A DNA stretch of 64,000 nucleotides from Candidatus Zhuqueibacterota bacterium (lineage in GTDB: Bacteria > Zhuqueibacterota > Zhuqueibacteria > Thermofontimicrobiales > Thermofontimicrobiaceae), in NCBI GenBank assembly GCA_049322915.1, contig JBMOPW010000014.1, positions 701,527 to 765,526 on the forward strand, read 5' to 3'. Every line of letters starts with the position of its first letter. The first letter of the stretch is position 1. Below the pieces are notes generated by a model. The model searched no databases, was not told the DNA's origin, and was given only the letters and a program-made list of their open reading frames with translations. Below are positions 1 to 64,000 of the stretch, one piece after another. The position numbers and the translations under genes are program-made.

Positions 1-45
1 ACACGGATTAAAATTTTGGCGCCTGTATTATTATTGGACATACGC

Positions 46-73
46 GTAGAGGACGGTCGCGACCGTCCACTAC
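46..73. repeat. REP-like palindrome (GTAG...CTAC type)
   Basis: gtagaggacggtcgcgaccgtccactac is a near-perfect inverted repeat. Confidence 0.7.
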
Positions 74-187
74 AGATAAAAAAAGTATAGAATTTATTGC
101 ACATGCCTTCACCTCGTCATTCATATTCATAGTGAAAATCAGAATTAATTGCCATTATTACAATACATTCTATAAAAAAAATATATA

Positions 188-384
188 GAAGCCGTTGAAA
201 CGGCTTCGGACATGTTTCATTCATGCAGTAAACACCTTGATGCATTGCCCAGTCTTCCATATTTTTTAAGGAGACAATACTGGGAATCATGGTGTTGATT
301 CAAAGGGGAGTTGAACTAACACCACAATTTATTGTGGTGTGTCAACAGAGGTGGGGACAACCAATGAACTGCTTCAGCAGTTTC
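188..384. repeat. Multi-hairpin REP-like element (relatives at 11097-11159 and inside 12307-12514)
   Basis: Hairpins aagccgttgaaacggctt, caccacaatttattgtggtg and aactgcttcagcagtt; a similar series recurs at 12327-12483 and partly at 11097-11159. Confidence 0.6.
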
Positions 385-717
385 AATTTTCACGATGCTT
401 ATACAATATAGTAACTTTTCGGAATCACATCCCTCTCTGTTCAATTCGTTAGCTCATTGCTCGTTTATTTTGTAGCCACGTAGCAAGGTTCGAATTGAGT
501 CATCGTTAGAAATTCTTAATTGTGCGGATGTATCTGAAGGAGTCTGGAGCTGTGGAAACATGGCTGGTTATTACGGGAACAGTGGCTGTCCGAAAAAAAC
601 ATCACGTTTTAAAGAAAAATGAGGAAAAGAAAATATTTAATCTCTGCAATATAATTGCCACCCTTATTTGCTGTCTGTTAATTTATCTTTAAAATAGTTA
701 AGATGTTGCAATAAACA

Positions 718-746
718 TTGACTTTTACAGAAAATATGGTTATTTT
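718..746 (+). promoter_or_regulatory. Putative sigma70-type promoter for the 853 gene
   Basis: ttgact-N17-tatttt. Confidence 0.35.
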
Positions 747-852
747 CGGCCATTCATTTCGTTCGGGATCCAGTGCAAAGTAAAAAAAATCATGTGTTAG
801 AGCCACAATAATTAATTCAGGTGCGGTTTAATTAGCAATAGGGATATGAAAG

Positions 853-1203
853 ATGAAAGAGACAAGTGAAAGTTTTCCGAGGAATACCTTGAGACAGGCT
901 GAATTAGCATTAGAAGGCTGGAAAGAACTGTACGAACGGCTCAATGTACCCAACCTATCGCTCGATGATTTTGCCGAGAAAATATCATTCGCAACCGATA
1001 AGGTGGACCTTGCTGAAAGGTTGAAGGAAGAAAGAAGCAAGGCGGTCCAGGTCCGAAACGATAGTCTTAAGGAAGTGTGGGATTTGACCAAAAGAATTCG
1101 CAATGCTGCCAAAGCGACGTTTGGAGATAATTCAAACGAAATTGAAAAATTTGGGGGCAAATCGTCCCGTCAACGCAACAAGGGCGAGAGGGATTTTGAC
1201 TGA
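853..1203 (+). CDS. Hypothetical all-helical protein (116 aa)
   Basis: Charged helical ORF with a C-terminal FGDNSNEIEKFGG motif; flanked by a promoter-like site and a terminator. Confidence 0.75.
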   Translation: MKETSESFPRNTLRQAELALEGWKELYERLNVPNLSLDDFAEKISFATDKVDLAERLKEERSKAVQVRNDSLKEVWDLTKRIRNAAKATFGDNSNEIEKFGGKSSRQRNKGERDFD

Positions 1204-1329
1204 TCGCCGGTTATGTGTTCCATCAGATGTGGATTATTCATGAAATAGAATGTATTCCATGTGCTGCTCATTGCATCCCCTGAATAGCCAACCGAAGGAT
1301 TTTGAATTTTAAATATGCGACAGATCGGG

Positions 1330-1360
1330 AAAAAGCTCAAATTCAATATTTGAGCTTTTT
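1330..1360. terminator. Intrinsic (probably bidirectional) terminator
   Basis: aaaaagctcaaat-tcaat-atttgagcttttt. Confidence 0.65.
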
Positions 1361-1485
1361 ACTAATTGAACAACCACGGTTTTCATGTTCCGAAAATTGA
1401 GGGATCATTGTGCTGACAATTATTCAGGCATATCTACTTGTCTCGAAGTTACAAAAAGGGCTCTATTCTAAATTGTGTGGGTAAT

Positions 1486-1540
1486 TGTAAATTTCAAGTG
1501 AAAAGTGTACCATTGTATTAATTGAAAAGTATACCAGTGG
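1486..1540. mobile_element. IS21-like terminal sequence remnant, no transposase
   Basis: Starts with TGT and has an internal repeat tgaaaagtgtacca / tgaaaagtatacca, as in IS21-family ends. Confidence 0.4.
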
Positions 1541-2128
1541 ATTAACAATGTGCCCAATACTCACTGTATTGGATACGGCCCCTGTCCGAAGGAAACGGGA
1601 TGGCAAATGTCGGAATGAAGCAGCGAACGGTTATTAATATCCTTTCATAATTAAGAAAAATAAGTATCTAACTGAATGTAAAACAAAGATAAAAAAAAAT
1701 ATTAACTGTAATACGATGAAAATATGAGTTCTATCACATACTATTTATACCAGTATCATTAACTTTCAAACGAATAAAACATTGCGATATAATGTCGGAT
1801 GCCAGAGTGTAACGCTATTAAAATTAACGCATTAAAATTTATTAAGAATACGTCACAAGGATTGATTTTTAATTTAAAACTTATATATTGTAATCTGATG
1901 TTTGAGTAATAAAAGCATTTTGCGGTTGATGAAGACGTGCGTGAGTCTATCATTATTTGGCCTGAACAAGGCCAATGCCAAACGATCCTGTGCTCACACT
2001 TCAACTAACGAGCTCACCTGATTTTATTGACGTTTACAAACGACGTTGCTGATTAAAAAAAATGAATCATCCATTCAGGATGTCATGAAACGCCGGCGGA
2101 GTTTCGGTATGTTCTATCCGCTGATGGT

Positions 2129-2233
2129 TAACCTTACTACGTCACATAGATTTATTATCGTTATATGCTGTTTTTTGGATAGATGATAAATTCAGCATAT
2201 TGTGATAAATTTGCTAAATGACATTGTAGGGTT
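2129..2233. mobile_element. About 106-bp MITE, copy 1 (others at 10771-10876 and 50157-50469)
   Basis: TIRs taaccttactacgtca / tgacattgtagggtt; the interior matches the reverse complement of 10771-10876. Confidence 0.75.
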
Positions 2234-2271
2234 CATTGAAATGATGACATGAAAGTCAACATTATTACTTT

Positions 2272-2434
2272 CCTAGCGCGCTAAATCGCAAGTGAAACGT
2301 CAGACGAGAGAAGTGAGATGTAAAACATTATTCGTTTGACATTTCACTTCTCACGTTTCACTATGTGTTAGAAGGGATTCCTGTGTTATATTAAAATATT
2401 TTGCACAAAAATGCAAAAGTTATGTTGTAATACT
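2272..2434 (+). mobile_element. Asymmetric-ended element carrying inverted 7-mer tracts
   Basis: Left end cctagcgcgctaaatcgcaa and right end aaaatattttgcacaaaaatgcaaaagttatgttgtaatact match the ends of 49878-50073. Confidence 0.55.
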
Positions 2435-2435
2435 T

Positions 2436-2908
2436 TAGGTAGCTTGAAGTGGATTGGCTATGTGATGCCAGCGGTATATTCGACACTCGGCAGTTCCAAT
2501 GGAAAGCGTCTGGATATTATGACAAGAATCCATAGAGTAATCGGCTCAGAGTTCAGAATATGAGCACCAGCCATTGTTATAATAATGAGTCTATTGTTTC
2601 ATCTTACATGGGCTCAATTCCTAAAGCAGACGAGGCTTCATGTTAAAAGGCTTGTAATAAAGTCCGTCAATGGCTGAAGAAATTCTGGCAGTAACAATAT
2701 GTTTAGAGAAACACTGCGATGCTTAAAGCCATCGCACCACGAATTGTGAGCTAAATTTCTCAGATTCAACCTGGGAATTTAGGTGGTGTTTAAAATTCGA
2801 AGCTGCTTCTGTGGAATTCGCTGCAATTCCAGAGGAGTCGCAATAGCCCCGTGTCAGTTTTGGTTCGTGTGACTGACGGGGCGGAGCTATGCCCGGGAAC
2901 AAAATAGA
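2436..2908 (+). promoter_or_regulatory. Long structured 5' leader of upxY with ops/JUMPStart-like motifs
   Basis: At least 8 stems found by eye; ggtagc at 2438, gccagcggta at 2467 and ggggcggagctatg at 2878. Confidence 0.55.
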
Positions 2909-3445
2909 ATGAGTCATGAATATTCCAAATCGATCTTTGGCGAGTTAAACGTTGAGCCGAATTGGTATGCCGTTACGACAAAACCGAGGCATGAAAAAAA
3001 AGTATTCCAATTACTCACAATAAAAGGAATAGAAAGCTATCTGCCATTACAAAAACTATCGCGAAAATGGAGCGACCGCTATAAAGTAATCGAACAGCCC
3101 TTATTCAGTTGCTATGTTTTTGTACGAATCGCCTTGAAAGACAGGCTTCCGGTTTTACAGACAGATGGGGTGGTGAAGCTGGTGACATTTAACAACATTC
3201 CGGCGACCATTCCTGATTCGCAAATTCAGGCTGTGAGACTCGTACTGGAAAAATGTCACACGATCGAGCACATTGATTTTCTCACCCCTGGCCAGAGAAT
3301 TGAGGTCGTTCAAGGGCCGCTCAAGGGGATCTCAGGATTGTGCGTCGAAATTAAAAACAGCCACCGACTTGTGGTCCGATTGGAAAGCATACAGCAAGCG
3401 ATCTCCGTGGATATTGATCTGAGGGACATTAAAATTCTGGAATGA
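2909..3445 (+). CDS. upxY: UpxY/RfaH-family transcription antiterminator (NusG paralogue)
   Basis: NGN domain (WYAVTTKPRHEKKV...PLFSCYVFV) plus KOW motif (GQRIEVVQGPLKG); heads a polysaccharide locus. Confidence 0.92.
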   Translation: MSHEYSKSIFGELNVEPNWYAVTTKPRHEKKVFQLLTIKGIESYLPLQKLSRKWSDRYKVIEQPLFSCYVFVRIALKDRLPVLQTDGVVKLVTFNNIPATIPDSQIQAVRLVLEKCHTIEHIDFLTPGQRIEVVQGPLKGISGLCVEIKNSHRLVVRLESIQQAISVDIDLRDIKILE

Positions 3446-3446
3446 G

Positions 3447-3600
3447 AAATGCCAGATAGCAGAAATCAGATACCAGATAACTGATACCGGATGCCAGATA
3501 ACAGATGCCAGATAACAGATAACAGATACCAGATACCAGATAACAGATACCGGATGCCAGATAACGGATACCGGATGCCAGATAACGGATACCGGATGTC
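3447..3600. repeat. Degenerate 7-nt tandem repeat (ccagata/acagata/ccggatg) with a 21-nt super-period
   Basis: Visible directly; starts immediately after the upxY stop. Confidence 0.9.
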
Positions 3601-3678
3601 TCATGTGCCTTTGATTTGAGGAAGATGAATATCACGAATCTTAAATAAGGAGTTTGAGATTTATTATAAACTCACCTA

Positions 3679-3856
3679 ACCTGGACAAGCCAAAACCAAA
3701 AAAGAAATGGAACGCTGATTACGCGGATGATCCTCCTAAAAGCTTGGCGGACGTTCCGCGCTGATCTTCACGGATTCTTAATCAGTATTAATCTGTGTTA
3801 TCAGTGTCCCATAAAATTTTCTGCCAAAAAATGCAAGAATATTATTTGTAAGTTAT
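3679..3856 (+). mobile_element. Asymmetric-ended element carrying inverted 9-mer tracts, inserted in the ACTCACCTAA site
   Basis: Left end acctggacaagcc; right end aaaattttctgccaaaaaatgcaagaatattatttgtaag; splits ctcacctaa / aatcctctcttgaaaa. Confidence 0.55.
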
Positions 3857-3984
3857 TAAATCCTCTCTTGAAAATGGAGGACTTAAAAATGAGTCTGCGG
3901 TAAGAAGCCTGCACAGGTATTGATGGGATGGTTCGACTATTTTTCCACGCCATGAATGACGTGGCTATTCATTTAAATATATTA

Positions 3985-4054
3985 GCCCTTTTGAATAGCC
4001 CCGACTTTTAAGTCGGGGATCAGAGAAATCCATTAAATTTTGGGCTTTAGCCCC
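3985..4054 (-). repeat. REP-like CCCCGACTT..AAGTCGGGG element (other copies near 5860, 9879, 45376, 47891, 48142)
   Basis: Palindrome with conserved flanks ggggctgaagcccaaaa and ctattcaa; this copy is inverted relative to the 9879, 45376, 47891 and 48142 copies. Confidence 0.8.
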
Positions 4055-4141
4055 ATAGGGAGTAGTTCTAAAATCGAGACAAAAGAGGCAGTCAGAAATT
4101 TAAAGCAATACCACATATTTTATTTTTTCATTAATAAGACA

Positions 4142-4369
4142 AAATTGGTGTTGAGATTTTTTATAAACTCACCTAACCTGAATTATTCATGAACTTGCTC
4201 AGAATTTGAGTCAACATTTAGATTTTCAATTAGCTAAAAGCTGAGCTATTTTAAAACTCAGTTTTTGTACGTTTATACTTAAAAGAGCACCATTCAGGTT
4301 AGCCAGCCTCCTTTCAAAATACTATGAATAATGCAGGCTGAATCCTCTCTTGAAAAGAGAGGACTAAAA
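4142..4369 (+). repeat. About 228-bp direct repeat, copy 1; contains a 161-bp IS1380-like MITE (4177-4337)
   Basis: Near-identical to 9554-9781; MITE TIRs cctgaattattcat / atgaataatgcagg. Confidence 0.9.
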
Positions 4370-4603
4370 ACGAAATCTGGTGACCAATCTATTGGTAATT
4401 TTATTTTCCACCAAGAACGAAAATCAATTTTCAACATGGAAATTCGAACTACCAAAATCGAACTAGGAGCATCGAATCACCAATAACCAAATCACATACA
4501 CCAACGACCAATTCACCAAATATTACTTGCTTTTTAATACGGTTGTAGTTATGTTCCGTGAAACGATTCTAATAATAACGATCCTGAAACATAATAATAA
4601 TGT

Positions 4604-5305
4604 GTGCTTATGCTTAAAACTCCGAAAATTACAGCGCCGAAATCATTGAGTTCTCTTGCTACTGCATGCCTGAAAGCCTTGCAAGATTCAGGGTTTGGGA
4701 AGTATATTACTTTAGGGAGAGCAGTTGGATTAGCACATTATTATGATTACAGAACGACAAAGGATGTTGATGCATGGTGGACAGTTGACGCCACAGAAAA
4801 GATTAAGAGTCAAGTTATTAATTTACTAAAAACAACGCTGGAAGATTTTGGTGAAATTTCAGTCAGAAGGTTTGGCGACGTGATAAGCGTAGATGTGAAA
4901 GAAAATAAACAGGTAATATTTAATTTTCAGATTGCATCGCGTAGCGCCTTGTTGAAATCACCTGTGGAAAGTCCGTGGCATCCAATTCAACTGGATTCGA
5001 TTGATGATTTGATTGCCAGCAAGATGACGGCTCTCATCGAGAGAGGCGCGCCAAGAGATTTCCTTGATATTTATGAATCATGCAAGCAAAAACTGGTTAC
5101 AGTTCAAGATTGTTGGGAGCTCTGGCAAAAACGAGAGCGATTGAGGGGGATTGAAAATATGGATGTAAAAATCGGCTGCGAAGCGTTGTTGTTGCATTTG
5201 AAACGAATTGAGAAAATCAGACCACTCGAGAGTATCGAAAATTTGGAGCAACGAGAAAACGCTGAAACAGTGAGAAAGTGGTTTAAGAATGAATTCTGCA
5301 AATGA
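4604..5305 (+). CDS. AbiEii/AbiGii-family nucleotidyltransferase (toxin-like)
   Basis: LGRAVGL...YRTTKDVD and SKMTALIERGAPRDFLDIY motifs. Confidence 0.85.
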   Translation: MLMLKTPKITAPKSLSSLATACLKALQDSGFGKYITLGRAVGLAHYYDYRTTKDVDAWWTVDATEKIKSQVINLLKTTLEDFGEISVRRFGDVISVDVKENKQVIFNFQIASRSALLKSPVESPWHPIQLDSIDDLIASKMTALIERGAPRDFLDIYESCKQKLVTVQDCWELWQKRERLRGIENMDVKIGCEALLLHLKRIEKIRPLESIENLEQRENAETVRKWFKNEFCK

Positions 5306-5612
5306 TAATTCGATCTGGATTGACGGAAGTCTTTTTCCTGATTGCGAAGCGCCAGGAGCATTGACCACGTTGAATGAACGCATTGATTTTATTTCCCGAT
5401 TATGCAGCGCGTGGGATTTCGGTGTATTGCCGCTTCCGGAAACATTGGCAGAAGTCCGGAAAAGCGAATGGATGGAAGCGGTTGAAGAAACCAATCTGTT
5501 AACTTCATGCGCATATCATTTGCTCAGGGATTTTCATGGTTTAGAACCACTGCCATATTTAGGCCCTAAACCTAATGACATTTTGAATGATCCGTGTTTA
5601 GAGTTTATTTAA
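5289..5612 (+). CDS. Small acidic hypothetical protein, probable partner of the upstream nucleotidyltransferase
   Basis: 107-aa ORF overlapping the upstream stop by 17 nt. Confidence 0.7.
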   Translation: MNSANDNSIWIDGSLFPDCEAPGALTTLNERIDFISRLCSAWDFGVLPLPETLAEVRKSEWMEAVEETNLLTSCAYHLLRDFHGLEPLPYLGPKPNDILNDPCLEFI

Positions 5613-6009
5613 TTGGGCCGATTCTGATAAGCTACGACTAGTAAGTCGTATAAGAAAAATCATAATAGGTTAATCTAAAATAAGCAGTCAGCCTGCAGCT
5701 ATCAGCACTCAGCAAAAGAAATATAAGTACATTGATTGCATGTATGAAATCACCCAAAAGGCGAAAAAGTTTATCAAGCTAAGCTGATGACTGAAAGCTG
5801 ACAGTTCTAAATCCGCCATTTTTTAGGCGGGCTAATCGCTCAATTCAGGTGTAAATATTCCCGACTTTAAAATCGAGGGAAAAATTACTGTTCGCCATTC
5901 ACCAATAACAAATTCATCAATTTAACACTCACCTATACATAAAAATGGTGAACATGTTTACTACCAATATTTCGCCATTATGTGGATTTGAAAATCGTCA
6001 ATCACCAAC

Positions 6010-6086
6010 AAATCCCGTAGGGATGGGATATGGGTAGAAAAAAGTAATCCCCCTGAAAGATAAAACCCCGTCAGGGGTGACATATT
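6010..6086 (+). repeat. REP doublet (atcccgtagggat...accccgtcaggggtgaca), copy 1
   Basis: Recurs at 7931-8004 and, inverted, at 36147-36217. Confidence 0.85.
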
Positions 6087-6308
6087 CTTTAAAACATAAC
6101 GCGCTGAAGCGCACGTGAAACGTAAGACGTGAGACGACTTTTCAGCCCATGATAAAAATGCGAACATCCCGAAACCCGATTCCCGAATCACCAACTCATA
6201 CGGAACTTTTTCAGTAAAATACAATATAAAAGATACAACGAAAAATTATGTAATAACCCGATTAAATGATAAGTCTGGTTTTAAATATATCGCTTAAATA
6301 TTAAAACA

Positions 6309-7568
6309 ATGCATATTCAACGACAAATTTTGCTTAAAATTTTGTCTCATTTGTCTGCCAAAGAAATGACGTTGATCACCGGCGCGCGCCAGGTGGGTAA
6401 AACAACGGTGATGAAGGAAGTCAAAGATATTTTAGATAAACAGGGCAATCAAACACTGTTTTTCAATCTCGACTTTGAAACCGATTTCAGCTATGTCGAA
6501 TCCCAGGGTAAATTCTTGCAAAAAGTTAAATTGGAATTCGGTGACAAGCCGGGATTTATTTTCATCGACGAAATCCAGCGAAAAGAAAATAGCGGCTTGT
6601 TTCTAAAAGGATTATTCGACAGGAATCTGCCTTACAGATTTATCGTGTCCGGGTCCGGCAGCATGGAATTAAAAGAAAAAATTCATGAATCCCTCACCGG
6701 CAGAAAACGAACGTTCGAATTATCGACCATTTCTTTCCGGGAATTTGTCAATTTCAGAACTGACTATCGCTACGAAAACAATCTCAATGATTTTTTTGAT
6801 GTGGAAAAAGAGCGAACAGAACTCCTTCTGAACGAATATTTGGCGTGCGGCGGCTACCCGCGTCTTGTTGTTGAATCCACAAAACAGGAAAAGAGCCAAT
6901 TAATCAATGAAATTTACACCAGCTACTTAAAACGAGACGTGGCCTATCTGCTGAATATTGATCGTCCTGAATTATTTACCCGGCTGATTCAATTACTCGC
7001 CCATGCCACAGGATCAATCCTGAATTACAGCACGTTAGCGTCCGATGTTGGCGTTTCCGTTCCAACATTAAAAAAATACTTCTGGTATGCAGAGAACACA
7101 TTCATTATAAAAATCATCACTCCATATTTTAAAAATAAACGCAAGGAAATTAAAAAATCGCCCGTCGTGTATTTTAACGACCTTGGCTTGAGAAATTTTG
7201 CCCTGAATCAATTTGGCAAAGAACATCTAATCGAGGGCGCCGGGCTGCTCTTCCAGAATTTTGTGTTTAATATCATTCAGGAATTAAATCAATACGCGTT
7301 TGCAGAAATCAATTTTTGGCGAACAACGGATCAGGCAGAGGTCGATTTTATCATTCATTCAGGCGATGAAATTGTTCCGGTCGAAACAAAATGTTCCCGC
7401 CTGAAAAATGACCGAGTAAGCCGATCGTTCAGGAATTTCATTGAGGCCTATGAACCCAAAAATGCATATATTGTCAATTTAGACTATACATCAGAAATGA
7501 AAATTAACAACACCACTGTAAAATTTTTACCCTACTATAAATTATACCAGGAAAAAATACTAGAGTGA
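6309..7568 (+). CDS. AAA+ ATPase with DUF4143-type/PD-(D/E)xK-like C-terminus
   Basis: Walker A GARQVGKT, Walker B FIDEIQ, SGSGS, GGYP, C-terminal EVDFI...PVETK. Confidence 0.9.
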   Translation: MHIQRQILLKILSHLSAKEMTLITGARQVGKTTVMKEVKDILDKQGNQTLFFNLDFETDFSYVESQGKFLQKVKLEFGDKPGFIFIDEIQRKENSGLFLKGLFDRNLPYRFIVSGSGSMELKEKIHESLTGRKRTFELSTISFREFVNFRTDYRYENNLNDFFDVEKERTELLLNEYLACGGYPRLVVESTKQEKSQLINEIYTSYLKRDVAYLLNIDRPELFTRLIQLLAHATGSILNYSTLASDVGVSVPTLKKYFWYAENTFIIKIITPYFKNKRKEIKKSPVVYFNDLGLRNFALNQFGKEHLIEGAGLLFQNFVFNIIQELNQYAFAEINFWRTTDQAEVDFIIHSGDEIVPVETKCSRLKNDRVSRSFRNFIEAYEPKNAYIVNLDYTSEMKINNTTVKFLPYYKLYQEKILE

Positions 7569-7774
7569 AAGAGTCGATTTAGTCATAACCTCACCTAACC
7601 TGGATGAACCAGAAATTCCAAAACACAAAAATCAAATCTTCATAAGGCAGAGCCTTTAAATAAATTGATCCGCCGAAGGAGGATAACAAATAAAATCCAA
7701 ACTTTAAAAAGACAAATTCAAAACAATATTATTTTAATATCTTCACTGGATCTATTTCAGCCTGTGGTAAAAAT

Positions 7775-8390
7775 TCGAAAATCCCGAATCCCGAACATCG
7801 AATTACTAATCACCAACATCAAATATCCAATATCTAAAATCTAATATCCAACATCGAATATCGAAAATGAAAAATCGAATCACCATAACCAATCACCAGT
7901 TTACCAATACCCAGTCACCAATTCACCACCAAATCCCGTAGGGATGGGATATGGGTAGAAAAATTAGCCTCTGGATGAGAAAACCCCGTCAGGGGTGACA
8001 TATTATTTAAAACACAAATTCCAAAATTACAGGTCACCAAATATCAAAAATTGCAGGATGGAACAGGGTTTGAAATTTATTATAAACTCACCCTAAAAAC
8101 GAAATACAAAAAACAATCTAACGGTAATTTTTCATTTCAGTAGTTTTTCTCATCCAACATCCAATAACAAGTATCGAACATCCAGTATCTAATATCCAAA
8201 ATCGAAAATCCCGAAACCCGAACACCAAATCACGAATCACAAATATCCAATTTCTAATATCTAATAACGAAACACTAATAACCAATCACCAATCAACAAT
8301 TCACAAATTCACCAATCACCAACATCCAACATCCAATATCGAATATCCAAAATCGAAAATCCCGAATCACCAATATCGAGTAACGAACAT
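7775..8390. repeat. Degenerate C/A-rich 7-nt tandem tracts with an embedded REP doublet (7931-8004)
   Basis: Iterations of tccaata/tctaata/accaatc/ccgaaac at 7775-7930 and 8150-8390. Confidence 0.8.
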
Positions 8391-8497
8391 TAAAAATAAA
8401 TCTTGATTGTTAAAATATATTTGATAAATTATTATTGAATTTACAAGATGTAATGATATGTTTTCCCGGTTCATTTAAATATTGTGGTGTAAAATTA

Positions 8498-8788
8498 ATG
8501 TCTGAAAAAAATAGCGTAAATAATGACCAATTAAAGGAGTTCATCAATCGGCACAGTTTGCTTTGGTGGTGGGTGCCTGATGAGAAGAAAGAAAATTTAA
8601 GTTTGAAATCGGTAGTCGAAGCAATTCTGAATTATGGAAGTCTGTCAGACATTAAAGAATTATTCGAACTTGTTGGTTTAAAGACAGTTGCTGACGTTTT
8701 TTATGAGGCAACCAATAACCGCCAGCGTTCCAATTATTCTCCTGAAATTGAAAACTTTTTTAAACTGTACTTTGAACGTCATGCATGA
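8498..8788 (+). CDS. Putative antitoxin (DUF6922-like)
   Basis: LWWW...VVEAILNYGSLSDIKELFELVG motif; overlaps the downstream nucleotidyltransferase start; ATG 8498 preferred to TTG 8435. Confidence 0.7.
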   Translation: MSEKNSVNNDQLKEFINRHSLLWWWVPDEKKENLSLKSVVEAILNYGSLSDIKELFELVGLKTVADVFYEATNNRQRSNYSPEIENFFKLYFERHA

Positions 8789-9398
8789 AGAAATTTTGAC
8801 AAACAGGCAAGTAGAATTGATTCCATTAATTCGTCTCTTCAATCGGTCTTTTTACCTGGTTGGCGGCACCGCAATCGCACTTTATCTTGGACACAGACAC
8901 TCAATCGATTTCGATTTATTTAATCCCAAAACATTGAATAGAAAGAATATTTATAATAAGATTATCGAAAACAATTTTCATATCGATAATACGCTGGTAG
9001 CGACGAATGAAGAATATACCTTAATTACCAACAGGGTAAAGATAACGTTTTATAATTTTCCCTTTGACATTCCGCATAAAATTAAATTTAAAAATATTAT
9101 AAGTATGCCGACATTACTGGACCTGGCTGCCATGAAAGCATACGCGCTGGGAAGAAGAGCGAAATGGAAAGACTATGTGGATCTTTATTTTATTCTACAG
9201 TATCATTACTCCCTGAATGAACTCTGCAAAAGAGCAGCAGAATTATTCGGTGATCTTTTTAGCGAAAAGTTGTTTCGGGCGCAATTATCATTTTTTGCTG
9301 ATATAGATTATTCAGAACCGGTGAGCTATGTTTCAGATTCAATTGATGAAAACGAAATCAAAGAGTTTTTAAAAGAAATAACAACCCGACCGTTGTAA
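8781..9398 (+). CDS. AbiEii/AbiGii-family nucleotidyltransferase toxin
   Basis: FYLVGGTAIALYLGHRHSIDFDLF and MKAYALGRRAKWKDYVDLY. Confidence 0.9.
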   Translation: MHEEILTNRQVELIPLIRLFNRSFYLVGGTAIALYLGHRHSIDFDLFNPKTLNRKNIYNKIIENNFHIDNTLVATNEEYTLITNRVKITFYNFPFDIPHKIKFKNIISMPTLLDLAAMKAYALGRRAKWKDYVDLYFILQYHYSLNELCKRAAELFGDLFSEKLFRAQLSFFADIDYSEPVSYVSDSIDENEIKEFLKEITTRPL

Positions 9399-9553
9399 AT
9401 TTCTCCAAACGTTCTGGAAATCTTTCCTGAATGCTGAAGCCAAATATACTGAAAATACCAAAGATCAACAGCCAGAAATCAAACAAGCCACAAAATCCAA
9501 CAATGAATCACCTTTAATCCTTGTTTTCCTAACGATAAAAAAATTGTAGGATT

Positions 9554-9781
9554 AAATTGGTGTTGGGATTTTTTATAAACTCACCTAATCTGAATTATTC
9601 ATGAACTTGCTCAGAATTTGAGTCAACATTCAGATTTTCAATTAGCTAAAAGCTGAGCTATTTTAAAACTCAGTTTTTGTACGTTTATTCTAAAAAGAGC
9701 ACCATTCAGGTTAGCCAGCCTCCTTTAAAAATACTATGAATAATGCAGGCTGAATCCTCTCTTGAAAAGAGAGGACTTAAA
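9554..9781 (+). repeat. About 228-bp direct repeat, copy 2 (MITE at 9589-9749); continues to about 9865 as a match to 3858-3970
   Basis: Visual alignment with 4142-4369 and 3858-3970. Confidence 0.9.
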
Positions 9782-10015
9782 AATGGGTCTGCGCTAAAAT
9801 GCCGGCAAAGGCATTGATGGGATGGTTCGGATATTTTTCCACGCCATGAATGACGTGGCAATTCAAATGAGCTATTCTCCCCCGACTTAAAAGTCGGGGC
9901 TATTCAAAGGGAAAAGAAATCAAACCCAATGTATCAACGCCTTTTAAGGCTTTTTGAGTCGACCCATAATAAAATAGAGGCATTTAACAACCCAAAAATC
10001 CAGTCTTCATTCCAG

Positions 10016-10335
10016 TTCAAACAATCTTACATTCGAGAAAAATCGCCTCTCCTCTGAGAAATACAATTTTACATCCGAGAAATACAATCTTACAACCAGG
10101 AAATACAATCTTACATCCGAGAAATGCAATCTTACATTTGGGAAATACAATCTTACATCTGAGAAATGCAATCTTACATCCAGGAAATACGATTTTACAT
10201 CCGAGAAATGCAATCTTACATCCGAGAAATACAATTTTACATCTGAGAAATGCAATCTTACATCCAGGAAATGCAATTTTACATCTGAGAAATGCAATCT
10301 TACATCCGGGAAATGCAATGGTGCAACAAAGAAAT
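10016..10335. repeat. 21-bp tandem array, consensus GAAATRCAATYTTACATCYRR
   Basis: 12 conserved units at 10058-10309 plus degenerate flanking units. Confidence 0.95.
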
Positions 10336-10449
10336 GGCGACTTGTGAATGGTGAATTTTGAATGGTGAATGCTTATGTGGGAAGCGTGAATTTTAAAAGG
10401 GGCGGCCAGATGGAGACATCGCTTTTATGTGATTGGTGGACAGTATCTA

Positions 10450-10617
10450 AGTATACCATTTCATAAATTTTTGGAGGGTTCATCCGTCATGCCCGTCCCG
10501 AAGCATCGGGATTAGCGGGCATTCACTGGATTCCCGCCAAAAACACGCGGGAATGACGATCAATGAAAACTCATTCTCACCATTGAAACCCTAAATAGAT
10601 TTGTGAAACGCTGTACT
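10450..10617. mobile_element. MITE with an internal GATTCCCGC...GCGGGAATGAC palindrome
   Basis: Imperfect TIRs agtataccatttcataaat / atttgtgaaacgctgtact; CTAAG at both junctions. Confidence 0.55.
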
Positions 10618-10770
10618 AAGTCGAAATCCCAGAAAATACAAAAAACAATTAACCCTTTGTTGAGCGAATAGCATTCAGCTTTCAGCACTTATTAAAAAAA
10701 AATAGAAACAGTTACAGGGTTTACCGCATTTGCTGACAGGGTAATTCCATCGCTGATCTTCACGGATTCT

Positions 10771-10876
10771 TAACCCTACAACGTCATTTAGTAAATTTAT
10801 CAAAATATGTTGAGTTTTTCATCTATCAAAAATACAATATACAACGATAAAAAATCTATGTGACGTAGTAGGGTTA
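10771..10876. mobile_element. 106-bp MITE, copy 2
   Basis: TIRs taaccctacaacgtca / tgacgtagtagggtta. Confidence 0.8.
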
Positions 10877-11290
10877 ATTCATAAAGGCACCGAAGGACGC
10901 AGGTAAACCTGAAAAGATAAAAATTCAATAATCAACTAACACGCCAATCACAAAACCAAATTCCCAAAAATTTAACCCGGACAGGGATGTTCGGTTCTTC
11001 ATTCTAGAAAAAAGTCTGTAAATTTAAGATTTGTATTTGGAATTTGTTGAGTACCAGCCGCAGACAGGTGCGTTCTTTGGCGCATCTACCATTATCACCA
11101 TGCTGAAGCGTGGTGTTCAAAAATAATCCAGCCAGCTAACCAGCCGCTTCAGCGGCTTCTGGAATATATGAGTTGATTCGTTATCATTTTTTCTCAATAA
11201 AATTGTGAATAAAATTTTCGGTTTGGGGGAGTTAGACTATAAAACCACTATAACTCTCGTATCATTCAGGTTAAAGAAAAGGAGCCTGCC

Positions 11291-11935
11291 ATGACAAAAC
11301 GTGAAATGAACAAACTCATGATGTACAAATCCGTGAACGGATTGCTGAAAGAAAAGACGAGTATCACCACAACGGTTCCGGCGTTTGCGACTGTGGCGCA
11401 GCAGTTTCAGGCAGCGATCGATGCGATTGAAACCAAACATAAGGAACACAAGAGCGTGGCCAAAGGGCGGGCGCAGCAGAAGGGGGCGAATGAGGATGAA
11501 TTGGTGGACAGCCTGGTGACTGTCTGTTCCATTTTATACGTTTTAGCGGTGCAAACGGGCGATAAAGCGCTGCAGGAAGCGGTGCGGGTGAATGAATCCA
11601 TGCTGAAAAGGCTGCGGGATGTTGATCTGCTGAACCGCGCGAACACGATTTACAGTTACGCCAATAACAAAGCGGCGGAACTGGCGAATTATGGCCTGGA
11701 TGCGGCTTCTCTGACATCTCTGGGTGAAAAAATAAAAACATTTGGCGGCGCTCTGGAAAATACCGAAGTTGGGGCCGCAGAAAAGACAGCCGCCCGCCAT
11801 ACATTGAGCGAAGGGATAGACCATGCGGATCATGTGTTATATGATATGCTGGATCCACTGATGGAAATTTTCCGATCATCCCAGGTGGAGTTTTACAATC
11901 AATATATGAGCGCGCGAGTGATTAAGGATTTGTGA
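11291..11935 (+). CDS. Hypothetical all-helical protein (214 aa)
   Basis: Strong RBS aaggag; N-terminal NKLMMY...VPAF and C-terminal FYNQYMSARVIKDL resemble a widespread uncharacterised family (from recall). Confidence 0.85.
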   Translation: MTKREMNKLMMYKSVNGLLKEKTSITTTVPAFATVAQQFQAAIDAIETKHKEHKSVAKGRAQQKGANEDELVDSLVTVCSILYVLAVQTGDKALQEAVRVNESMLKRLRDVDLLNRANTIYSYANNKAAELANYGLDAASLTSLGEKIKTFGGALENTEVGAAEKTAARHTLSEGIDHADHVLYDMLDPLMEIFRSSQVEFYNQYMSARVIKDL

Positions 11936-12306
11936 GACCCTCTCATGGGGAATGCCATGCCGTCGCCGGGTGAAAAACGTGAGAAGTTGGAAGTCTGATA
12001 CCTGATAACAGATAGCAGATATCTGATGACGGATACTTAATGACAGAGTGGTTTTCGGATGCGCTACGCTGCCATGTCTGCGAATGTTTTTGATGCGCCC
12101 TGGCGTGCAGGCATCTCTTCACAGTCGCATGGGGGATCCCCGCATTCTCGGGAATGACATCATGTGTAAAAAATCCTAAAAACAATCTGTTCCGAGAGTA
12201 GTAAATATGTAGGTTACGTCGGGTATTCGATGCTTGCTATTTGAGTATTGGCGCCTGCATTTCTTCTTTTTTTATAATAAGTTGCATCGTACATCCACTA
12301 TTTTAT

Positions 12307-12514
12307 GTCTGTCCGAAAAATACAGGAAACCGTTAAAATGGTTTTAAAAAAACGATTTGGATTGCAAGGACACCGCGTTAAAACGTGGTGCTCGTTCAAT
12401 ATCTTATTTTAAATCAGCACCTCCAATTTATTGGGGTGTGGATGCAAATTGGATACTATTTCAATAACCATTTCAATGGTTTTCAATCATATAACTAACC
12501 ATTTTCGGACAGAC
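12307..12514. mobile_element. MITE carrying a multi-hairpin REP-like cargo
   Basis: 13-bp perfect TIR gtctgtccgaaaa / ttttcggacagac. Confidence 0.7.
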
Positions 12515-12587
12515 TCAATTTAGAAGCTCATATCGAACAAAGAGAATTGAGCACCTAATTATAATTTTTTAGCAACTAAAGGATAAA

Positions 12588-13625
12588 TTGAAGACAGCAT
12601 TAATAACAGGAATCACCGGACAGGATGGCTCGTATTTAACTGAGTTGTTGATCCAGAAAGGCTATCAAGTCCATGGAATAATCCGACGCAGCAGTTCAAT
12701 TAATACCGGGCGGATTGATCATTTATACCGAGATCCTCATGTAAATAACCGAAAGATGATTTTACATTATGGGGATCTCATCGATTCAAGTAATTTAAGC
12801 CGATTGATTGAAAAAATACACCCGGATGAAATTTATAATTTGGGCGCGCAAAGCCATGTTCAGGTATCGTTTCAGGTCCCTGAATATACCGCAGAAGTGG
12901 ATGGCCTGGGAACGCTACGTTTGTTAGATGCAATTCGTGAAGTTGGCATCAAAACCAAATTCTATCAAGCCTCGACAAGTGAATTATTTGGTAAGGTTCT
13001 AGAAATTCCACAAACAGAAAACACCCCTTTTTATCCTCGTAGCCCTTACGGAGTTGCAAAGCTTTACGCCTACTGGATAGTTAAAAACTATCGGGAGGCT
13101 TATAATTTATATGCCTGTAATGGAATTTTATTCAATCATGAATCCCCGCGCCGTGGCGAAACATTTGTCACACGAAAGATTACGAGGGCTGTAGCACGGA
13201 TTAAAATGAATTTACAGGATAAACTGTATCTTGGTAATTTAAATGCAAAAAGAGACTGGGGGTATGCGCCTGACTATGTGGAAGGCATGTGGAAAATGCT
13301 GCAGCAAGACCAGCCGGATGATTTTATACTGGCAACGGGTGAAACACATTCAGTGCGGGAGTTTGCTGAATTGGCGTTTCAGGAAATTGGTATCGACCTG
13401 GAATGGAGTGGAAAGAATGAGGACGAGGCTGGAATTGACTCAAAAAATGGCAATGTGATGGTTAAGGTGGATAAAAATTACTACAGACCGACTGAAGTCG
13501 ATTTACTTATCGGAAATCCTGAAAAAGCAAGAGAAAAATTGGGATGGGAAATTAAAGTAAATTTTCATAATTTAGTTAAATTGATGGTTCAGGCTGATCT
13601 CGATGAATTACAAAACCGACAATAA
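12588..13625 (+). CDS. gmd: GDP-mannose 4,6-dehydratase
   Basis: [49 protein letters not shown]. Confidence 0.98.
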
Positions 13626-13643
13626 ATTCTGCGGACAGAAACG

Positions 13644-14579
13644 ATGAATTATTTTAAAGATAAAAAGATAACAGTCACCGGAGGAAATGGTTTTCTCGGT
13701 AAATATGTGGTCAAAAAGCTACATGACCGTGGCGCTGAAAATGTCAACATAGCGGATATAGATCGTTATGATTTGACAAAAACAGAAGATGTTGTAAGAA
13801 TGTATGAAGAGCAGCGCCCGGATATCGTAATTCATTTAGCCGCCGTGGTCGGAGGGATAGGCGCAAACAGAGAAAATCCGGGCAAGTTTTTTTATGACAA
13901 TGCTATCATGGGAATTCAACTCATTGAATATGCCCGCAGATTTAATATTCAAAAATTTGTATGCATTGGGACTATTTGCGCCTACCCAAAATTTACACCG
14001 GTCCCTTTTAAAGAAGAAGATTTGTGGAACGGGTACCCTGAAGAAACAAACGCGCCGTATGGCCTGGCCAAAAAAATGCTCCTGGTTCAGCTCCAGGCGT
14101 ATCGCCAGCAGTATGGATTTAATGGCATTTATTTATTGCCGGTAAATTTGTATGGCCCGGGAGATAATTTTGATCCAAGATCTTCCCATGTTATTCCTGC
14201 CCTGATTAAAAAATGTGTAGATGCAGTTAGAGAAGGTAAAGACGAAATTGTTGTGTGGGGCACTGGGGAGGTATCGCGGGAATTCATTTATGTGGAAGAC
14301 GCAGCCGAAGGAATTGTGTTGGCAACTGAAAAATATGATAAACCCGAGCCTGTGAATATTGGTGCTGGATTTGAGATAATAATAAAAGATATAGTAAATT
14401 TAATAGCAAAATTGACTAATTTTAAGGGCAGGATTATTTGGGATAAGTCTAAACCTGATGGACAACCTCGGAGGATGTTGGATACTAGCAAAGCCTTCTA
14501 CGAATTCAATTTTAAAACAAAAATAAATATATCAACGGGATTGAAAGAAACGAATAAGTGGTATCTCGAGAATTTCTGA
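13644..14579 (+). CDS. fcl: GDP-L-fucose synthase family epimerase/reductase
   Basis: [39 protein letters not shown]; follows gmd. Confidence 0.92.
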
Positions 14580-14697
14580 ACTTAAAAGGTTTTAGGATTG
14601 ATTTATAAAAATTTCGTATAACCAAAAGTAGAAGTTAGAATCGCTTTTACAAAATCTATGTGATTTTTTAAAAAAATCAAACGGAAAGGTAGAAAAT

Positions 14698-15654
14698 ATG
14701 AGCTACGATAAAAAAAATACTAAAATACTTGTAACAGGGGGAGCTGGATTTATTGGTTCGCATTTGACAAAAGAACTCGTGAAATTAGGTTATCAGGTTA
14801 GGGTTTTGGACAATTTATCTAGAAATGTAAATCACGTATCAGATTTAATAGAGCAAAAAAAGATTGAGTTTATAAAAGGAGATATTCGTGAAAAAATGCA
14901 TGTTTTACAAGCTGTAAAAGGAGTTGATTATATTTTTCATGAGGCAGCAGTCTGTTTAAATCGATGCAAGGCATTTCCAAAGGAAGCAATGGAGGTGAAT
15001 TTAGAGGGGTCATATAATGTTTTCGGGGCTGCAATACATGAAAATATTAAGAAAATCATCTATGCTTCAACTTCAAGTGTATATGGACAACCTGATTATC
15101 TTCCAATGGATGAGAATCATCCCACGAATGCTAAAGAACCTTATGGTGCGACAAAACTTTGCGCTGATAAATTTATGGATTTTTTATCAAATAAACATGG
15201 ATTGAAGTTTGTATGCTTAAGATATTTTAATGTTTATGGTACGTATCAAAGCACGGATGCATATTATACCTCAGTTATAAACATTTTTATAAAAAGAATT
15301 TTGAATGGTGCTTCTCCCGTAATAAATGGAAAGGGAGAACAATCACTTGATTTTACACATGTTTCTGACGTAGTAAAAGCTAACATTGCAGCTTTGGAAA
15401 GCGATGTCACTAATGAAATATTTAATGTCGGATATGGTGAGGAACATTCGCTGAAAGAGCTTGCAGAAATTATTCTAAGGCTATTAAAATCTAATCTTAA
15501 ACCAGAGTTCGCTGATCGAGATGTTCTAGTATCAAAACGTAGATGTGATAATTCTAAATTAAAGAAAATGTTAGGTGTGGAGTGTAAAATTAATTTGGAA
15601 GAAGGACTTAAAGAACTAGTTGAACATGTAAAAAAATATCCTGAGATATATTGA
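14698..15654 (+). CDS. NAD-dependent sugar epimerase/dehydratase (extended SDR)
   Basis: VTGGAGFIG, YGATK, LRYFNVYG. Confidence 0.9.
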   Translation: MSYDKKNTKILVTGGAGFIGSHLTKELVKLGYQVRVLDNLSRNVNHVSDLIEQKKIEFIKGDIREKMHVLQAVKGVDYIFHEAAVCLNRCKAFPKEAMEVNLEGSYNVFGAAIHENIKKIIYASTSSVYGQPDYLPMDENHPTNAKEPYGATKLCADKFMDFLSNKHGLKFVCLRYFNVYGTYQSTDAYYTSVINIFIKRILNGASPVINGKGEQSLDFTHVSDVVKANIAALESDVTNEIFNVGYGEEHSLKELAEIILRLLKSNLKPEFADRDVLVSKRRCDNSKLKKMLGVECKINLEEGLKELVEHVKKYPEIY

Positions 15655-15655
15655 A

Positions 15656-16300
15656 ATGAATATAACTGAATTGGAATCATTATTAAAGGAGCTCAGATAC
15701 CATCTATTTGAAAAACAAAAATCTGAGTGGGAAAGGTCATTAAGTTTTGAAGATGAATTGTTTGATAGATGGGAACGGGCAAATTTTCTTGGATTTGGGG
15801 AGAAAACTAGTATCTATCAAAGTTCCTTGGTTTATGGTGATGTAAAAGTAGGGAAAAATACATGGATCGGGCCATATACAATACTTGATGGATCAGGAGG
15901 TCTTGAAATTGGAAATAATTGTAGTATTAGCTCAGGGGTTCAGATTTATACTCATGATACAGTAGAAAAACGAGTTTCAAATGGTTTTTCGGAAGTTATC
16001 AGGGAAAAAACTACGATTGGTAATTCTTGCTATATCGGGCCGTTGTCGGTTATTCGAAAGGGGATTAAGATTAATAACAATTCAGTTGTAAGCGCATTAT
16101 CTTATGTAAATAAAGAGGTGCCATCATACACAGTCGTTGCAGGTACTCCTGCAAAAGTAATTGGTAAAATAAAACTAAATAAAGCTAAAGATGTAACGTT
16201 TATATTTGATAAAGAGCATGATCAAATGAGGTCTATGCAAGTTGAGATAATTAGGTTAAAAAAGAGATTATTACACTTGGAGAAGCAACTTGAAAAATAA
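15656..16300 (+). CDS. Hexapeptide-repeat (left-handed beta-helix) acyltransferase
   Basis: Hexapeptide repeats, QIYTHD, VVAGTPAKVI. Confidence 0.85.
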   Translation: MNITELESLLKELRYHLFEKQKSEWERSLSFEDELFDRWERANFLGFGEKTSIYQSSLVYGDVKVGKNTWIGPYTILDGSGGLEIGNNCSISSGVQIYTHDTVEKRVSNGFSEVIREKTTIGNSCYIGPLSVIRKGIKINNNSVVSALSYVNKEVPSYTVVAGTPAKVIGKIKLNKAKDVTFIFDKEHDQMRSMQVEIIRLKKRLLHLEKQLEK

Positions 16301-17402
16301 AACAATTAAATTAATGAAGCCAAATGTAGGCGATTTAGAGTTAAAGTTAGTTAAGGAAGTTATTAAATCCGGTAATCTGGTTGAAGGAAAGATGGTTCGG
16401 GAGTTTGAAGATACTGTTAAATCTTTCATTGGAGTGGAATATGCTATCGCATGTACTTCAGCAACAACAGGTCTTGAACTGACCTTGAGAGCATTGAAGA
16501 TTGGCGTAGGTGATGAGGTTATCGTTCCTGATTTCACACATCCAGCTTCTGCGTTAGTTGTACAAACCGTTGGAGCTTCTCCTATTATTATTGATGTAGA
16601 TATCGAATCTTATAATACAACAGCTTCAATGATTGAGGAAGCGATAACTGAAAATACAAAAGCAATCATGCCTGTTTCAATTTTTGGGAATCCACTTGAT
16701 ATGGATCCGATAATGGTTCTCGGGGATAAGTATGGAATTCCTATAGTTGAGGATGCTGCCTGTAGTCTTGGTTCAATATATAAAGGAAAAAAAGTTGGTG
16801 CTATGGCTGACATGACAGTCTTTAGTTTCCATCCGAGAAAAGTTTTTACAACGGGTGATGGAGGTTTAATTGTTACTAACAATGAAGATTATGCAAATTT
16901 AATTGTATCTATGAAAAAATTTGGAGTTGGTGTTTTAAATGGGAAATCCACTTTTGTAAGATGGGGAACGAATTATAGAATGAGCGATATCTTGGGAGCA
17001 GTTGCTTTAGCTCAATCAAAAAGAATTGAACAGATTGTGAAAAGTAGAATTCAGAAAGCTAAAATATACAATAACCTTTTGAATAGTATAGATGAGATTG
17101 TAGTACCAAAGATCGAAGAACACTCGACAAGTAATTTTCAGACTTATGCAATATTACTGAAAACAGATAACAGAGATCTTCTTTTGAATGAAATGAGAAA
17201 AAGAGGAATCGAAGTGCAAATTGGTACCTACGCATTGCACTTATTGCCTGTCTTTTATGGCATCACAAAATTTGGGAATATGAAAAATTCTGAATTACTG
17301 TATAATAATCTTTTAGCTTTACCCATTCATGCTTCCTTAACTGAAAACGAGCAGCATAGAGTAGTAGATTGTATTAAAGAATTGCTTGGTGAATACAAAT
17401 AA
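16290..17402 (+). CDS. DegT/DnrJ/EryC1/StrS PLP-dependent sugar aminotransferase
   Basis: VEDAACSLG, FSFHPRKVFTTGDGG, GTNYRMSD. Confidence 0.93.
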   Translation: MKNKTIKLMKPNVGDLELKLVKEVIKSGNLVEGKMVREFEDTVKSFIGVEYAIACTSATTGLELTLRALKIGVGDEVIVPDFTHPASALVVQTVGASPIIIDVDIESYNTTASMIEEAITENTKAIMPVSIFGNPLDMDPIMVLGDKYGIPIVEDAACSLGSIYKGKKVGAMADMTVFSFHPRKVFTTGDGGLIVTNNEDYANLIVSMKKFGVGVLNGKSTFVRWGTNYRMSDILGAVALAQSKRIEQIVKSRIQKAKIYNNLLNSIDEIVVPKIEEHSTSNFQTYAILLKTDNRDLLLNEMRKRGIEVQIGTYALHLLPVFYGITKFGNMKNSELLYNNLLALPIHASLTENEQHRVVDCIKELLGEYK

Positions 17403-18577
17403 TGAATATTTTAATTTTAACAAATATGTTCCCGCCAATAAGAACTGGTTCTTCACATTATGCAGCAGATTTGGCAAAAGTACTATTTGAAAGTGGAAAT
17501 AAGGTTATTGTCGTCACTGTAAAATTGAAAAACTATGATCCAAAAGTAGACGCAAAATTCCCCTTCGATGTTTATAGATTGCCAAATATTCATCTTAAAT
17601 TTAAAGCTCTTTTTGATTTTTTCACCGTCACATCAATTAATCTATTTAATTATATCCGAGTATACCGTCTTATTCGTAGGAATCAAATTCAGGTAATTCA
17701 CCAGGTAAGTCACTATTTGGATACTGCAATATTAGCAAGAATTATTAGCATGATTTGCCGAATACCTTTTGTAGTTTCAATTCATACTCAATTAGATTTT
17801 GAAAAAAAAATTTATAAAAGCATTTTAAATTTTATTGATCGGATTATATGTGGAGAGTTTATTCTCAGAAATTCTGAGAAAATAATATCGCTGGATAATG
17901 AAATCATACGATATATTAACAATACATATCGTGAAAAAGGTATCGATAATAAGTGTGTAATCGTTCCACATGGTATTGAAATAAATAATCATCATTTTGC
18001 AATTAAAAAAAATTATCAACTTTCCAATTTAATTGTTTCAGTTGGTCATGTGATTAACCTCCGAAATAGACTTGATCTTATTCGGGCAATGAAAATAATC
18101 AAGAAAGAATTTAAAGAAATAAAACTTGAAATAATTGGAAGAATTTACTATTTAAAAACACAAGAATTAATCGACGAACTAAACTTAAATGATTATGTGA
18201 TTTTGAGAGGGGAATTATCACATGAAGAAACTTTGAAAAGATTGATGACTGCTGATATGAACGCAGTTTGGATTACAGGCCAATATGTTGGAATGGGGAC
18301 AGCTATTTCAGAATCAATGTTGTGCGGAATCCCAGTGGTTAATAATTCTCCTGAAGAGTTGTTGGGAACTGATAAATTGAAAAATTTTGAAAATATAGTT
18401 TTAGTGAATAACAACAGCATTGATGATATTGCAGAGAAAATTATTTGGCTATTAAAAAATGATGAAAGAAGAGAACAAATTGGTAAAGCAGGACGAGATT
18501 TTATTCTTGAACATATGGATATAAAGAAAACAAAGGATATGCTACTAGATATTTATTCTTCGGTACAGAGAAATTGA
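17402..18577 (+). CDS. Glycosyltransferase, GT4-like
   Basis: FPPIRTG N-terminus and GT-B C-domain ESMLCGIPVV. Confidence 0.85.
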   Translation: MNILILTNMFPPIRTGSSHYAADLAKVLFESGNKVIVVTVKLKNYDPKVDAKFPFDVYRLPNIHLKFKALFDFFTVTSINLFNYIRVYRLIRRNQIQVIHQVSHYLDTAILARIISMICRIPFVVSIHTQLDFEKKIYKSILNFIDRIICGEFILRNSEKIISLDNEIIRYINNTYREKGIDNKCVIVPHGIEINNHHFAIKKNYQLSNLIVSVGHVINLRNRLDLIRAMKIIKKEFKEIKLEIIGRIYYLKTQELIDELNLNDYVILRGELSHEETLKRLMTADMNAVWITGQYVGMGTAISESMLCGIPVVNNSPEELLGTDKLKNFENIVLVNNNSIDDIAEKIIWLLKNDERREQIGKAGRDFILEHMDIKKTKDMLLDIYSSVQRN

Positions 18578-18663
18578 TTTAGGAAAAAATTATTCCAGCT
18601 TCTTAGACGAAAAAAGTTAAATTAAGACAATAAAGATTTGATTTATTGAAGGAATGATGATGT

Positions 18664-20706
18664 ATGTGTGGAATATTTGGATTTTGTTTTAATGAGAAGG
18701 CGACTATTCAGTCAGCGACTTCAAAGCAAATAGCCAGAGAACTTTATAAGTTATCGGAATCACGAGGAAAAGAAGCAGCCGGATTTGCAGCTTTGGGGGA
18801 TGGTATTATCAATGTATATAAAAGTCCAAACCCTGCTTCAAAACTAATTCGAACAAATATTTATAAAAATACTGTTGAAAAGTTTTTAGAGCTGAATGGT
18901 CCAATAAAACAAAATGGTGGTAAGTGCCTCATTGGTCATTCTAGGTTAGTGACAAATGGATTTGAACAGTTTAACGATAATAATCAACCTGTAATTAAGA
19001 GTAATATTGTTGGTATCCATAATGGAATAGTTGTGAATGTCGAAAGCTTATGGGAAAAATACAAAGAAGAAAAACGTAATTCACAAATAGATACAGAAGT
19101 AATCCTGACATTAATGAGAAGATTCTACAGTAACAACAACACTTTAAAAACTGCTTTAAAACAAACATTCATTGAAATTTACGGTATGGCCTCAATAGCG
19201 CTAATGTTTAATGAGCTGAATAATTTATTATTAGCAACAAACAATGGATCTCTTTATTATTTAATTTCAGAAAATAAAGAATGTTTTATTTTTGCATCGG
19301 AAATTTTTATTCTCAGAACACTAATTTTTCGTAACTCTTTGAAAAAATATTTCGATTCTGAAAAAATTGTGCAATTAAAGCCTTGGAAAGCATGTCTAGT
19401 TGACCTTGATAATGTAGAGGTTGATGAGGTTGATTTAATGGACTCTTCTAATATTGAAGAGGAATTTTGTACAATTAATTATTGTTCAAAAAATTATGAG
19501 ATTATAAATTTATCCGATCAAAATGTAGATGCAAATAAAATAGATAACTTACAAGAGTTAAACTTATATATTCCAACAGAATTAGCAATCCATTTTTCGA
19601 ATATAGAAAAAAAAATAGAAACATTAAAAAGATGTTCAAAATGCCTGCTTCCAGAAACATTTCCTTTTATTGAATTTAATGAACATGGAGTATGTAATTA
19701 TTGTTTAAATTATAAAACGATTGGGCATAAAGGAAAAGATAAATTATTTGAAGATATCGAAAAAATTAGAAGTAAAGATGGTAGCCCAGATTGCCTTGTT
19801 ACTTTTAGTGGTGGTCGTGACAGTAGCTATGGCTTACATTTCATAAAAAAAGAATTGAATATGAACCCACTAGCTTACTCATATGATTGGGGTATGATAA
19901 CAGATTTAGCCAGAAGAAATCAGTCAAGGTTGTGTGGAAAATTAGGCATTGAACACATCTTAGTTTCAGCAGATATTAGAAAAAAAAGGTCCAATATTAA
20001 AAAAAATGTGTTAGCTTGGTTAAAACGACCAAAATTAGGCACGGTCACCCTATTTATGGCTGGAGATAAACAATATTTTTATTATGCCAATAAATTAGCC
20101 CAACAAAATGATTTAAAGTTAATAATATTATGTTCTAATCTATTAGAAATAACAAACTTTAAAAATGGATTTTGTGGGATTAAGCCATCATTTATGGAAA
20201 CTCATGGTTATTCATTATCCTCTTTGAGTAAGTTGAAATTAATTTCATTTTTTGGGAAAGAATGTCTATTGAACCCCCTGTTCTTAAACGCTTCAATATT
20301 TGATACGCTAGGAGCATATCTCTCGTATTATTTTGTTTCACATGATTTCTTAAATATTTATGAATATATAAAATGGGATGAAGAAATTATTGAATCGACT
20401 TTGATCGATGAATACGATTGGGAAATTGCATATGATACAAAGTCCACTTGGAGAATTGGAGATGGAACAGCATCGTTTTATAACTACATCTACTATGTTG
20501 TATCAGGTTTTACTGAGAATGACACATTTCGTAGTAATCAAATTCGAGAGGGCATAATTTCTAGGAACAAAGCTATGGCAACTATTTCTACTGAAAATAA
20601 ACCCAGATTTGACAGTATTAAATGGTATTGTAAAACAATAGGTATTGATTTTGAGAGAACTCTAAGGGTCATCAATTCTATTCCAACTCTTTATAATAGG
20701 GGCTAA
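18664..20706 (+). CDS. Fused class-II (Ntn) glutamine amidotransferase / PP-loop sugar amidotransferase
   Basis: MCGIFG, GHSRLVTNG, NQP, HNG; then CxxC...CxxC and FSGGRDSSY. Confidence 0.85.
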   Translation: MCGIFGFCFNEKATIQSATSKQIARELYKLSESRGKEAAGFAALGDGIINVYKSPNPASKLIRTNIYKNTVEKFLELNGPIKQNGGKCLIGHSRLVTNGFEQFNDNNQPVIKSNIVGIHNGIVVNVESLWEKYKEEKRNSQIDTEVILTLMRRFYSNNNTLKTALKQTFIEIYGMASIALMFNELNNLLLATNNGSLYYLISENKECFIFASEIFILRTLIFRNSLKKYFDSEKIVQLKPWKACLVDLDNVEVDEVDLMDSSNIEEEFCTINYCSKNYEIINLSDQNVDANKIDNLQELNLYIPTELAIHFSNIEKKIETLKRCSKCLLPETFPFIEFNEHGVCNYCLNYKTIGHKGKDKLFEDIEKIRSKDGSPDCLVTFSGGRDSSYGLHFIKKELNMNPLAYSYDWGMITDLARRNQSRLCGKLGIEHILVSADIRKKRSNIKKNVLAWLKRPKLGTVTLFMAGDKQYFYYANKLAQQNDLKLIILCSNLLEITNFKNGFCGIKPSFMETHGYSLSSLSKLKLISFFGKECLLNPLFLNASIFDTLGAYLSYYFVSHDFLNIYEYIKWDEEIIESTLIDEYDWEIAYDTKSTWRIGDGTASFYNYIYYVVSGFTENDTFRSNQIREGIISRNKAMATISTENKPRFDSIKWYCKTIGIDFERTLRVINSIPTLYNRG

Positions 20707-20707
20707 T

Positions 20708-22093
20708 ATGATCGGAAGAGAAGTTATTAGAAAATCCACAATTCCTAGTAAATCAACAATTTATGCTGGCTGGAAATTATCCATGATACATTTGATGCTT
20801 GATAAGCTATTAAAAAAAATGGAAGTTTCCTATAAATTTTTCTCTGACTTGAGTTGGAATGTAATAAGTTTTGGAGTTATGGGTGTTACTGGGATATTAT
20901 TGAATATTATAATTGCAAAAATGTACAACACTGAAATATTAGGCGTTTTCAATCAGTTATATGCAATATATATATTATTATCTCAACTTGCTGTTGCTGG
21001 TATTCATTTGTCAATTTTAAAAAATGTTTCACAGTATTCTGAAAAACCAGATGGAAATATTAGAGAAATATTTTCTTCTGCAATTTACTTAGTAGGTTTA
21101 CTTTCGGTATTAGTGATACTATCTGCATTTTTTTCTCACTCACTTTGGATAGATATTTTTAAAAGTAGCGGAGTAAAAACCGGATTTATATACATGTTGC
21201 CAGGGTTGTTTTTTTTTTCAATTAACAAGACTTATTTAGCTTATCATAATGCTTATCGTCGTATGAAAGCATATGCAGTGTTTCAGTCGTTAAGATATAT
21301 ATTGTTAATGATATTTTTAATTCTATTTATTATTTTATTAGTTGATGGAAATAAAGTAGTTGCAATATTTACACTTTCGGAAATAGTTTTAAGTGTGATA
21401 TTATTACTATATTCGCTTAAATATATCAAATTTTCTGTATCGAGAAAAGTTATATTCTGGGCCAAGGAACACTTGCGTTTTGGTACAAGAGCTATTGTTG
21501 GATATGTCTTGGCAGATGTGAATACACGAATTGATGTTCTTATGTTAGGTGTTTTTGCATCTGATAAAATCGTTGGAATTTATAGTTTTGCAGCGATTTT
21601 AGCCGATGGATTCAACCAATTACCTATTATTATTCGAACGAATGTGAATCCTATTATTACAAGATATCGTTTTTCAAAAAGTATTGCAGAATTAGAAAAT
21701 GCAATTTCTAGAGGTAAAAAACTTACTTATAAATTTTTAATTCCTATTGGAATCCTAGCATTGTTGAGCTATCCATTAATTCTTTATATTTTCCGTTTTA
21801 GAACAGAATTTTCAATATTATTTAATAGCTGGGGAATATTTTCTATATTAATAGCTGGGTGTATGATTAGCGCGGGATATCTACCATTTCAAATGATTTT
21901 AAGTCAAATTGGTTGTCCTGGTAAACATACAAAGTATTTGACACTGTTTTTTTTGACAAATTTGATTTTAAATGTGATATTAATTAGCATACTAGGGATG
22001 TATGGAGCCGCTGTGGCAACGGCTTTGGCTTTTATTTCGCAGGTTTTTTACCTGAAGTATTTTGTTAAATCAGCAATTAAATTAAAGATATAA
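20708..22093 (+). CDS. wzx: Wzx-like polysaccharide flippase (true start may be downstream)
   Basis: Multi-TM MOP-type; NTRIDVLMLG...VGIYSFA, GMYGAAVAT. Confidence 0.85.
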   Translation: MIGREVIRKSTIPSKSTIYAGWKLSMIHLMLDKLLKKMEVSYKFFSDLSWNVISFGVMGVTGILLNIIIAKMYNTEILGVFNQLYAIYILLSQLAVAGIHLSILKNVSQYSEKPDGNIREIFSSAIYLVGLLSVLVILSAFFSHSLWIDIFKSSGVKTGFIYMLPGLFFFSINKTYLAYHNAYRRMKAYAVFQSLRYILLMIFLILFIILLVDGNKVVAIFTLSEIVLSVILLLYSLKYIKFSVSRKVIFWAKEHLRFGTRAIVGYVLADVNTRIDVLMLGVFASDKIVGIYSFAAILADGFNQLPIIIRTNVNPIITRYRFSKSIAELENAISRGKKLTYKFLIPIGILALLSYPLILYIFRFRTEFSILFNSWGIFSILIAGCMISAGYLPFQMILSQIGCPGKHTKYLTLFFLTNLILNVILISILGMYGAAVATALAFISQVFYLKYFVKSAIKLKI

Positions 22094-22207
22094 CATAATT
22101 ATTCTCAATATATTGATTAACAATATCTGATAGTTAATAAAAACAAATAACTGCGTTACAAATATGATTCATCATTATTATATCCAAATTATTAAAGCCA
22201 AAATTGA

Positions 22208-23572
22208 ATGAAAACTACCAATTTCCTCAATATCAATATTTTTGGCAGGGAATATTCTCACAAACACAAGCTGTTATTTATTTTTTTTCTTGCATTGATA
22301 CTCAGGTTCAGTTTTTTATTTCTTAGTTATCAAAATTGGAATCCTGCTTTAGGTGATGATGAGCAATACATTTCTTATGCAAAAAATATGATTGACCAAG
22401 GAGTTTTCGTTCCGGAAATCTCAAAATTATTCCGGGGCAGTCATATTGTTGGCCCTGGTTTTCCACTGATTGTTGCAACCATTTTCAGTATTTTCGGAGA
22501 AAATTATTTAATTGTATTTGCAGTAAATGCGATAATTAGTGCTCTTACATGCGTATTAATTTATTTCCTTGGAAAAGAGCTATTCAATGAAAAAATCGCT
22601 TTCTTTTCATCTCTTTGGAGTTGTTTTTATTTATTAAACATTATATATATCCCTAGAGTACTCAAGGAAAGTTGGTTATTTTTTTTGTTTGCCTTAACAA
22701 TTTATCTTTTTATTGTTGAGATTAAAAACAAAATAATTACGTGGAGAATGTTGTTTTTTGCATTTATATATACTTTTCTTATTCACCTGGATGAAAGATT
22801 TTTTTCGTATTTTCCATTATTTGTTCTTGCTTTTATTTTACTAGATTTATCAAGGTGGAAAATAGGTGCTAAAAAGGGACTCATTTTTTCTTTTGTCGTT
22901 TTAATATTTATGATACCATGGACAATTAGAAATTATGAAGTATATGGTAAGATAGTAATACTTACTGTTAGAACATCAATGATTACAGACAGGTTGTTTT
23001 ATATTAAACATCCTATTGAGCAAAACAATAATCGGCTTTCCGTACTATGGCATACGATCACAAATGAGGATTCATTTCGAATAAATGAACACAATAATGC
23101 AGTTCAAGAAGAGCTGGAGAGTAACATTAAAGCAGCAGAGGTTTATGGATTAATTCCTTATAAATATAATTCGTTAAAAAAATTGTACATAGAATTAAAA
23201 GAATTTTGGACACCGATGAGATTTAAACCAGAATTTGTAGAAGATGGCTTTCGTTTTGAAAAGCCTTGGTCTTTGAAACACAACTTAATTTCTGGTGTGT
23301 TATATGGAACATTATTGCCATTTTTTATATTTGGATGTGTTATTCTTATTAAAAAGAAAGATCAATATGGGATATTCATCCTCAGTGTGATCATAATCCA
23401 TACAGCCATCCACCTGTTTTTAGCCTTTGCGCGAAATCGCTATCGAGCGCCAATAGATTCTTTCATCATATTGATTGCTTTTTATGGAATACAACGAATT
23501 CATTTCTTTTTAAAAGGAAAAAGTAAAAATTATCTTTCATGGAGTTTGAAAACAGCAGAACGGTTTCGTTAA
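22208..23572 (+). CDS. Membrane GT-C glycosyltransferase (ArnT/PMT_2-like)
   Basis: First TM followed by DDEQY, PGFP, PWTIRNY, RYRAP; many TMs. Confidence 0.75.
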   Translation: MKTTNFLNINIFGREYSHKHKLLFIFFLALILRFSFLFLSYQNWNPALGDDEQYISYAKNMIDQGVFVPEISKLFRGSHIVGPGFPLIVATIFSIFGENYLIVFAVNAIISALTCVLIYFLGKELFNEKIAFFSSLWSCFYLLNIIYIPRVLKESWLFFLFALTIYLFIVEIKNKIITWRMLFFAFIYTFLIHLDERFFSYFPLFVLAFILLDLSRWKIGAKKGLIFSFVVLIFMIPWTIRNYEVYGKIVILTVRTSMITDRLFYIKHPIEQNNNRLSVLWHTITNEDSFRINEHNNAVQEELESNIKAAEVYGLIPYKYNSLKKLYIELKEFWTPMRFKPEFVEDGFRFEKPWSLKHNLISGVLYGTLLPFFIFGCVILIKKKDQYGIFILSVIIIHTAIHLFLAFARNRYRAPIDSFIILIAFYGIQRIHFFLKGKSKNYLSWSLKTAERFR

Positions 23573-23620
23573 ATTGAATACCTGAATCAATTCATTTAAT
23601 AACATAGAAATTAATAACTG

Positions 23621-24331
23621 ATGGATGTACTAGCAATTATCCCAGCTAGAAAAGGGTCTAAGACCATTAAAAATAAAAATATTCGCCTAATAAATGGAAA
23701 GCCTTTGTTTGCATTTTCAATCGAGCAGGCTTTAAATTCAAAATTTATTAGTAGAACTATTGTTAGCACAGATAGTCCCAAATACGCAAAACTGGCAGAG
23801 CAATATGGAGCAGAAGTACCATTTTTGCGTCCTGATGAGATTTCCGGTGATTATTCAACAGACTTGGAGGTGTTTCAACATGCTCTTCTCTGGCTTCGGG
23901 AGAACGAAAACTATGTACCAGAGATTTGCGTCCATCTGCGACCAACCCATCCAATTCGATCTGTTGTTGATATCGATAATATGATTCAGATTTTAATTAA
24001 TAATTCAAAAATTGATGCAGTACGGAGTGTTGTACCCGTTCTTCACACTCCGTATAAAATGTGGTTCAGAAATGATGATGGGCTTATAAACCCGATTTTA
24101 AAATGTGAGGTAGCCGAGGCATACAATGCACCGAGACAGTCTTTACCAGATGTATATTTGCAGAACGCAAATATTGATGTAGTTCGAACTGATGTCATTT
24201 TACATAAAAATTCTATGACCGGAGATACTATTTATGGCTATGTCATGGATCGAATATTTGATATAGATACAATGGATGATTTGTATGAAGCAAGAAGATA
24301 TTATAAATCAAGAGGAAAAATAAATGAGTAA
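23621..24331 (+). CDS. neuA: CMP-nonulosonate (acylneuraminate) cytidylyltransferase
   Basis: IIPARKGSK...KN, VSTDS, FLRP, LRPTHPIR, DIDT. Confidence 0.92.
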   Translation: MDVLAIIPARKGSKTIKNKNIRLINGKPLFAFSIEQALNSKFISRTIVSTDSPKYAKLAEQYGAEVPFLRPDEISGDYSTDLEVFQHALLWLRENENYVPEICVHLRPTHPIRSVVDIDNMIQILINNSKIDAVRSVVPVLHTPYKMWFRNDDGLINPILKCEVAEAYNAPRQSLPDVYLQNANIDVVRTDVILHKNSMTGDTIYGYVMDRIFDIDTMDDLYEARRYYKSRGKINE

Positions 24332-24635
24332 AACTTTTTGTTTTGATATCGACGGTGTTATTATGACTTTGGTTCCTAATAATGATTATCGTAAAGCCGA
24401 ACCATTGCAAGAAAATATTCAAGTGATTAACAAACTTTATGATAGTGGTCATTATATCATTTTAAATACAGCGAGGGGATATGTCACAAAAATCGATTGG
24501 ATAGATTTAACTAAAAAACAATTAGAAATGTTTCAAGTAAAATATCATGAACTTCATTTTGGAAAACCTGCAGCAGATTTTTATATTGATGACAAAATGA
24601 CGACAATAGATATAATAAATAAAGATTTTTTGTAG
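24324..24635 (+). CDS. Small capless HAD phosphatase (capsule-biosynthesis type)
   Basis: FDIDG, TARG, GKPAADFYIDDK. Confidence 0.85.
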   Translation: MSKTFCFDIDGVIMTLVPNNDYRKAEPLQENIQVINKLYDSGHYIILNTARGYVTKIDWIDLTKKQLEMFQVKYHELHFGKPAADFYIDDKMTTIDIINKDFL

Positions 24636-24693
24636 AATTTTTTATTTAACTATTTTAATTCAAAAGAATTAAGATTATTTTATGAGGTGGGCT

Positions 24694-26184
24694 ATGAATA
24701 AACTATTTGACAAGCTGTTTATATTTGAAATGGCGAATAACCATCAGGGAAGTGTTGATCATGGTATAAAAATAATAAGAGAAATGGGAAAGATCACGCG
24801 AAAGTATGGTATTAATGGAGCGGTGAAATTTCAATATAGGGACCTGGATACATTTATTCATAAAGATTTTATTGGTAGTACGGAAATAAAACATATTCCA
24901 AGATTCCTTGGGACACGGTTGTCGCCGAATGAATTTGCAGCAATGGTACAGACCGTCAGGGATGAAGGAATGGTGACAGTTTGTACACCCTTTGATGAAA
25001 ATTCAGTTAGCCTGATTTTAGATCATGGTATTGATATTTTAAAAGTAGCAAGCTGCAGCGCAAACGATTGGTCTTTGTTGGAAACGATTAGCAAGACAAA
25101 AAAGCCTGTCATTTGTTCGACAGGCGGACTCCCGCTATATAAAATTGATAATGTTGTGAGCTTTTTCATCCACAGGGAAGTTGAATTTGCATTGCTGCAT
25201 TGTGTCGGGATGTATCCAACACCGGTGGAAAATATTTTTGCTAACTTTCTTTCCAGATTAATAAAGAGGTTTCCTTATATTACACTCGGATATTCCGGAC
25301 ATGAAAGCCCTGACGAAACTGACATAGTTAAAGTTATGATTGCGAAAGGAGCAAAAATTTTTGAACGACATGTTGGTGTGGAAACTGACACTATTAAACT
25401 TAATAAATATTCAATGAATCCAAAACAAACCGAAGAATGGATAAAAAATGCACAGAAAGCATTTGCAATCTGTGGAGAATCCGATAATAAAAAAATTACA
25501 CAGGATGAAGTAGAGTCATTGCGCTCGCTAATGCGGGGTGTTTACGCTAAACAAGATATTAAAGCTGGTGAAAAATTATCGCCAGATAAAGTTTATTATG
25601 CGCTTCCATGTATTGAAAATCAGACAAGTACCTCAGAATATTTGGATACTTTGATGGCAACCAGAGACTACAGTGCAGATGAAGCCATAATGGAACGACG
25701 TCCATTCGATAAGGTAATGGCGTTACGTGAGGTAATACATGACATTAAAGGTATGCTCTACGAGGCAAATATTACGGTGAGAAAGAATTTTACGATTGAC
25801 CTGTCCCATCATTATGGAATAGAGAGAATTCGTCAATGGGGTGCAGTGATTGTTAATATGGTGAACAGAACCTATTGTAAAAAATTGATAATTGTATTAC
25901 CCGGGCAAAAGCATCCTACTCATACACACAAGATCAAAGAAGAAACTTTCCAGCTATTATGGGGGGATATAGAAATATTGATGAATGGAGAACAGAGATT
26001 TACTCTCAAACCAGGAGAGAGTTTGTTGGTTGAACCGGGGATTAAGCATAGCTTTAGTTCTGTAGGAGGCGCAATTTTAGAAGAGATTTCGACCACTCAT
26101 ATTAAAGGTGATTCCTATTATGAGGATGAAGAAATTGCTAAAAAGGATTTGATAGAAAGAAAGACAGTAATAGAAAATTGGTGA
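24694..26184 (+). CDS. neuB: NeuB-family nonulosonate synthase with SAF and C-terminal cupin domains
   Basis: FEMANNHQG, KFQ, TPFD, GYSGHE, ERHV; C-terminal YCKKLI...PGQKHPTHTHKIKEETF. Confidence 0.9.
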   Translation: MNKLFDKLFIFEMANNHQGSVDHGIKIIREMGKITRKYGINGAVKFQYRDLDTFIHKDFIGSTEIKHIPRFLGTRLSPNEFAAMVQTVRDEGMVTVCTPFDENSVSLILDHGIDILKVASCSANDWSLLETISKTKKPVICSTGGLPLYKIDNVVSFFIHREVEFALLHCVGMYPTPVENIFANFLSRLIKRFPYITLGYSGHESPDETDIVKVMIAKGAKIFERHVGVETDTIKLNKYSMNPKQTEEWIKNAQKAFAICGESDNKKITQDEVESLRSLMRGVYAKQDIKAGEKLSPDKVYYALPCIENQTSTSEYLDTLMATRDYSADEAIMERRPFDKVMALREVIHDIKGMLYEANITVRKNFTIDLSHHYGIERIRQWGAVIVNMVNRTYCKKLIIVLPGQKHPTHTHKIKEETFQLLWGDIEILMNGEQRFTLKPGESLLVEPGIKHSFSSVGGAILEEISTTHIKGDSYYEDEEIAKKDLIERKTVIENW

Positions 26185-26193
26185 TAAATTATT

Positions 26194-27081
26194 ATGAATT
26201 TTGATTGTTTAATATGTGGATATTCCTCAGGGAATGTGGTGACAGAGAAAGTTCGTGACTCATCTGAATTCAAAGTAATGAGATGTAGCAATTGCAGCCA
26301 CATACAGCTATATCCTACACCCTCTCAAGAATTGGATAGGAAATTTTATGATGAGAATACACAGCTAAAGAATTGGGGTGGCACAAAAAATATAGAATTG
26401 TTTAAGCAAAATTCTTATCATGATACGATTAGGAGAGTCCACTACGCTGAACAAATATTTGGAGAAAAAGAGAAAAATAAGTACAAGATGCTTGAAATTG
26501 GCGCTGGGTATGGTTTTTTTGTTCAAGAACTTCTATTAAGGGATTATAATATTATCGGACAAGAAATTTCAACTGAAAAAATATTGACTGCCCAGAAACA
26601 TTATAAAGTAATTTTAAAAGATTTAGATTATAATGAATTCCAAAACCATTTTGATGGAATATTCATGTTTCAAGTTCTTGAGCATATAATTGATCCTATA
26701 AAGTTTTTAAAAATGATTAGAAATTCTTTAAAGAATAATGGGAAATTAATAATTGAAGTACCAAATGCATCAGATATTAATTTATTGAATATAAAAAGTT
26801 ACAACGATTGGTACTGGCAAAGAGCACATATTCATTACTTTAATAAAAAGAGCTTACGTCATGTATTGTATGAAGTTGGTTTCAAAGATATTAATTTTAT
26901 TCCGGTTCAAAGATATAGTATAGTCAATATGATGAACTGGTATTTAAATAGACAACCTCAATTAGAAAATCCAATATATTATATCAATGAAGAAGAGTAT
27001 AAATGGATTGATGATTTTTATAAAGATCATCTAATGAAAAATTTTATTTGTGATACTATTGTTGCAATTGGAAAAAATTAA
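26194..27081 (+). CDS. Class I SAM methyltransferase with N-terminal Cys (Zn) motif
   Basis: CLIC...CSNC, LEIGAGYG, FQVLEH, IEVPN. Confidence 0.88.
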   Translation: MNFDCLICGYSSGNVVTEKVRDSSEFKVMRCSNCSHIQLYPTPSQELDRKFYDENTQLKNWGGTKNIELFKQNSYHDTIRRVHYAEQIFGEKEKNKYKMLEIGAGYGFFVQELLLRDYNIIGQEISTEKILTAQKHYKVILKDLDYNEFQNHFDGIFMFQVLEHIIDPIKFLKMIRNSLKNNGKLIIEVPNASDINLLNIKSYNDWYWQRAHIHYFNKKSLRHVLYEVGFKDINFIPVQRYSIVNMMNWYLNRQPQLENPIYYINEEEYKWIDDFYKDHLMKNFICDTIVAIGKN

Positions 27082-27163
27082 TATTATTGAACCTTCCAAC
27101 CTTTTATAGTATTAATAAGAATGAAAGGTAGTTGATTAGATATGATCATTAATTTGAGATTAG

Positions 27164-28780
27164 GTGCTTAGGAAAAAAATGAAATATATAAGGCATTTCT
27201 TGGTAAGGATTTATCGAGGTTTTTTATACAATATTTCTGATCTCTTTAGTTCGATTCAGGTATTCTTTGGTTTCGAGCCTTCGTTAATAAAAACATCTTA
27301 CTCTGCACTTTTGCAATGGAAAATGGGCGTGAGCCAAAGCGATAAAAGAAAAAACATGAAAATTGCTATCGCTGCTATTCGTAATTATACGTGGATTGAA
27401 TTTGCAGTTTTTGCGGCACATTATCTTTACAAAATGGGGTGTAATGTACTTGTAATTTATAGTGAGAAGGAGATTGAGAAATTATATAAAAATAAACGAA
27501 TTCTTGAAAAATTTGGAATGAATTTCTGGACTGAGTTTATGAAATGTGAATATATTGAAAAGATAAAAATTGAACAGCAAATAACTGAAGACAGAACATC
27601 CAATGATGATATTAAAGATGTGATCGATAAATTAGCCAATACGATAGCAGCTTACAATTTAAGAGTTGAGGAATATGAAGAGGATGTTGAGCCTGAAAAT
27701 TATGCAATTGAGTTAGATAGGTGCAAAAAAATGCTTTTTAAGACTATTCCATCAATAAGTGGTATATTAAAAGAAAATCAAGTAGAACGTATTTTGTGTC
27801 CATCAGGGCTCATAGATAAGTCAGTTGCTTTTTTGGAAGCTACGAAGCAAATTGATATGACAGCGATATTTATTGAAGGTTGGGCATGGAGACCAGGTCA
27901 TCTTATTTGGTCATTTAATCAACCAGCTTTAAATTATGATATTAAAGGTTGGATTGAAGCAATCGGTGGATGGAATGATACAATGGAGAGTGATAGTAAG
28001 GAGTTTATACAGTTTCAAGAATGCCAAGAAGTATCCCATGATGATTGGCTGAAAAATTTTCATCGTGTGCAGCGATCTAAAAAAATAAGCGAATTGCCTC
28101 AAGAATTAAAATATTTTATCAAGAGGAAAGGGCCAAAATTTTTTATGGGATTAAATGTTGTTGGGGATAGCGCGACATTGAATCGCCAATCCATTTACAA
28201 AAATCAAAAAGAATGGTTACAGCATGTTATTACTTATTTTAAAAAAAATCATAACTATAATTTGATTATTAGAGCACACCCTGATGAAGTTTGGGCAAAA
28301 GCCAAAGTAAAGCTTGGTGATTTCGCTTTGAAATATGCAAAGGATAGCTCCAATATTTATGTTGTAATGGGAGATGAAAATATAAATACATATTCCATCT
28401 TAGATCATATTGATATAGGATTAATCTGGTTAAGCAATATTGGAATTGATATTATAATCAGAGGTAAGCCTATAATATTGGCAGCACGATCCAATTACGC
28501 AAATACAGGTATTGCGGAATATCCTCAAACAAAGAATGAATATTTTAGTGCCATAGATAAATATGCAAAAAATCTCATCAAACCAACAAGTAATGAGATT
28601 AAACTAGCAAAATTATATCAGAGAATAGTTTTTAAAGAAATGTCATTGGAAGCAACAGGCAAAAGATTCAATGCGGTTGAATATAGATTAGGAAATAATC
28701 GAATGCATCCTGATCAGGAAAAATTTTATAAAATAATAATTGGAGAATTGGATCCAAAAGGCAATGCAATAAATGGGTGA
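27164..28780 (+). CDS. Capsule-synthesis (KpsS/LipB-like) protein, candidate ulosonic-acid transferase
   Basis: IIRAHPDE and SNIGIDIIIRGKPII resemble the HP and STVG..A...GKPV motifs; lies next to neuAB. Confidence 0.6.
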   Translation: MLRKKMKYIRHFLVRIYRGFLYNISDLFSSIQVFFGFEPSLIKTSYSALLQWKMGVSQSDKRKNMKIAIAAIRNYTWIEFAVFAAHYLYKMGCNVLVIYSEKEIEKLYKNKRILEKFGMNFWTEFMKCEYIEKIKIEQQITEDRTSNDDIKDVIDKLANTIAAYNLRVEEYEEDVEPENYAIELDRCKKMLFKTIPSISGILKENQVERILCPSGLIDKSVAFLEATKQIDMTAIFIEGWAWRPGHLIWSFNQPALNYDIKGWIEAIGGWNDTMESDSKEFIQFQECQEVSHDDWLKNFHRVQRSKKISELPQELKYFIKRKGPKFFMGLNVVGDSATLNRQSIYKNQKEWLQHVITYFKKNHNYNLIIRAHPDEVWAKAKVKLGDFALKYAKDSSNIYVVMGDENINTYSILDHIDIGLIWLSNIGIDIIIRGKPIILAARSNYANTGIAEYPQTKNEYFSAIDKYAKNLIKPTSNEIKLAKLYQRIVFKEMSLEATGKRFNAVEYRLGNNRMHPDQEKFYKIIIGELDPKGNAING

Positions 28781-30050
28781 AGTCATAAGGAGAAATTTTC
28801 TATTTTTATCCAAGATCGTAGATGGTAAAAAATACAGAAGCGTTTCAATATTTAGTATTTCTTCAATAATATTAAATTTTTCAAATTTAATTTCAGGATT
28901 TTTAGTTTATAAATGGATTGATCCCTATTTCATGGGTATTTGGCAGTCGATGGTATTGCTACAAACTTACAGCAGTTTTGCCAGGTTTGGTGTTATTAAT
29001 GGAATGAATCGGGAGCTACCATTTAGTTTAGGTCAAGGTGATGTTGAGAAATCGCGTAAATATGCTGAGACTGCACTATATTATAATCTTTTAAATACTA
29101 TTATTTTTACTATTGTTTTCATCTCAGCCTTCTCATTTTTCAAAATTCGTGATGATTGGTATTTACCATTACTAACTATTGCAACTATAATATTAGTAGC
29201 TTTTTATGATTCCTATCTATTAGGGACATTCCGAGCAAATGCAGACTTTGATAAACTTAGTATTATCCAATTTATCAATGCGTTTATTAAATTAGTAAGT
29301 TTGGTTTTTGTATTTTTTTATGGATTTGACGGCTTTTGTATTCGTGAGATTATAACTATAGTAGTATTAACAGCGATAACACATTTTCTTCGCCCAATCA
29401 AAGTTAAACCAAAGTTTGATCTCCACATCATTAAGATTCTGCTTAAAACCGGATTCCCGATCTTTTTAGGTAGTTATTTTTTTAATTCCGCTTTGACAAT
29501 ACCTCGCTTGGTTATATTAAAGTTTGGTAGTATTGAATCATTGGGATTTTATAGTCCGGTTGTTACGTTGATTAATGCATTAATGATCTTGCCGAACTCT
29601 ATAGCTACATATTACTATCCCAAATTTGCTTTCCACCTGGGTGTAACGAATAAAAAAGTAAGTCTATGGAGAAAGTCAAAACTTATTCATATATCATTGG
29701 TATTGATAGGATTGCCAGTATTGATTTTTGGATGGTTTAGTTTCCCTATTATCGTAAGGACTTTTATTCCCAGGTATATAGAGTCGATATTTCTGTTAAA
29801 AATTGGATTGATAATCGGATTATTTTCAAGTTTTAAATTTGGATTTACTACACTGGCAACGTTAAAATCCTGGAAATATATGGCAATTTATATTGTCAGT
29901 TTTATTTTAGTGCAAACATTATTTCCAATTCTTTTCCTTAATTTTTTTGATACTTTGAAGGCGGCTGTTCTGGGCCAATTAGTGGCAGCAGTATTTATGT
30001 TTGGCATATCTCTCTTTACAAATTATTCAGCGGCTCATGAAAATGAGTGA
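28773..30050 (+). CDS. Second Wzx-like flippase
   Basis: Multi-TM; GVINGMNRE, GFPIF, LGFYS. Confidence 0.8.
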   Translation: MGEVIRRNFLFLSKIVDGKKYRSVSIFSISSIILNFSNLISGFLVYKWIDPYFMGIWQSMVLLQTYSSFARFGVINGMNRELPFSLGQGDVEKSRKYAETALYYNLLNTIIFTIVFISAFSFFKIRDDWYLPLLTIATIILVAFYDSYLLGTFRANADFDKLSIIQFINAFIKLVSLVFVFFYGFDGFCIREIITIVVLTAITHFLRPIKVKPKFDLHIIKILLKTGFPIFLGSYFFNSALTIPRLVILKFGSIESLGFYSPVVTLINALMILPNSIATYYYPKFAFHLGVTNKKVSLWRKSKLIHISLVLIGLPVLIFGWFSFPIIVRTFIPRYIESIFLLKIGLIIGLFSSFKFGFTTLATLKSWKYMAIYIVSFILVQTLFPILFLNFFDTLKAAVLGQLVAAVFMFGISLFTNYSAAHENE

Positions 30051-30691
30051 TCGCTAAAATATTTCCGATGAATATGAATAAACTCAAAATTGATTTTTCA
30101 GGGGTGTTATTTTCAACTGTAAGACGATTAACATCTTGTCTTTCCAGAACATGCTGGTCTTTGATTGTGAAGTTGTCTTTAAAATTAAGGGGCATTTCTT
30201 ACGGACAAGCTTGTATTTTCTATGGATTGTCTCATTTCCGTAGATATTATAATAGTAAAATTGATATTGGTCACGATTGCAGGTTTCGCTCTTCCTTTCT
30301 ATCTAATTATATTGGACTCAATAGAAGATGTTTGATTGCTACTCATGCAGAAAACTCAGAAATAATTATAGGGCATAATGTTGGATTCAGTGGCACAGTA
30401 ATTGGCGCAGCTGAAAAAATTACTATTGGTAATAATGTATTGTGTGGTGGGAATACATTAATTACAGATTTTGACTGGCATCCAGTTAAAAGAAATGGTA
30501 CAAATAATAAGATTTATTCAGCTCCAATTTCTATAGAAGATAATGTTTGGTTAGGTGTAAATGTGGTTGTTTTAAAGGGTGTTACTATTGGAAAAAGAAC
30601 TGTTATTGGTGCTAATAGTGTTGTCACAAAAAGCATTCCAGGCGATGTAATCGCTGCTGGCAATCCGTGTAAAGTGATAAAGTATCTTTAA
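30047..30691 (+). CDS. Hexapeptide-repeat O-acyltransferase
   Basis: ITDFDWH, IEDNVWLG..VVVLKGVTIG, AGNPCKVI. Confidence 0.88.
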   Translation: MIAKIFPMNMNKLKIDFSGVLFSTVRRLTSCLSRTCWSLIVKLSLKLRGISYGQACIFYGLSHFRRYYNSKIDIGHDCRFRSSFLSNYIGLNRRCLIATHAENSEIIIGHNVGFSGTVIGAAEKITIGNNVLCGGNTLITDFDWHPVKRNGTNNKIYSAPISIEDNVWLGVNVVVLKGVTIGKRTVIGANSVVTKSIPGDVIAAGNPCKVIKYL

Positions 30692-30703
30692 ATTCATATA
30701 TCA

Positions 30704-31987
30704 ATGTATAAAAAAATAAATATAATCAACCTATCATTTGGTCTTGCAATTTTTTTGCTATTTCTTCAAAGATCTACAACATTTTTTGAGGTAATTGGAA
30801 TAGGTTCAGTCTTGTCGAGATGGACCTTAAGACCTGCTTCTTTATTGCTAATTTTAGCGGCGTATTATTCAGTAAAGAAGGAAAGTCAGGGATTAAATAT
30901 AATCCAGGAACGTTACAGGTTTTGGCTGAAAGGTTTAATATTTTGGCTTATAATTTTGGTTTTTTATGGTTTATTTCAAAAATCACCCTTTCGACTTATT
31001 ATCAATGATTTACAGGTGATGTTATTTTTTATTGTTGGAATTTTTATAGGAGCAAGAAAAGAAAATTGGTATTTTATAGAGAAGACTTATATTAACGTGT
31101 TGTTTTTTGGTCTACTTGTTAATGTTTTTGCAATTTCTATGATACCGAATATATCACGAAATTTCACCTATAATTCAATAGCTTACAAAATACAATATCT
31201 CATTTGGCCAGTACTATTTTTTTTATTAACTGTAAATTTCAGGCGTGATAAAAAAATTAAATTTTTAATAATTACAGTCTATGTTATAAATATTATTGAA
31301 CAACTAATATTTCAAAAAAGATTAGAACTGTTTAAATTTATTGTGATCCTATTTCCGTTATTTATTATCATTAAAAGTAATAAAATACGACCATTCCGAT
31401 TTGGAAACAAGGTAGCAATTTTGTTGACAATACTGATGATTTTTTATGCCAGTGTCAATATTACAATAGGGTACAATTTAGATATTTTTAGTTCTTGGGA
31501 TATGATAATGAATCGATTTATGGGAAATTACGGTGTTGTTGAGACAACAACAGAAGATAATAGATGGAAAATGGCTGGAGTAGTAATTGATAATATTCGT
31601 GGTCATGAAATATTAATAGGAAAGGGACTGGGAAGCTATATTGCAGACACACGGCTACATTGGAATGCTAGTGTGGGTTATGAAGAAGCATTTTTAGGAG
31701 TGACAGAAATTGAGGTTGGGCATGTATGGCCATATTGGAAAGGTGGGATTATTTTATTTTTTTTTCTCAATAGCATTTTTATTTTTATAATGTTTTCATA
31801 TAAAAATTATAAGAATAATCCATTTTTAATTATTTGTTGGTCAGTAGTAACAATGCAATTTTTCTATTTTTTTTCTGGTGCATGGAGTTCTGAAGATGTT
31901 TTCAGTATGATTTTATTGGGTTTGTGTATCGGTCAGTGTATTTCTGCTCAACCTGTAGACGTAAATGAGCTATATGGAACGAAGTAG
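30704..31987 (+). CDS. Wzy-like polymerase / O-antigen ligase family membrane protein
   Basis: About 10 TMs with a periplasmic loop R...ILIGKGLG; glycan-locus context. Confidence 0.65.
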   Translation: MYKKINIINLSFGLAIFLLFLQRSTTFFEVIGIGSVLSRWTLRPASLLLILAAYYSVKKESQGLNIIQERYRFWLKGLIFWLIILVFYGLFQKSPFRLIINDLQVMLFFIVGIFIGARKENWYFIEKTYINVLFFGLLVNVFAISMIPNISRNFTYNSIAYKIQYLIWPVLFFLLTVNFRRDKKIKFLIITVYVINIIEQLIFQKRLELFKFIVILFPLFIIIKSNKIRPFRFGNKVAILLTILMIFYASVNITIGYNLDIFSSWDMIMNRFMGNYGVVETTTEDNRWKMAGVVIDNIRGHEILIGKGLGSYIADTRLHWNASVGYEEAFLGVTEIEVGHVWPYWKGGIILFFFLNSIFIFIMFSYKNYKNNPFLIICWSVVTMQFFYFFSGAWSSEDVFSMILLGLCIGQCISAQPVDVNELYGTK

Positions 31988-32069
31988 AGAACCGAAAATT
32001 TTATTATTTGCATTCTGATAACTTATTCTCAGCATTGTTATATATTTTCTTTCAAGTAAACGAGTTATA

Positions 32070-33296
32070 TTGAAAATAATGAAAAATACTCTAAAAAAAA
32101 TATTGATTGTTTGTGATAGTTTTGGATTCCCACATGGTAGAGCCAGTGCAGGTAGAGTTAAAAACATTGCTTATGGGTTGCATCAGAATGGTGTCGACGT
32201 TCATATATTAATTACTGTACCATCGGAAAGAAAGCGCAGCGTACTAAATATTCACCATTGTGGTTCAGGCCAGGATTTTAGTTATAATTATTCATTTAAC
32301 AACACAATACTTTCAGATTCGAAGATAAAAAGAATGTTTCAAAAGTGTTATGGTTTATTGATGTCGTGTTATTTTCTAATTAACAATAAAGAAACACTTG
32401 ATTTTGTAATTTTCTATGCCAGAAAAACTCAAACTCTATTTTTACTTGGATTGATCTGCCGCTCTTTAAAAATTAAAACTGCAGTAGAACTGTGTGAGTG
32501 GCCTGAATCATTTATTAGAAAATCTAAATTTCAAACTTATATCAAGAAAATATATTCTATAAATGTTTTCAAATGGGTGGATAGCGCTATTGTAATTTCC
32601 ACTTTCCTGGCAAAGAAAGTGCAGGAATATGAGAGCCAAAGTGGAAGATCATGTCCTTCATTCCTTCTTCCGATATTGGTTAGAAAATCTGAATTTGTAA
32701 ATGGAATGAAAACATCTGCGAATGGTAATAGTATAGTTTTTTGTGGCAATCTTGACTATATTGAGTTAATAGAGTTTTTATTTGATTCTATTCAAGTTTT
32801 AATTGATAGTGATATCGATTTTAAATTAGTTATTATTGGGAGCGCTGATATTCCCGGAAACTTGGAGAAGTTAAAATCAAAGGCGACAGAAAAAAACCTT
32901 GAAAAATATGTTTATTTTACTGGATATATTTCAAAACGTGAATTATTAAATTATTATCGTGAAGCTTCAGTTCTTGCTATACCTTTGCCTTCAGGTATCC
33001 GTTCAGAAGCAAGGTTCCCGACAAAGATTGGTGAATATTTAATTTCCGGTAGACCTATTGTTACAACAAAAGTAGGGGATATTCCCAAATATATGAAAAA
33101 CTTAGAAACTTGTTTTATGGTAGAACCTGATTCTCCCTATTTATATGGCGAAGCGTTAAGAATGGCATTAAATGATAAACCATTCGCTGAAAAAATAGCA
33201 GAAAGAGGAAAGCAAGTAGCGGTTGGGTATTTTGATCCAATAATTGAATGCAAAAAATTGCTTCATTTTCTTAACGATCAGCATATCATCAATTAA
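32070..33296 (+). CDS. Glycosyltransferase, GT4-like
   Basis: FPTKIGEYLISGRPIVTTKVGD. Confidence 0.88.
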   Translation: MKIMKNTLKKILIVCDSFGFPHGRASAGRVKNIAYGLHQNGVDVHILITVPSERKRSVLNIHHCGSGQDFSYNYSFNNTILSDSKIKRMFQKCYGLLMSCYFLINNKETLDFVIFYARKTQTLFLLGLICRSLKIKTAVELCEWPESFIRKSKFQTYIKKIYSINVFKWVDSAIVISTFLAKKVQEYESQSGRSCPSFLLPILVRKSEFVNGMKTSANGNSIVFCGNLDYIELIEFLFDSIQVLIDSDIDFKLVIIGSADIPGNLEKLKSKATEKNLEKYVYFTGYISKRELLNYYREASVLAIPLPSGIRSEARFPTKIGEYLISGRPIVTTKVGDIPKYMKNLETCFMVEPDSPYLYGEALRMALNDKPFAEKIAERGKQVAVGYFDPIIECKKLLHFLNDQHIIN

Positions 33297-33307
33297 AATA
33301 TTTCGCA

Positions 33308-34417
33308 ATGAAAATATGTATAATATCTAAAAATGCATTCCTTGCTGTATCCAAAAAGAATAGTCAATTCGCTGGTGGAGCAGAGTTTCAATTGATTGGC
33401 CTGGCGAGGGCTTTGGTTAGTTATGGTCACCTGGTTTCAATTATTACTGATGATTTTGGGCAATATGAAAAGGAGATAACGAATGGATTAATCTATTATA
33501 AAGTTCCATTTCGATATATGGGTGGGGCGAATTTTTGGCTCATCCCTGATTGGTTCCGTCTTGCTAAAAAAATTTTGAGTATAGATGCTGATTTTTATAT
33601 TTTAAAAGGACCAAGGTTTCTTTTGGCTCTCTTGGGTTATATGAATAGCAGATTTCGAAAAAACGTAGTTTTTATTTCGACAATAGATACCGATAGTCAG
33701 CCTGAAATATTGAATAAGATTGATCCGTTCTATCATAGGATGCTGTATAAATTTGGATTGAAAAATATCTCGTATGTTGTTAGTCAATCGATAACACAAC
33801 AACAAAATTTTAAACTAAATTTTAATAAGAACAGTTGGATTATTAAAAATATATACAAAACAAAAAACAGTAATTCAGATAACAATAAACAAAATTATGT
33901 TTTATGGGTCGGTACAAATAACCAGTTGAAGCGTCCTGAGCTAATGCTGGTATTTGCTAAGTTGTTACCAGAGATAAAATTTAAAATGGCAATGATACCT
34001 TCCACCGATGCTGATATACAACAGAAGTTTGAGAGTGATGTTACACAGGTAACTAATATTGATTTTTTGGGTTTTGTACCCGAGTCGAAGATTGGAGAAT
34101 TATATGGGGAGGCATCATTATTAGTCAATTTCTCGAAACTTGAGGGATTCCCAAATGTTTTTCTTCATGCCTGGGCGAATAAAACGCCGGTCATTACGTT
34201 GGAAGTCGATCCGGATAACGTCATCAAAAAGTACGGTTTGGGCTATTGCGCCGAAACGATGGAAAACATGGTGAAACATGTCAAATCGTTGCTCCAGAAT
34301 CCAGAAAAACTAAAAGAAATTGGAGATAACTGTTATAATTATGTAAAAAAAGAGCATGCTCCTGAAGTCATTATTAGAAAGTACGAAGAACTATTCGAAA
34401 CTATTAGCCAGCGCTAA
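33308..34417 (+). CDS. Glycosyltransferase, GT4-like
   Basis: GGAE, KRP, SKLEGFPNVFL. Confidence 0.88.
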   Translation: MKICIISKNAFLAVSKKNSQFAGGAEFQLIGLARALVSYGHLVSIITDDFGQYEKEITNGLIYYKVPFRYMGGANFWLIPDWFRLAKKILSIDADFYILKGPRFLLALLGYMNSRFRKNVVFISTIDTDSQPEILNKIDPFYHRMLYKFGLKNISYVVSQSITQQQNFKLNFNKNSWIIKNIYKTKNSNSDNNKQNYVLWVGTNNQLKRPELMLVFAKLLPEIKFKMAMIPSTDADIQQKFESDVTQVTNIDFLGFVPESKIGELYGEASLLVNFSKLEGFPNVFLHAWANKTPVITLEVDPDNVIKKYGLGYCAETMENMVKHVKSLLQNPEKLKEIGDNCYNYVKKEHAPEVIIRKYEELFETISQR

Positions 34418-34636
34418 TTCGAAGAGTGATAAGAAGATTTTATCATATTGATTGAAGTCATATATAATAAAATTTATAAATCGTTCTTATCGTTCATTTC
34501 TATTTTCAAGAAGTAAAAAGTATGTTCATGTTTCCTTTTTAAAATAATGTGGATTAATAAGTTATTAACATCAAAATCTAATGATACAACTTCGAGCCTT
34601 CGAGACCTGGAGGCAAAAAAGTATAGCCATTTAAAC

Positions 34637-35773
34637 ATGAATGATAAAATAAAAATTCTGCAACTATCTTCTGTTTTTGTTGACCGCGGCGTAGAACGAA
34701 TCATGCTGTGGCTATTTCAATTTTTGCCCAAAGAACGATACGTCGTGAAGATTGCTGTCTTGCGAAACAATGTTCCATTGGCGCATCGGATGAGACAGAA
34801 TGGAACGGATATCGTGGATGTTATTGGGATGAAAAACAGTCTGGACATTGGGGCGCTTTTTCGTTTTTTAAAATATATCAAAAAACTTAAACCGGATATT
34901 GTTCATATTCATCATTTTCGTACGGCTGTTTTGTGCAGACCATTGCTAAAATTGGCCGGCGTACCTGTTGTAATATATTCCGTCCATAATCAGTGGGGGG
35001 GCAAAATTCATTACGCGCTGGATCGCTGGACGACACGGTTTGGCGACGCCACGGTGCCTTTTTCTCTTGCTGTAAAGAAATTTTTGTTTGAACAAGAAGG
35101 GATGAATCCGGAGAAGGTACTCGACCCGATTTATATCGGCATTGATGTGGAAAAATTTCAAAAAGATTATTCCAATGAAAAACAAAATGTGATGGAAGAG
35201 TTTGGCCTAAAACCAACTGATAAAATACTCGGTTTTGTCGGCGCACTCTCGGAGCAAAAAGGATTGACTTTTCTGATCGAAGCTGTTCGGGATTTACGAA
35301 AAAAATACCCGGAATTAAAATGCCTGATCATCGGGGAGGGCGAACAGGAAAATCTTTTGAAAGCAAAGGTGGATTCATGTAATTTAGGGAGGCACATTTT
35401 CTTTTTAGGACAACGGTATGACATCCCGATTCTACTGAAGATTCTGGATGTTTTTGTATTGCCTTCTCTCTGGGAGGGTTTGCCCCAGGTTGTGCTGGAA
35501 GCCATGGCCGCCGGATGCCCGGTGGTTGCGACAGATGTGTGCGGCACCCCGGAAATAATTGATCATGAAGTAAATGGTTTGCTTGTACCTCCAAAGGACT
35601 CACTGGCGTTGAGCAATGCGATGACCAGAATATTTGATGATGCCGAATTGCGGGCAAAGATTGTAAGCAACGCTCACAGAACAATTGAAGAAAAATTCCA
35701 CGTAAAAACGATGATAGAAAATTTTGATAATTTATATCAAAAATTATTAAAAGAAAAAGCAGAGAGTGTTTAG
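34637..35773 (+). CDS. Glycosyltransferase, GT4
   Basis: PSLWEGLPQVVLEAMAAGCPVVAT; ATG 34637 preferred. Confidence 0.9.
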   Translation: MNDKIKILQLSSVFVDRGVERIMLWLFQFLPKERYVVKIAVLRNNVPLAHRMRQNGTDIVDVIGMKNSLDIGALFRFLKYIKKLKPDIVHIHHFRTAVLCRPLLKLAGVPVVIYSVHNQWGGKIHYALDRWTTRFGDATVPFSLAVKKFLFEQEGMNPEKVLDPIYIGIDVEKFQKDYSNEKQNVMEEFGLKPTDKILGFVGALSEQKGLTFLIEAVRDLRKKYPELKCLIIGEGEQENLLKAKVDSCNLGRHIFFLGQRYDIPILLKILDVFVLPSLWEGLPQVVLEAMAAGCPVVATDVCGTPEIIDHEVNGLLVPPKDSLALSNAMTRIFDDAELRAKIVSNAHRTIEEKFHVKTMIENFDNLYQKLLKEKAESV

Positions 35774-36017
35774 CTCGAAATCACATTATATCCCTTTTCC
35801 ATCCTCGCAGAATCCCTGGTTTTTAGTTCCTGCAGATGATCCAGGACCCTTTTTTTATTTTGTGAAATATATGATGTCATCAGGAAAGAGAAAACAACGC
35901 TGGATCATTAGCATGTTAAAAATATGTGTTTCCTGCGGGGGACATACATTATGGCCCGTATTAGCGAAAGTTTATTTAAATTGGTCTGAGATTCATGGGA
36001 ATAGGAAAAAGTTATAG
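35766..36017 (+). CDS. Small hypothetical protein, possibly an N-terminal fragment of the downstream kinase
   Basis: Overlaps the glycosyltransferase stop; YIPFPS..NP.FLVP motif. Confidence 0.45.
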   Translation: MFSSKSHYIPFPSSQNPWFLVPADDPGPFFYFVKYMMSSGKRKQRWIISMLKICVSCGGHTLWPVLAKVYLNWSEIHGNRKKL

Positions 36018-36146
36018 TGGGAAAAAAATTAAAACGATCCACCAGATTGCTGATGTTATCGAATAAATTTTATATTTCACAACTTAATTTCCGAAACCAC
36101 TATGTCATAAAAAAGGAGGCTTCTGGGGTATTGTATTTTAAAAAAG

Positions 36147-36217
36147 TGTCACCCCTGACCGGGTTTTTCTCATTGATTGGCTTGCCCTTTTTACCCATAT
36201 TCCATCCCTACGGGATT
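36147..36217 (-). repeat. REP doublet, inverted copy 3
   Basis: Reverse complement of 6010-6086 and 7931-8004. Confidence 0.8.
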
Positions 36218-36338
36218 ATTTTTTATCAACAATCGCAAAATAGGTTAAAGGTTTATGTTGGTAGCAATCTGTAAAATAAAGTCTATTAATCCACTAAAAT
36301 ACAACATCTAATAGCTAATATCAAACACCTTTGCTTTT

Positions 36339-37379
36339 ATGCACTCAACCACGATTGACCACATAACAGAATTCATATATGACAACAAAAACAAATGGGA
36401 TGTTGGACTTGAAAATAAAGATATTTCACTGATCAGCCGATCATCGACCTGGTTGGGGGAATCCGGAAAGACGGTTTACCTGGTTTTTGAAAAAAAAGCA
36501 AAACGACCCACGCTCATTTTAAAAACTGTAGCCAATAGAGAGGTCGGTTCGGTTATAGAGAAAGAAGCAAAAAACGTTCTTTTTTTATGGGAGAAATTTC
36601 CCGGGATATGTCAGGGTGTTGTCCCTGAACCGGTTGAATTAGCGGAGTTTAATGGATTACCGGTGTATGTTGAAAAAGCAGTCCCGGGCACAACATTGCC
36701 AGAATTGGCCGGGAACACGTGGACCGAAAAGCGGAAGTACGCAATATTAGATGACTGTACAGAATTTGGTTACAGATGGCTCGTGAAACTGATAAATAGC
36801 GCCAGGGTTAAATATAAAAAATTGGATAAAAACGATATCGAAAATTTGTTAATAAGAAAGATTAGATTATTTCAGGATACTTATACTTATAAAAAACAAG
36901 GAAGTCTTGTTGGATTAGAAAAATTCGCTGAAAAACTGGAAGGAAGCGAATTTCCCCTGGTACCCGGCCATGGAGACTTGTGGGGAGGGAGCCTCTTATG
37001 GGGCATTCATAAACAGTGGACCATTATTGATTGGGAATTTTTCAGTATAAATGCCATGCCATTTTTTGATTTTTTTATGTTAGCGGTTCATCCCGGTATC
37101 TGTTTCACGAAAAAGAAATGCTGTTTATTAGATGAGTTTACGTCGTGTTTTCTGGATAATCCGCATACACGTTTGGTGAGATATTCGCTAACTGCGTTGG
37201 CTGAAAGACTAAAAGTGGAAGCGAGTTTCATCCGGTTTATGTTCATGATGTTTTTGATTTCGATGAGCCTGGAAAGAGATGACGTTTCAAAACAAGGCGT
37301 TTTGGATGAAAAGACGACCTGGAAATCGTGTATCACATATTACTTGAACAATAAAGAAAGTATCAAAATTTTGCCATGA
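36339..37379 (+). CDS. Aminoglycoside/choline phosphotransferase-fold kinase
   Basis: ILK, HGDLWGGSLL, IIDWEF. Confidence 0.8.
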   Translation: MHSTTIDHITEFIYDNKNKWDVGLENKDISLISRSSTWLGESGKTVYLVFEKKAKRPTLILKTVANREVGSVIEKEAKNVLFLWEKFPGICQGVVPEPVELAEFNGLPVYVEKAVPGTTLPELAGNTWTEKRKYAILDDCTEFGYRWLVKLINSARVKYKKLDKNDIENLLIRKIRLFQDTYTYKKQGSLVGLEKFAEKLEGSEFPLVPGHGDLWGGSLLWGIHKQWTIIDWEFFSINAMPFFDFFMLAVHPGICFTKKKCCLLDEFTSCFLDNPHTRLVRYSLTALAERLKVEASFIRFMFMMFLISMSLERDDVSKQGVLDEKTTWKSCITYYLNNKESIKILP

Positions 37380-38041
37380 TAAATAGTCAAAAAAATATTA
37401 TTAATTTTCCTCGATTCATTTATTTTGCAGGCGTGGATGGCACCGGGAAATCGACTTTTGTGGATATGCTCATACGAGATTTGGATAAAAAAGGCGTTAA
37501 AGGAAAGCGCGTATGGCTGCGCTTTAATTATTTTTTCACACGGTTCATTTTGCTGTATTGCCGATTGACCGGACTGACAAGAAGAGTGGATCAGGGTGAA
37601 AAAGTGATCAGTGTGCATGATTTTCATAAATCAAAACGCATTGCCAAAGCGGTTCAGTACATGCATTTTATTGATACCTGTATCATGTATTTTATTAAGG
37701 TATATATTCCGCTAAAATTCAGCAAGACGGTGATCCTGTGCGACCGTTTCGTGTATGATATTTTAGCGGATTTTATGTTGGAATCAAAAGATATGGAATT
37801 GCTCGATTCCGGAATTGCCAGAATGTTTTTAAAATTAATTCCGAGACAGGCGATTATCATTTTTATAACACTGGATAAAGAAACCATTTTAAAAAGAAAA
37901 CCGGAAGTATTAATTGATGATGAAGATTTTGATTTGAAATATGATATTTTTAAATATATTGAGAGTAAATTTAATTTTAATATTATTTTTAACGACACTG
38001 ATGTTGAACTAGTATATTTAAATATAAAAGAGTTAATATGA
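37376..38041 (+). CDS. Thymidylate-kinase-fold P-loop kinase
   Basis: FAGVDGTGKST, CDRFVYD, RKPE. Confidence 0.8.
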   Translation: MINSQKNIINFPRFIYFAGVDGTGKSTFVDMLIRDLDKKGVKGKRVWLRFNYFFTRFILLYCRLTGLTRRVDQGEKVISVHDFHKSKRIAKAVQYMHFIDTCIMYFIKVYIPLKFSKTVILCDRFVYDILADFMLESKDMELLDSGIARMFLKLIPRQAIIIFITLDKETILKRKPEVLIDDEDFDLKYDIFKYIESKFNFNIIFNDTDVELVYLNIKELI

Positions 38042-38101
38042 TAGCTATTTAGTTGATTATTGCAATTTTGCTTGTCAATGAAAAATGGGAGCTATTGTTG
38101 T

Positions 38102-39078
38102 ATGAATTGGAAAATTAAAGCTTGTTTGCAGAAATTGTTGTCAAAAAGTCGAATAGGAGATAGGGTAAATCATCTTAATGCATTAATGTCTAAAGATTAT
38201 GACTTCAATTTTGTGGATTATCATTTCAAAGAAGTTTTTAGGAAAATTGATTTGATGAATCAGCATAATGGATCTACAAAAAAGGATAAAATTGCTCTTG
38301 AACTTGGTACAGGATATTTTTTAATAGAGCCAATAATACTCAGCTTATTGGGATTTAAAAAAATTGTTACGGTCGATATTACTCCAGATTTAAAATTTAA
38401 GGCGGTTAAAAGACAAATAAAATATTTGGGAAATGATAAATATTTAAATAAAATTAAAAAAAATTCTGTACTGAATGATATTGAGCAAAAAAGGATTTTC
38501 TACAATTTAGAAAAGGCAGAATCATTGGAAAAAATATTTAATATTTGTAATATTAAATACATAGCACCGTATAAGTTAGATGATATAGAAATTCTGAATT
38601 TAAATTTTGATTTGATTTTTTCTCAAGTAGTATTAGAACATGTGCCCATTGATAAATTATTAGACCTGTTTAAATATTCTAAAAAATGGTTAAAAAAAAC
38701 TGGATTAATTATTCATGTAATAAATTTCACGATCATTTTACAATTCCAGGTATGTGGGGTGATAAATCTATTTCAGAATTTAATTTTCTAAAATATTCCG
38801 ATTCTGAATGGGAATTTTGGGCTGGAAACGATATTAGTTATGTCAATAGGTTAAGCTGGATCTTTTATTTTCAATTATCAAAATTATACGATTTGGAGGT
38901 TGTTAGTTTTGAAGGACAAAATTACAAGAAACAAAAATATTTCTCTATAAATATGATACACAAGGATATAGAAAAAAAATACCTTGAGCCTGTTGCTCAA
39001 TTAGAAGATTTAATTAAATACCAAAGAGGGATATTTGTTATTGGGCATAATCAAAAATCTGATATATTAATTAATTAA
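38102..39078 (+). pseudogene. Frameshifted SAM methyltransferase
   Basis: LELGTG...SQVVLEHV...IIHVINFT continues as DHFTIPG...NRL in another frame; one base missing near 38730. Confidence 0.7.
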
Positions 39079-39321
39079 AATTCGGATATTAATATATTGC
39101 AGCAAATAATATTAATTCCATATAGATAATTAATGGAAATAATTTCAATGTTTTTGTTTAGAAAAATAATTAGAACAATCCAATGTGCTGATATGAAAAT
39201 AAAAATCAATATTTTTGATTTTTCTAATAATGAAAAAGAAAATCATTAGTATATTCAATTTGATAACGTGTGTGAAGAAAATTGCAGAACTATTTTGTAA
39301 ATAAGGTAATAAGGATGTTGT

Positions 39322-40014
39322 ATGAAGAAGAAAAAATTTTATTGGGAGTCCAAAAATAAAGCCCTAAGTCGAATAATGCATAGCAATGCAGGAATGATCT
39401 CAATAAATTGGTTCTTTCAGGGAATTTTGGGCATGGATAAAACAGAGAGAGTATTTAAGATTTTTATTGAATTATTATCAATAATTATTATGACATTAAT
39501 TTTAAATAATTTATTTAATTTAATATTCGCTATTATAATGTCTTTTATTACAATACATTCTTTGAACTGGTTGTTAAATGCTCATTTTTATGATGCAGTT
39601 GGGCGTTTTTTTTCACTCTGTGAGATGTCTGAGGCAAAAATGGTTGACTACCTCAATTCCGTTAAAGATCGAGCAGAAAGGAATAAAAGTATTATGGGTA
39701 TTTTGGTAATAGGAGGTATTACAAGAGGGAAAAAAATTGGCCCGACCTCTGACTTAGATATAAGATTTGTAAGAAATAAAGGTTTTATTAATGGTATTAG
39801 AGCGAGTATGTTTAGTTTTAACGAAAGAGTAAAGGCATTTTATCAAAAATTTCCATTAGACTTGTACACTTATGATAATTTAACGTCGCTCGATAAGCTC
39901 AGGAAAGATGAAGCTCCAATTATTGTTTTAGATCCAGATAATGTGCTTAAAAAGAAGTACAAAGAAAGAGGCTATTCATTATTGGAAGAATGGAAAATGC
40001 GTGGCCAGCAGTGA
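39322..40014 (+). CDS. Membrane-anchored Pol-beta-like nucleotidyltransferase-domain protein
   Basis: Two TM helices followed by GGITRG...SDLDIR...PLDLY. Confidence 0.65.
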   Translation: MKKKKFYWESKNKALSRIMHSNAGMISINWFFQGILGMDKTERVFKIFIELLSIIIMTLILNNLFNLIFAIIMSFITIHSLNWLLNAHFYDAVGRFFSLCEMSEAKMVDYLNSVKDRAERNKSIMGILVIGGITRGKKIGPTSDLDIRFVRNKGFINGIRASMFSFNERVKAFYQKFPLDLYTYDNLTSLDKLRKDEAPIIVLDPDNVLKKKYKERGYSLLEEWKMRGQQ

Positions 40015-40459
40015 ACTAAAAATTTGCATCACGTTCTCTTCAGGAGGCCATTACCGCGAAGCCCGTTTAGCGTCCCGATTACTTGAAGGCGATATGTATT
40101 ATGTCACCTTTAGAACGCCCCATTTGGAAAAAGAGAGCGAAACAAAACGCTTTTATTTCATCGAACACCCGGGACGAAATTTGTTCCGGTTGATTAAAAA
40201 CGCTGTTCAGGCGTTTCGAATCATTCGAAAAGAAAAACCGGATGTTATTTTGTCAACCGGGGCGGATGTGGCAGTACCCACATGTATTATTGGAAAATTA
40301 TTCGGCGCTAAATTAGTTTATATTGAAAGCGGCGGTCAGGTGTATACGCCATCGTTATCAGGCAGATTGGTGCACCGTTTTGCAGATTTGTTTTTGGTAC
40401 AATGGGAACCGGCATTGAAAAATTTTCCCAATGCTGTCTATGGGGGACCGCTGTTTTGA
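40001..40459 (+). CDS. Alg14/PssD/CpsF-like glycosyltransferase subunit
   Basis: SSGGH, PDVILSTGADVAVP, YIES, VQW; GTG start at 40001. Confidence 0.9.
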   Translation: MASSELKICITFSSGGHYREARLASRLLEGDMYYVTFRTPHLEKESETKRFYFIEHPGRNLFRLIKNAVQAFRIIRKEKPDVILSTGADVAVPTCIIGKLFGAKLVYIESGGQVYTPSLSGRLVHRFADLFLVQWEPALKNFPNAVYGGPLF

Positions 40460-40941
40460 TTTTTGTCAGTGTAGGAACAAATACATTGCCGTTTGATCGG
40501 TTGGTCAAAGAAGCGGATTCTATAGCAAAAGAATCTGATGAAACTTTTTTTATTCAACGGGGGCATTCGCCATACAAACCGGTTCATGCAAAATATTTTG
40601 ATTTTTGTGAGCCCCAAAATATGATCCACTACATTGAAGAAGCCGAAATTGTCATCTCCCATGCAGGATTTGGGATTATTGGCGACTGTATTGTTCGAAA
40701 TAAACGGCTCATTTTGGTGCCGCGAGAGTATGAATATGGTGAGGCTGTTGATAAACAGTTAGAATTAGCTGAATATTTAGCGAATACAGAACAAAGCATT
40801 ATTTGTGTTCGTGATGTAGCAAAATTGAAAAATGCTATAACGCAAATTAGAAATATACAACCAAAATATAAGTTTGAAACTAAAATTCCTGAAACGGTGA
40901 GAGATTTTGTAAATAAAAATTTTCTGCGATTATATTTATAA
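40456..40941 (+). CDS. Alg13/PssE/CpsG-like glycosyltransferase subunit (GT28 C-domain)
   Basis: IFVSVGT..PFDRLV, ISHAGFG, VPR..GEAVDKQLELA; TTG start overlaps the upstream stop. Confidence 0.9.
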   Translation: MIFVSVGTNTLPFDRLVKEADSIAKESDETFFIQRGHSPYKPVHAKYFDFCEPQNMIHYIEEAEIVISHAGFGIIGDCIVRNKRLILVPREYEYGEAVDKQLELAEYLANTEQSIICVRDVAKLKNAITQIRNIQPKYKFETKIPETVRDFVNKNFLRLYL

Positions 40942-41017
40942 GAAAAAAATGCTAGTTTAATTATTTTTATATCATTAAAGGCAAAAATATCAATTATATC
41001 TTTAGATAGGAGGACTT

Positions 41018-41848
41018 ATGAGTGAAATAAATGTAGAAAATGTTGATTTTTCTGTGGTTTTGGTAAGCACTAATCAGCTTAATCTATTAAAAAAATATTT
41101 ACATACCCTATTTCAAGTAAATGAAAAGGCAAAATTAGAAGTCGCTTGCATAGATAATGCGTGTACAGATGGTACAGCCGATTGGGTAAAAGAGAATTTC
41201 AAAGATATCGTGATAGTCAGAAACAATATCAAAAAATCATATTCCGAAAACATGAATTTGGGAATGAATATTTTGAAAAAAGGGAAATATTTTGTTGTAT
41301 TTAATCCAGATATACAGTGTTTACCTGGATTATGGGATGAATCATTGAAATTTATGAATGAAAATCCTGATGTTGGAATAATGGGCCCATGCTTACTAAA
41401 TGCTGATGGAAGCATTCAGTATTCTTGCAGGCGCTTTTCTACTCCACTAGCATTACTAATTAGAGGACTGCATCTAGATTCTATTTTCTTAGAAAACAAA
41501 GTAATTAAAGAATATTTAATGCTTGATTTTGGTCATAATTCAGTCAAAGATGTAGACTGGGTTATGGGGGCATTAATGGTTGTCAGACGTGAGGCTATTG
41601 AACAAGTGGGAGGAATGGATGAGAGGTACAAAATAACTTATGCAGAAGATCAAGATTGGTGCTGTAGAATGTGGCAAAACGGTTGGCGAGTAAGTTACGT
41701 CCCAATTGCAAAAGCCATTCATTGTCATCAGCGTGATGGAATGAGAAAGCCGTGGAGTAAAATGGCTAGGATTCAAACAATTAATACAATAATGATGCTA
41801 AAAAAATACAACTGGAAATTATCTAAAAAATCTTTCGAGGTGATCTGA
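41018..41848 (+). CDS. Glycosyltransferase, GT2 (rhamnosyltransferase-like)
   Basis: DNACTDGT, FNPD, VDWVMGA, EDQDWC. Confidence 0.9.
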   Translation: MSEINVENVDFSVVLVSTNQLNLLKKYLHTLFQVNEKAKLEVACIDNACTDGTADWVKENFKDIVIVRNNIKKSYSENMNLGMNILKKGKYFVVFNPDIQCLPGLWDESLKFMNENPDVGIMGPCLLNADGSIQYSCRRFSTPLALLIRGLHLDSIFLENKVIKEYLMLDFGHNSVKDVDWVMGALMVVRREAIEQVGGMDERYKITYAEDQDWCCRMWQNGWRVSYVPIAKAIHCHQRDGMRKPWSKMARIQTINTIMMLKKYNWKLSKKSFEVI

Positions 41849-42876
41849 TGACTGACTGTAATAATAATTTAAACGGTCAAAAGGAGACAGTTCTTGTGAC
41901 AGGTGGCGCGGGATTTATTGGTTCACACGTTATAGATAATTTAATTGACTTAGGATATGACGTCGTTTGTTTGGATGATTTAAGTGGAGGATTCAAAGAA
42001 AATATTAATCAAAATGCAGAATTTATTGAGGGTAGTGTAGTAAATTCAAAATTAGTTGATTCTCTTTTTGATAAATTTAAATTTGATTATGTGTTTCATC
42101 TAGCTGCATATGCAGCGGAAGGCTTAAGCCATTTCATTAAAAGATTTAACTACACAAATAATCTTATTGGTAGTGCGAATCTTATTAATGCCTCAGTGAA
42201 TAGTTCTTCTGTTAAGTGTTTTGTATTTACATCTTCAATTGCAGTCTATGGTGAGAATCAGTTGCCTATGTCTGAAGATACAACACCTTTACCAGAAGAT
42301 CCTTATGGTATTGCAAAATACGCAGTAGAATTAGACCTTAAAGAAACTTATAAAATGTTTTCACTTCCATACATTATTTTTCGTCCACACAATGTCTATG
42401 GTGAGAGACAGAATATTGGTGATAAGTACAGGAACGTTGTCGGTATATTTATGAATCAAATTTTACATGGAAATTCCTTGACAATTTTTGGAGATGGAAA
42501 GCAAGAAAGAGCATTTAGCTATATTGATGATGTGGCCCCAATAATTGCTCAAAGTATAAGGAGAAGGGAAGTATATAATAAAATATTTAATGTGGGTGCT
42601 GATTATCCTTGCTCTGTAAATGAATTAGCAGCCGAAATCTCAAAAGCATTTAGCGTCCCTTTAAAGGTGGAATATCTGGAATCACGGAATGAAGTAAAAC
42701 TTGCTTATTCTTCCCATGAAAAAGTAAAAAAATATTTTGGTGATTTAACAAAAAACTATACACTGGGATATGGAATAAAACGTATGTCTGATTGGGTAAT
42801 TAAACATGGAGCAAGAGAAACCACCAAATTCGAAAATATAGAAGTTATGAAGAATTTACCAAAATCATGGAGATAA
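41848..42876 (+). CDS. NAD-dependent sugar epimerase/dehydratase
   Basis: VTGGAGFIG, HLAAYAAEGLS, YGIAK, RPHNVYG. Confidence 0.9.
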   Translation: MTDCNNNLNGQKETVLVTGGAGFIGSHVIDNLIDLGYDVVCLDDLSGGFKENINQNAEFIEGSVVNSKLVDSLFDKFKFDYVFHLAAYAAEGLSHFIKRFNYTNNLIGSANLINASVNSSSVKCFVFTSSIAVYGENQLPMSEDTTPLPEDPYGIAKYAVELDLKETYKMFSLPYIIFRPHNVYGERQNIGDKYRNVVGIFMNQILHGNSLTIFGDGKQERAFSYIDDVAPIIAQSIRRREVYNKIFNVGADYPCSVNELAAEISKAFSVPLKVEYLESRNEVKLAYSSHEKVKKYFGDLTKNYTLGYGIKRMSDWVIKHGARETTKFENIEVMKNLPKSWR

Positions 42877-43163
42877 TACTTTAATCACATATAACTATGG
42901 TTGGGTTTTTTTGATATATCCCATACTTAAAACAAGAAAGATAATTCTGTTCCTAAATTATATAACTAAAAAAATTCAAAAATAATTATGATGTCATTGG
43001 AGTAAAACAACACCCGGCGTCCTGCGGATAGCCGACGTGTAGTCCTTTTTGGACTCTAATTTAATATAATACCGTAAAACCAGAAATACAATCATATCAG
43101 CATCTGGAATCTGACATCCGACATCAGGAATCGGATCAAATTTAAATGTAAATTGGAAGATAC

Positions 43164-44138
43164 ATGTCAACTAACCAATCAAAAAACTTCGCCCTGATCG
43201 GCGTGGCCGGCTATATCGCGCCGAGGCATCTGAAGGCCATCAAAGACACCGGAAATAACCTGGTGGCTGCCATGGATATTTCCGATTCTGTGGGTATTCT
43301 GGACCGCTATTTCGACGACGTCGATTTTTTCACGGAGTTTGAGCGGTTCGACCGGCATGTGGATATGCTGCGGCGGAAGGATAAGGGCAGAGAAATCCAT
43401 TATGTGAGCATTTGCTCTCCCAATTATCTGCACGACGCGCACATGCGATTCGCCCTCAGGAATGGCGCTCATGCCATTTGCGAAAAACCGCTGGTGCTCA
43501 ATCCCTGGAACCTGGATGCGCTGGAAGAGCTGGAGACGTCGTACGAACAGAAAATTTACAATGTGCTGCAGTTGCGGGTTCATCCATCCATCATGGCGTT
43601 GAAGGAGAAATCGCTGCAAGAGGCCGATCGAAAGCATAAAGCCCATGTTGACCTGACCTATATTACATCCCGCGGCAAGTGGTATTTCTATTCGTGGAAA
43701 GGGATCATAGAAAAATCCGGGGGAGTGGCGACCAACATCGGCATTCATTTCTTCGATATGCTATTGTGGATCTATGGCAAGGTTTTGTATTCTGAGGTTC
43801 ATTATCAGGATGCGAAAAAAATGAGTGGATTCCTGGAATTGGAGCGGGCCAATGTGAGATGGTTTTTGTCGCTGGATAAAAATGATTTGCCTGAGGATTA
43901 CAAAAAAGCCGGCAAAGCGACATTCCGCACGTTGAGCATTGACCAGGAAGATTTCGAATTTTCAGAGGGCTTCACAGATTTGCACACAACGATTTATGAA
44001 GAGATTTTAGCGGGCAGGGGATTCGGCATTGCAGACGCACGCGCGTCCATTGAATTGGCGTATCAGATTCGGCATGCGGTTCCCACCGGATTGAAGGGGT
44101 ATTATGCGCATCCGTTGTTGGGGAAGGGTGAACGATAG
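43164..44138 (+). CDS. wbpB: Gfo/Idh/MocA oxidoreductase, WbpB/WlbA-like (UDP-GlcNAcA 3-dehydrogenase)
   Basis: GYIAPRHLKAI, ICSPNYLHDAH, CEKPL, TNIGIHFFD, EFSEGFTDLH. Confidence 0.88.
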   Translation: MSTNQSKNFALIGVAGYIAPRHLKAIKDTGNNLVAAMDISDSVGILDRYFDDVDFFTEFERFDRHVDMLRRKDKGREIHYVSICSPNYLHDAHMRFALRNGAHAICEKPLVLNPWNLDALEELETSYEQKIYNVLQLRVHPSIMALKEKSLQEADRKHKAHVDLTYITSRGKWYFYSWKGIIEKSGGVATNIGIHFFDMLLWIYGKVLYSEVHYQDAKKMSGFLELERANVRWFLSLDKNDLPEDYKKAGKATFRTLSIDQEDFEFSEGFTDLHTTIYEEILAGRGFGIADARASIELAYQIRHAVPTGLKGYYAHPLLGKGER

Positions 44139-44242
44139 ATGGGAGAAGGGAGATGCGAGAAGCCAGACGCGAGATGCGAGAAGCCAGACGTAAGAGGCGA
44201 GAAGGGAATCTGAACATCGAAAAACCAAATACCAATTCACCC
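44139..44242. repeat. Purine-rich 7-nt tandem tract directly after the wbpB stop
   Basis: gggagaa/gggagat/gcgagaa/gccagac iterations. Confidence 0.8.
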
Positions 44243-44406
44243 ATATTTTCTATCGCAAGTGATTCCGGCATGGTAAAAAAACAGACTTCTAATGTCAATT
44301 GAAATATAATTAAAAAATTATTAAAAAAATCTATTGTGGAAATATAATTTTCTATTTATATTTAAACGGAATAATACTAATGGTAAATAATTTATAGGTT
44401 TGAAAG

Positions 44407-44670
44407 ATGAAAGTGTCAACGATGCGTAAAAAATTACTCGATGAAATTTCTAAAATTCCAGATGACAAAGTACCTGTAATTTTTGACTTTCTTCATTATT
44501 TTCGGTTAGGATTAGGAATGAAAGCATCGAGTCCTGAGAAAATATTGCAGTTAGCTGGAAGTTGGAAAGATATGACAGAAGATGATTTTGAAGATTTTTT
44601 AAACGATGTGAAAACTCGTCGTAAAAATGCGTTTATGTCAAGGAGTAATCGTGAAACAAGCGTTGATTGA
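44407..44670 (+). CDS. Putative antitoxin (VapB-like by position)
   Basis: 87 aa; overlaps the PIN gene; LAGSWKD motif. Confidence 0.75.
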   Translation: MKVSTMRKKLLDEISKIPDDKVPVIFDFLHYFRLGLGMKASSPEKILQLAGSWKDMTEDDFEDFLNDVKTRRKNAFMSRSNRETSVD

Positions 44671-45052
44671 CACTGATATAATTTCTTTTTTTCTTCGTGA
44701 TAATGAAAATGTTGTAAACAATTTTAAGAGATATCTTGATGAATTTGAAAGAATGAACCTTGGAATCATCTCTTACTATGAGATTCTTAGCGGTTTAAAA
44801 TATAAAGACGCCCAAAAACAACTTGATGCGTTTTTAAAATTTGTTGAATATAGTTCAATTATACCAATTACAAAAGATTCTATAGAAATTTCAGCAGATA
44901 TTTACACCGATTTAAGAAGAAAAGGTATTTTGATAGATGATATTGATATATTAATTGCTGGAATAGCTATGTCTAATAATTTGATACTTGTAACTCATAA
45001 TTCAAGTCATTTTGAAAGAATTGTTGGTTTGGAAACAGAAGATTGGTGTTAA
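44651..45052 (+). CDS. vapC: VapC PIN-domain toxin
   Basis: LIDTDII, DILIAGIA, LVTHN..HFERI.GL..EDW; GTG 44651 with aggag RBS. Confidence 0.9.
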   Translation: MKQALIDTDIISFFLRDNENVVNNFKRYLDEFERMNLGIISYYEILSGLKYKDAQKQLDAFLKFVEYSSIIPITKDSIEISADIYTDLRRKGILIDDIDILIAGIAMSNNLILVTHNSSHFERIVGLETEDWC

Positions 45053-45109
45053 ACTAAATCGGTTTATCTGCATCTTGATTTTTTTTTGCATTGAAGCGAC
45101 ATGCTAGAA

Positions 45110-45553
45110 ATGTGAGACGTGAAACGATAGACGCGAGATGCTAGACGGGAGATGGGAGAGCGCGAAATTACAAAATTCAATAGACAAATAACAAAAAAAT
45201 TCCAATACTAATATTCAATCATTCAAATCCTGATTGTTTGGGTTCAGGGTTTAGAGGTTCGGGGTTTAAAGGTTCAGGGTTCAAAGGTTCGGGGTTTAGA
45301 TGTTCTGGGTTTAGAGGTTCATTGTTCAGGGTTAAAACGGGGCTGAAGCCCAAAAATCGCAGGGAAATTTCTGTTCCCCGACTTGAAAGTCGGGGCTATT
45401 CAAGTGGAAACGATATCATACCCAACGTATCAACGCCTTTTAAGGCTTTTTGGAGTCGACCCACATATAAAGAGCGAAAGGATTCTGACCTTGAATCCGG
45501 AACTCTGGACCAGCCAACCGGAGTCGTTGCACTTTGGTTTTAAAAATAAATTG
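45110..45553 (+). repeat. Composite repeat block upstream of the sugar transferase (7-mer tract, five 15-bp units, REP)
   Basis: Matches 47189-47332 plus 47801-48069. Confidence 0.88.
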
Positions 45554-45742
45554 GCATTGTATTTGTAGCTCACATCCTGATGATAAAAAATTACCGGAGC
45601 AGATTAATCGGAAAAATGAATTGATACGAATACACTGCTGAAGCAGTGATGATTTTCTCTTCTACCTGTGATTCATACAACTTCTTTCAGGGCAAAACAA
45701 CTCAGCTCGATTTCACTATACATTGCAACAAGGGTACACATC

Positions 45743-47167
45743 ATGTTAAGAAGACATCTTCGATTGACACCGTGGATCACGCTGTTTTTTGATTTAGTAA
45801 CGGTGATCGCTGCTTATTTTATCACGTTCCCCATTCGCGCCCTGTTGGTGAAGATTTTCCCCTTCAGCGGCGATATCCGATTTTCAGATCACCTGATATC
45901 GCTCCCGCCTATTGTACTTATCTGGTTCATCCTCTTTTACATCGAAAAACGGGAATCACGACTTCGTTACACTTCCTTTAAAAATGAGATCAAACGGATC
46001 GTGAAAGTCACGGCGTTGGGTGAGATATTTCTGCTCATGGCGCTGTATAGTTTTCGTGCACAATCGATCTCACGTTCATTCGTGTGGGTGTTTGGCCTCT
46101 GTGTTTTGATATTACTGCTAATCGAAAATTACTTATTTCTTCAAGCTGTTGAATATATTCGCGCGCGAGGTCACAACCGGCGGTCTGTATTGATCGTAGG
46201 GGATGGAGAGAATTCAAAGCGATTGGTGGAGACAATTCAAAATAGCAGCGACTGGGGACTGGATATCGTTGGTTTTTTGGATGGAAATGGTCATGAAGTG
46301 GGCAGTGAAATCAACGGCGCAACGGTGTTGGGCAAGCTCGAAGATCTGCCGGCTGTGCTGCACACTCATTATATTGAAGAAGTTATTTTTGCGCTTCCCC
46401 TGAGCAAGCTGGAAGCGGCGAAGGACCTGCTCTATATGTGCGAACTGGAAGGCGTACAGACCCGCATCGTTTCCAATTTTTTCAGCGGCCTGGTGTCTTA
46501 CGCCGAAGTGGAAACCGTGCACGGCCTGCCTATCATCACCTATTCCACCACGCGCAGAAATGTCTGGGAATTGTTTGTCAAACGGGTGATTGATATGTCG
46601 CTATCAGGAATTGGTCTGATCATCCTGTCGCCGTTATTTCTTGCCATCGCTGCATTCATTAAGCTGACTTCCCCGGGGCCGATTTTTTACCGCTGGCAGG
46701 TTGTGGGACTGAATAAACGGAAGTTCACGAGTTTCAAATTTCGCACGATGGTCGTCAATGCCGATGATCTGAAAGAAAAGTTGATGGCGAAGAATGAAAT
46801 GAGCGGCGCCGTTTTCAAGATGAAAAATGACCCGCGCATTACGAAAGTGGGTCGAGTGCTGAGAAAATTCAGTCTGGATGAATTGCCGCAGCTTTTCAGC
46901 GTGTTCAAAGGCGATATGAGCCTTGTCGGACCGCGTCCGCCTCTTGTCACAGAGGTGCCGAAATTTAAGAACTGGCAGCGGCGGAAGCTATCCGTGAAAC
47001 CGGGAATCACCTGTCTCTGGCAATGCAACGGAAGAAATCATATCAATAACTTTGATGATTGGGTGTTGCTGGATTTGCAGTATATCGATCACTGGTCGTT
47101 GTGGCTGGATTTCAAAATTTTGTTCAAGACGATTCCTGCGGTGCTGAGCAGTCGGGGGGCGTCGTAG
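45743..47167 (+). CDS. Priming undecaprenyl-phosphate sugar phosphotransferase (WcaJ/WbaP/CpsE-like)
   Basis: N-terminal TMs, CoA-binding-like domain, KRVID, KFRTM, DPRIT, SLDELPQL, LVGPRP, KPGIT. Confidence 0.95.
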   Translation: MLRRHLRLTPWITLFFDLVTVIAAYFITFPIRALLVKIFPFSGDIRFSDHLISLPPIVLIWFILFYIEKRESRLRYTSFKNEIKRIVKVTALGEIFLLMALYSFRAQSISRSFVWVFGLCVLILLLIENYLFLQAVEYIRARGHNRRSVLIVGDGENSKRLVETIQNSSDWGLDIVGFLDGNGHEVGSEINGATVLGKLEDLPAVLHTHYIEEVIFALPLSKLEAAKDLLYMCELEGVQTRIVSNFFSGLVSYAEVETVHGLPIITYSTTRRNVWELFVKRVIDMSLSGIGLIILSPLFLAIAAFIKLTSPGPIFYRWQVVGLNKRKFTSFKFRTMVVNADDLKEKLMAKNEMSGAVFKMKNDPRITKVGRVLRKFSLDELPQLFSVFKGDMSLVGPRPPLVTEVPKFKNWQRRKLSVKPGITCLWQCNGRNHINNFDDWVLLDLQYIDHWSLWLDFKILFKTIPAVLSSRGAS

Positions 47168-47174
47168 AGGTTGA

Positions 47175-48220
47175 ATGCGAGATGCCAGATGTGAGACGCG
47201 AGACGCTAGACGCTAGATGCGAGACGGGAGACGGGAGACGCAAGACGGGAGAGCGTGAAATTGCAAAATTCAATTGACAAATAACAAAAAAATTCCAATG
47301 CCAATTTTCAATCATTCAAATCCTGATTGTTTTGCGTGCCAGGTGAGTTGGGATGTTTATCCGGTAATTATTCAGCCACGAAGTCTCGAAGACACAAAAA
47401 AATATTATACTTAAATTTCTAAAATGGATTTTTATAATCAAATTTAGATATTTAATTTCTAAAGACATATGGAGTGAATTGACTGTGTCAATTCATGCAT
47501 CGACACAGTCGATGCACTCCATACTAAAATAATGCGTTATGCGCTCATTTGACATTTCATTTTAGAAATTCAGGTTATTCCTAAAATTCTAAAATGAAAA
47601 GCGGGCGATGTGATATTGAATTGTTTACATGGAGTGCATCGCCTTTATGCGATGCCAGCGATGTATAAAGGTATCGCACTCCGGAGTAATTTCAAAACCA
47701 AGAGCTTAAGTTTTATTTCTTGTAACGATTCAGCCGCGAAGCCTCGAAGACACAAAAAAAATTTGTGAAATAATCGATTTTGAAAAGCTGTAGCTGCTCA
47801 GGTTCAGGGTTTAGAGGTTCGGGGTTTAAAGGTTCATCGTTCAGGGTTAAAAAGGGGCTGAAGCCCAAAAATCGCAGGGAATTTTCTGTTCCCCGACTTG
47901 AAAGTCGGGGCTATTCAAGTGTAAAAGATATCATAACCACCGTATCAACGCCTTTTACGGCTTTTTGGAGTCGACCCATATATAAAGAGCGAAAGGATTC
48001 TAACCTTGAACCCGGAACCCTGAACCAGCCAACCGGGGTCGTTACACATTGGTTTTAAAAATTAAATTGAATATCACATGATCAGAATGAGTCCACGCTA
48101 AAAAGGGGCTGAAGCCCAAAAATTGCAGGGAAATTTCTGTTCCCCGACTTAAAAGTCGGGGCTATTCAAGTGGAAACAATATCATAACCAACGTATCAAC
48201 GCTTTTTAGAGTCGACCCAG
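47175..48220 (+). repeat. Second, interrupted copy of the composite block plus nested MITE/REP inserts and a third REP copy (48100-48219)
   Basis: Direct similarity to 45110-45553; insert 47333-47800 has direct repeats attcagccRcgaagYctcgaagacacaaaaaa and TIRs aatttctaaaatg / cattttagaaatt. Confidence 0.85.
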
Positions 48221-48269
48221 GAATGAAAATGAAATTGACATCTTCAATTAACCTCCATGCCAAAACAGG

Positions 48270-49832
48270 ATGTCCACATATAAGCGAATCATATTTCTTA
48301 CATTTCTTCTGTCGCTGCCTGTAATCGCGTTAGCTCAGGAAACGATACCCTTGTACCATTGGGGGTATACCTACCTGGATCAGTTGGCGCTTCGCGGTTA
48401 TCTGAAAGATCTGAACACGATTCAGAAACCTTATTACCTCGCCGATGTAGAAGGAGCGCTGATTAAGCTGAATGAGAATGTAACCTCCGGCTCCGTCACA
48501 TTGAGCGCCCGGGATCGCTGGATGCTGCGCTACCTGATGCAGGAATTTGCAAAGCCCCATGGTGAAAAACGCGGCGATATGAATATCATGGTGGGTGTAT
48601 GGGCGGATCAATACGCGCAACTGGACGAAAACGAGACACGTCATTATACTCAATTGCGAAGTCAATGTGGGCTGCACGTTGGGGAGCATCTGTATTTTTA
48701 TAATGGCGGTCTGCTTGACCAGTTTTTGTACAATGATCCGGATTACACGGGCAATAAATGGCGTGGATTCGCCGGGTACCTGGAACAAGGTTATGCCCGG
48801 TACTCCAATTCGTTTTTAAATATAACATTTGGCAGAGATTACATTTATTGGGGCAGCGGCAGGACGGGTCGGCTGCTGTTCTCAGACAATGCCCGGCCCC
48901 TGGATATTTTTTCTGTGGTGTTAAAATATAAAGCGATTTCGTTGACGACGCTTGCCGCCAATCTGGATCAGTGGACAATGGCGGATTCGCTCGTTCAAAA
49001 GTACTCCGTGGGAACGGCCAACCGGTATCTTTCAGCCCATCGAATGACGATTTGCCTGGGGGACAGATTCAAGATCGGTTTGGCAGAGATGCTGCTTTAT
49101 GGCGGGCCGAACAGCACGTGGGAGTTGAAATATCACAATCCACTTTTATACTATCACGGTGAACTGCTGAACCACGGTGGCTACGATGGAAACGGCATGC
49201 TCTATCTGGATGTGGATTGGTACCCCTGGTCAAACTGGGAATTTTACGGCGAACTGTTGATTGACGATTTTCAGGTGGAAGAAACGGCGCCCGGGGATCT
49301 GGAACCGAATGAGATCGGATACATCGTCGGGTTATTGAAGAGCGGACTGCCTGGATTAAACGGCGCAACATTGGGGATGGAATATGTGAGGGTGGCCAAT
49401 CGAACTTACAATTCGCTCAAAGATTGGGAGAAGTTCGTTTTTTATAACCGGCCAATCGGGTATTCCCTGGGAAATAATTTCGATCGCTGGCATGTAACGG
49501 CGGATTACTGGTTCCCGCAGCGATTCAAAATGAGCATGGCATTTGACTACATCCGCAAAGGCGAAGGTTCGGTGCTCGATCAATGGCTTGAGCCCTGGCG
49601 CAGTTATACAGTGGCTCAGGGTTATGACGAGCCATTTCCCTTCGGCGCTGTTGAAACATCCTCCATAACAACCCTGGGTTTGAGCTGGCATGTGACTCCT
49701 GCTTTTTTAATGGATATTTCCTATCGATATTTCGAGGTGGAGAATTACTCCAATGAACCTGGCGCTGACAGAAATAATTGGGAAGCGAATGTGAAATTTC
49801 ATTGGAATGGGAAGCACTTGTTCAATTATTAA
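48270..49832 (+). CDS. wzi: Capsule assembly Wzi-family outer-membrane protein
   Basis: Signal peptide; FGRDYIYWGSG..G.LLFSDNARP, SAHR, YGELLIDD; beta-barrel-like C-terminus. Confidence 0.75.
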   Translation: MSTYKRIIFLTFLLSLPVIALAQETIPLYHWGYTYLDQLALRGYLKDLNTIQKPYYLADVEGALIKLNENVTSGSVTLSARDRWMLRYLMQEFAKPHGEKRGDMNIMVGVWADQYAQLDENETRHYTQLRSQCGLHVGEHLYFYNGGLLDQFLYNDPDYTGNKWRGFAGYLEQGYARYSNSFLNITFGRDYIYWGSGRTGRLLFSDNARPLDIFSVVLKYKAISLTTLAANLDQWTMADSLVQKYSVGTANRYLSAHRMTICLGDRFKIGLAEMLLYGGPNSTWELKYHNPLLYYHGELLNHGGYDGNGMLYLDVDWYPWSNWEFYGELLIDDFQVEETAPGDLEPNEIGYIVGLLKSGLPGLNGATLGMEYVRVANRTYNSLKDWEKFVFYNRPIGYSLGNNFDRWHVTADYWFPQRFKMSMAFDYIRKGEGSVLDQWLEPWRSYTVAQGYDEPFPFGAVETSSITTLGLSWHVTPAFLMDISYRYFEVENYSNEPGADRNNWEANVKFHWNGKHLFNY

Positions 49833-49877
49833 ATTCCCTGCTGCCCCAGACAGGCAAAGATAAAAATAATCGTTAAT

Positions 49878-50073
49878 ACCCAGCGCGACAAAGCCGCAAA
49901 AAAAATTAAACCACAAGGGACACAAAGAAATCACAAAGTACACCAAGAAAAAATGATATTGTAACTGATTGGTTTTATTTATTTGTTTTTCTTTGAGTTC
50001 TTTGTGCCTCCTTTGCGAGCTTTGTGGTAAAAATTCTTTTGCACAAAAAACAAAGAATTAACTTGTAATACTA
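49878..50073 (+). mobile_element. Asymmetric-ended element carrying inverted cacaaag-type tracts
   Basis: Left end acccagcgcgacaaagccgcaa; right end aaaattcttttgcacaaaaaacaagaattaacttgtaatacta. Confidence 0.55.
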
Positions 50074-50156
50074 TAACGAAGTAAACTTCCAGGCAAATCA
50101 TGAAACGCAGATGACACTGATCAGACGGATTTGCACGGATAAAATTTTTTATAATT

Positions 50157-50469
50157 TAACCCTATAACGTCACTTAGAATTATTAGCACAATATGGTATC
50201 CACTCAATAAAATATGGTGGAATCCGTCTTGCCCGAATGCCATGTCCAGCATCCATTAACTATCAAAAGGAGGACAGGCTGGGCTTTTATCGGGCATCCA
50301 TTGAATCAGCGTGGATTCCCGCTAAGAGCATGCGGGAAAGACAACCATCACGTTATTTGTAACTTATAATTGCCTGAAAATATTGAGCGGATACACAATA
50401 TATCGTATTTTCTGACAACATAACATACAATATATTGTGCAGAACTTGCTAAATGACGTAGTAGGGTTA
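50157..50469. mobile_element. 106-bp MITE, copy 3, interrupted by the 199-bp MITE
   Basis: TIRs taaccctataacgtca / tgacgtagtagggtta; 313 bp = 106 + 199 + 8-bp duplication. Confidence 0.8.
50196..50394 (+). mobile_element. 199-bp MITE, copy 1
   Basis: TIRs gtatccactcaata / tattgagcggatac; flanks acaatatg / acaatata. Confidence 0.88.
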
Positions 50470-50593
50470 ATAAACTGAAGAAATTTTCCTTCATGTCAAT
50501 TTCTTGTTTTCCAGAGAATCGTGAATAAAATTCACGTTTTTCTGGTAGCACGAATCAAAGAGATAGCTTGTACACAAAAGGATGGGACATAAA

Positions 50594-51574
50594 ATGAGTT
50601 TACTGGTGACAGGCGGTGGTGGGTATATTGCAAGCATCGTATCAGAACTTTTAATACAGCAGCGTTTCGATGTTGTCACTGTGGATAATTTCCAGGAGGG
50701 CAACCGGGAGGCAATTCTTCCACAGGTGACATTGTACGAGGGCGATTTTGGCGATACGTTATTGCTCAAAAGAATATTTTCTGAAAATGAGATAAAGGCC
50801 GTTCTTCATTTCGCCGCAGAAACGACCATCGAATTTTCGATGACAGATCCTAAAAAATATTTTCATAATAATTTAGTAAACAGCATCGCACTGCTGGACA
50901 CAATGCTCGAATTCGGATGCACGGATATTATTTTTTCCTCGACCGCTGCGACGTTTGGAGAGCCTGAATACGTGCCTATTGATGAGAACCATCCGCAAAA
51001 TCCAATCAATGCCTATGGCGAATCCAAGCTCATGTTTGAAAAAGTGCTGCAATGGTATCACAGCTCCTACGGGGTACGGTACAATTTATTTCGCTATTTC
51101 AATGTCGCCGGAGCGAGCGAGAAATTGGGCGAAGCGCATAAAAACGAGAGCCATTTGATCCCCATGATCATTCAGGCGGTGTTGAAGCAGCGTGAATCGT
51201 TTAAACTATTCGGCACGGATTATCCCACCAAAGATGGCTCGTGCGTCAGAGATTACATTCATGTGGAGGATCTGGCGCTGGCTCATATTCTGGCGTTGAA
51301 AAATCTGGATGCGTGCCCCAATGGTGAGTATAACCTGGGAAATGGCGAAGGATTCACCGTCAAAGAAATTGTGGAGACTGTTCAACGAATTACCGGGGTC
51401 AGAGTGAATGTGGTTGAGACCGATCGTCGCGCCGGCGATCCGGCAGTTTTAGTTGCAGGTAATGCCAGGGCGAAAAAAGAGTTGGGTTGGCAGCCGAAAT
51501 ATCCTTCAATTCACGATATAGTGAAATCTGCATGGGAGTGGCATAGACGTCATCCGCATGGTTATACATCATAG
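50594..51574 (+). CDS. galE: UDP-glucose 4-epimerase
   Basis: VTGGGGYI, HFAA, FSSTAA, YGESK, RYFNVAGA, DGSCVRDYIHV, RRAGDP. Confidence 0.93.
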   Translation: MSLLVTGGGGYIASIVSELLIQQRFDVVTVDNFQEGNREAILPQVTLYEGDFGDTLLLKRIFSENEIKAVLHFAAETTIEFSMTDPKKYFHNNLVNSIALLDTMLEFGCTDIIFSSTAATFGEPEYVPIDENHPQNPINAYGESKLMFEKVLQWYHSSYGVRYNLFRYFNVAGASEKLGEAHKNESHLIPMIIQAVLKQRESFKLFGTDYPTKDGSCVRDYIHVEDLALAHILALKNLDACPNGEYNLGNGEGFTVKEIVETVQRITGVRVNVVETDRRAGDPAVLVAGNARAKKELGWQPKYPSIHDIVKSAWEWHRRHPHGYTS

Positions 51575-51704
51575 GGAAGCAAGCTGAAAACTCCAAGGAT
51601 CAAAAACCAAATTACAATGAAATCACAATAACAAAATTCTGAATTACAAAATCAAGAATCGAACTTCTAACTATTTAAAAATCAAAGAATCCCAATGACA
51701 AATT

Positions 51705-51903
51705 GTATCCGCTCAATATTTTCGGGCAATTATAAGTTACAAATAACGTGATGGTTGTCTTTCCCGCATGCTCTTAGCGGGAATCCACGCTGATTCAATG
51801 GATGCCCGATAAAAGCCCAGCCTGTCCTCCTTTTGATAGTTAATGGATGCTGGACATGGCATTCGGGCAAGACGGATTCCACCATATTTTATTGAGTGGA
51901 TAC
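51705..51903 (-). mobile_element. 199-bp MITE, copy 2 (inverted)
   Basis: Reverse complement of 50196-50394 with one mismatch seen; perfect 8-bp target duplication gacaaatt. Confidence 0.9.
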
Positions 51904-51948
51904 GACAAATTCACCAATTACGAATTACAAAAACATGGGAATGCAGCA

Positions 51949-53100
51949 ATGAAATGTCTCGTCACGGGTGGCGCCGGGTTCATCGGCTCTCATACAGTTG
52001 ATGCACTGCTGGAGAGAGGGTATGAAGTGCGGATATTGGATAATTTATCCAAACCGGTTCATTTGATGGGTAAGCCGGATTACATCCCTCAAAAGGCTGA
52101 GTTCATTCTGGGCGATGTTCGCAATAGGGATGACTGGGAAAAAGCGCTGGATGGGGTGGATGTCGTGATTCATCTGGCAGCTTATCAGGATTATATGCCT
52201 GACTTCAGCAAATTTTTTCACGTGAACAGCGTTGGCACGGCGTTGCTTTATGAAATTATTATTGAAAAGAAGTTGCCCATCCAAAAAGTCGTTGTGGCAT
52301 CGTCTCAGGCGGTCTATGGAGAGGGCAAATACCGCTGTCCCCAGTGCAATCGGATCAAGTTTCCAGACCTGCGGGAGGTAGAGCACTTGGAGGCTGGCCA
52401 GTGGAATCATTATTGCCAGGATTGCGGGACATTGCTTCAGGCCATGTGGACTAATGAAAATCGGGTGAATCCCCAGAATCAGTACGCGCTTTCCAAGTAT
52501 TCACAGGAGCAGGTGAGCATTAATTTGGGCAAGCGGTACCAGGTGCCGACAACATGTCTCCGCTATTCCATTGTCCAGGGACCGCGACAGTCCATTTACA
52601 ACGCATATTCCGGCGCCTGTCGCATTTTTTGCCTCAGCACATTTTTCGATCAGCCAATACCTGTGTATGAAGATGGGAAGCAGCAACGTGATTTTGTAAA
52701 TATACAGGATGTTGTCAATGCAAATCTGGCTGTCCTGGATTCGAGCGCCTCGGATTATCAGGTGTACAATGTCGGTGGTGGAAAGACCTACTCGGTGATG
52801 GAGTTTGCCACGATTGTGACGAAGGTATTCAACAAAAATATCCCGCCGTTGATCACTGAAAATTATCGATTTGGTGACACGCGCCACATTTTTTCCGACA
52901 TCTCCAAGTTAAAATTCCTGGGTTGGAAACCGTTGCATGCGGTTGAAGAGAGCATTGCATCGTACGTGGAGTGGTTGAAGAAGATGGACCGCGTGGAAAA
53001 TATTCTGGAAAAAGCCGCTTCAAAGATGAAATCCATGAATGTGGTGCGAGCCAGGAAAATGGCCAGAGGGGAAGTTCAGGCAGCGACCACGTTTGCGTGA
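51949..53100 (+). CDS. NAD-dependent sugar epimerase/dehydratase with a Cys-rich insertion
   Basis: MKCLVTGGAGFIG, CPQC...CQDC, YALSK; ATG 51949. Confidence 0.88.
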   Translation: MKCLVTGGAGFIGSHTVDALLERGYEVRILDNLSKPVHLMGKPDYIPQKAEFILGDVRNRDDWEKALDGVDVVIHLAAYQDYMPDFSKFFHVNSVGTALLYEIIIEKKLPIQKVVVASSQAVYGEGKYRCPQCNRIKFPDLREVEHLEAGQWNHYCQDCGTLLQAMWTNENRVNPQNQYALSKYSQEQVSINLGKRYQVPTTCLRYSIVQGPRQSIYNAYSGACRIFCLSTFFDQPIPVYEDGKQQRDFVNIQDVVNANLAVLDSSASDYQVYNVGGGKTYSVMEFATIVTKVFNKNIPPLITENYRFGDTRHIFSDISKLKFLGWKPLHAVEESIASYVEWLKKMDRVENILEKAASKMKSMNVVRARKMARGEVQAATTFA

Positions 53101-53150
53101 TAGAGACAGTGCACGGATTATTCGAAACCAGGCAGAGGAAAGAGTTGGTT

Positions 53151-53849
53151 ATGAAGGCATTTTTATTAGCGGCAGGACTCGGAACGAGACTGCGCCCGAT
53201 CACTGAGAACATTCCCAAATGCCTCGCGCCCATTGACGGGAAACCGCTGCTCTATTATTGGCTCCGTTCTTTCGAAAAATACGGAATAGATGAAGTGCTC
53301 ATTAACCTGCATCATTTTCCACAGCCGATATTAAATTTTCTTAATGAGGTTGACTTTGGGCTGAAAATTGTTACGGTTATGGAGAAAGAGCTTTTAGGTA
53401 GCGCTGGCACAATTCGGAATAATCGGGATTTCATCAATTCGGATGAACCATTCCTGATTTGCTATTCCGATAATTTGACGAATGTGAATCTATCGGAGAT
53501 GGTTGAGTTCCATCGATCCCATCCCCATATTTTCACATTAGGATTGTTTCATACGTCAAATCCGACGGAATGCGGTATCGCCGAACTTGATGATCAGAAT
53601 GTGGTTATCGATTTTGTCGAGAAACCGAAAAATCCGAAGAGCACATTAGCCGGCGCCGGCGTGTACGTCGCGGATCCCGCGCTGTTCGATTACCTGCCAG
53701 AAACAACGCCTGCTGATCTCGGTTACCATGTTCTTCCCAAATTGGTTGGAAAGATGAGTGGATTTTTCATCAGGGAGTATTTCAGAGATATTGGGACGAT
53801 TGAATCCTATAACCGCGCGTGCGAGGAAGTCGCCGCCATCAGATTTTAA
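53151..53849 (+). CDS. hddC: Sugar-1-phosphate nucleotidyltransferase, HddC-like
   Basis: MKAFLLAAGLGTRLRP...PK, LGSAG, FVEKP, DIGT; adjacent to hddA and gmhA. Confidence 0.75.
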   Translation: MKAFLLAAGLGTRLRPITENIPKCLAPIDGKPLLYYWLRSFEKYGIDEVLINLHHFPQPILNFLNEVDFGLKIVTVMEKELLGSAGTIRNNRDFINSDEPFLICYSDNLTNVNLSEMVEFHRSHPHIFTLGLFHTSNPTECGIAELDDQNVVIDFVEKPKNPKSTLAGAGVYVADPALFDYLPETTPADLGYHVLPKLVGKMSGFFIREYFRDIGTIESYNRACEEVAAIRF

Positions 53850-53895
53850 TAGACGACGTAGCTGTAATATTGTCTGAACGAAAACGCCTGGTATA

Positions 53896-53946
53896 GACCT
53901 CAACCCGACCTTCTCCTTCCGGGAAAAGGCGTTTGGGGATGAGGTC
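53896..53946. repeat. Intergenic palindrome (REP-like)
   Basis: gacctcaaccc...ggggatgaggtc. Confidence 0.55.
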
Positions 53947-54104
53947 AATTTATGTGAACCAGGAAAATCCCGTTATTGTTTCGTTTGAAATTAGTTCTTG
54001 TTCAGACACGATACGATGAAAAAGGACGTTGAAATTGAAGACGAGTTATTACTGTAACAATTGAATCGCATGGAAACGAGGATGAAGATGAAGGAGCACG
54101 GTGC

Positions 54105-55097
54105 ATGATGATTATTTCGCAGACTCCATTGCGGGTCAGTCTTGCCGGGGGGGGCACTGATTTAGCGTCGTTTTATCAACAGGAAGAAGGCTGTGTTCTG
54201 AGTTCAGCCATTGATAAATTTATTTTTGTCATCATCAAAGAACGGTTCGATGAAAAAATTTATATCAACTATTCGAAGAAGGAGATTGTCGATACAGTCG
54301 ATGAGATTGAACATGGTTTGGTTCGCGAGGCGATGAAAAAAACCGGCGTATCGCACGGTGTAGAAATTACGACATTGGCCGATATACCATCCAGCGGTTC
54401 CGGTCTGGGTTCTTCCAGCAGCGTGACTGTGGGCTTGTTGAATGCGTTGTATGCGTATCAGGGTGAACTGGTTACCGCTGAGAGATTGGCGCGGGAGGCC
54501 TGTGAAATTGAAATAGATATTTTGAAAAAACCCATCGGCAAGCAGGATCAATATATTGCCGCGTATGGTGGGATTCGCTTTATCAAATTTTGCAAAAATG
54601 AGGAGGTGATCGTAGAGAAAATAGCATTGCAAAACAGCCATAAACGAAAATTTGGGTCGAATTTGTTACTGTTTTTCACCGGGAAAACCCGTAGTTCAGA
54701 CGTTATTCTGTCCGAGCAAAAAAGTAATACCAATAATAAAATGAGTGTGCTAAAACAGTTGAAGTCCCAGGCAAAAGAAATTAAGGATGCTCTGGAGGCG
54801 AATGCATTCGACCAGGTGGGAAATATTCTGGCGGCCGGTTGGGATTACAAGAAGCAACTCGCCAGCAAAATTTCCAACGGATTTATTGATGAGATGTATC
54901 AAAAAGCCATTAAGGCTGGTGCCATGGGGGGCAAAATTTCAGGCGCTGGAGGTGGCGGATTCCTGCTGCTTTACTGTCAGCGGGAGAACCAAAATCGTGT
55001 CAGGGAAGCGCTGAATGGATTTCGTGAATTTCCATTTTTCCTGGAGAAGGATGGGACAAAAATAATATTTAACATGGGGAGATATGAATGGAAATGA
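54105..55097 (+). CDS. hddA: GHMP kinase, D-glycero-alpha-D-manno-heptose-7-phosphate kinase-like
   Basis: [38 protein letters not shown]. Confidence 0.9.
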
Positions 55098-55738
55098 TAA
55101 GTGAGTACTTCAACCGAGTGCATGCAGCATGCAATTCCGTTCGGGTGGAAGAGCACCAAAAATTTATCCAGATTCTGGAATATGCCTACCATAACAAGAA
55201 ACACATTTTCATTTTTGGGAATGGCGGAAGCGCCGCAACCGCGTCGCATTTCTGTGAGGATTTAGGCAAGGGAACTTTAAACGGCAAGAAGGATATCAAA
55301 CGATTCAAAGTGATCAGTCTGACGGATAACGTGCCTTATGTCATGGCCTGGGCCAATGACGAGGGATATGACACTATTTTCGAACAGCAGTTGCGCAATC
55401 TTGGCGAGCCGGGCGATGTGGTGGTCGCCATTAGCGGCTCCGGAAATAGTCCCAATGTGATAAAGGCTGTCGACTATGCCAATCGCAATAAAATGATCAC
55501 CATCGGGCTCACCGGCTTCGATGGCGGAAAATTGAAACGAATCGCCCGGCATTCAGTTCATATTCCCATCAATGATATGGGAGTGACCGAATGTGTGCAT
55601 TCGATCCTGGGGCATTATATCACCGATTACCTCAAAGCGACTATCAATCAGGAATATAAATACATCGATAAAGTTGTCACTGTATTCGATGACGAAGTGG
55701 TGGAACATCGGATGGTTGAAAAGATGAGTCTCAAATAA
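55088..55738 (+). CDS. gmhA: Phosphoheptose isomerase (SIS domain)
   Basis: [31 protein letters not shown]. Confidence 0.9.
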
Positions 55739-55760
55739 CCTGAAAATTTGGAAAGACGGT

Positions 55761-55805
55761 AAAAAAAATCCAGCGATCATTTTTTGATTGGCTGGATTTT
55801 TTTTT
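55761..55805. terminator. Bidirectional intrinsic terminator ending the glycan locus
   Basis: aaaaaaaatccagc...gctggattttttttt between convergent genes. Confidence 0.85.
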
Positions 55806-55867
55806 GGTACAGACTCGAAAGAAGAAAGCAGTATCGTCAGAAAGCCGACAGGCGAGCCGCGGCCGGG

Positions 55868-56491
55868 CTAAAAATTAACATTGAATCCGGCGCTGATTCT
55901 GGGGCCGCTGTACAGATCTGTAAACGCAATGGTCTTGTTGAATTTGACATACAGGTAGCGGAAATCAATTGTCACAAAGAGCTTTTTGTAAACGTTTAAA
56001 TCGAAACCTGTCCCCACATTGAATCCCAATCCCATTTCTGACCGGGAGTCGAACTCAAGCAGCGCATCCTCCGGCGCACTTTCGCTGCCCAAAAACCAAC
56101 CGATCCCATAGCTGACATACGGCATTAAACGAACGTCGCTGAGCAATGCGTATTTCAGATCCAACAGAAAAGTCATGATCTCGAGTTTTCTTTCGTCCGT
56201 GAAAGATTTTGTGCCAATGTATTTCCAGTAACCAATATTGGCGCGCAGGGCTAAATCAATGCTCAGCGGTTTGGCGAGGATAAAACCCACGTACGGATGA
56301 TTTCGAACATTGCTGATCGGGGTGAGGGTCACGTCGCTGTTCAAATTGTTGGGACTCCAGTTCCCGATTTCAAACCCGAGGCCCAGGTGAGCCGCCCGTT
56401 GGGATGATTGCGCGCGCAGGCAATTTGCCGGCGCGAGGAACATCACCACTGCGAATGCTGAGATTGTTAATTTAAAAATCCGGTTCGTCAT
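55868..56491 (-). CDS. Outer-membrane beta-barrel protein (OmpA/OmpW-like)
   Basis: Signal peptide from MTNRIFK; PYVSYGIG, GFNVGTG; C-terminal Phe. Confidence 0.8.
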   Translation of the reverse strand: MTNRIFKLTISAFAVVMFLAPANCLRAQSSQRAAHLGLGFEIGNWSPNNLNSDVTLTPISNVRNHPYVGFILAKPLSIDLALRANIGYWKYIGTKSFTDERKLEIMTFLLDLKYALLSDVRLMPYVSYGIGWFLGSESAPEDALLEFDSRSEMGLGFNVGTGFDLNVYKKLFVTIDFRYLYVKFNKTIAFTDLYSGPRISAGFNVNF

Positions 56492-56528
56492 GTGCAGATA
56501 GTCATTGATTAATTTCACATCGATTTCG

Positions 56529-56858
56529 TTACATTGTCTCGGATGTTGAATTGAGATTGTTGGGCTGTTTGAAGCCGAACGACCTGGATTTCGGATCATG
56601 GATGGTTTTGATTTCACCAAATTGGGCTTCGTATTTCTTGATATTCTCTTCCAGCGCCTTTAACAGGGACTTGGCATGTTGGGGCGTCATGACAATTCTG
56701 GCGTAAACTTTTGTCTTGGGCACTCCGGGCAACATCCGTGTGAAGTCAATGACGAATTCAGCCGGGGAGTGCGTTATCAGCGCCAGATTGGAGTAGATTC
56801 CTTCGGCCTCTTTCTCGCCCAACTCGATATTGATTTGCTGCTGTTGAGGTTGACTCAT
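56529..56858 (-). CDS. DUF3467-like protein
   Basis: AEGIYSNLALITHSPAEFVIDF...RIVMTPQHAK. Confidence 0.85.
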   Translation of the reverse strand: MSQPQQQQINIELGEKEAEGIYSNLALITHSPAEFVIDFTRMLPGVPKTKVYARIVMTPQHAKSLLKALEENIKKYEAQFGEIKTIHDPKSRSFGFKQPNNLNSTSETM

Positions 56859-57108
56859 CGCTCGCCTCCTTCATCCTTCATTAAAAATACCTATTAAGCC
56901 GTGTTCTTGTTGATCTTCTTTGAAACGGCACTGCGTTCGTGTTCGCTCCCGAAAACGTCGTTCAATTATAACAATTATTTTCTTTAGAGTCAATTAAAAT
57001 AATGATCGATATGAGATTCAAAGCAACTATATTTTTTGCCGTCTGGCCTGTCTGCTTCGTTTCAGGAAAATTTCAGGGAGAGGACATCGGATAAAAAATA
57101 ATTCCAGG

Positions 57109-57137
57109 TTGATTTTCAATAAAAATTATCTTACATT
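57109..57137 (+). promoter_or_regulatory. Putative polA promoter
   Basis: ttgatt-N17-tacatt. Confidence 0.4.
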
Positions 57138-57166
57138 CACTCAGTACAAAATTAAAGGGTGAACAG

Positions 57167-59893
57167 ATGAATGAAGCCAGGCGTCATCGGTTGTTTTTAG
57201 TAGATGGCAGCGCGATTGTGTACAGCGCCTTTTATGCGTTGAAAAATAGCATGCCCGTCAATTCCAGAGGCGAGAACACAGGCGCTTCCTTTGGATTTAT
57301 CAGAACGCTGCTCAAGCTGTCGGACGTGGAAAAGCCGGATTATCTGGCGGTCATTTTTGATACGCCGCAGCCTACTTTCCGCCATGAACTATATCCTGAA
57401 TACAAAGCCACCCGTCAGAAAATGGAGGACAGCCTGGTGGATCAATTGCCCCGAATCAAACAGGTGGTCAATGCGCTGAACATCGTTTCGGTGGAAGTCC
57501 CCGGTCTGGAGGCCGATGACGTGATGGGCGTTCTGGCGAAAATGGCCGAGGCCGAGAACATGGAGACGTTTCTGGTTTCGGCTGATAAGGATTTCAGGCA
57601 GTTGGTTTCGCCGCTCATTAAAATTTATAATCCGAAAAAAGGCTTGGATTCGATTGAAATTTTGGATGAAGCGGGCGTCGCCAATAAAATGGGAGTGCCG
57701 CCGGCCAGGGTGATTGATTATCTGGCGCTGGTCGGGGATTCGTCGGACAACGTGCCGGGCGTGGCCGGCGTTGGACCCAAAACAGCAGTAGATTTACTGA
57801 AACAATTTGAAGGCATTGAAGACCTGTACCAACGCCTGGATGAAGTTTCCTCGGAATCGGTTCGGGCGAAGTTAGCAAAAGACAGGGACGCTGCTTTTCT
57901 TTCCAAAAAGTTGGTCACCATTGACGTCAACGCGCCGATCCCTGTGAAATTAAGCGATCTGGCTGTGCGGCCACCTGACAATGAGGCCGTGTATCAACTA
58001 TTGAAGGAACTGGAATTCAACTCACTGCTGGATCGTTTCAAAAAATCAGCCAAATCGGAAGCGGTAAATTACAGGACGATTGGCAGCTTCGGGGAACTTG
58101 CGCAATTCGTGAACACACTTCGTGCATGCACGCAGGTGACGCTCGATCTGGAGACGACCGATGTGGATCCCATGCGGGCTGAAATCGTCGGTCTGTCATT
58201 TTCATGGGTAAAGGGAGATGCCTATTATATCCCGGTCACCTCGGCGGCGACGCCCGCCAGCGGCGATCTTTTCACCGAGAATAAATTCAAAGGTCTGTCC
58301 GCTGCAAAAGTCCTGGACCATTTACGGCCGATTCTCGAAAATCCGGAGATAAAAAAGAGTGGGCAGAATGCGAAGTACGATTTGCTGGTGCTGTCGCGCG
58401 CCGGCATCGAAGTGCAGGGATTGGATTTTGATACGATGATTGCCAGCTACGTCATCAATCCATCGCTGCGGCAGCACAATCTGGATGCGCTGTCCCTCTT
58501 GTATTTCAATTATACAAAGGTGCCCACCAGTGACCTGATCGGCGTGGGGAAGAAGCAAACAACCATGGCCGATGTTCCGATTGAGAAGGTGAGTTTTTAT
58601 GCCTGTGAAGATGCGGATTTCACGCAGCGACTTCGGACGGTGCTGGAGCCGAAGCTGGTGGAATCGGAGCTGAAGCCGCTTTTCGATGAGGTGGAGCTGC
58701 CGCTGCTGACGGTGTTGATGGAGATTGAGCGCAATGGCGTTTCTCTCGATGTTGGCCTGCTGAATGAAATGTCCCGGGAACTTGAAACGCGCCTGGAGGG
58801 ATTGACCCGGGCCATTTATGCCAGCGCCGGCCAGCAGTTCAATATCAATTCGACAAAGCAATTGACTGAAATAATGTTCAACCGGTTGGGCTTGCCGATT
58901 ATAAAACGAACGAAGACAGGCCCTTCCACTGATGTTTCCGTGCTGGAAGTGCTGGCCAAAGAGCATCAATTGCCGCGCGATTTACTGGAATACCGGCAAT
59001 ACTCCAAATTGAAATCGACCTATATCGATGCGCTGCCCAGGTTGATCAATCCATTCACTGGCCGGGTTCATACGTCCTACAATCAGACAGTCGCCGCGAC
59101 CGGCCGACTTTCCTCCAGCGATCCCAATTTGCAGAACATCCCCATCCGGACTGAACTTGGCCGCAAGATCCGGAAGGCGTTCATCCCGGTCGACGCCAAT
59201 CATGTATTGCTGGACGCCGATTACTCGCAGATCGAGTTGAGAATCATGGCGCATCTTTCCGAGGACTCCACGCTGCTCCAGGCGTTTCATGACGAGAAGG
59301 ACATCCACCGCGAAACGGCTGCGCTGGTTTTCGGCGTGCCCCTGGAGGAAGTGACCGATGAAATGCGCCGGCGCGCCAAAGAGGTGAATTTCGGCATCAT
59401 CTATGGCATGGGCGCTTTTGGTCTGGCCAACCGGCTTGAAATTTCCCGGGAGGAAGCCGAAGCGTTCATTCAAAACTATTTTGCCAATTATCCCGGGATC
59501 AAAGAATACATGGAGCTGTCCAAAGAAAAGGCGCGGGAAAAAGGCTATGTCACCACACTGCTCAATCGGCGCCGCTATCTGCCTGAAATTTATAGCGACA
59601 ACCGGACGGTTCGTGAGTTTGCCGAGCGCAACGCCATCAATACGCCCATTCAGGGGACGGCGGCAGATCTCATAAAAGTCGCCATGATCCGTATTCATGA
59701 TCGGATGCGGCGCGAGAAGCTTCAGTCAAAAATGATCATTCAGGTTCACGACGAGCTTGTGTTCGAAGTCCCCACGGATGAAATCGATGCCATGAGAACG
59801 CTGGTCGTGACGGAAATGGAAAATGCCATCCAGCTCAAAGCGCCCATCAAGGCGGAGACCGGCATTGGCGCGAACTGGCTGGAAGCGCATTAA
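57167..59893 (+). CDS. polA: DNA polymerase I
   Basis: 5'-3' exonuclease (LVDG, EADD, GDSSDNVPGV), 3'-5' exonuclease (DLET), polymerase motifs DYSQIELR, AKEVNFGIIYG, QVHDEL. Confidence 0.99.
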   Translation: MNEARRHRLFLVDGSAIVYSAFYALKNSMPVNSRGENTGASFGFIRTLLKLSDVEKPDYLAVIFDTPQPTFRHELYPEYKATRQKMEDSLVDQLPRIKQVVNALNIVSVEVPGLEADDVMGVLAKMAEAENMETFLVSADKDFRQLVSPLIKIYNPKKGLDSIEILDEAGVANKMGVPPARVIDYLALVGDSSDNVPGVAGVGPKTAVDLLKQFEGIEDLYQRLDEVSSESVRAKLAKDRDAAFLSKKLVTIDVNAPIPVKLSDLAVRPPDNEAVYQLLKELEFNSLLDRFKKSAKSEAVNYRTIGSFGELAQFVNTLRACTQVTLDLETTDVDPMRAEIVGLSFSWVKGDAYYIPVTSAATPASGDLFTENKFKGLSAAKVLDHLRPILENPEIKKSGQNAKYDLLVLSRAGIEVQGLDFDTMIASYVINPSLRQHNLDALSLLYFNYTKVPTSDLIGVGKKQTTMADVPIEKVSFYACEDADFTQRLRTVLEPKLVESELKPLFDEVELPLLTVLMEIERNGVSLDVGLLNEMSRELETRLEGLTRAIYASAGQQFNINSTKQLTEIMFNRLGLPIIKRTKTGPSTDVSVLEVLAKEHQLPRDLLEYRQYSKLKSTYIDALPRLINPFTGRVHTSYNQTVAATGRLSSSDPNLQNIPIRTELGRKIRKAFIPVDANHVLLDADYSQIELRIMAHLSEDSTLLQAFHDEKDIHRETAALVFGVPLEEVTDEMRRRAKEVNFGIIYGMGAFGLANRLEISREEAEAFIQNYFANYPGIKEYMELSKEKAREKGYVTTLLNRRRYLPEIYSDNRTVREFAERNAINTPIQGTAADLIKVAMIRIHDRMRREKLQSKMIIQVHDELVFEVPTDEIDAMRTLVVTEMENAIQLKAPIKAETGIGANWLEAH

Positions 59894-60021
59894 TGCACCC
59901 TGTCGATGATCGGGGATAACGTCGAACCGGCTGCGATTGAAATGCCTTCTGGCCGTGCGACGCCGGCTGATGAGCGCCCGACTTGTTGCGGCTGGGATGA
60001 TTTAATTTAACGGAATTTATC

Positions 60022-60050
60022 TTGCATTTCGGCGCGGGCTTTTATATATT
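60022..60050 (+). promoter_or_regulatory. Putative sigma70-type promoter
   Basis: ttgcat-N17-tatatt. Confidence 0.55.
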
Positions 60051-60055
60051 TCACT

Positions 60056-60183
60056 CAGTCAGACAGAGCGAATTTCAGCATCGCCATGAAGTTTCAGGTG
60101 GGGCGACTTCCTGGTATGGAATGCACAAAGGTATCGCGCTCCACCATGACGCTCATTTGACTGAACAGTAACTGAATGGCGGA
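60056..60183 (+). ncRNA. Candidate structured cis-regulatory RNA (three-way junction plus possible pseudoknot), family not recognised
   Basis: Stems 60056-63/60156-63, 60066-70/60150-54, 60071-77/60087-93, 60097-105/60137-45; starts at the predicted transcription start. Confidence 0.45.
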
Positions 60184-60205
60184 CCAAATTAAAAAGGGGT
60201 AGTTT

Positions 60206-60502
60206 ATGGCTGCTGAATACAGACGAAAAATTTCGGCCGAGGAAGTGAAAGACCGGTACATCATCATTCTCAAGGACAGTTTGGAACTGTTCCCGAAGAT
60301 TGGGAAGATGTTCAGGCTGAAGGTGAAGGACGCTGAACTGGAAACCCGCATTGAAACCATGGAACGATGGAGCCTGGGACCCAAAAAGCCGCAGATCATC
60401 TACAAAATTGATGCGGAAAAATTCTGGGCAATGTTCCCGCTTCATTTCGGGAAATCGGTGAGCATAAAAAAAGAGTCCGATGATCTCTATGTGCTGAGTT
60501 GA
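60206..60502 (+). CDS. Hypothetical protein (98 aa)
   Basis: RBS aagggg; closely followed by the rhomboid gene. Confidence 0.8.
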   Translation: MAAEYRRKISAEEVKDRYIIILKDSLELFPKIGKMFRLKVKDAELETRIETMERWSLGPKKPQIIYKIDAEKFWAMFPLHFGKSVSIKKESDDLYVLS

Positions 60503-60505
60503 CGC

Positions 60506-61222
60506 ATGTTCCCATTGAGAGATACCATCCCCTCAGCGACATTTCCATTTGTCACGCTGTCACTGATTGTCATGAATGGGCTCGTATTTTTGCTTGAGAT
60601 CGCGTTGGGGGAGCACATCTCGGCCTTCATCAATTTTTTCGGGATCATCCCGGCGAGATATTTCTTTCACCTCACCAACGGCATCAATGTCGTGGCGATG
60701 TATTTCCCGTTGTTATCATCCCAATTCCTGCATGGCAGTTGGTTTCATCTCATCGGGAATCTCTGGTTCCTCTGGATTTTCGGCGACAATGTGGAAGACC
60801 ATATCGGCCACACGCGATTCCTGATATTCTATCTGTTCTGCGGCGCGATGGCGGGATTGGCCCATATTTACACCAATCCCGGATCGAATGTCCCCACGGT
60901 GGGAGCCAGCGGCGCTATTGCCGGCGTGATGGGCGCGTACGTGTTTTTATTTCCCCGGGCGCGCGTGACGACATTCATCCCGATTTTCTTCCTGGTCGAA
61001 ATGCCGGCCTATCTGTTTCTGGGAATTTGGTTCTTGCTCCAGTCGTTCAGCGGCGTTTCTTCGCTTGCAGCGAATCAGGATTGCTGCGGGGTCGCATGGT
61101 GGGCTCATATCGGTGGATTCATTCTGGGCGCTTTGATTGCGCTGGTTCTTTTCCCGCGCAGGAAGAAGAAACGTTACTGGGTGACCCACAAGACCGAAGT
61201 CAGGGACTATTTTGACTACTGA
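60506..61222 (+). CDS. Rhomboid-family intramembrane serine protease
   Basis: FLHGSWFHLIGN, GASGA, AHIGG. Confidence 0.93.
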   Translation: MFPLRDTIPSATFPFVTLSLIVMNGLVFLLEIALGEHISAFINFFGIIPARYFFHLTNGINVVAMYFPLLSSQFLHGSWFHLIGNLWFLWIFGDNVEDHIGHTRFLIFYLFCGAMAGLAHIYTNPGSNVPTVGASGAIAGVMGAYVFLFPRARVTTFIPIFFLVEMPAYLFLGIWFLLQSFSGVSSLAANQDCCGVAWWAHIGGFILGALIALVLFPRRKKKRYWVTHKTEVRDYFDY

Positions 61223-61454
61223 TCGGCCGGTCGTCCCGGCGTCAGATCGAATGGCGAATTGGTTCCGGCTCACTAATCGTCAAATCGCCAGGTCAACCGG
61301 GACATTGAAGATCCGCGATTTCAAACACACGAAACACAACCCGCTGCTGGTTCGTCCCAATGCGAAATATCCAACTGCCGCGATCCGTGAGTTCGCCCTC
61401 AAGATTTAAGCCCGATAGAAGTTCCGACTGAAAATACAACCGTTGGTTTCTACC

Positions 61455-61685
61455 AGGATTGCTTTCGTGGCAACAATACATGCCTGGATAGCGACGAAAA
61501 TTATTATTAACCCGGAACCAGAAACCTTGAACCCGGAACCTGAGTTACCACATTTAATACCCAAATCGCGCTGGATTTGTATCCAACGCCCGGGACATCC
61601 GGGATAAATATCCCGAACGATCAGTTGACATCTTCTTGCAACTTCGTGACTTGGCGTCTTTGTGGCAAGAATACATGCCTGAAAA
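61455..61685. repeat. Intergenic repeat patch (short direct repeats and a 7-mer tract)
   Basis: gtggcaaSaatacatgcctg occurs twice; aacccggaaccagaaaccttgaacccggaacc. Confidence 0.6.
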
Positions 61686-61742
61686 GTTACAAATTTGGAA
61701 ATATAAGATAATTGATAAAAATGAACTATCCTCTGATCGCCC

Positions 61743-64000
61743 ATGAATGTTGATTTCAAAACGTACAGCGTATCTTTCTCGTTCATTCTCCTCGTCTTCG
61801 TGGAGTGTGTTTTTGCTCAGCCATCCATGTTTCCCAATCCTGATTTCGGGCAATTCTATGTGGCGCCGCGATTGAACGTGACCATTGATGGGAATCTCCG
61901 CGAGTGGCGGCCGTTTATGCCTGTCGTGTTGAACACGCCGGAGCAGGCTTCCTACAAAAATCAGGACTGGCGGGGGCCGGCCGATTGTTCCGTCCGATTC
62001 TGGATCGCCTGGAACGCCGAGGGATTTCTCGTTGCCGCGGAAACCGTGGATGATTCGGCGTCATTCCCGTACGCCGGGCATGACGGCTGGGCCAATGATT
62101 GCATTCAATTCTGCGTGGACGTGCATGATGATAATGATCAGAATTTTTATGCCAATGATGATCACGAATTCGTCGTCACACTGAACGACAGCGTTCCGCT
62201 GGTGTACGAGCATTCCTATTCCGAATTGCAGGAATCCGGCTATCGGGACTATCCCTGTCAGATGCTGGTCCGCGGAGACACCATTCGGTACGAGGCGCTG
62301 ATTCCGTGGTCCGGTCTGGGGCTCCTCGGGTCATTCGCCGGGATGCATGTGGGCGCGTCGGTTGTGGCGTTCGACAATGACGGGGCGAATTTTCGCGGCT
62401 GGCTGGAATGGACCGCTGGCATCGCCGAGAAAAAATTTACCCTGCCGTTTGCCAATGTGCTCTTCTTCGATGAAAACGCCAACATCGTTCAGGCTATTCC
62501 GGCGCAGTCCTTTTTATCGGAAAATGATTCGCTCGTCCTGTGGACGTATTCGCGCTATTATCGCAGGAGCATTTCCTACCGTTTGTTCGAAGCTGACGAG
62601 ACACTGTTCCGCAACAAGGTCACGATGCGGGCCAAAAAATGGACGCGACTGCCCATTGCTCCCAAATATCTCAAGTCGGGGAAATTGAAACTGGAAATCA
62701 CCTCCGCCAAAATTTCTCATCAGTTCGATATTGCCGTCTGGTCCAAAGACCGCATTGCTGAACAGATCAGTTATCTGGTGCAGCAGGCGAGCGTGCTGAA
62801 AAATTTGAAAGGGATCGACTCATCGGTCAATGACCTGATGAAATATTGGGCCGATTGGCTTCAGCAGAAATTCGCCCATGCCGGGACGGATTTTGAATTT
62901 TTCGATGTGATGAATCAGGCTCAAAAACGCATCGACCAGATCCCGAATTTTTTCATGAATCAGCAGGTGTTTTACCACCGCGAATTTCGCATCGTCGAGC
63001 AGATGTACGAATCCGGAAACGAAGCGGCCATGCGTCGCTATCTGCTGCATCTGCCAACCGTGTTCAATCCGAAGGAGAAGTACCCGGCGTTTGTGTTTCT
63101 TCACGACGTGCAGGATGATGAAGAAGAAAGCGCCCGAAAAATCGGGGAGATTCTGACGGAAATGGATTTGAACATGATCGGCATCTTCCCCAAGGGCTAT
63201 CCTCATTTTGTCCTGTCCCCTGTTTTACTGGAAGAAATCACGCTCTGCATTCGGGATGCAGTGAAGAAATACCCGATCAATCAGGAAAAAATATACATTG
63301 CCGGGGAAGGAATCGGGGGCGCGGCCGCCCTTCTTCTGGCGCAGCGCGCGCCGGATAAATTCGCCGCTGTGACGCTGGTCGAGTGCAATATGGATACGGC
63401 GGCGATCACAAGAAATGCAATCCTCACGCCGATCCGGATTGTTGGCGACCCACAACACCAGGCGCAGTGCCAGGGTCTGGCGGACAAAATCAAGCGCCAT
63501 CGCGGCAGCGCGACGATTGACATGCTGCCGGATTTGGATATTCGGAACGCGCGCGAAGTGTTCTCCCCGTCCTATTTCCGATGGCTGCTCGCTCAACGAA
63601 AAAGTACACGGCCGAGAAAAATTGACATCGAAATTGACCAATTGCAGCCGTCCAATGTGGCCTGGCTGGACGTCATTGCCCAGCGCAGCTACCGCGAGCT
63701 GGCCTCTGTAGACGCTGTGGTGGATTCCGGCCGAATCATCGTTGCCACCCACAATATTAGATCGTTCTCAATCCAGGCCGATCCGTTGCCCTTGATAGCG
63801 CGTTTCCCTTTGCACGTACTGATTGATGGCTCGGCGCCGATTCTGATTCAAGAGAAAGCGCCAGTCCTGAGCTTTTTGCAGTCGGGAAAAAACTGGGAAT
63901 TGACGCACGACGCTGTCCATGCCCACCAGAAATCTCCCCAGCGCATTGGGCCGATGTCCAAAATTTTCACCGGGCCGATCAAATTTGTCTACAGCACGGC
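61743..64000 (+). CDS. Secreted multidomain protein: CBM9/DOMON-like domain plus alpha/beta-hydrolase-like domain; runs off the window
   Basis: Not in the ORF track; translated by hand in segments: MNVDFK...VFA-Q signal, IDGNLREW, WNAEGFLVAAETVDD, later YLLHLP...YPAFVFLHD and IYIAGEGIGG in the same frame. Confidence 0.8.
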   Translation, partial: MNVDFKTYSVSFSFILLVFVECVFAQPSMFPNPDFGQFYVAPRLNVTIDGNLREWRPFMPVVLNTPEQASYKNQDWRGPADCSVRFWIAWNAEGFLVAAETVDDSASFPYAGHDGWANDCIQFCVDVHDDNDQNFYANDDHEFVVTLNDSVPLVYEHSYSELQESGYRDYPCQMLVRGDTIRYEALIPWSGLGLLGSFAGMHVGASVVAFDNDGANFRGWLEWTAGIAEKKFTLPFANVLFFDENANIVQAIPAQSFLSENDSLVLWTYSRYYRRSISYRLFEADETLFRNKVTMRAKKWTRLPIAPKYLKSGKLKLEITSAKISHQFDIAVWSKDRIAEQISYLVQQASVLKNLKGIDSSVNDLMKYWADWLQQKFAHAGTDFEFFDVMNQAQKRIDQIPNFFMNQQVFYHREFRIVEQMYESGNEAAMRRYLLHLPTVFNPKEKYPAFVFLHDVQDDEEESARKIGEILTEMDLNMIGIFPKGYPHFVLSPVLLEEITLCIRDAVKKYPINQEKIYIAGEGIGGAAALLLAQRAPDKFAAVTLVECNMDTAAITRNAILTPIRIVGDPQHQAQCQGLADKIKRHRGSATIDMLPDLDIRNAREVFSPSYFRWLLAQRKSTRPRKIDIEIDQLQPSNVAWLDVIAQRSYRELASVDAVVDSGRIIVATHNIRSFSIQADPLPLIARFPLHVLIDGSAPILIQEKAPVLSFLQSGKNWELTHDAVHAHQKSPQRIGPMSKIFTGPIKFVYST

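Follow-up and report, generated by a model that had tools for sequence, protein, structure and literature searches.

The 64-kb stretch of DNA that we analyzed (the window) carries upxY on the plus strand (2909-3445), which encodes a 178-aa specialized NusG paralogue. The product matches the Pfam NusG domain (PF02357, E 8.1e-19) and scores 143 bits against the NCBIfam UpxY-family model NF033644 (cut-off 100), while the RfaH (81 bits, cut-off 144.5), LoaP (60.6 bits, cut-off 125) and NusG models all remain below their cut-offs. It is the sole such gene in the genome besides NusG itself. A search of the genome (96% complete) for UpxZ (PF06603), with B. thetaiotaomicron as the positive control, gave no match; a heptad repeat array (3449-3598) directly follows upxY in place of upxZ, and the upxY-upxZ order that identifies a hierarchical UpxY-UpxZ system does not occur in this genome. 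The next ~9 kb of the plus strand contain an AAA ATPase gene and two genes of the AbiEii type. Genes for polysaccharide biosynthesis and export, all in the same direction, occupy 12588-55738 and include GDP-mannose dehydratase, epimerases, a DegT aminotransferase, glycosyltransferases, a flippase, NeuB, Bac_transf and Wzi. This cluster is the presumed target of anti-termination.

The region upstream of upxY (1-2908) contains almost no long ORFs. A high-copy short repeat (2128-2233, no strand assigned) lies upstream of the locus and outside the leader; the segment 2200-2237 has ~28 short matches genome-wide, and contig depth over 2108-2215 reaches 30-47 times that of the flanks in DNA run X1. 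It is followed by a 168-nt repeated element on the plus strand (2270-2437), which consists of an imperfect palindrome (2291-2362) and a promoter-like 3' end with TTTG at 2400-2403 and, 17 nt further on, TATGTTGT at 2421-2428. The genome holds three further copies with 91, 89 and 71% identity, and the similarity of the four copies ends at ~2437; pieces of the element were seen in 17 of 60 relatives. The other copies precede small ORFs without informative Pfam matches, one of them a DUF2283. We take TTTG-17 nt-TATGTTGT to resemble the Bacteroidetes -33/-7 promoter consensus, and on these sequence features the 168-nt element is plausibly a portable promoter with a transcription start at ~2435.

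Between this promoter-like end and upxY, the first-pass annotation had proposed a multi-domain structured RNA of ~470 nt (2436-2908). Much of what it read is present in the letters. The long-range complementary words tgccag (2466-71) and ctggca (2685-90) can be read directly in the sequence, cagccattg (2568-76) and caatggctg (2668-76) form a perfect 9-nt inverted repeat that was confirmed by an inverted-repeat scan, and the stems at ~2715-36, 2806-37 and 2843-90 were recovered both in the minimum-free-energy fold and as inverted repeats. The comparison with chance is mixed, and we regard the observation as partly confirmed. The whole of 2436-2908 folds with a z of -2.16 on the plus strand (1 of 100 shuffles equally stable) and of -1.48 on the opposite strand, a difference in which G-U pairs favor the plus strand, as a large RNA acting in cis with UpxY would predict. 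The segment 2700-2842, which holds three local hairpins, also speaks for such an RNA, with a z of -3.5 and none of 200 shuffles as stable on the plus strand (z -2.2 on the minus strand), and 2843-2895 folds with a z of -2.1. On the other side, the 5' domain (2438-2700), inside which both long-range pairings lie, folds like its shuffles (z -0.73, 46 of 200 equally stable), and simple arithmetic gives ~0.4 perfect 9-mer inverted repeats by chance in 470 nt.

The leader body (2438-2845, plus strand), with local hairpins at ~2715-2736, 2735-2788 and 2806-2837, is lineage-specific, single-copy and non-conserved. The stretch 2438-2908 is present once in its own genome, where the leader body otherwise has only chance-level matches of at most 24 nt. 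Among 60 relatives, including the same-genus orthologous locus, no DNA match to 2447-2867 was found. All DNA matches of these relatives to 2270-2908 fall inside 2270-2446, apart from three short ones to 2868-2904, each of which lies directly upstream of the UpxY orthologue of its own genome. Downstream of 1896, the window has only 2868-2943 in common with the orthologous loci L030 (same genus, UpxY 83% identical) and L031 (UpxY 77% identical). Because no homologues of the leader body were found in these searches, its covariation cannot be scored; and because neither the orthologous leaders nor the relatives share sequence with 2438-2845, the conservation test that the first-pass annotation itself had named tells against a conserved structured RNA over these positions.

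Rfam pointed in the same direction as conservation: at the gathering score there was no match in the whole window, and at E values up to 10 the 11 matches to 1-4700 included none within 2438-2908, so that no known family covers this stretch. A simple scan for intrinsic terminators on the plus strand of 2438-2908 found none. Structure upstream of the conserved site is nevertheless not confined to the window and might be counted in favor of a large RNA, as the 143-nt segment ahead of the ops hairpin reaches a z of at most -2 in 8 of 36 loci (mean over the loci -1.0), among them the two closest orthologues with -4.0 and -3.75. However, the L030 and L031 leaders, which are perhaps ~150 nt long by a guess at their promoters, are filled with TCGA-rich heptad repeats, which account for their low z, and they share no architecture with the window. 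Taken together, one large RNA spanning 2436-2908 is very improbable and largely refuted by its own conservation test.

The three hairpins at 2715-2837 are real inverted repeats, and any use they have would be lineage-specific. We treat the 408 nt between the promoter-like end and the conserved hairpin as a spacer, which does not show them to be functionless. A MITE or other repeated mobile element was also considered for 2438-2845 and rejected, as the sequence is single-copy and the repeats at 2128-2233 and 2270-2437 lie upstream of it. A look for sequencing runs that contain 2000-3600 listed no RNA run. Of four DNA runs, which gave contigs, one covers 2309-3575 completely and identically and another yielded a 336-nt contig over 2789-3124 with five differences; these contigs say nothing about transcript ends.

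The functional conserved part of the leader is probably a site of ~50-55 nt at 2846-2897, which ends shortly before the upxY start (2909) and lies on the same strand. It begins with a hairpin (2846-2882, plus strand), a putative nascent-RNA pause hairpin supported by the minimum-free-energy fold and by covariation, in which GCCCC (2846-2850) and GTCAG (2853-2857) form the 5' arm and CTGAC (2873-2877) and GGGGC (2878-2882) the 3' arm. The 3' arm, TGnGACTGAC-NN-GGC, runs into GGCGGAGCT-nTR-CCCGG, 18 nt before the upxY start codon. From an alignment of 37 non-identical instances of the class we derived the consensus nTGnGACTGAC-NN-GGCGGAGCT-nTr-yCyrG. Its first part is a box, TGnGACTGAC (2868-2877, plus strand), in which T2868, G2869, A2872, C2873, T2874 and A2876 are invariant and C2877 is kept in at least 90% of instances. 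The second part is an ops-like element, GGCGGAGCT-ATG (2880-2891, plus strand), with a GCG-N-AGC core at 2881-2887 and with G2880, G2881, C2882, G2884, G2886, C2887, T2888 and T2890 invariant. The downstream CCCGGG (2892-2897, plus strand) is partly conserved in the instances (yCCrG).

The 5' arm of the hairpin differs between instances yet stays complementary to GACTGAC-NN-GGC, and the NN bases covary with it. In minimum-free-energy folds the base of the 3' arm pairs with upstream sequence in 35 of the 37 instances, and cognate 5' arms give a mean of -10.8 kcal/mol versus -9.0 for swapped ones, with none of 10,000 permutations as good. An exact Watson-Crick complement of NNGGC occurs upstream in 11 of 37 instances versus 19 of 555 non-cognate 5-mers, a crude test that speaks for the stem. 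Since MAFFT left the 5' arms unaligned, we seeded a covariance model with five instances of equal spacing and a hand-written 5-bp basal stem and let Infernal realign the others; the inner stem (GTCAG/CTGAC and variants), whose register differs from one instance to the next, did not enter the model. Over 38 instances, 89.8% of the cells of the basal stem are paired, versus 77.8% in shuffles and 26-62% in slid controls, and double-sided changes number 22 versus 7.7 in shuffles (0 of 500 shuffles reached either the changes or the pairing), statistics that are inflated to an unspecified extent because the instances are related to one another and A4, the alignment used, had been fitted to the structure in the model. 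Of the two variable NN pairs, one is filled by AU (15), CG (8), GC (5), UA (1) and UG (1) and the other by UA (13), UG (7), CG (3) and GC (3). Moreover, the 13 U-G cells of the basal stem pair on the sense strand only.

Across the 64-kb window the covariance model has a single match, at 2844-2903. Ops-like words had been noted at 2438, 2467 and 2878 in the first-pass annotation; the one at 2878 lies within the conserved element and is borne out by the model, while the other two find no support. Its wider proposal, that the leader has a cis-acting element which cooperates with the NusG paralogue, is very probably right for the stem at 2843-90 and the word at 2878, both of which it had flagged, and fails only as a large RNA. 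The interpretation is thus partly supported, its kernel right and its size wrong.

The end of the element also resembles a ribosome-binding site followed by a start codon, which could open a leader peptide or an N-terminally extended UpxY; an operator for a DNA-binding regulator and a promoter were considered as well. In 24 of the 37 instances GGAG precedes ATG, GTG or TTG, and the frame that starts from this triplet reaches at least 129 codons in seven, four of them with ATG and one with GTG. In the other 13 instances, the triplet is no start codon (GTA, ATA, ATC, TTA), and in 27 of the 37 the frame runs for 1-27 codons, with all lengths different. A spacing of 2 nt between GGAG and ATG is too short for a ribosome site. 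A covarying stem would be needless for an operator or a promoter, and the element keeps a fixed orientation relative to its downstream genes. We consider any such DNA or translation signal extremely unlikely, and a leader peptide or start codon at nTG was rejected on the start-codon and frame-length tallies of the 37 instances.

The distribution of the element ties it to UpxY-family genes. It lies within 900 nt upstream of 13 of the 18 UpxY orthologues in the order, the rest of whose leaders are unrelated. In 125 genomes of the class, the strict pattern ACTRAMNNGGCGGAGCT has 46 matches in 34 genomes (5 for the reversed control), and the covariance model R2 has 79 matches in 52 genomes, with 1-4 per genome; these class tallies include genomes G117 (one motif match) and G121, whose omission shifts each count by at most 1-2. 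Thirty-four of the 79 R2 matches lie at most 600 nt upstream of a co-directional UpxY-family gene, and 15 of the 34 are outside the training set according to a hand-compiled list. A further five are found ~2.6 kb upstream of a UpxY gene and four at 2.4-4.4 kb downstream on the same strand; the remaining matches are on other contigs than the UpxY genes. By our own tally, UpxY exceeds the cut-off in 31 of the 34 genomes with the strict motif versus 52 of the 91 without it.

The pairing is not one to one, because UpxY occurs more widely than the motif (over the cut-off in 83 of 125 class genomes, whereas 52 of 125 have an R2 match) and five of the 18 orthologous UpxY loci of the order have no motif nearby. 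In several families upxY stands behind another gene, so that a site, if there is one, has to be in a different place. Among 20 upstream regions, two variant sites were seen that differ by one or two changes.

Those copies without an adjacent upxY whose surroundings were examined stand ahead of polysaccharide genes, namely Bac_transf (together with an oxidoreductase and an acetyltransferase), GT2 (together with DegT), an epimerase, an NTP_transferase and an inositol monophosphatase. The genome of the window itself has two clear R2 matches, one in the window at 51.3 bits and one near 33.7 kb of another contig (G000:C39) at 39.7 bits. Downstream of the second site, at a distance of 18 nt, a Bac_transf gene of 475 aa begins, and upxY is absent from the neighborhood.

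A closely similar arrangement has been described in Bacteroides fragilis. Saba et al. (2024, Nat Commun, PMC11685472) showed that the leaders of its capsule operons contain a single pause site each, the ~40-bp opsX. In opsX, a NusA-enhanced pause hairpin of the nascent RNA is joined to a hairpin of the non-template DNA, 5'-YGCGNAGCR; in vivo, the ops part and the hairpin region are jointly necessary and sufficient. The NGN domain of UpxY reads upstream duplex DNA there, with effects or footprints at -16 to -18, -21 to -24 and -31 to -34 (PMC11685472). Class-1 sites have the order hairpin-GCGAAGC-AT|A-CCCGG (opsE) or hairpin-GCGAAGC-GC|A-CCCGA (opsB), and polymerase pauses there two bases past AGC. 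Beyond the pause, CCCGA or CCCGG stands at the corresponding place in opsA, opsB and opsE (PMC11685472, Table S1).

The order in the window is hairpin-GCGGAGC-TAT|G-CCCGG. If it is aligned with opsB and opsE by the downstream CCCGR and by the pyrimidine/purine step, a pause would fall at T2890/G2891, within 1 nt. After the invariant T2890 comes G in 24 of the 37 instances, A in 11 and C in 2, and with the numbering that a pause at 2890 implies, the element shows the pattern G(-10), Y(-1), R(+1). A pause at T2890 would put G2881 at -10, the hairpin end at -9 and TGnGACTGAC at about -23 to -14, positions that are uncertain by ~1 base. The invariant ACT would then fall at -19 to -17 and the invariant TG at -23/-22, close to the contact zones in B. 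fragilis.

Like the class-1 opsX sites opsA, opsB and opsE (PMC11685472), the element stands in a polysaccharide operon leader just before upxY, and its hairpin directly precedes GCG-N-AGC (GCGGAGC, 2881-2887), a pyrimidine/purine step and CCCGR, at an overall length of ~40-55 bp. The sequence features that define opsX, namely a leader position upstream of upxY, GCG-N-AGC and an upstream predicted hairpin, are all present. The opsX hairpin end is expected at about -9 to -14, and the -9 found here assumes a pause at 2890; transcription of the site is suggested by the promoter-like sequence. If the pause is at 2890, conserved bases lie at the UpxY contact zones -16 to -18 and -21 to -24 given there.

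The differences from opsX concern details of spacing and the wider setting. The core is one base further from CCCGG, it is flanked by G and T where the consensus YGCGNAGCR has Y and R, and the start codon lies ~19 nt past the putative pause, compared with 41-42 in B. fragilis. One sequence is near-invariant across phyla here, whereas the eight B. fragilis sites diverge for specificity. Additionally, the genome of the window has one UpxY and no UpxZ, with a second site at an operon that lacks upxY, unlike B. fragilis. The motif words do not occur in the supplement text of PMC11685472. In the literature searched, which left most subscription journals outside its scope, neither the consensus nor any opsX-like site from a species other than B. 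fragilis was found described. On UpxY, anti-termination and opsX, only Saba et al., its preprint and general papers on NusG paralogues came up, and papers in which both motif words occur are all unrelated.

RfaH, LoaP and the type-1 pauses offer further comparisons. The RfaH ops element (GGCGGTAGCGTG, in the JUMPStart leaders of Enterobacteria) shares the letters GGCGG..AGC and a place in leaders of long envelope or polysaccharide operons, and RfaH likewise is one factor that serves several operons in trans. JUMPStart itself we take to be Rfam RF01707. In contrast to E. coli GCGGTAGC, the loop of GCGGAGC is one base shorter here, and an upstream hairpin and a conserved box are kept; the RfaH ops pause has no hairpin (PMC11685472). 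An RfaH ops or JUMPStart element was rejected, as the sequence is GGCGGAGCTATG and not the 12-nt GGCGGTAGCGTG, and Rfam gave no JUMPstart match at the gathering score or at E up to 10. Type-1 pauses of his and trp leaders resemble the element in a hairpin that ends ~9-12 nt before a pyrimidine/purine step and in G at -10. Those leader pauses serve attenuation coupled to leader-peptide translation; unlike them, the 37 instances have no conserved leader peptide.

The leader hairpin of the LoaP-controlled antibiotic operons of Bacillus velezensis is, like the present one, a small hairpin in a 5' leader that goes with a specialized NusG paralogue. LoaP reportedly binds this leader RNA hairpin, as cited in PMC11685472, and UpxY might in the same manner take the conserved RNA stem-loop itself as its ligand. 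The compensatory changes that keep the stem imply that structure at the RNA level or at the single-strand level is under selection, which such a ligand would satisfy. However, the 3' arm is near-invariant and the 5' arm free, a pattern that fits the read-out of a DNA strand or duplex better than that of a helix. Whereas LoaP is proposed to read its RNA hairpin via KOW, the invariant 3' arm and the ops-like single-stranded part suggest DNA read-out here. Moreover, recognition in B. fragilis needs upstream DNA and not hairpin RNA, and it is made by NGN and not KOW (PMC11685472). We regard recognition of the RNA hairpin as unlikely.

We propose instead that the element is a UpxY loading site, a hairpin-plus-pause signal for anti-termination ahead of the ~50-kb polysaccharide locus, and probably an opsX-type site, of the kind described in 2024 (PMC11685472), outside Bacteroides. 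We put the probability of this reading at roughly 0.78. From the observed conservation, covariation, position and gene association we infer its remaining parts, namely the promoter, the pause, UpxY binding and anti-termination. RNA polymerase would start at ~2435 and cross the non-conserved spacer of ~400 nt, after which the hairpin 2846-2882 would form in the nascent RNA and polymerase would pause a few bases past it, at ~T2890. In the paused complex, the non-template strand would expose GGCGGAGCT with its GCG-N-AGC mini-hairpin, and TGnGACTGAC would lie in the duplex immediately behind the bubble. The UpxY-family NusG paralogue, encoded 18 nt downstream, may recognize both elements and bind polymerase, which it would keep elongating through ~9 kb of inserted genes and repeats and then through the 43-kb polysaccharide cluster. 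The same UpxY probably acts in trans at the second genomic site, ahead of the other sugar-transferase operon, a use of one factor at several sites that would resemble RfaH.

This reading replaces the idea of a giant leader RNA by a precise, testable element of 55 nt, and it would extend a mechanism described in 2024 for one gut species to phyla without known elongation control. The near-invariant consensus may serve as a simple predictor of the targets of UpxY-type factors in uncultured bacteria, and as a baseline for how Bacteroides diversified its sites to separate eight paralogues.

Beyond the class, TGnGACTGAC-NN-GGCGGAGCT-nTR with its covarying hairpin might be the loading signal that is ancestral to the UpxY family and nearly universal in it. 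Its spread would comprise Calditrichota/KSB1-type bacteria, Ignavibacteria, Rhodothermia, Cytophagia, Bacteroidales and some Acidobacteriota, and its regulons would be small and RfaH-like, with 1-4 sites per genome at polysaccharide and perhaps integrase-linked and contractile-injection loci. This is a tentative proposal to which we give slightly less than an even chance; if it is true, the operon-specific opsX sites of gut Bacteroides would be a late elaboration. As judged from its sequence, the element shows almost no variation among FCB-group phyla and some Acidobacteriota. When named genomes were scanned for the exact pattern, at least 120 stretches matched, 80 of which were scored with R2. 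Among these 80 of at least 120, the model splits the matches listed cleanly, with 29 at 25 bits or more and 51 under 21 bits; the 51 low scorers among those listed come mostly from high-G+C genomes and are taken as chance. The 29 listed carry the labels Bacteroidales, Rikenellaceae, Prolixibacteraceae, Cytophagia, Salinivenus, Ignavibacteria or Melioribacteraceae, Calditrichia and KSB1, together with three Acidobacteriota, one PVC group and one Deferribacteres. To judge by motif stretches that are identical between loci, the relatives of the window probably fall in the Calditrichota/KSB1 part of this group. NusG paralogues lie downstream of six of these 29, and the other downstream genes include SLBB/Wza-like, Wzz, RmlA-like, flippase and hexapeptide genes, three integrase-like genes, Pvc16_N and a few unrelated ones.

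The conserved motif, a hairpin followed by an ops-like GCG-N-AGC element (2846-2897 in the window) and the putative loading site of UpxY, was also found ahead of other kinds of genes. Among the matches listed from the exact-pattern scan, it precedes a Pvc16_N gene of a contractile injection system and three integrase-like genes, at four named Bacteroidales, Rikenellaceae and Ignavibacterium loci (L085, L086, L141 and L149). This placement suggests that UpxY-type control reaches past polysaccharide loci. The matches listed include three good ones outside the FCB group that score 31-39 bits in our covariance model, at loci whose records are labelled Terriglobia, Acidoferrales and Acidobacteria (L093, L115 and L118). 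At L093, the reading frame that opens immediately behind the motif encodes a NusG domain; this ORF, the first one listed, lies at distance 0, measured to the opening of the frame and not to a fixed start codon.

Gene order differs at the upxY loci L208-L222 of three families in the class (f7, f9 and f12), where upxY is not the first gene and is preceded by an ORF whose end is a tyrosine-rich tail of the kind that BY-kinases carry. The region directly 5' of upxY at these loci usually lacks the motif.

In the window, the nearly 3 kb ahead of upxY (1-2900) contain no ORF of at least 120 aa and gave no Rfam match; two short stretches within them, 1691-1740 and 1833-1896, are kept in the same-genus relative. 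Directly 5' of the leader lies a 168-nt element (2270-2437), composed of an imperfect palindrome with 35-nt arms and a promoter-like end. It occurs in four copies in the genome, ahead of unrelated small ORFs, and fragments of it were found in 17 of 60 relatives, with at most nine matches per genome. The element resembles a mobile cassette that carries a promoter or an operator. Farther upstream, the roughly 100-nt repeat at 2128-2233 has some 30 or more genomic copies, and its contig depth in one metagenome run was 30-47 times that of its flanks.

About 9 kb (3446-12587) separate upxY from the first sugar gene. Two AbiEii-type nucleotidyltransferase genes (4604-5305 and 8688-9398) and an AAA/DUF4143 ATPase gene (6309-7568) lie there, all co-directional with the operon, and look like defence or toxin-antitoxin cargo inserted within the putative anti-terminated transcription unit.

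Non-coding gaps of the upxY/polysaccharide locus are occupied by tandem repeat arrays with a 7-nt period. About 21 copies of CCAGATA follow upxY immediately (3449-3598), further heptad-period repeats lie at 7813-8362, and a 21/42-nt repeat array lies at about 10 kb (10056-10319); CCAATAT and CACCAAT heptads are also present, farther downstream than the CCAGATA array. In the leaders of the same-genus orthologous locus and of a second orthologous locus (L030 and L031), ATCGAAC-like heptads adjoin the ops hairpin on its 5' side, about 40-150 nt before upxY.
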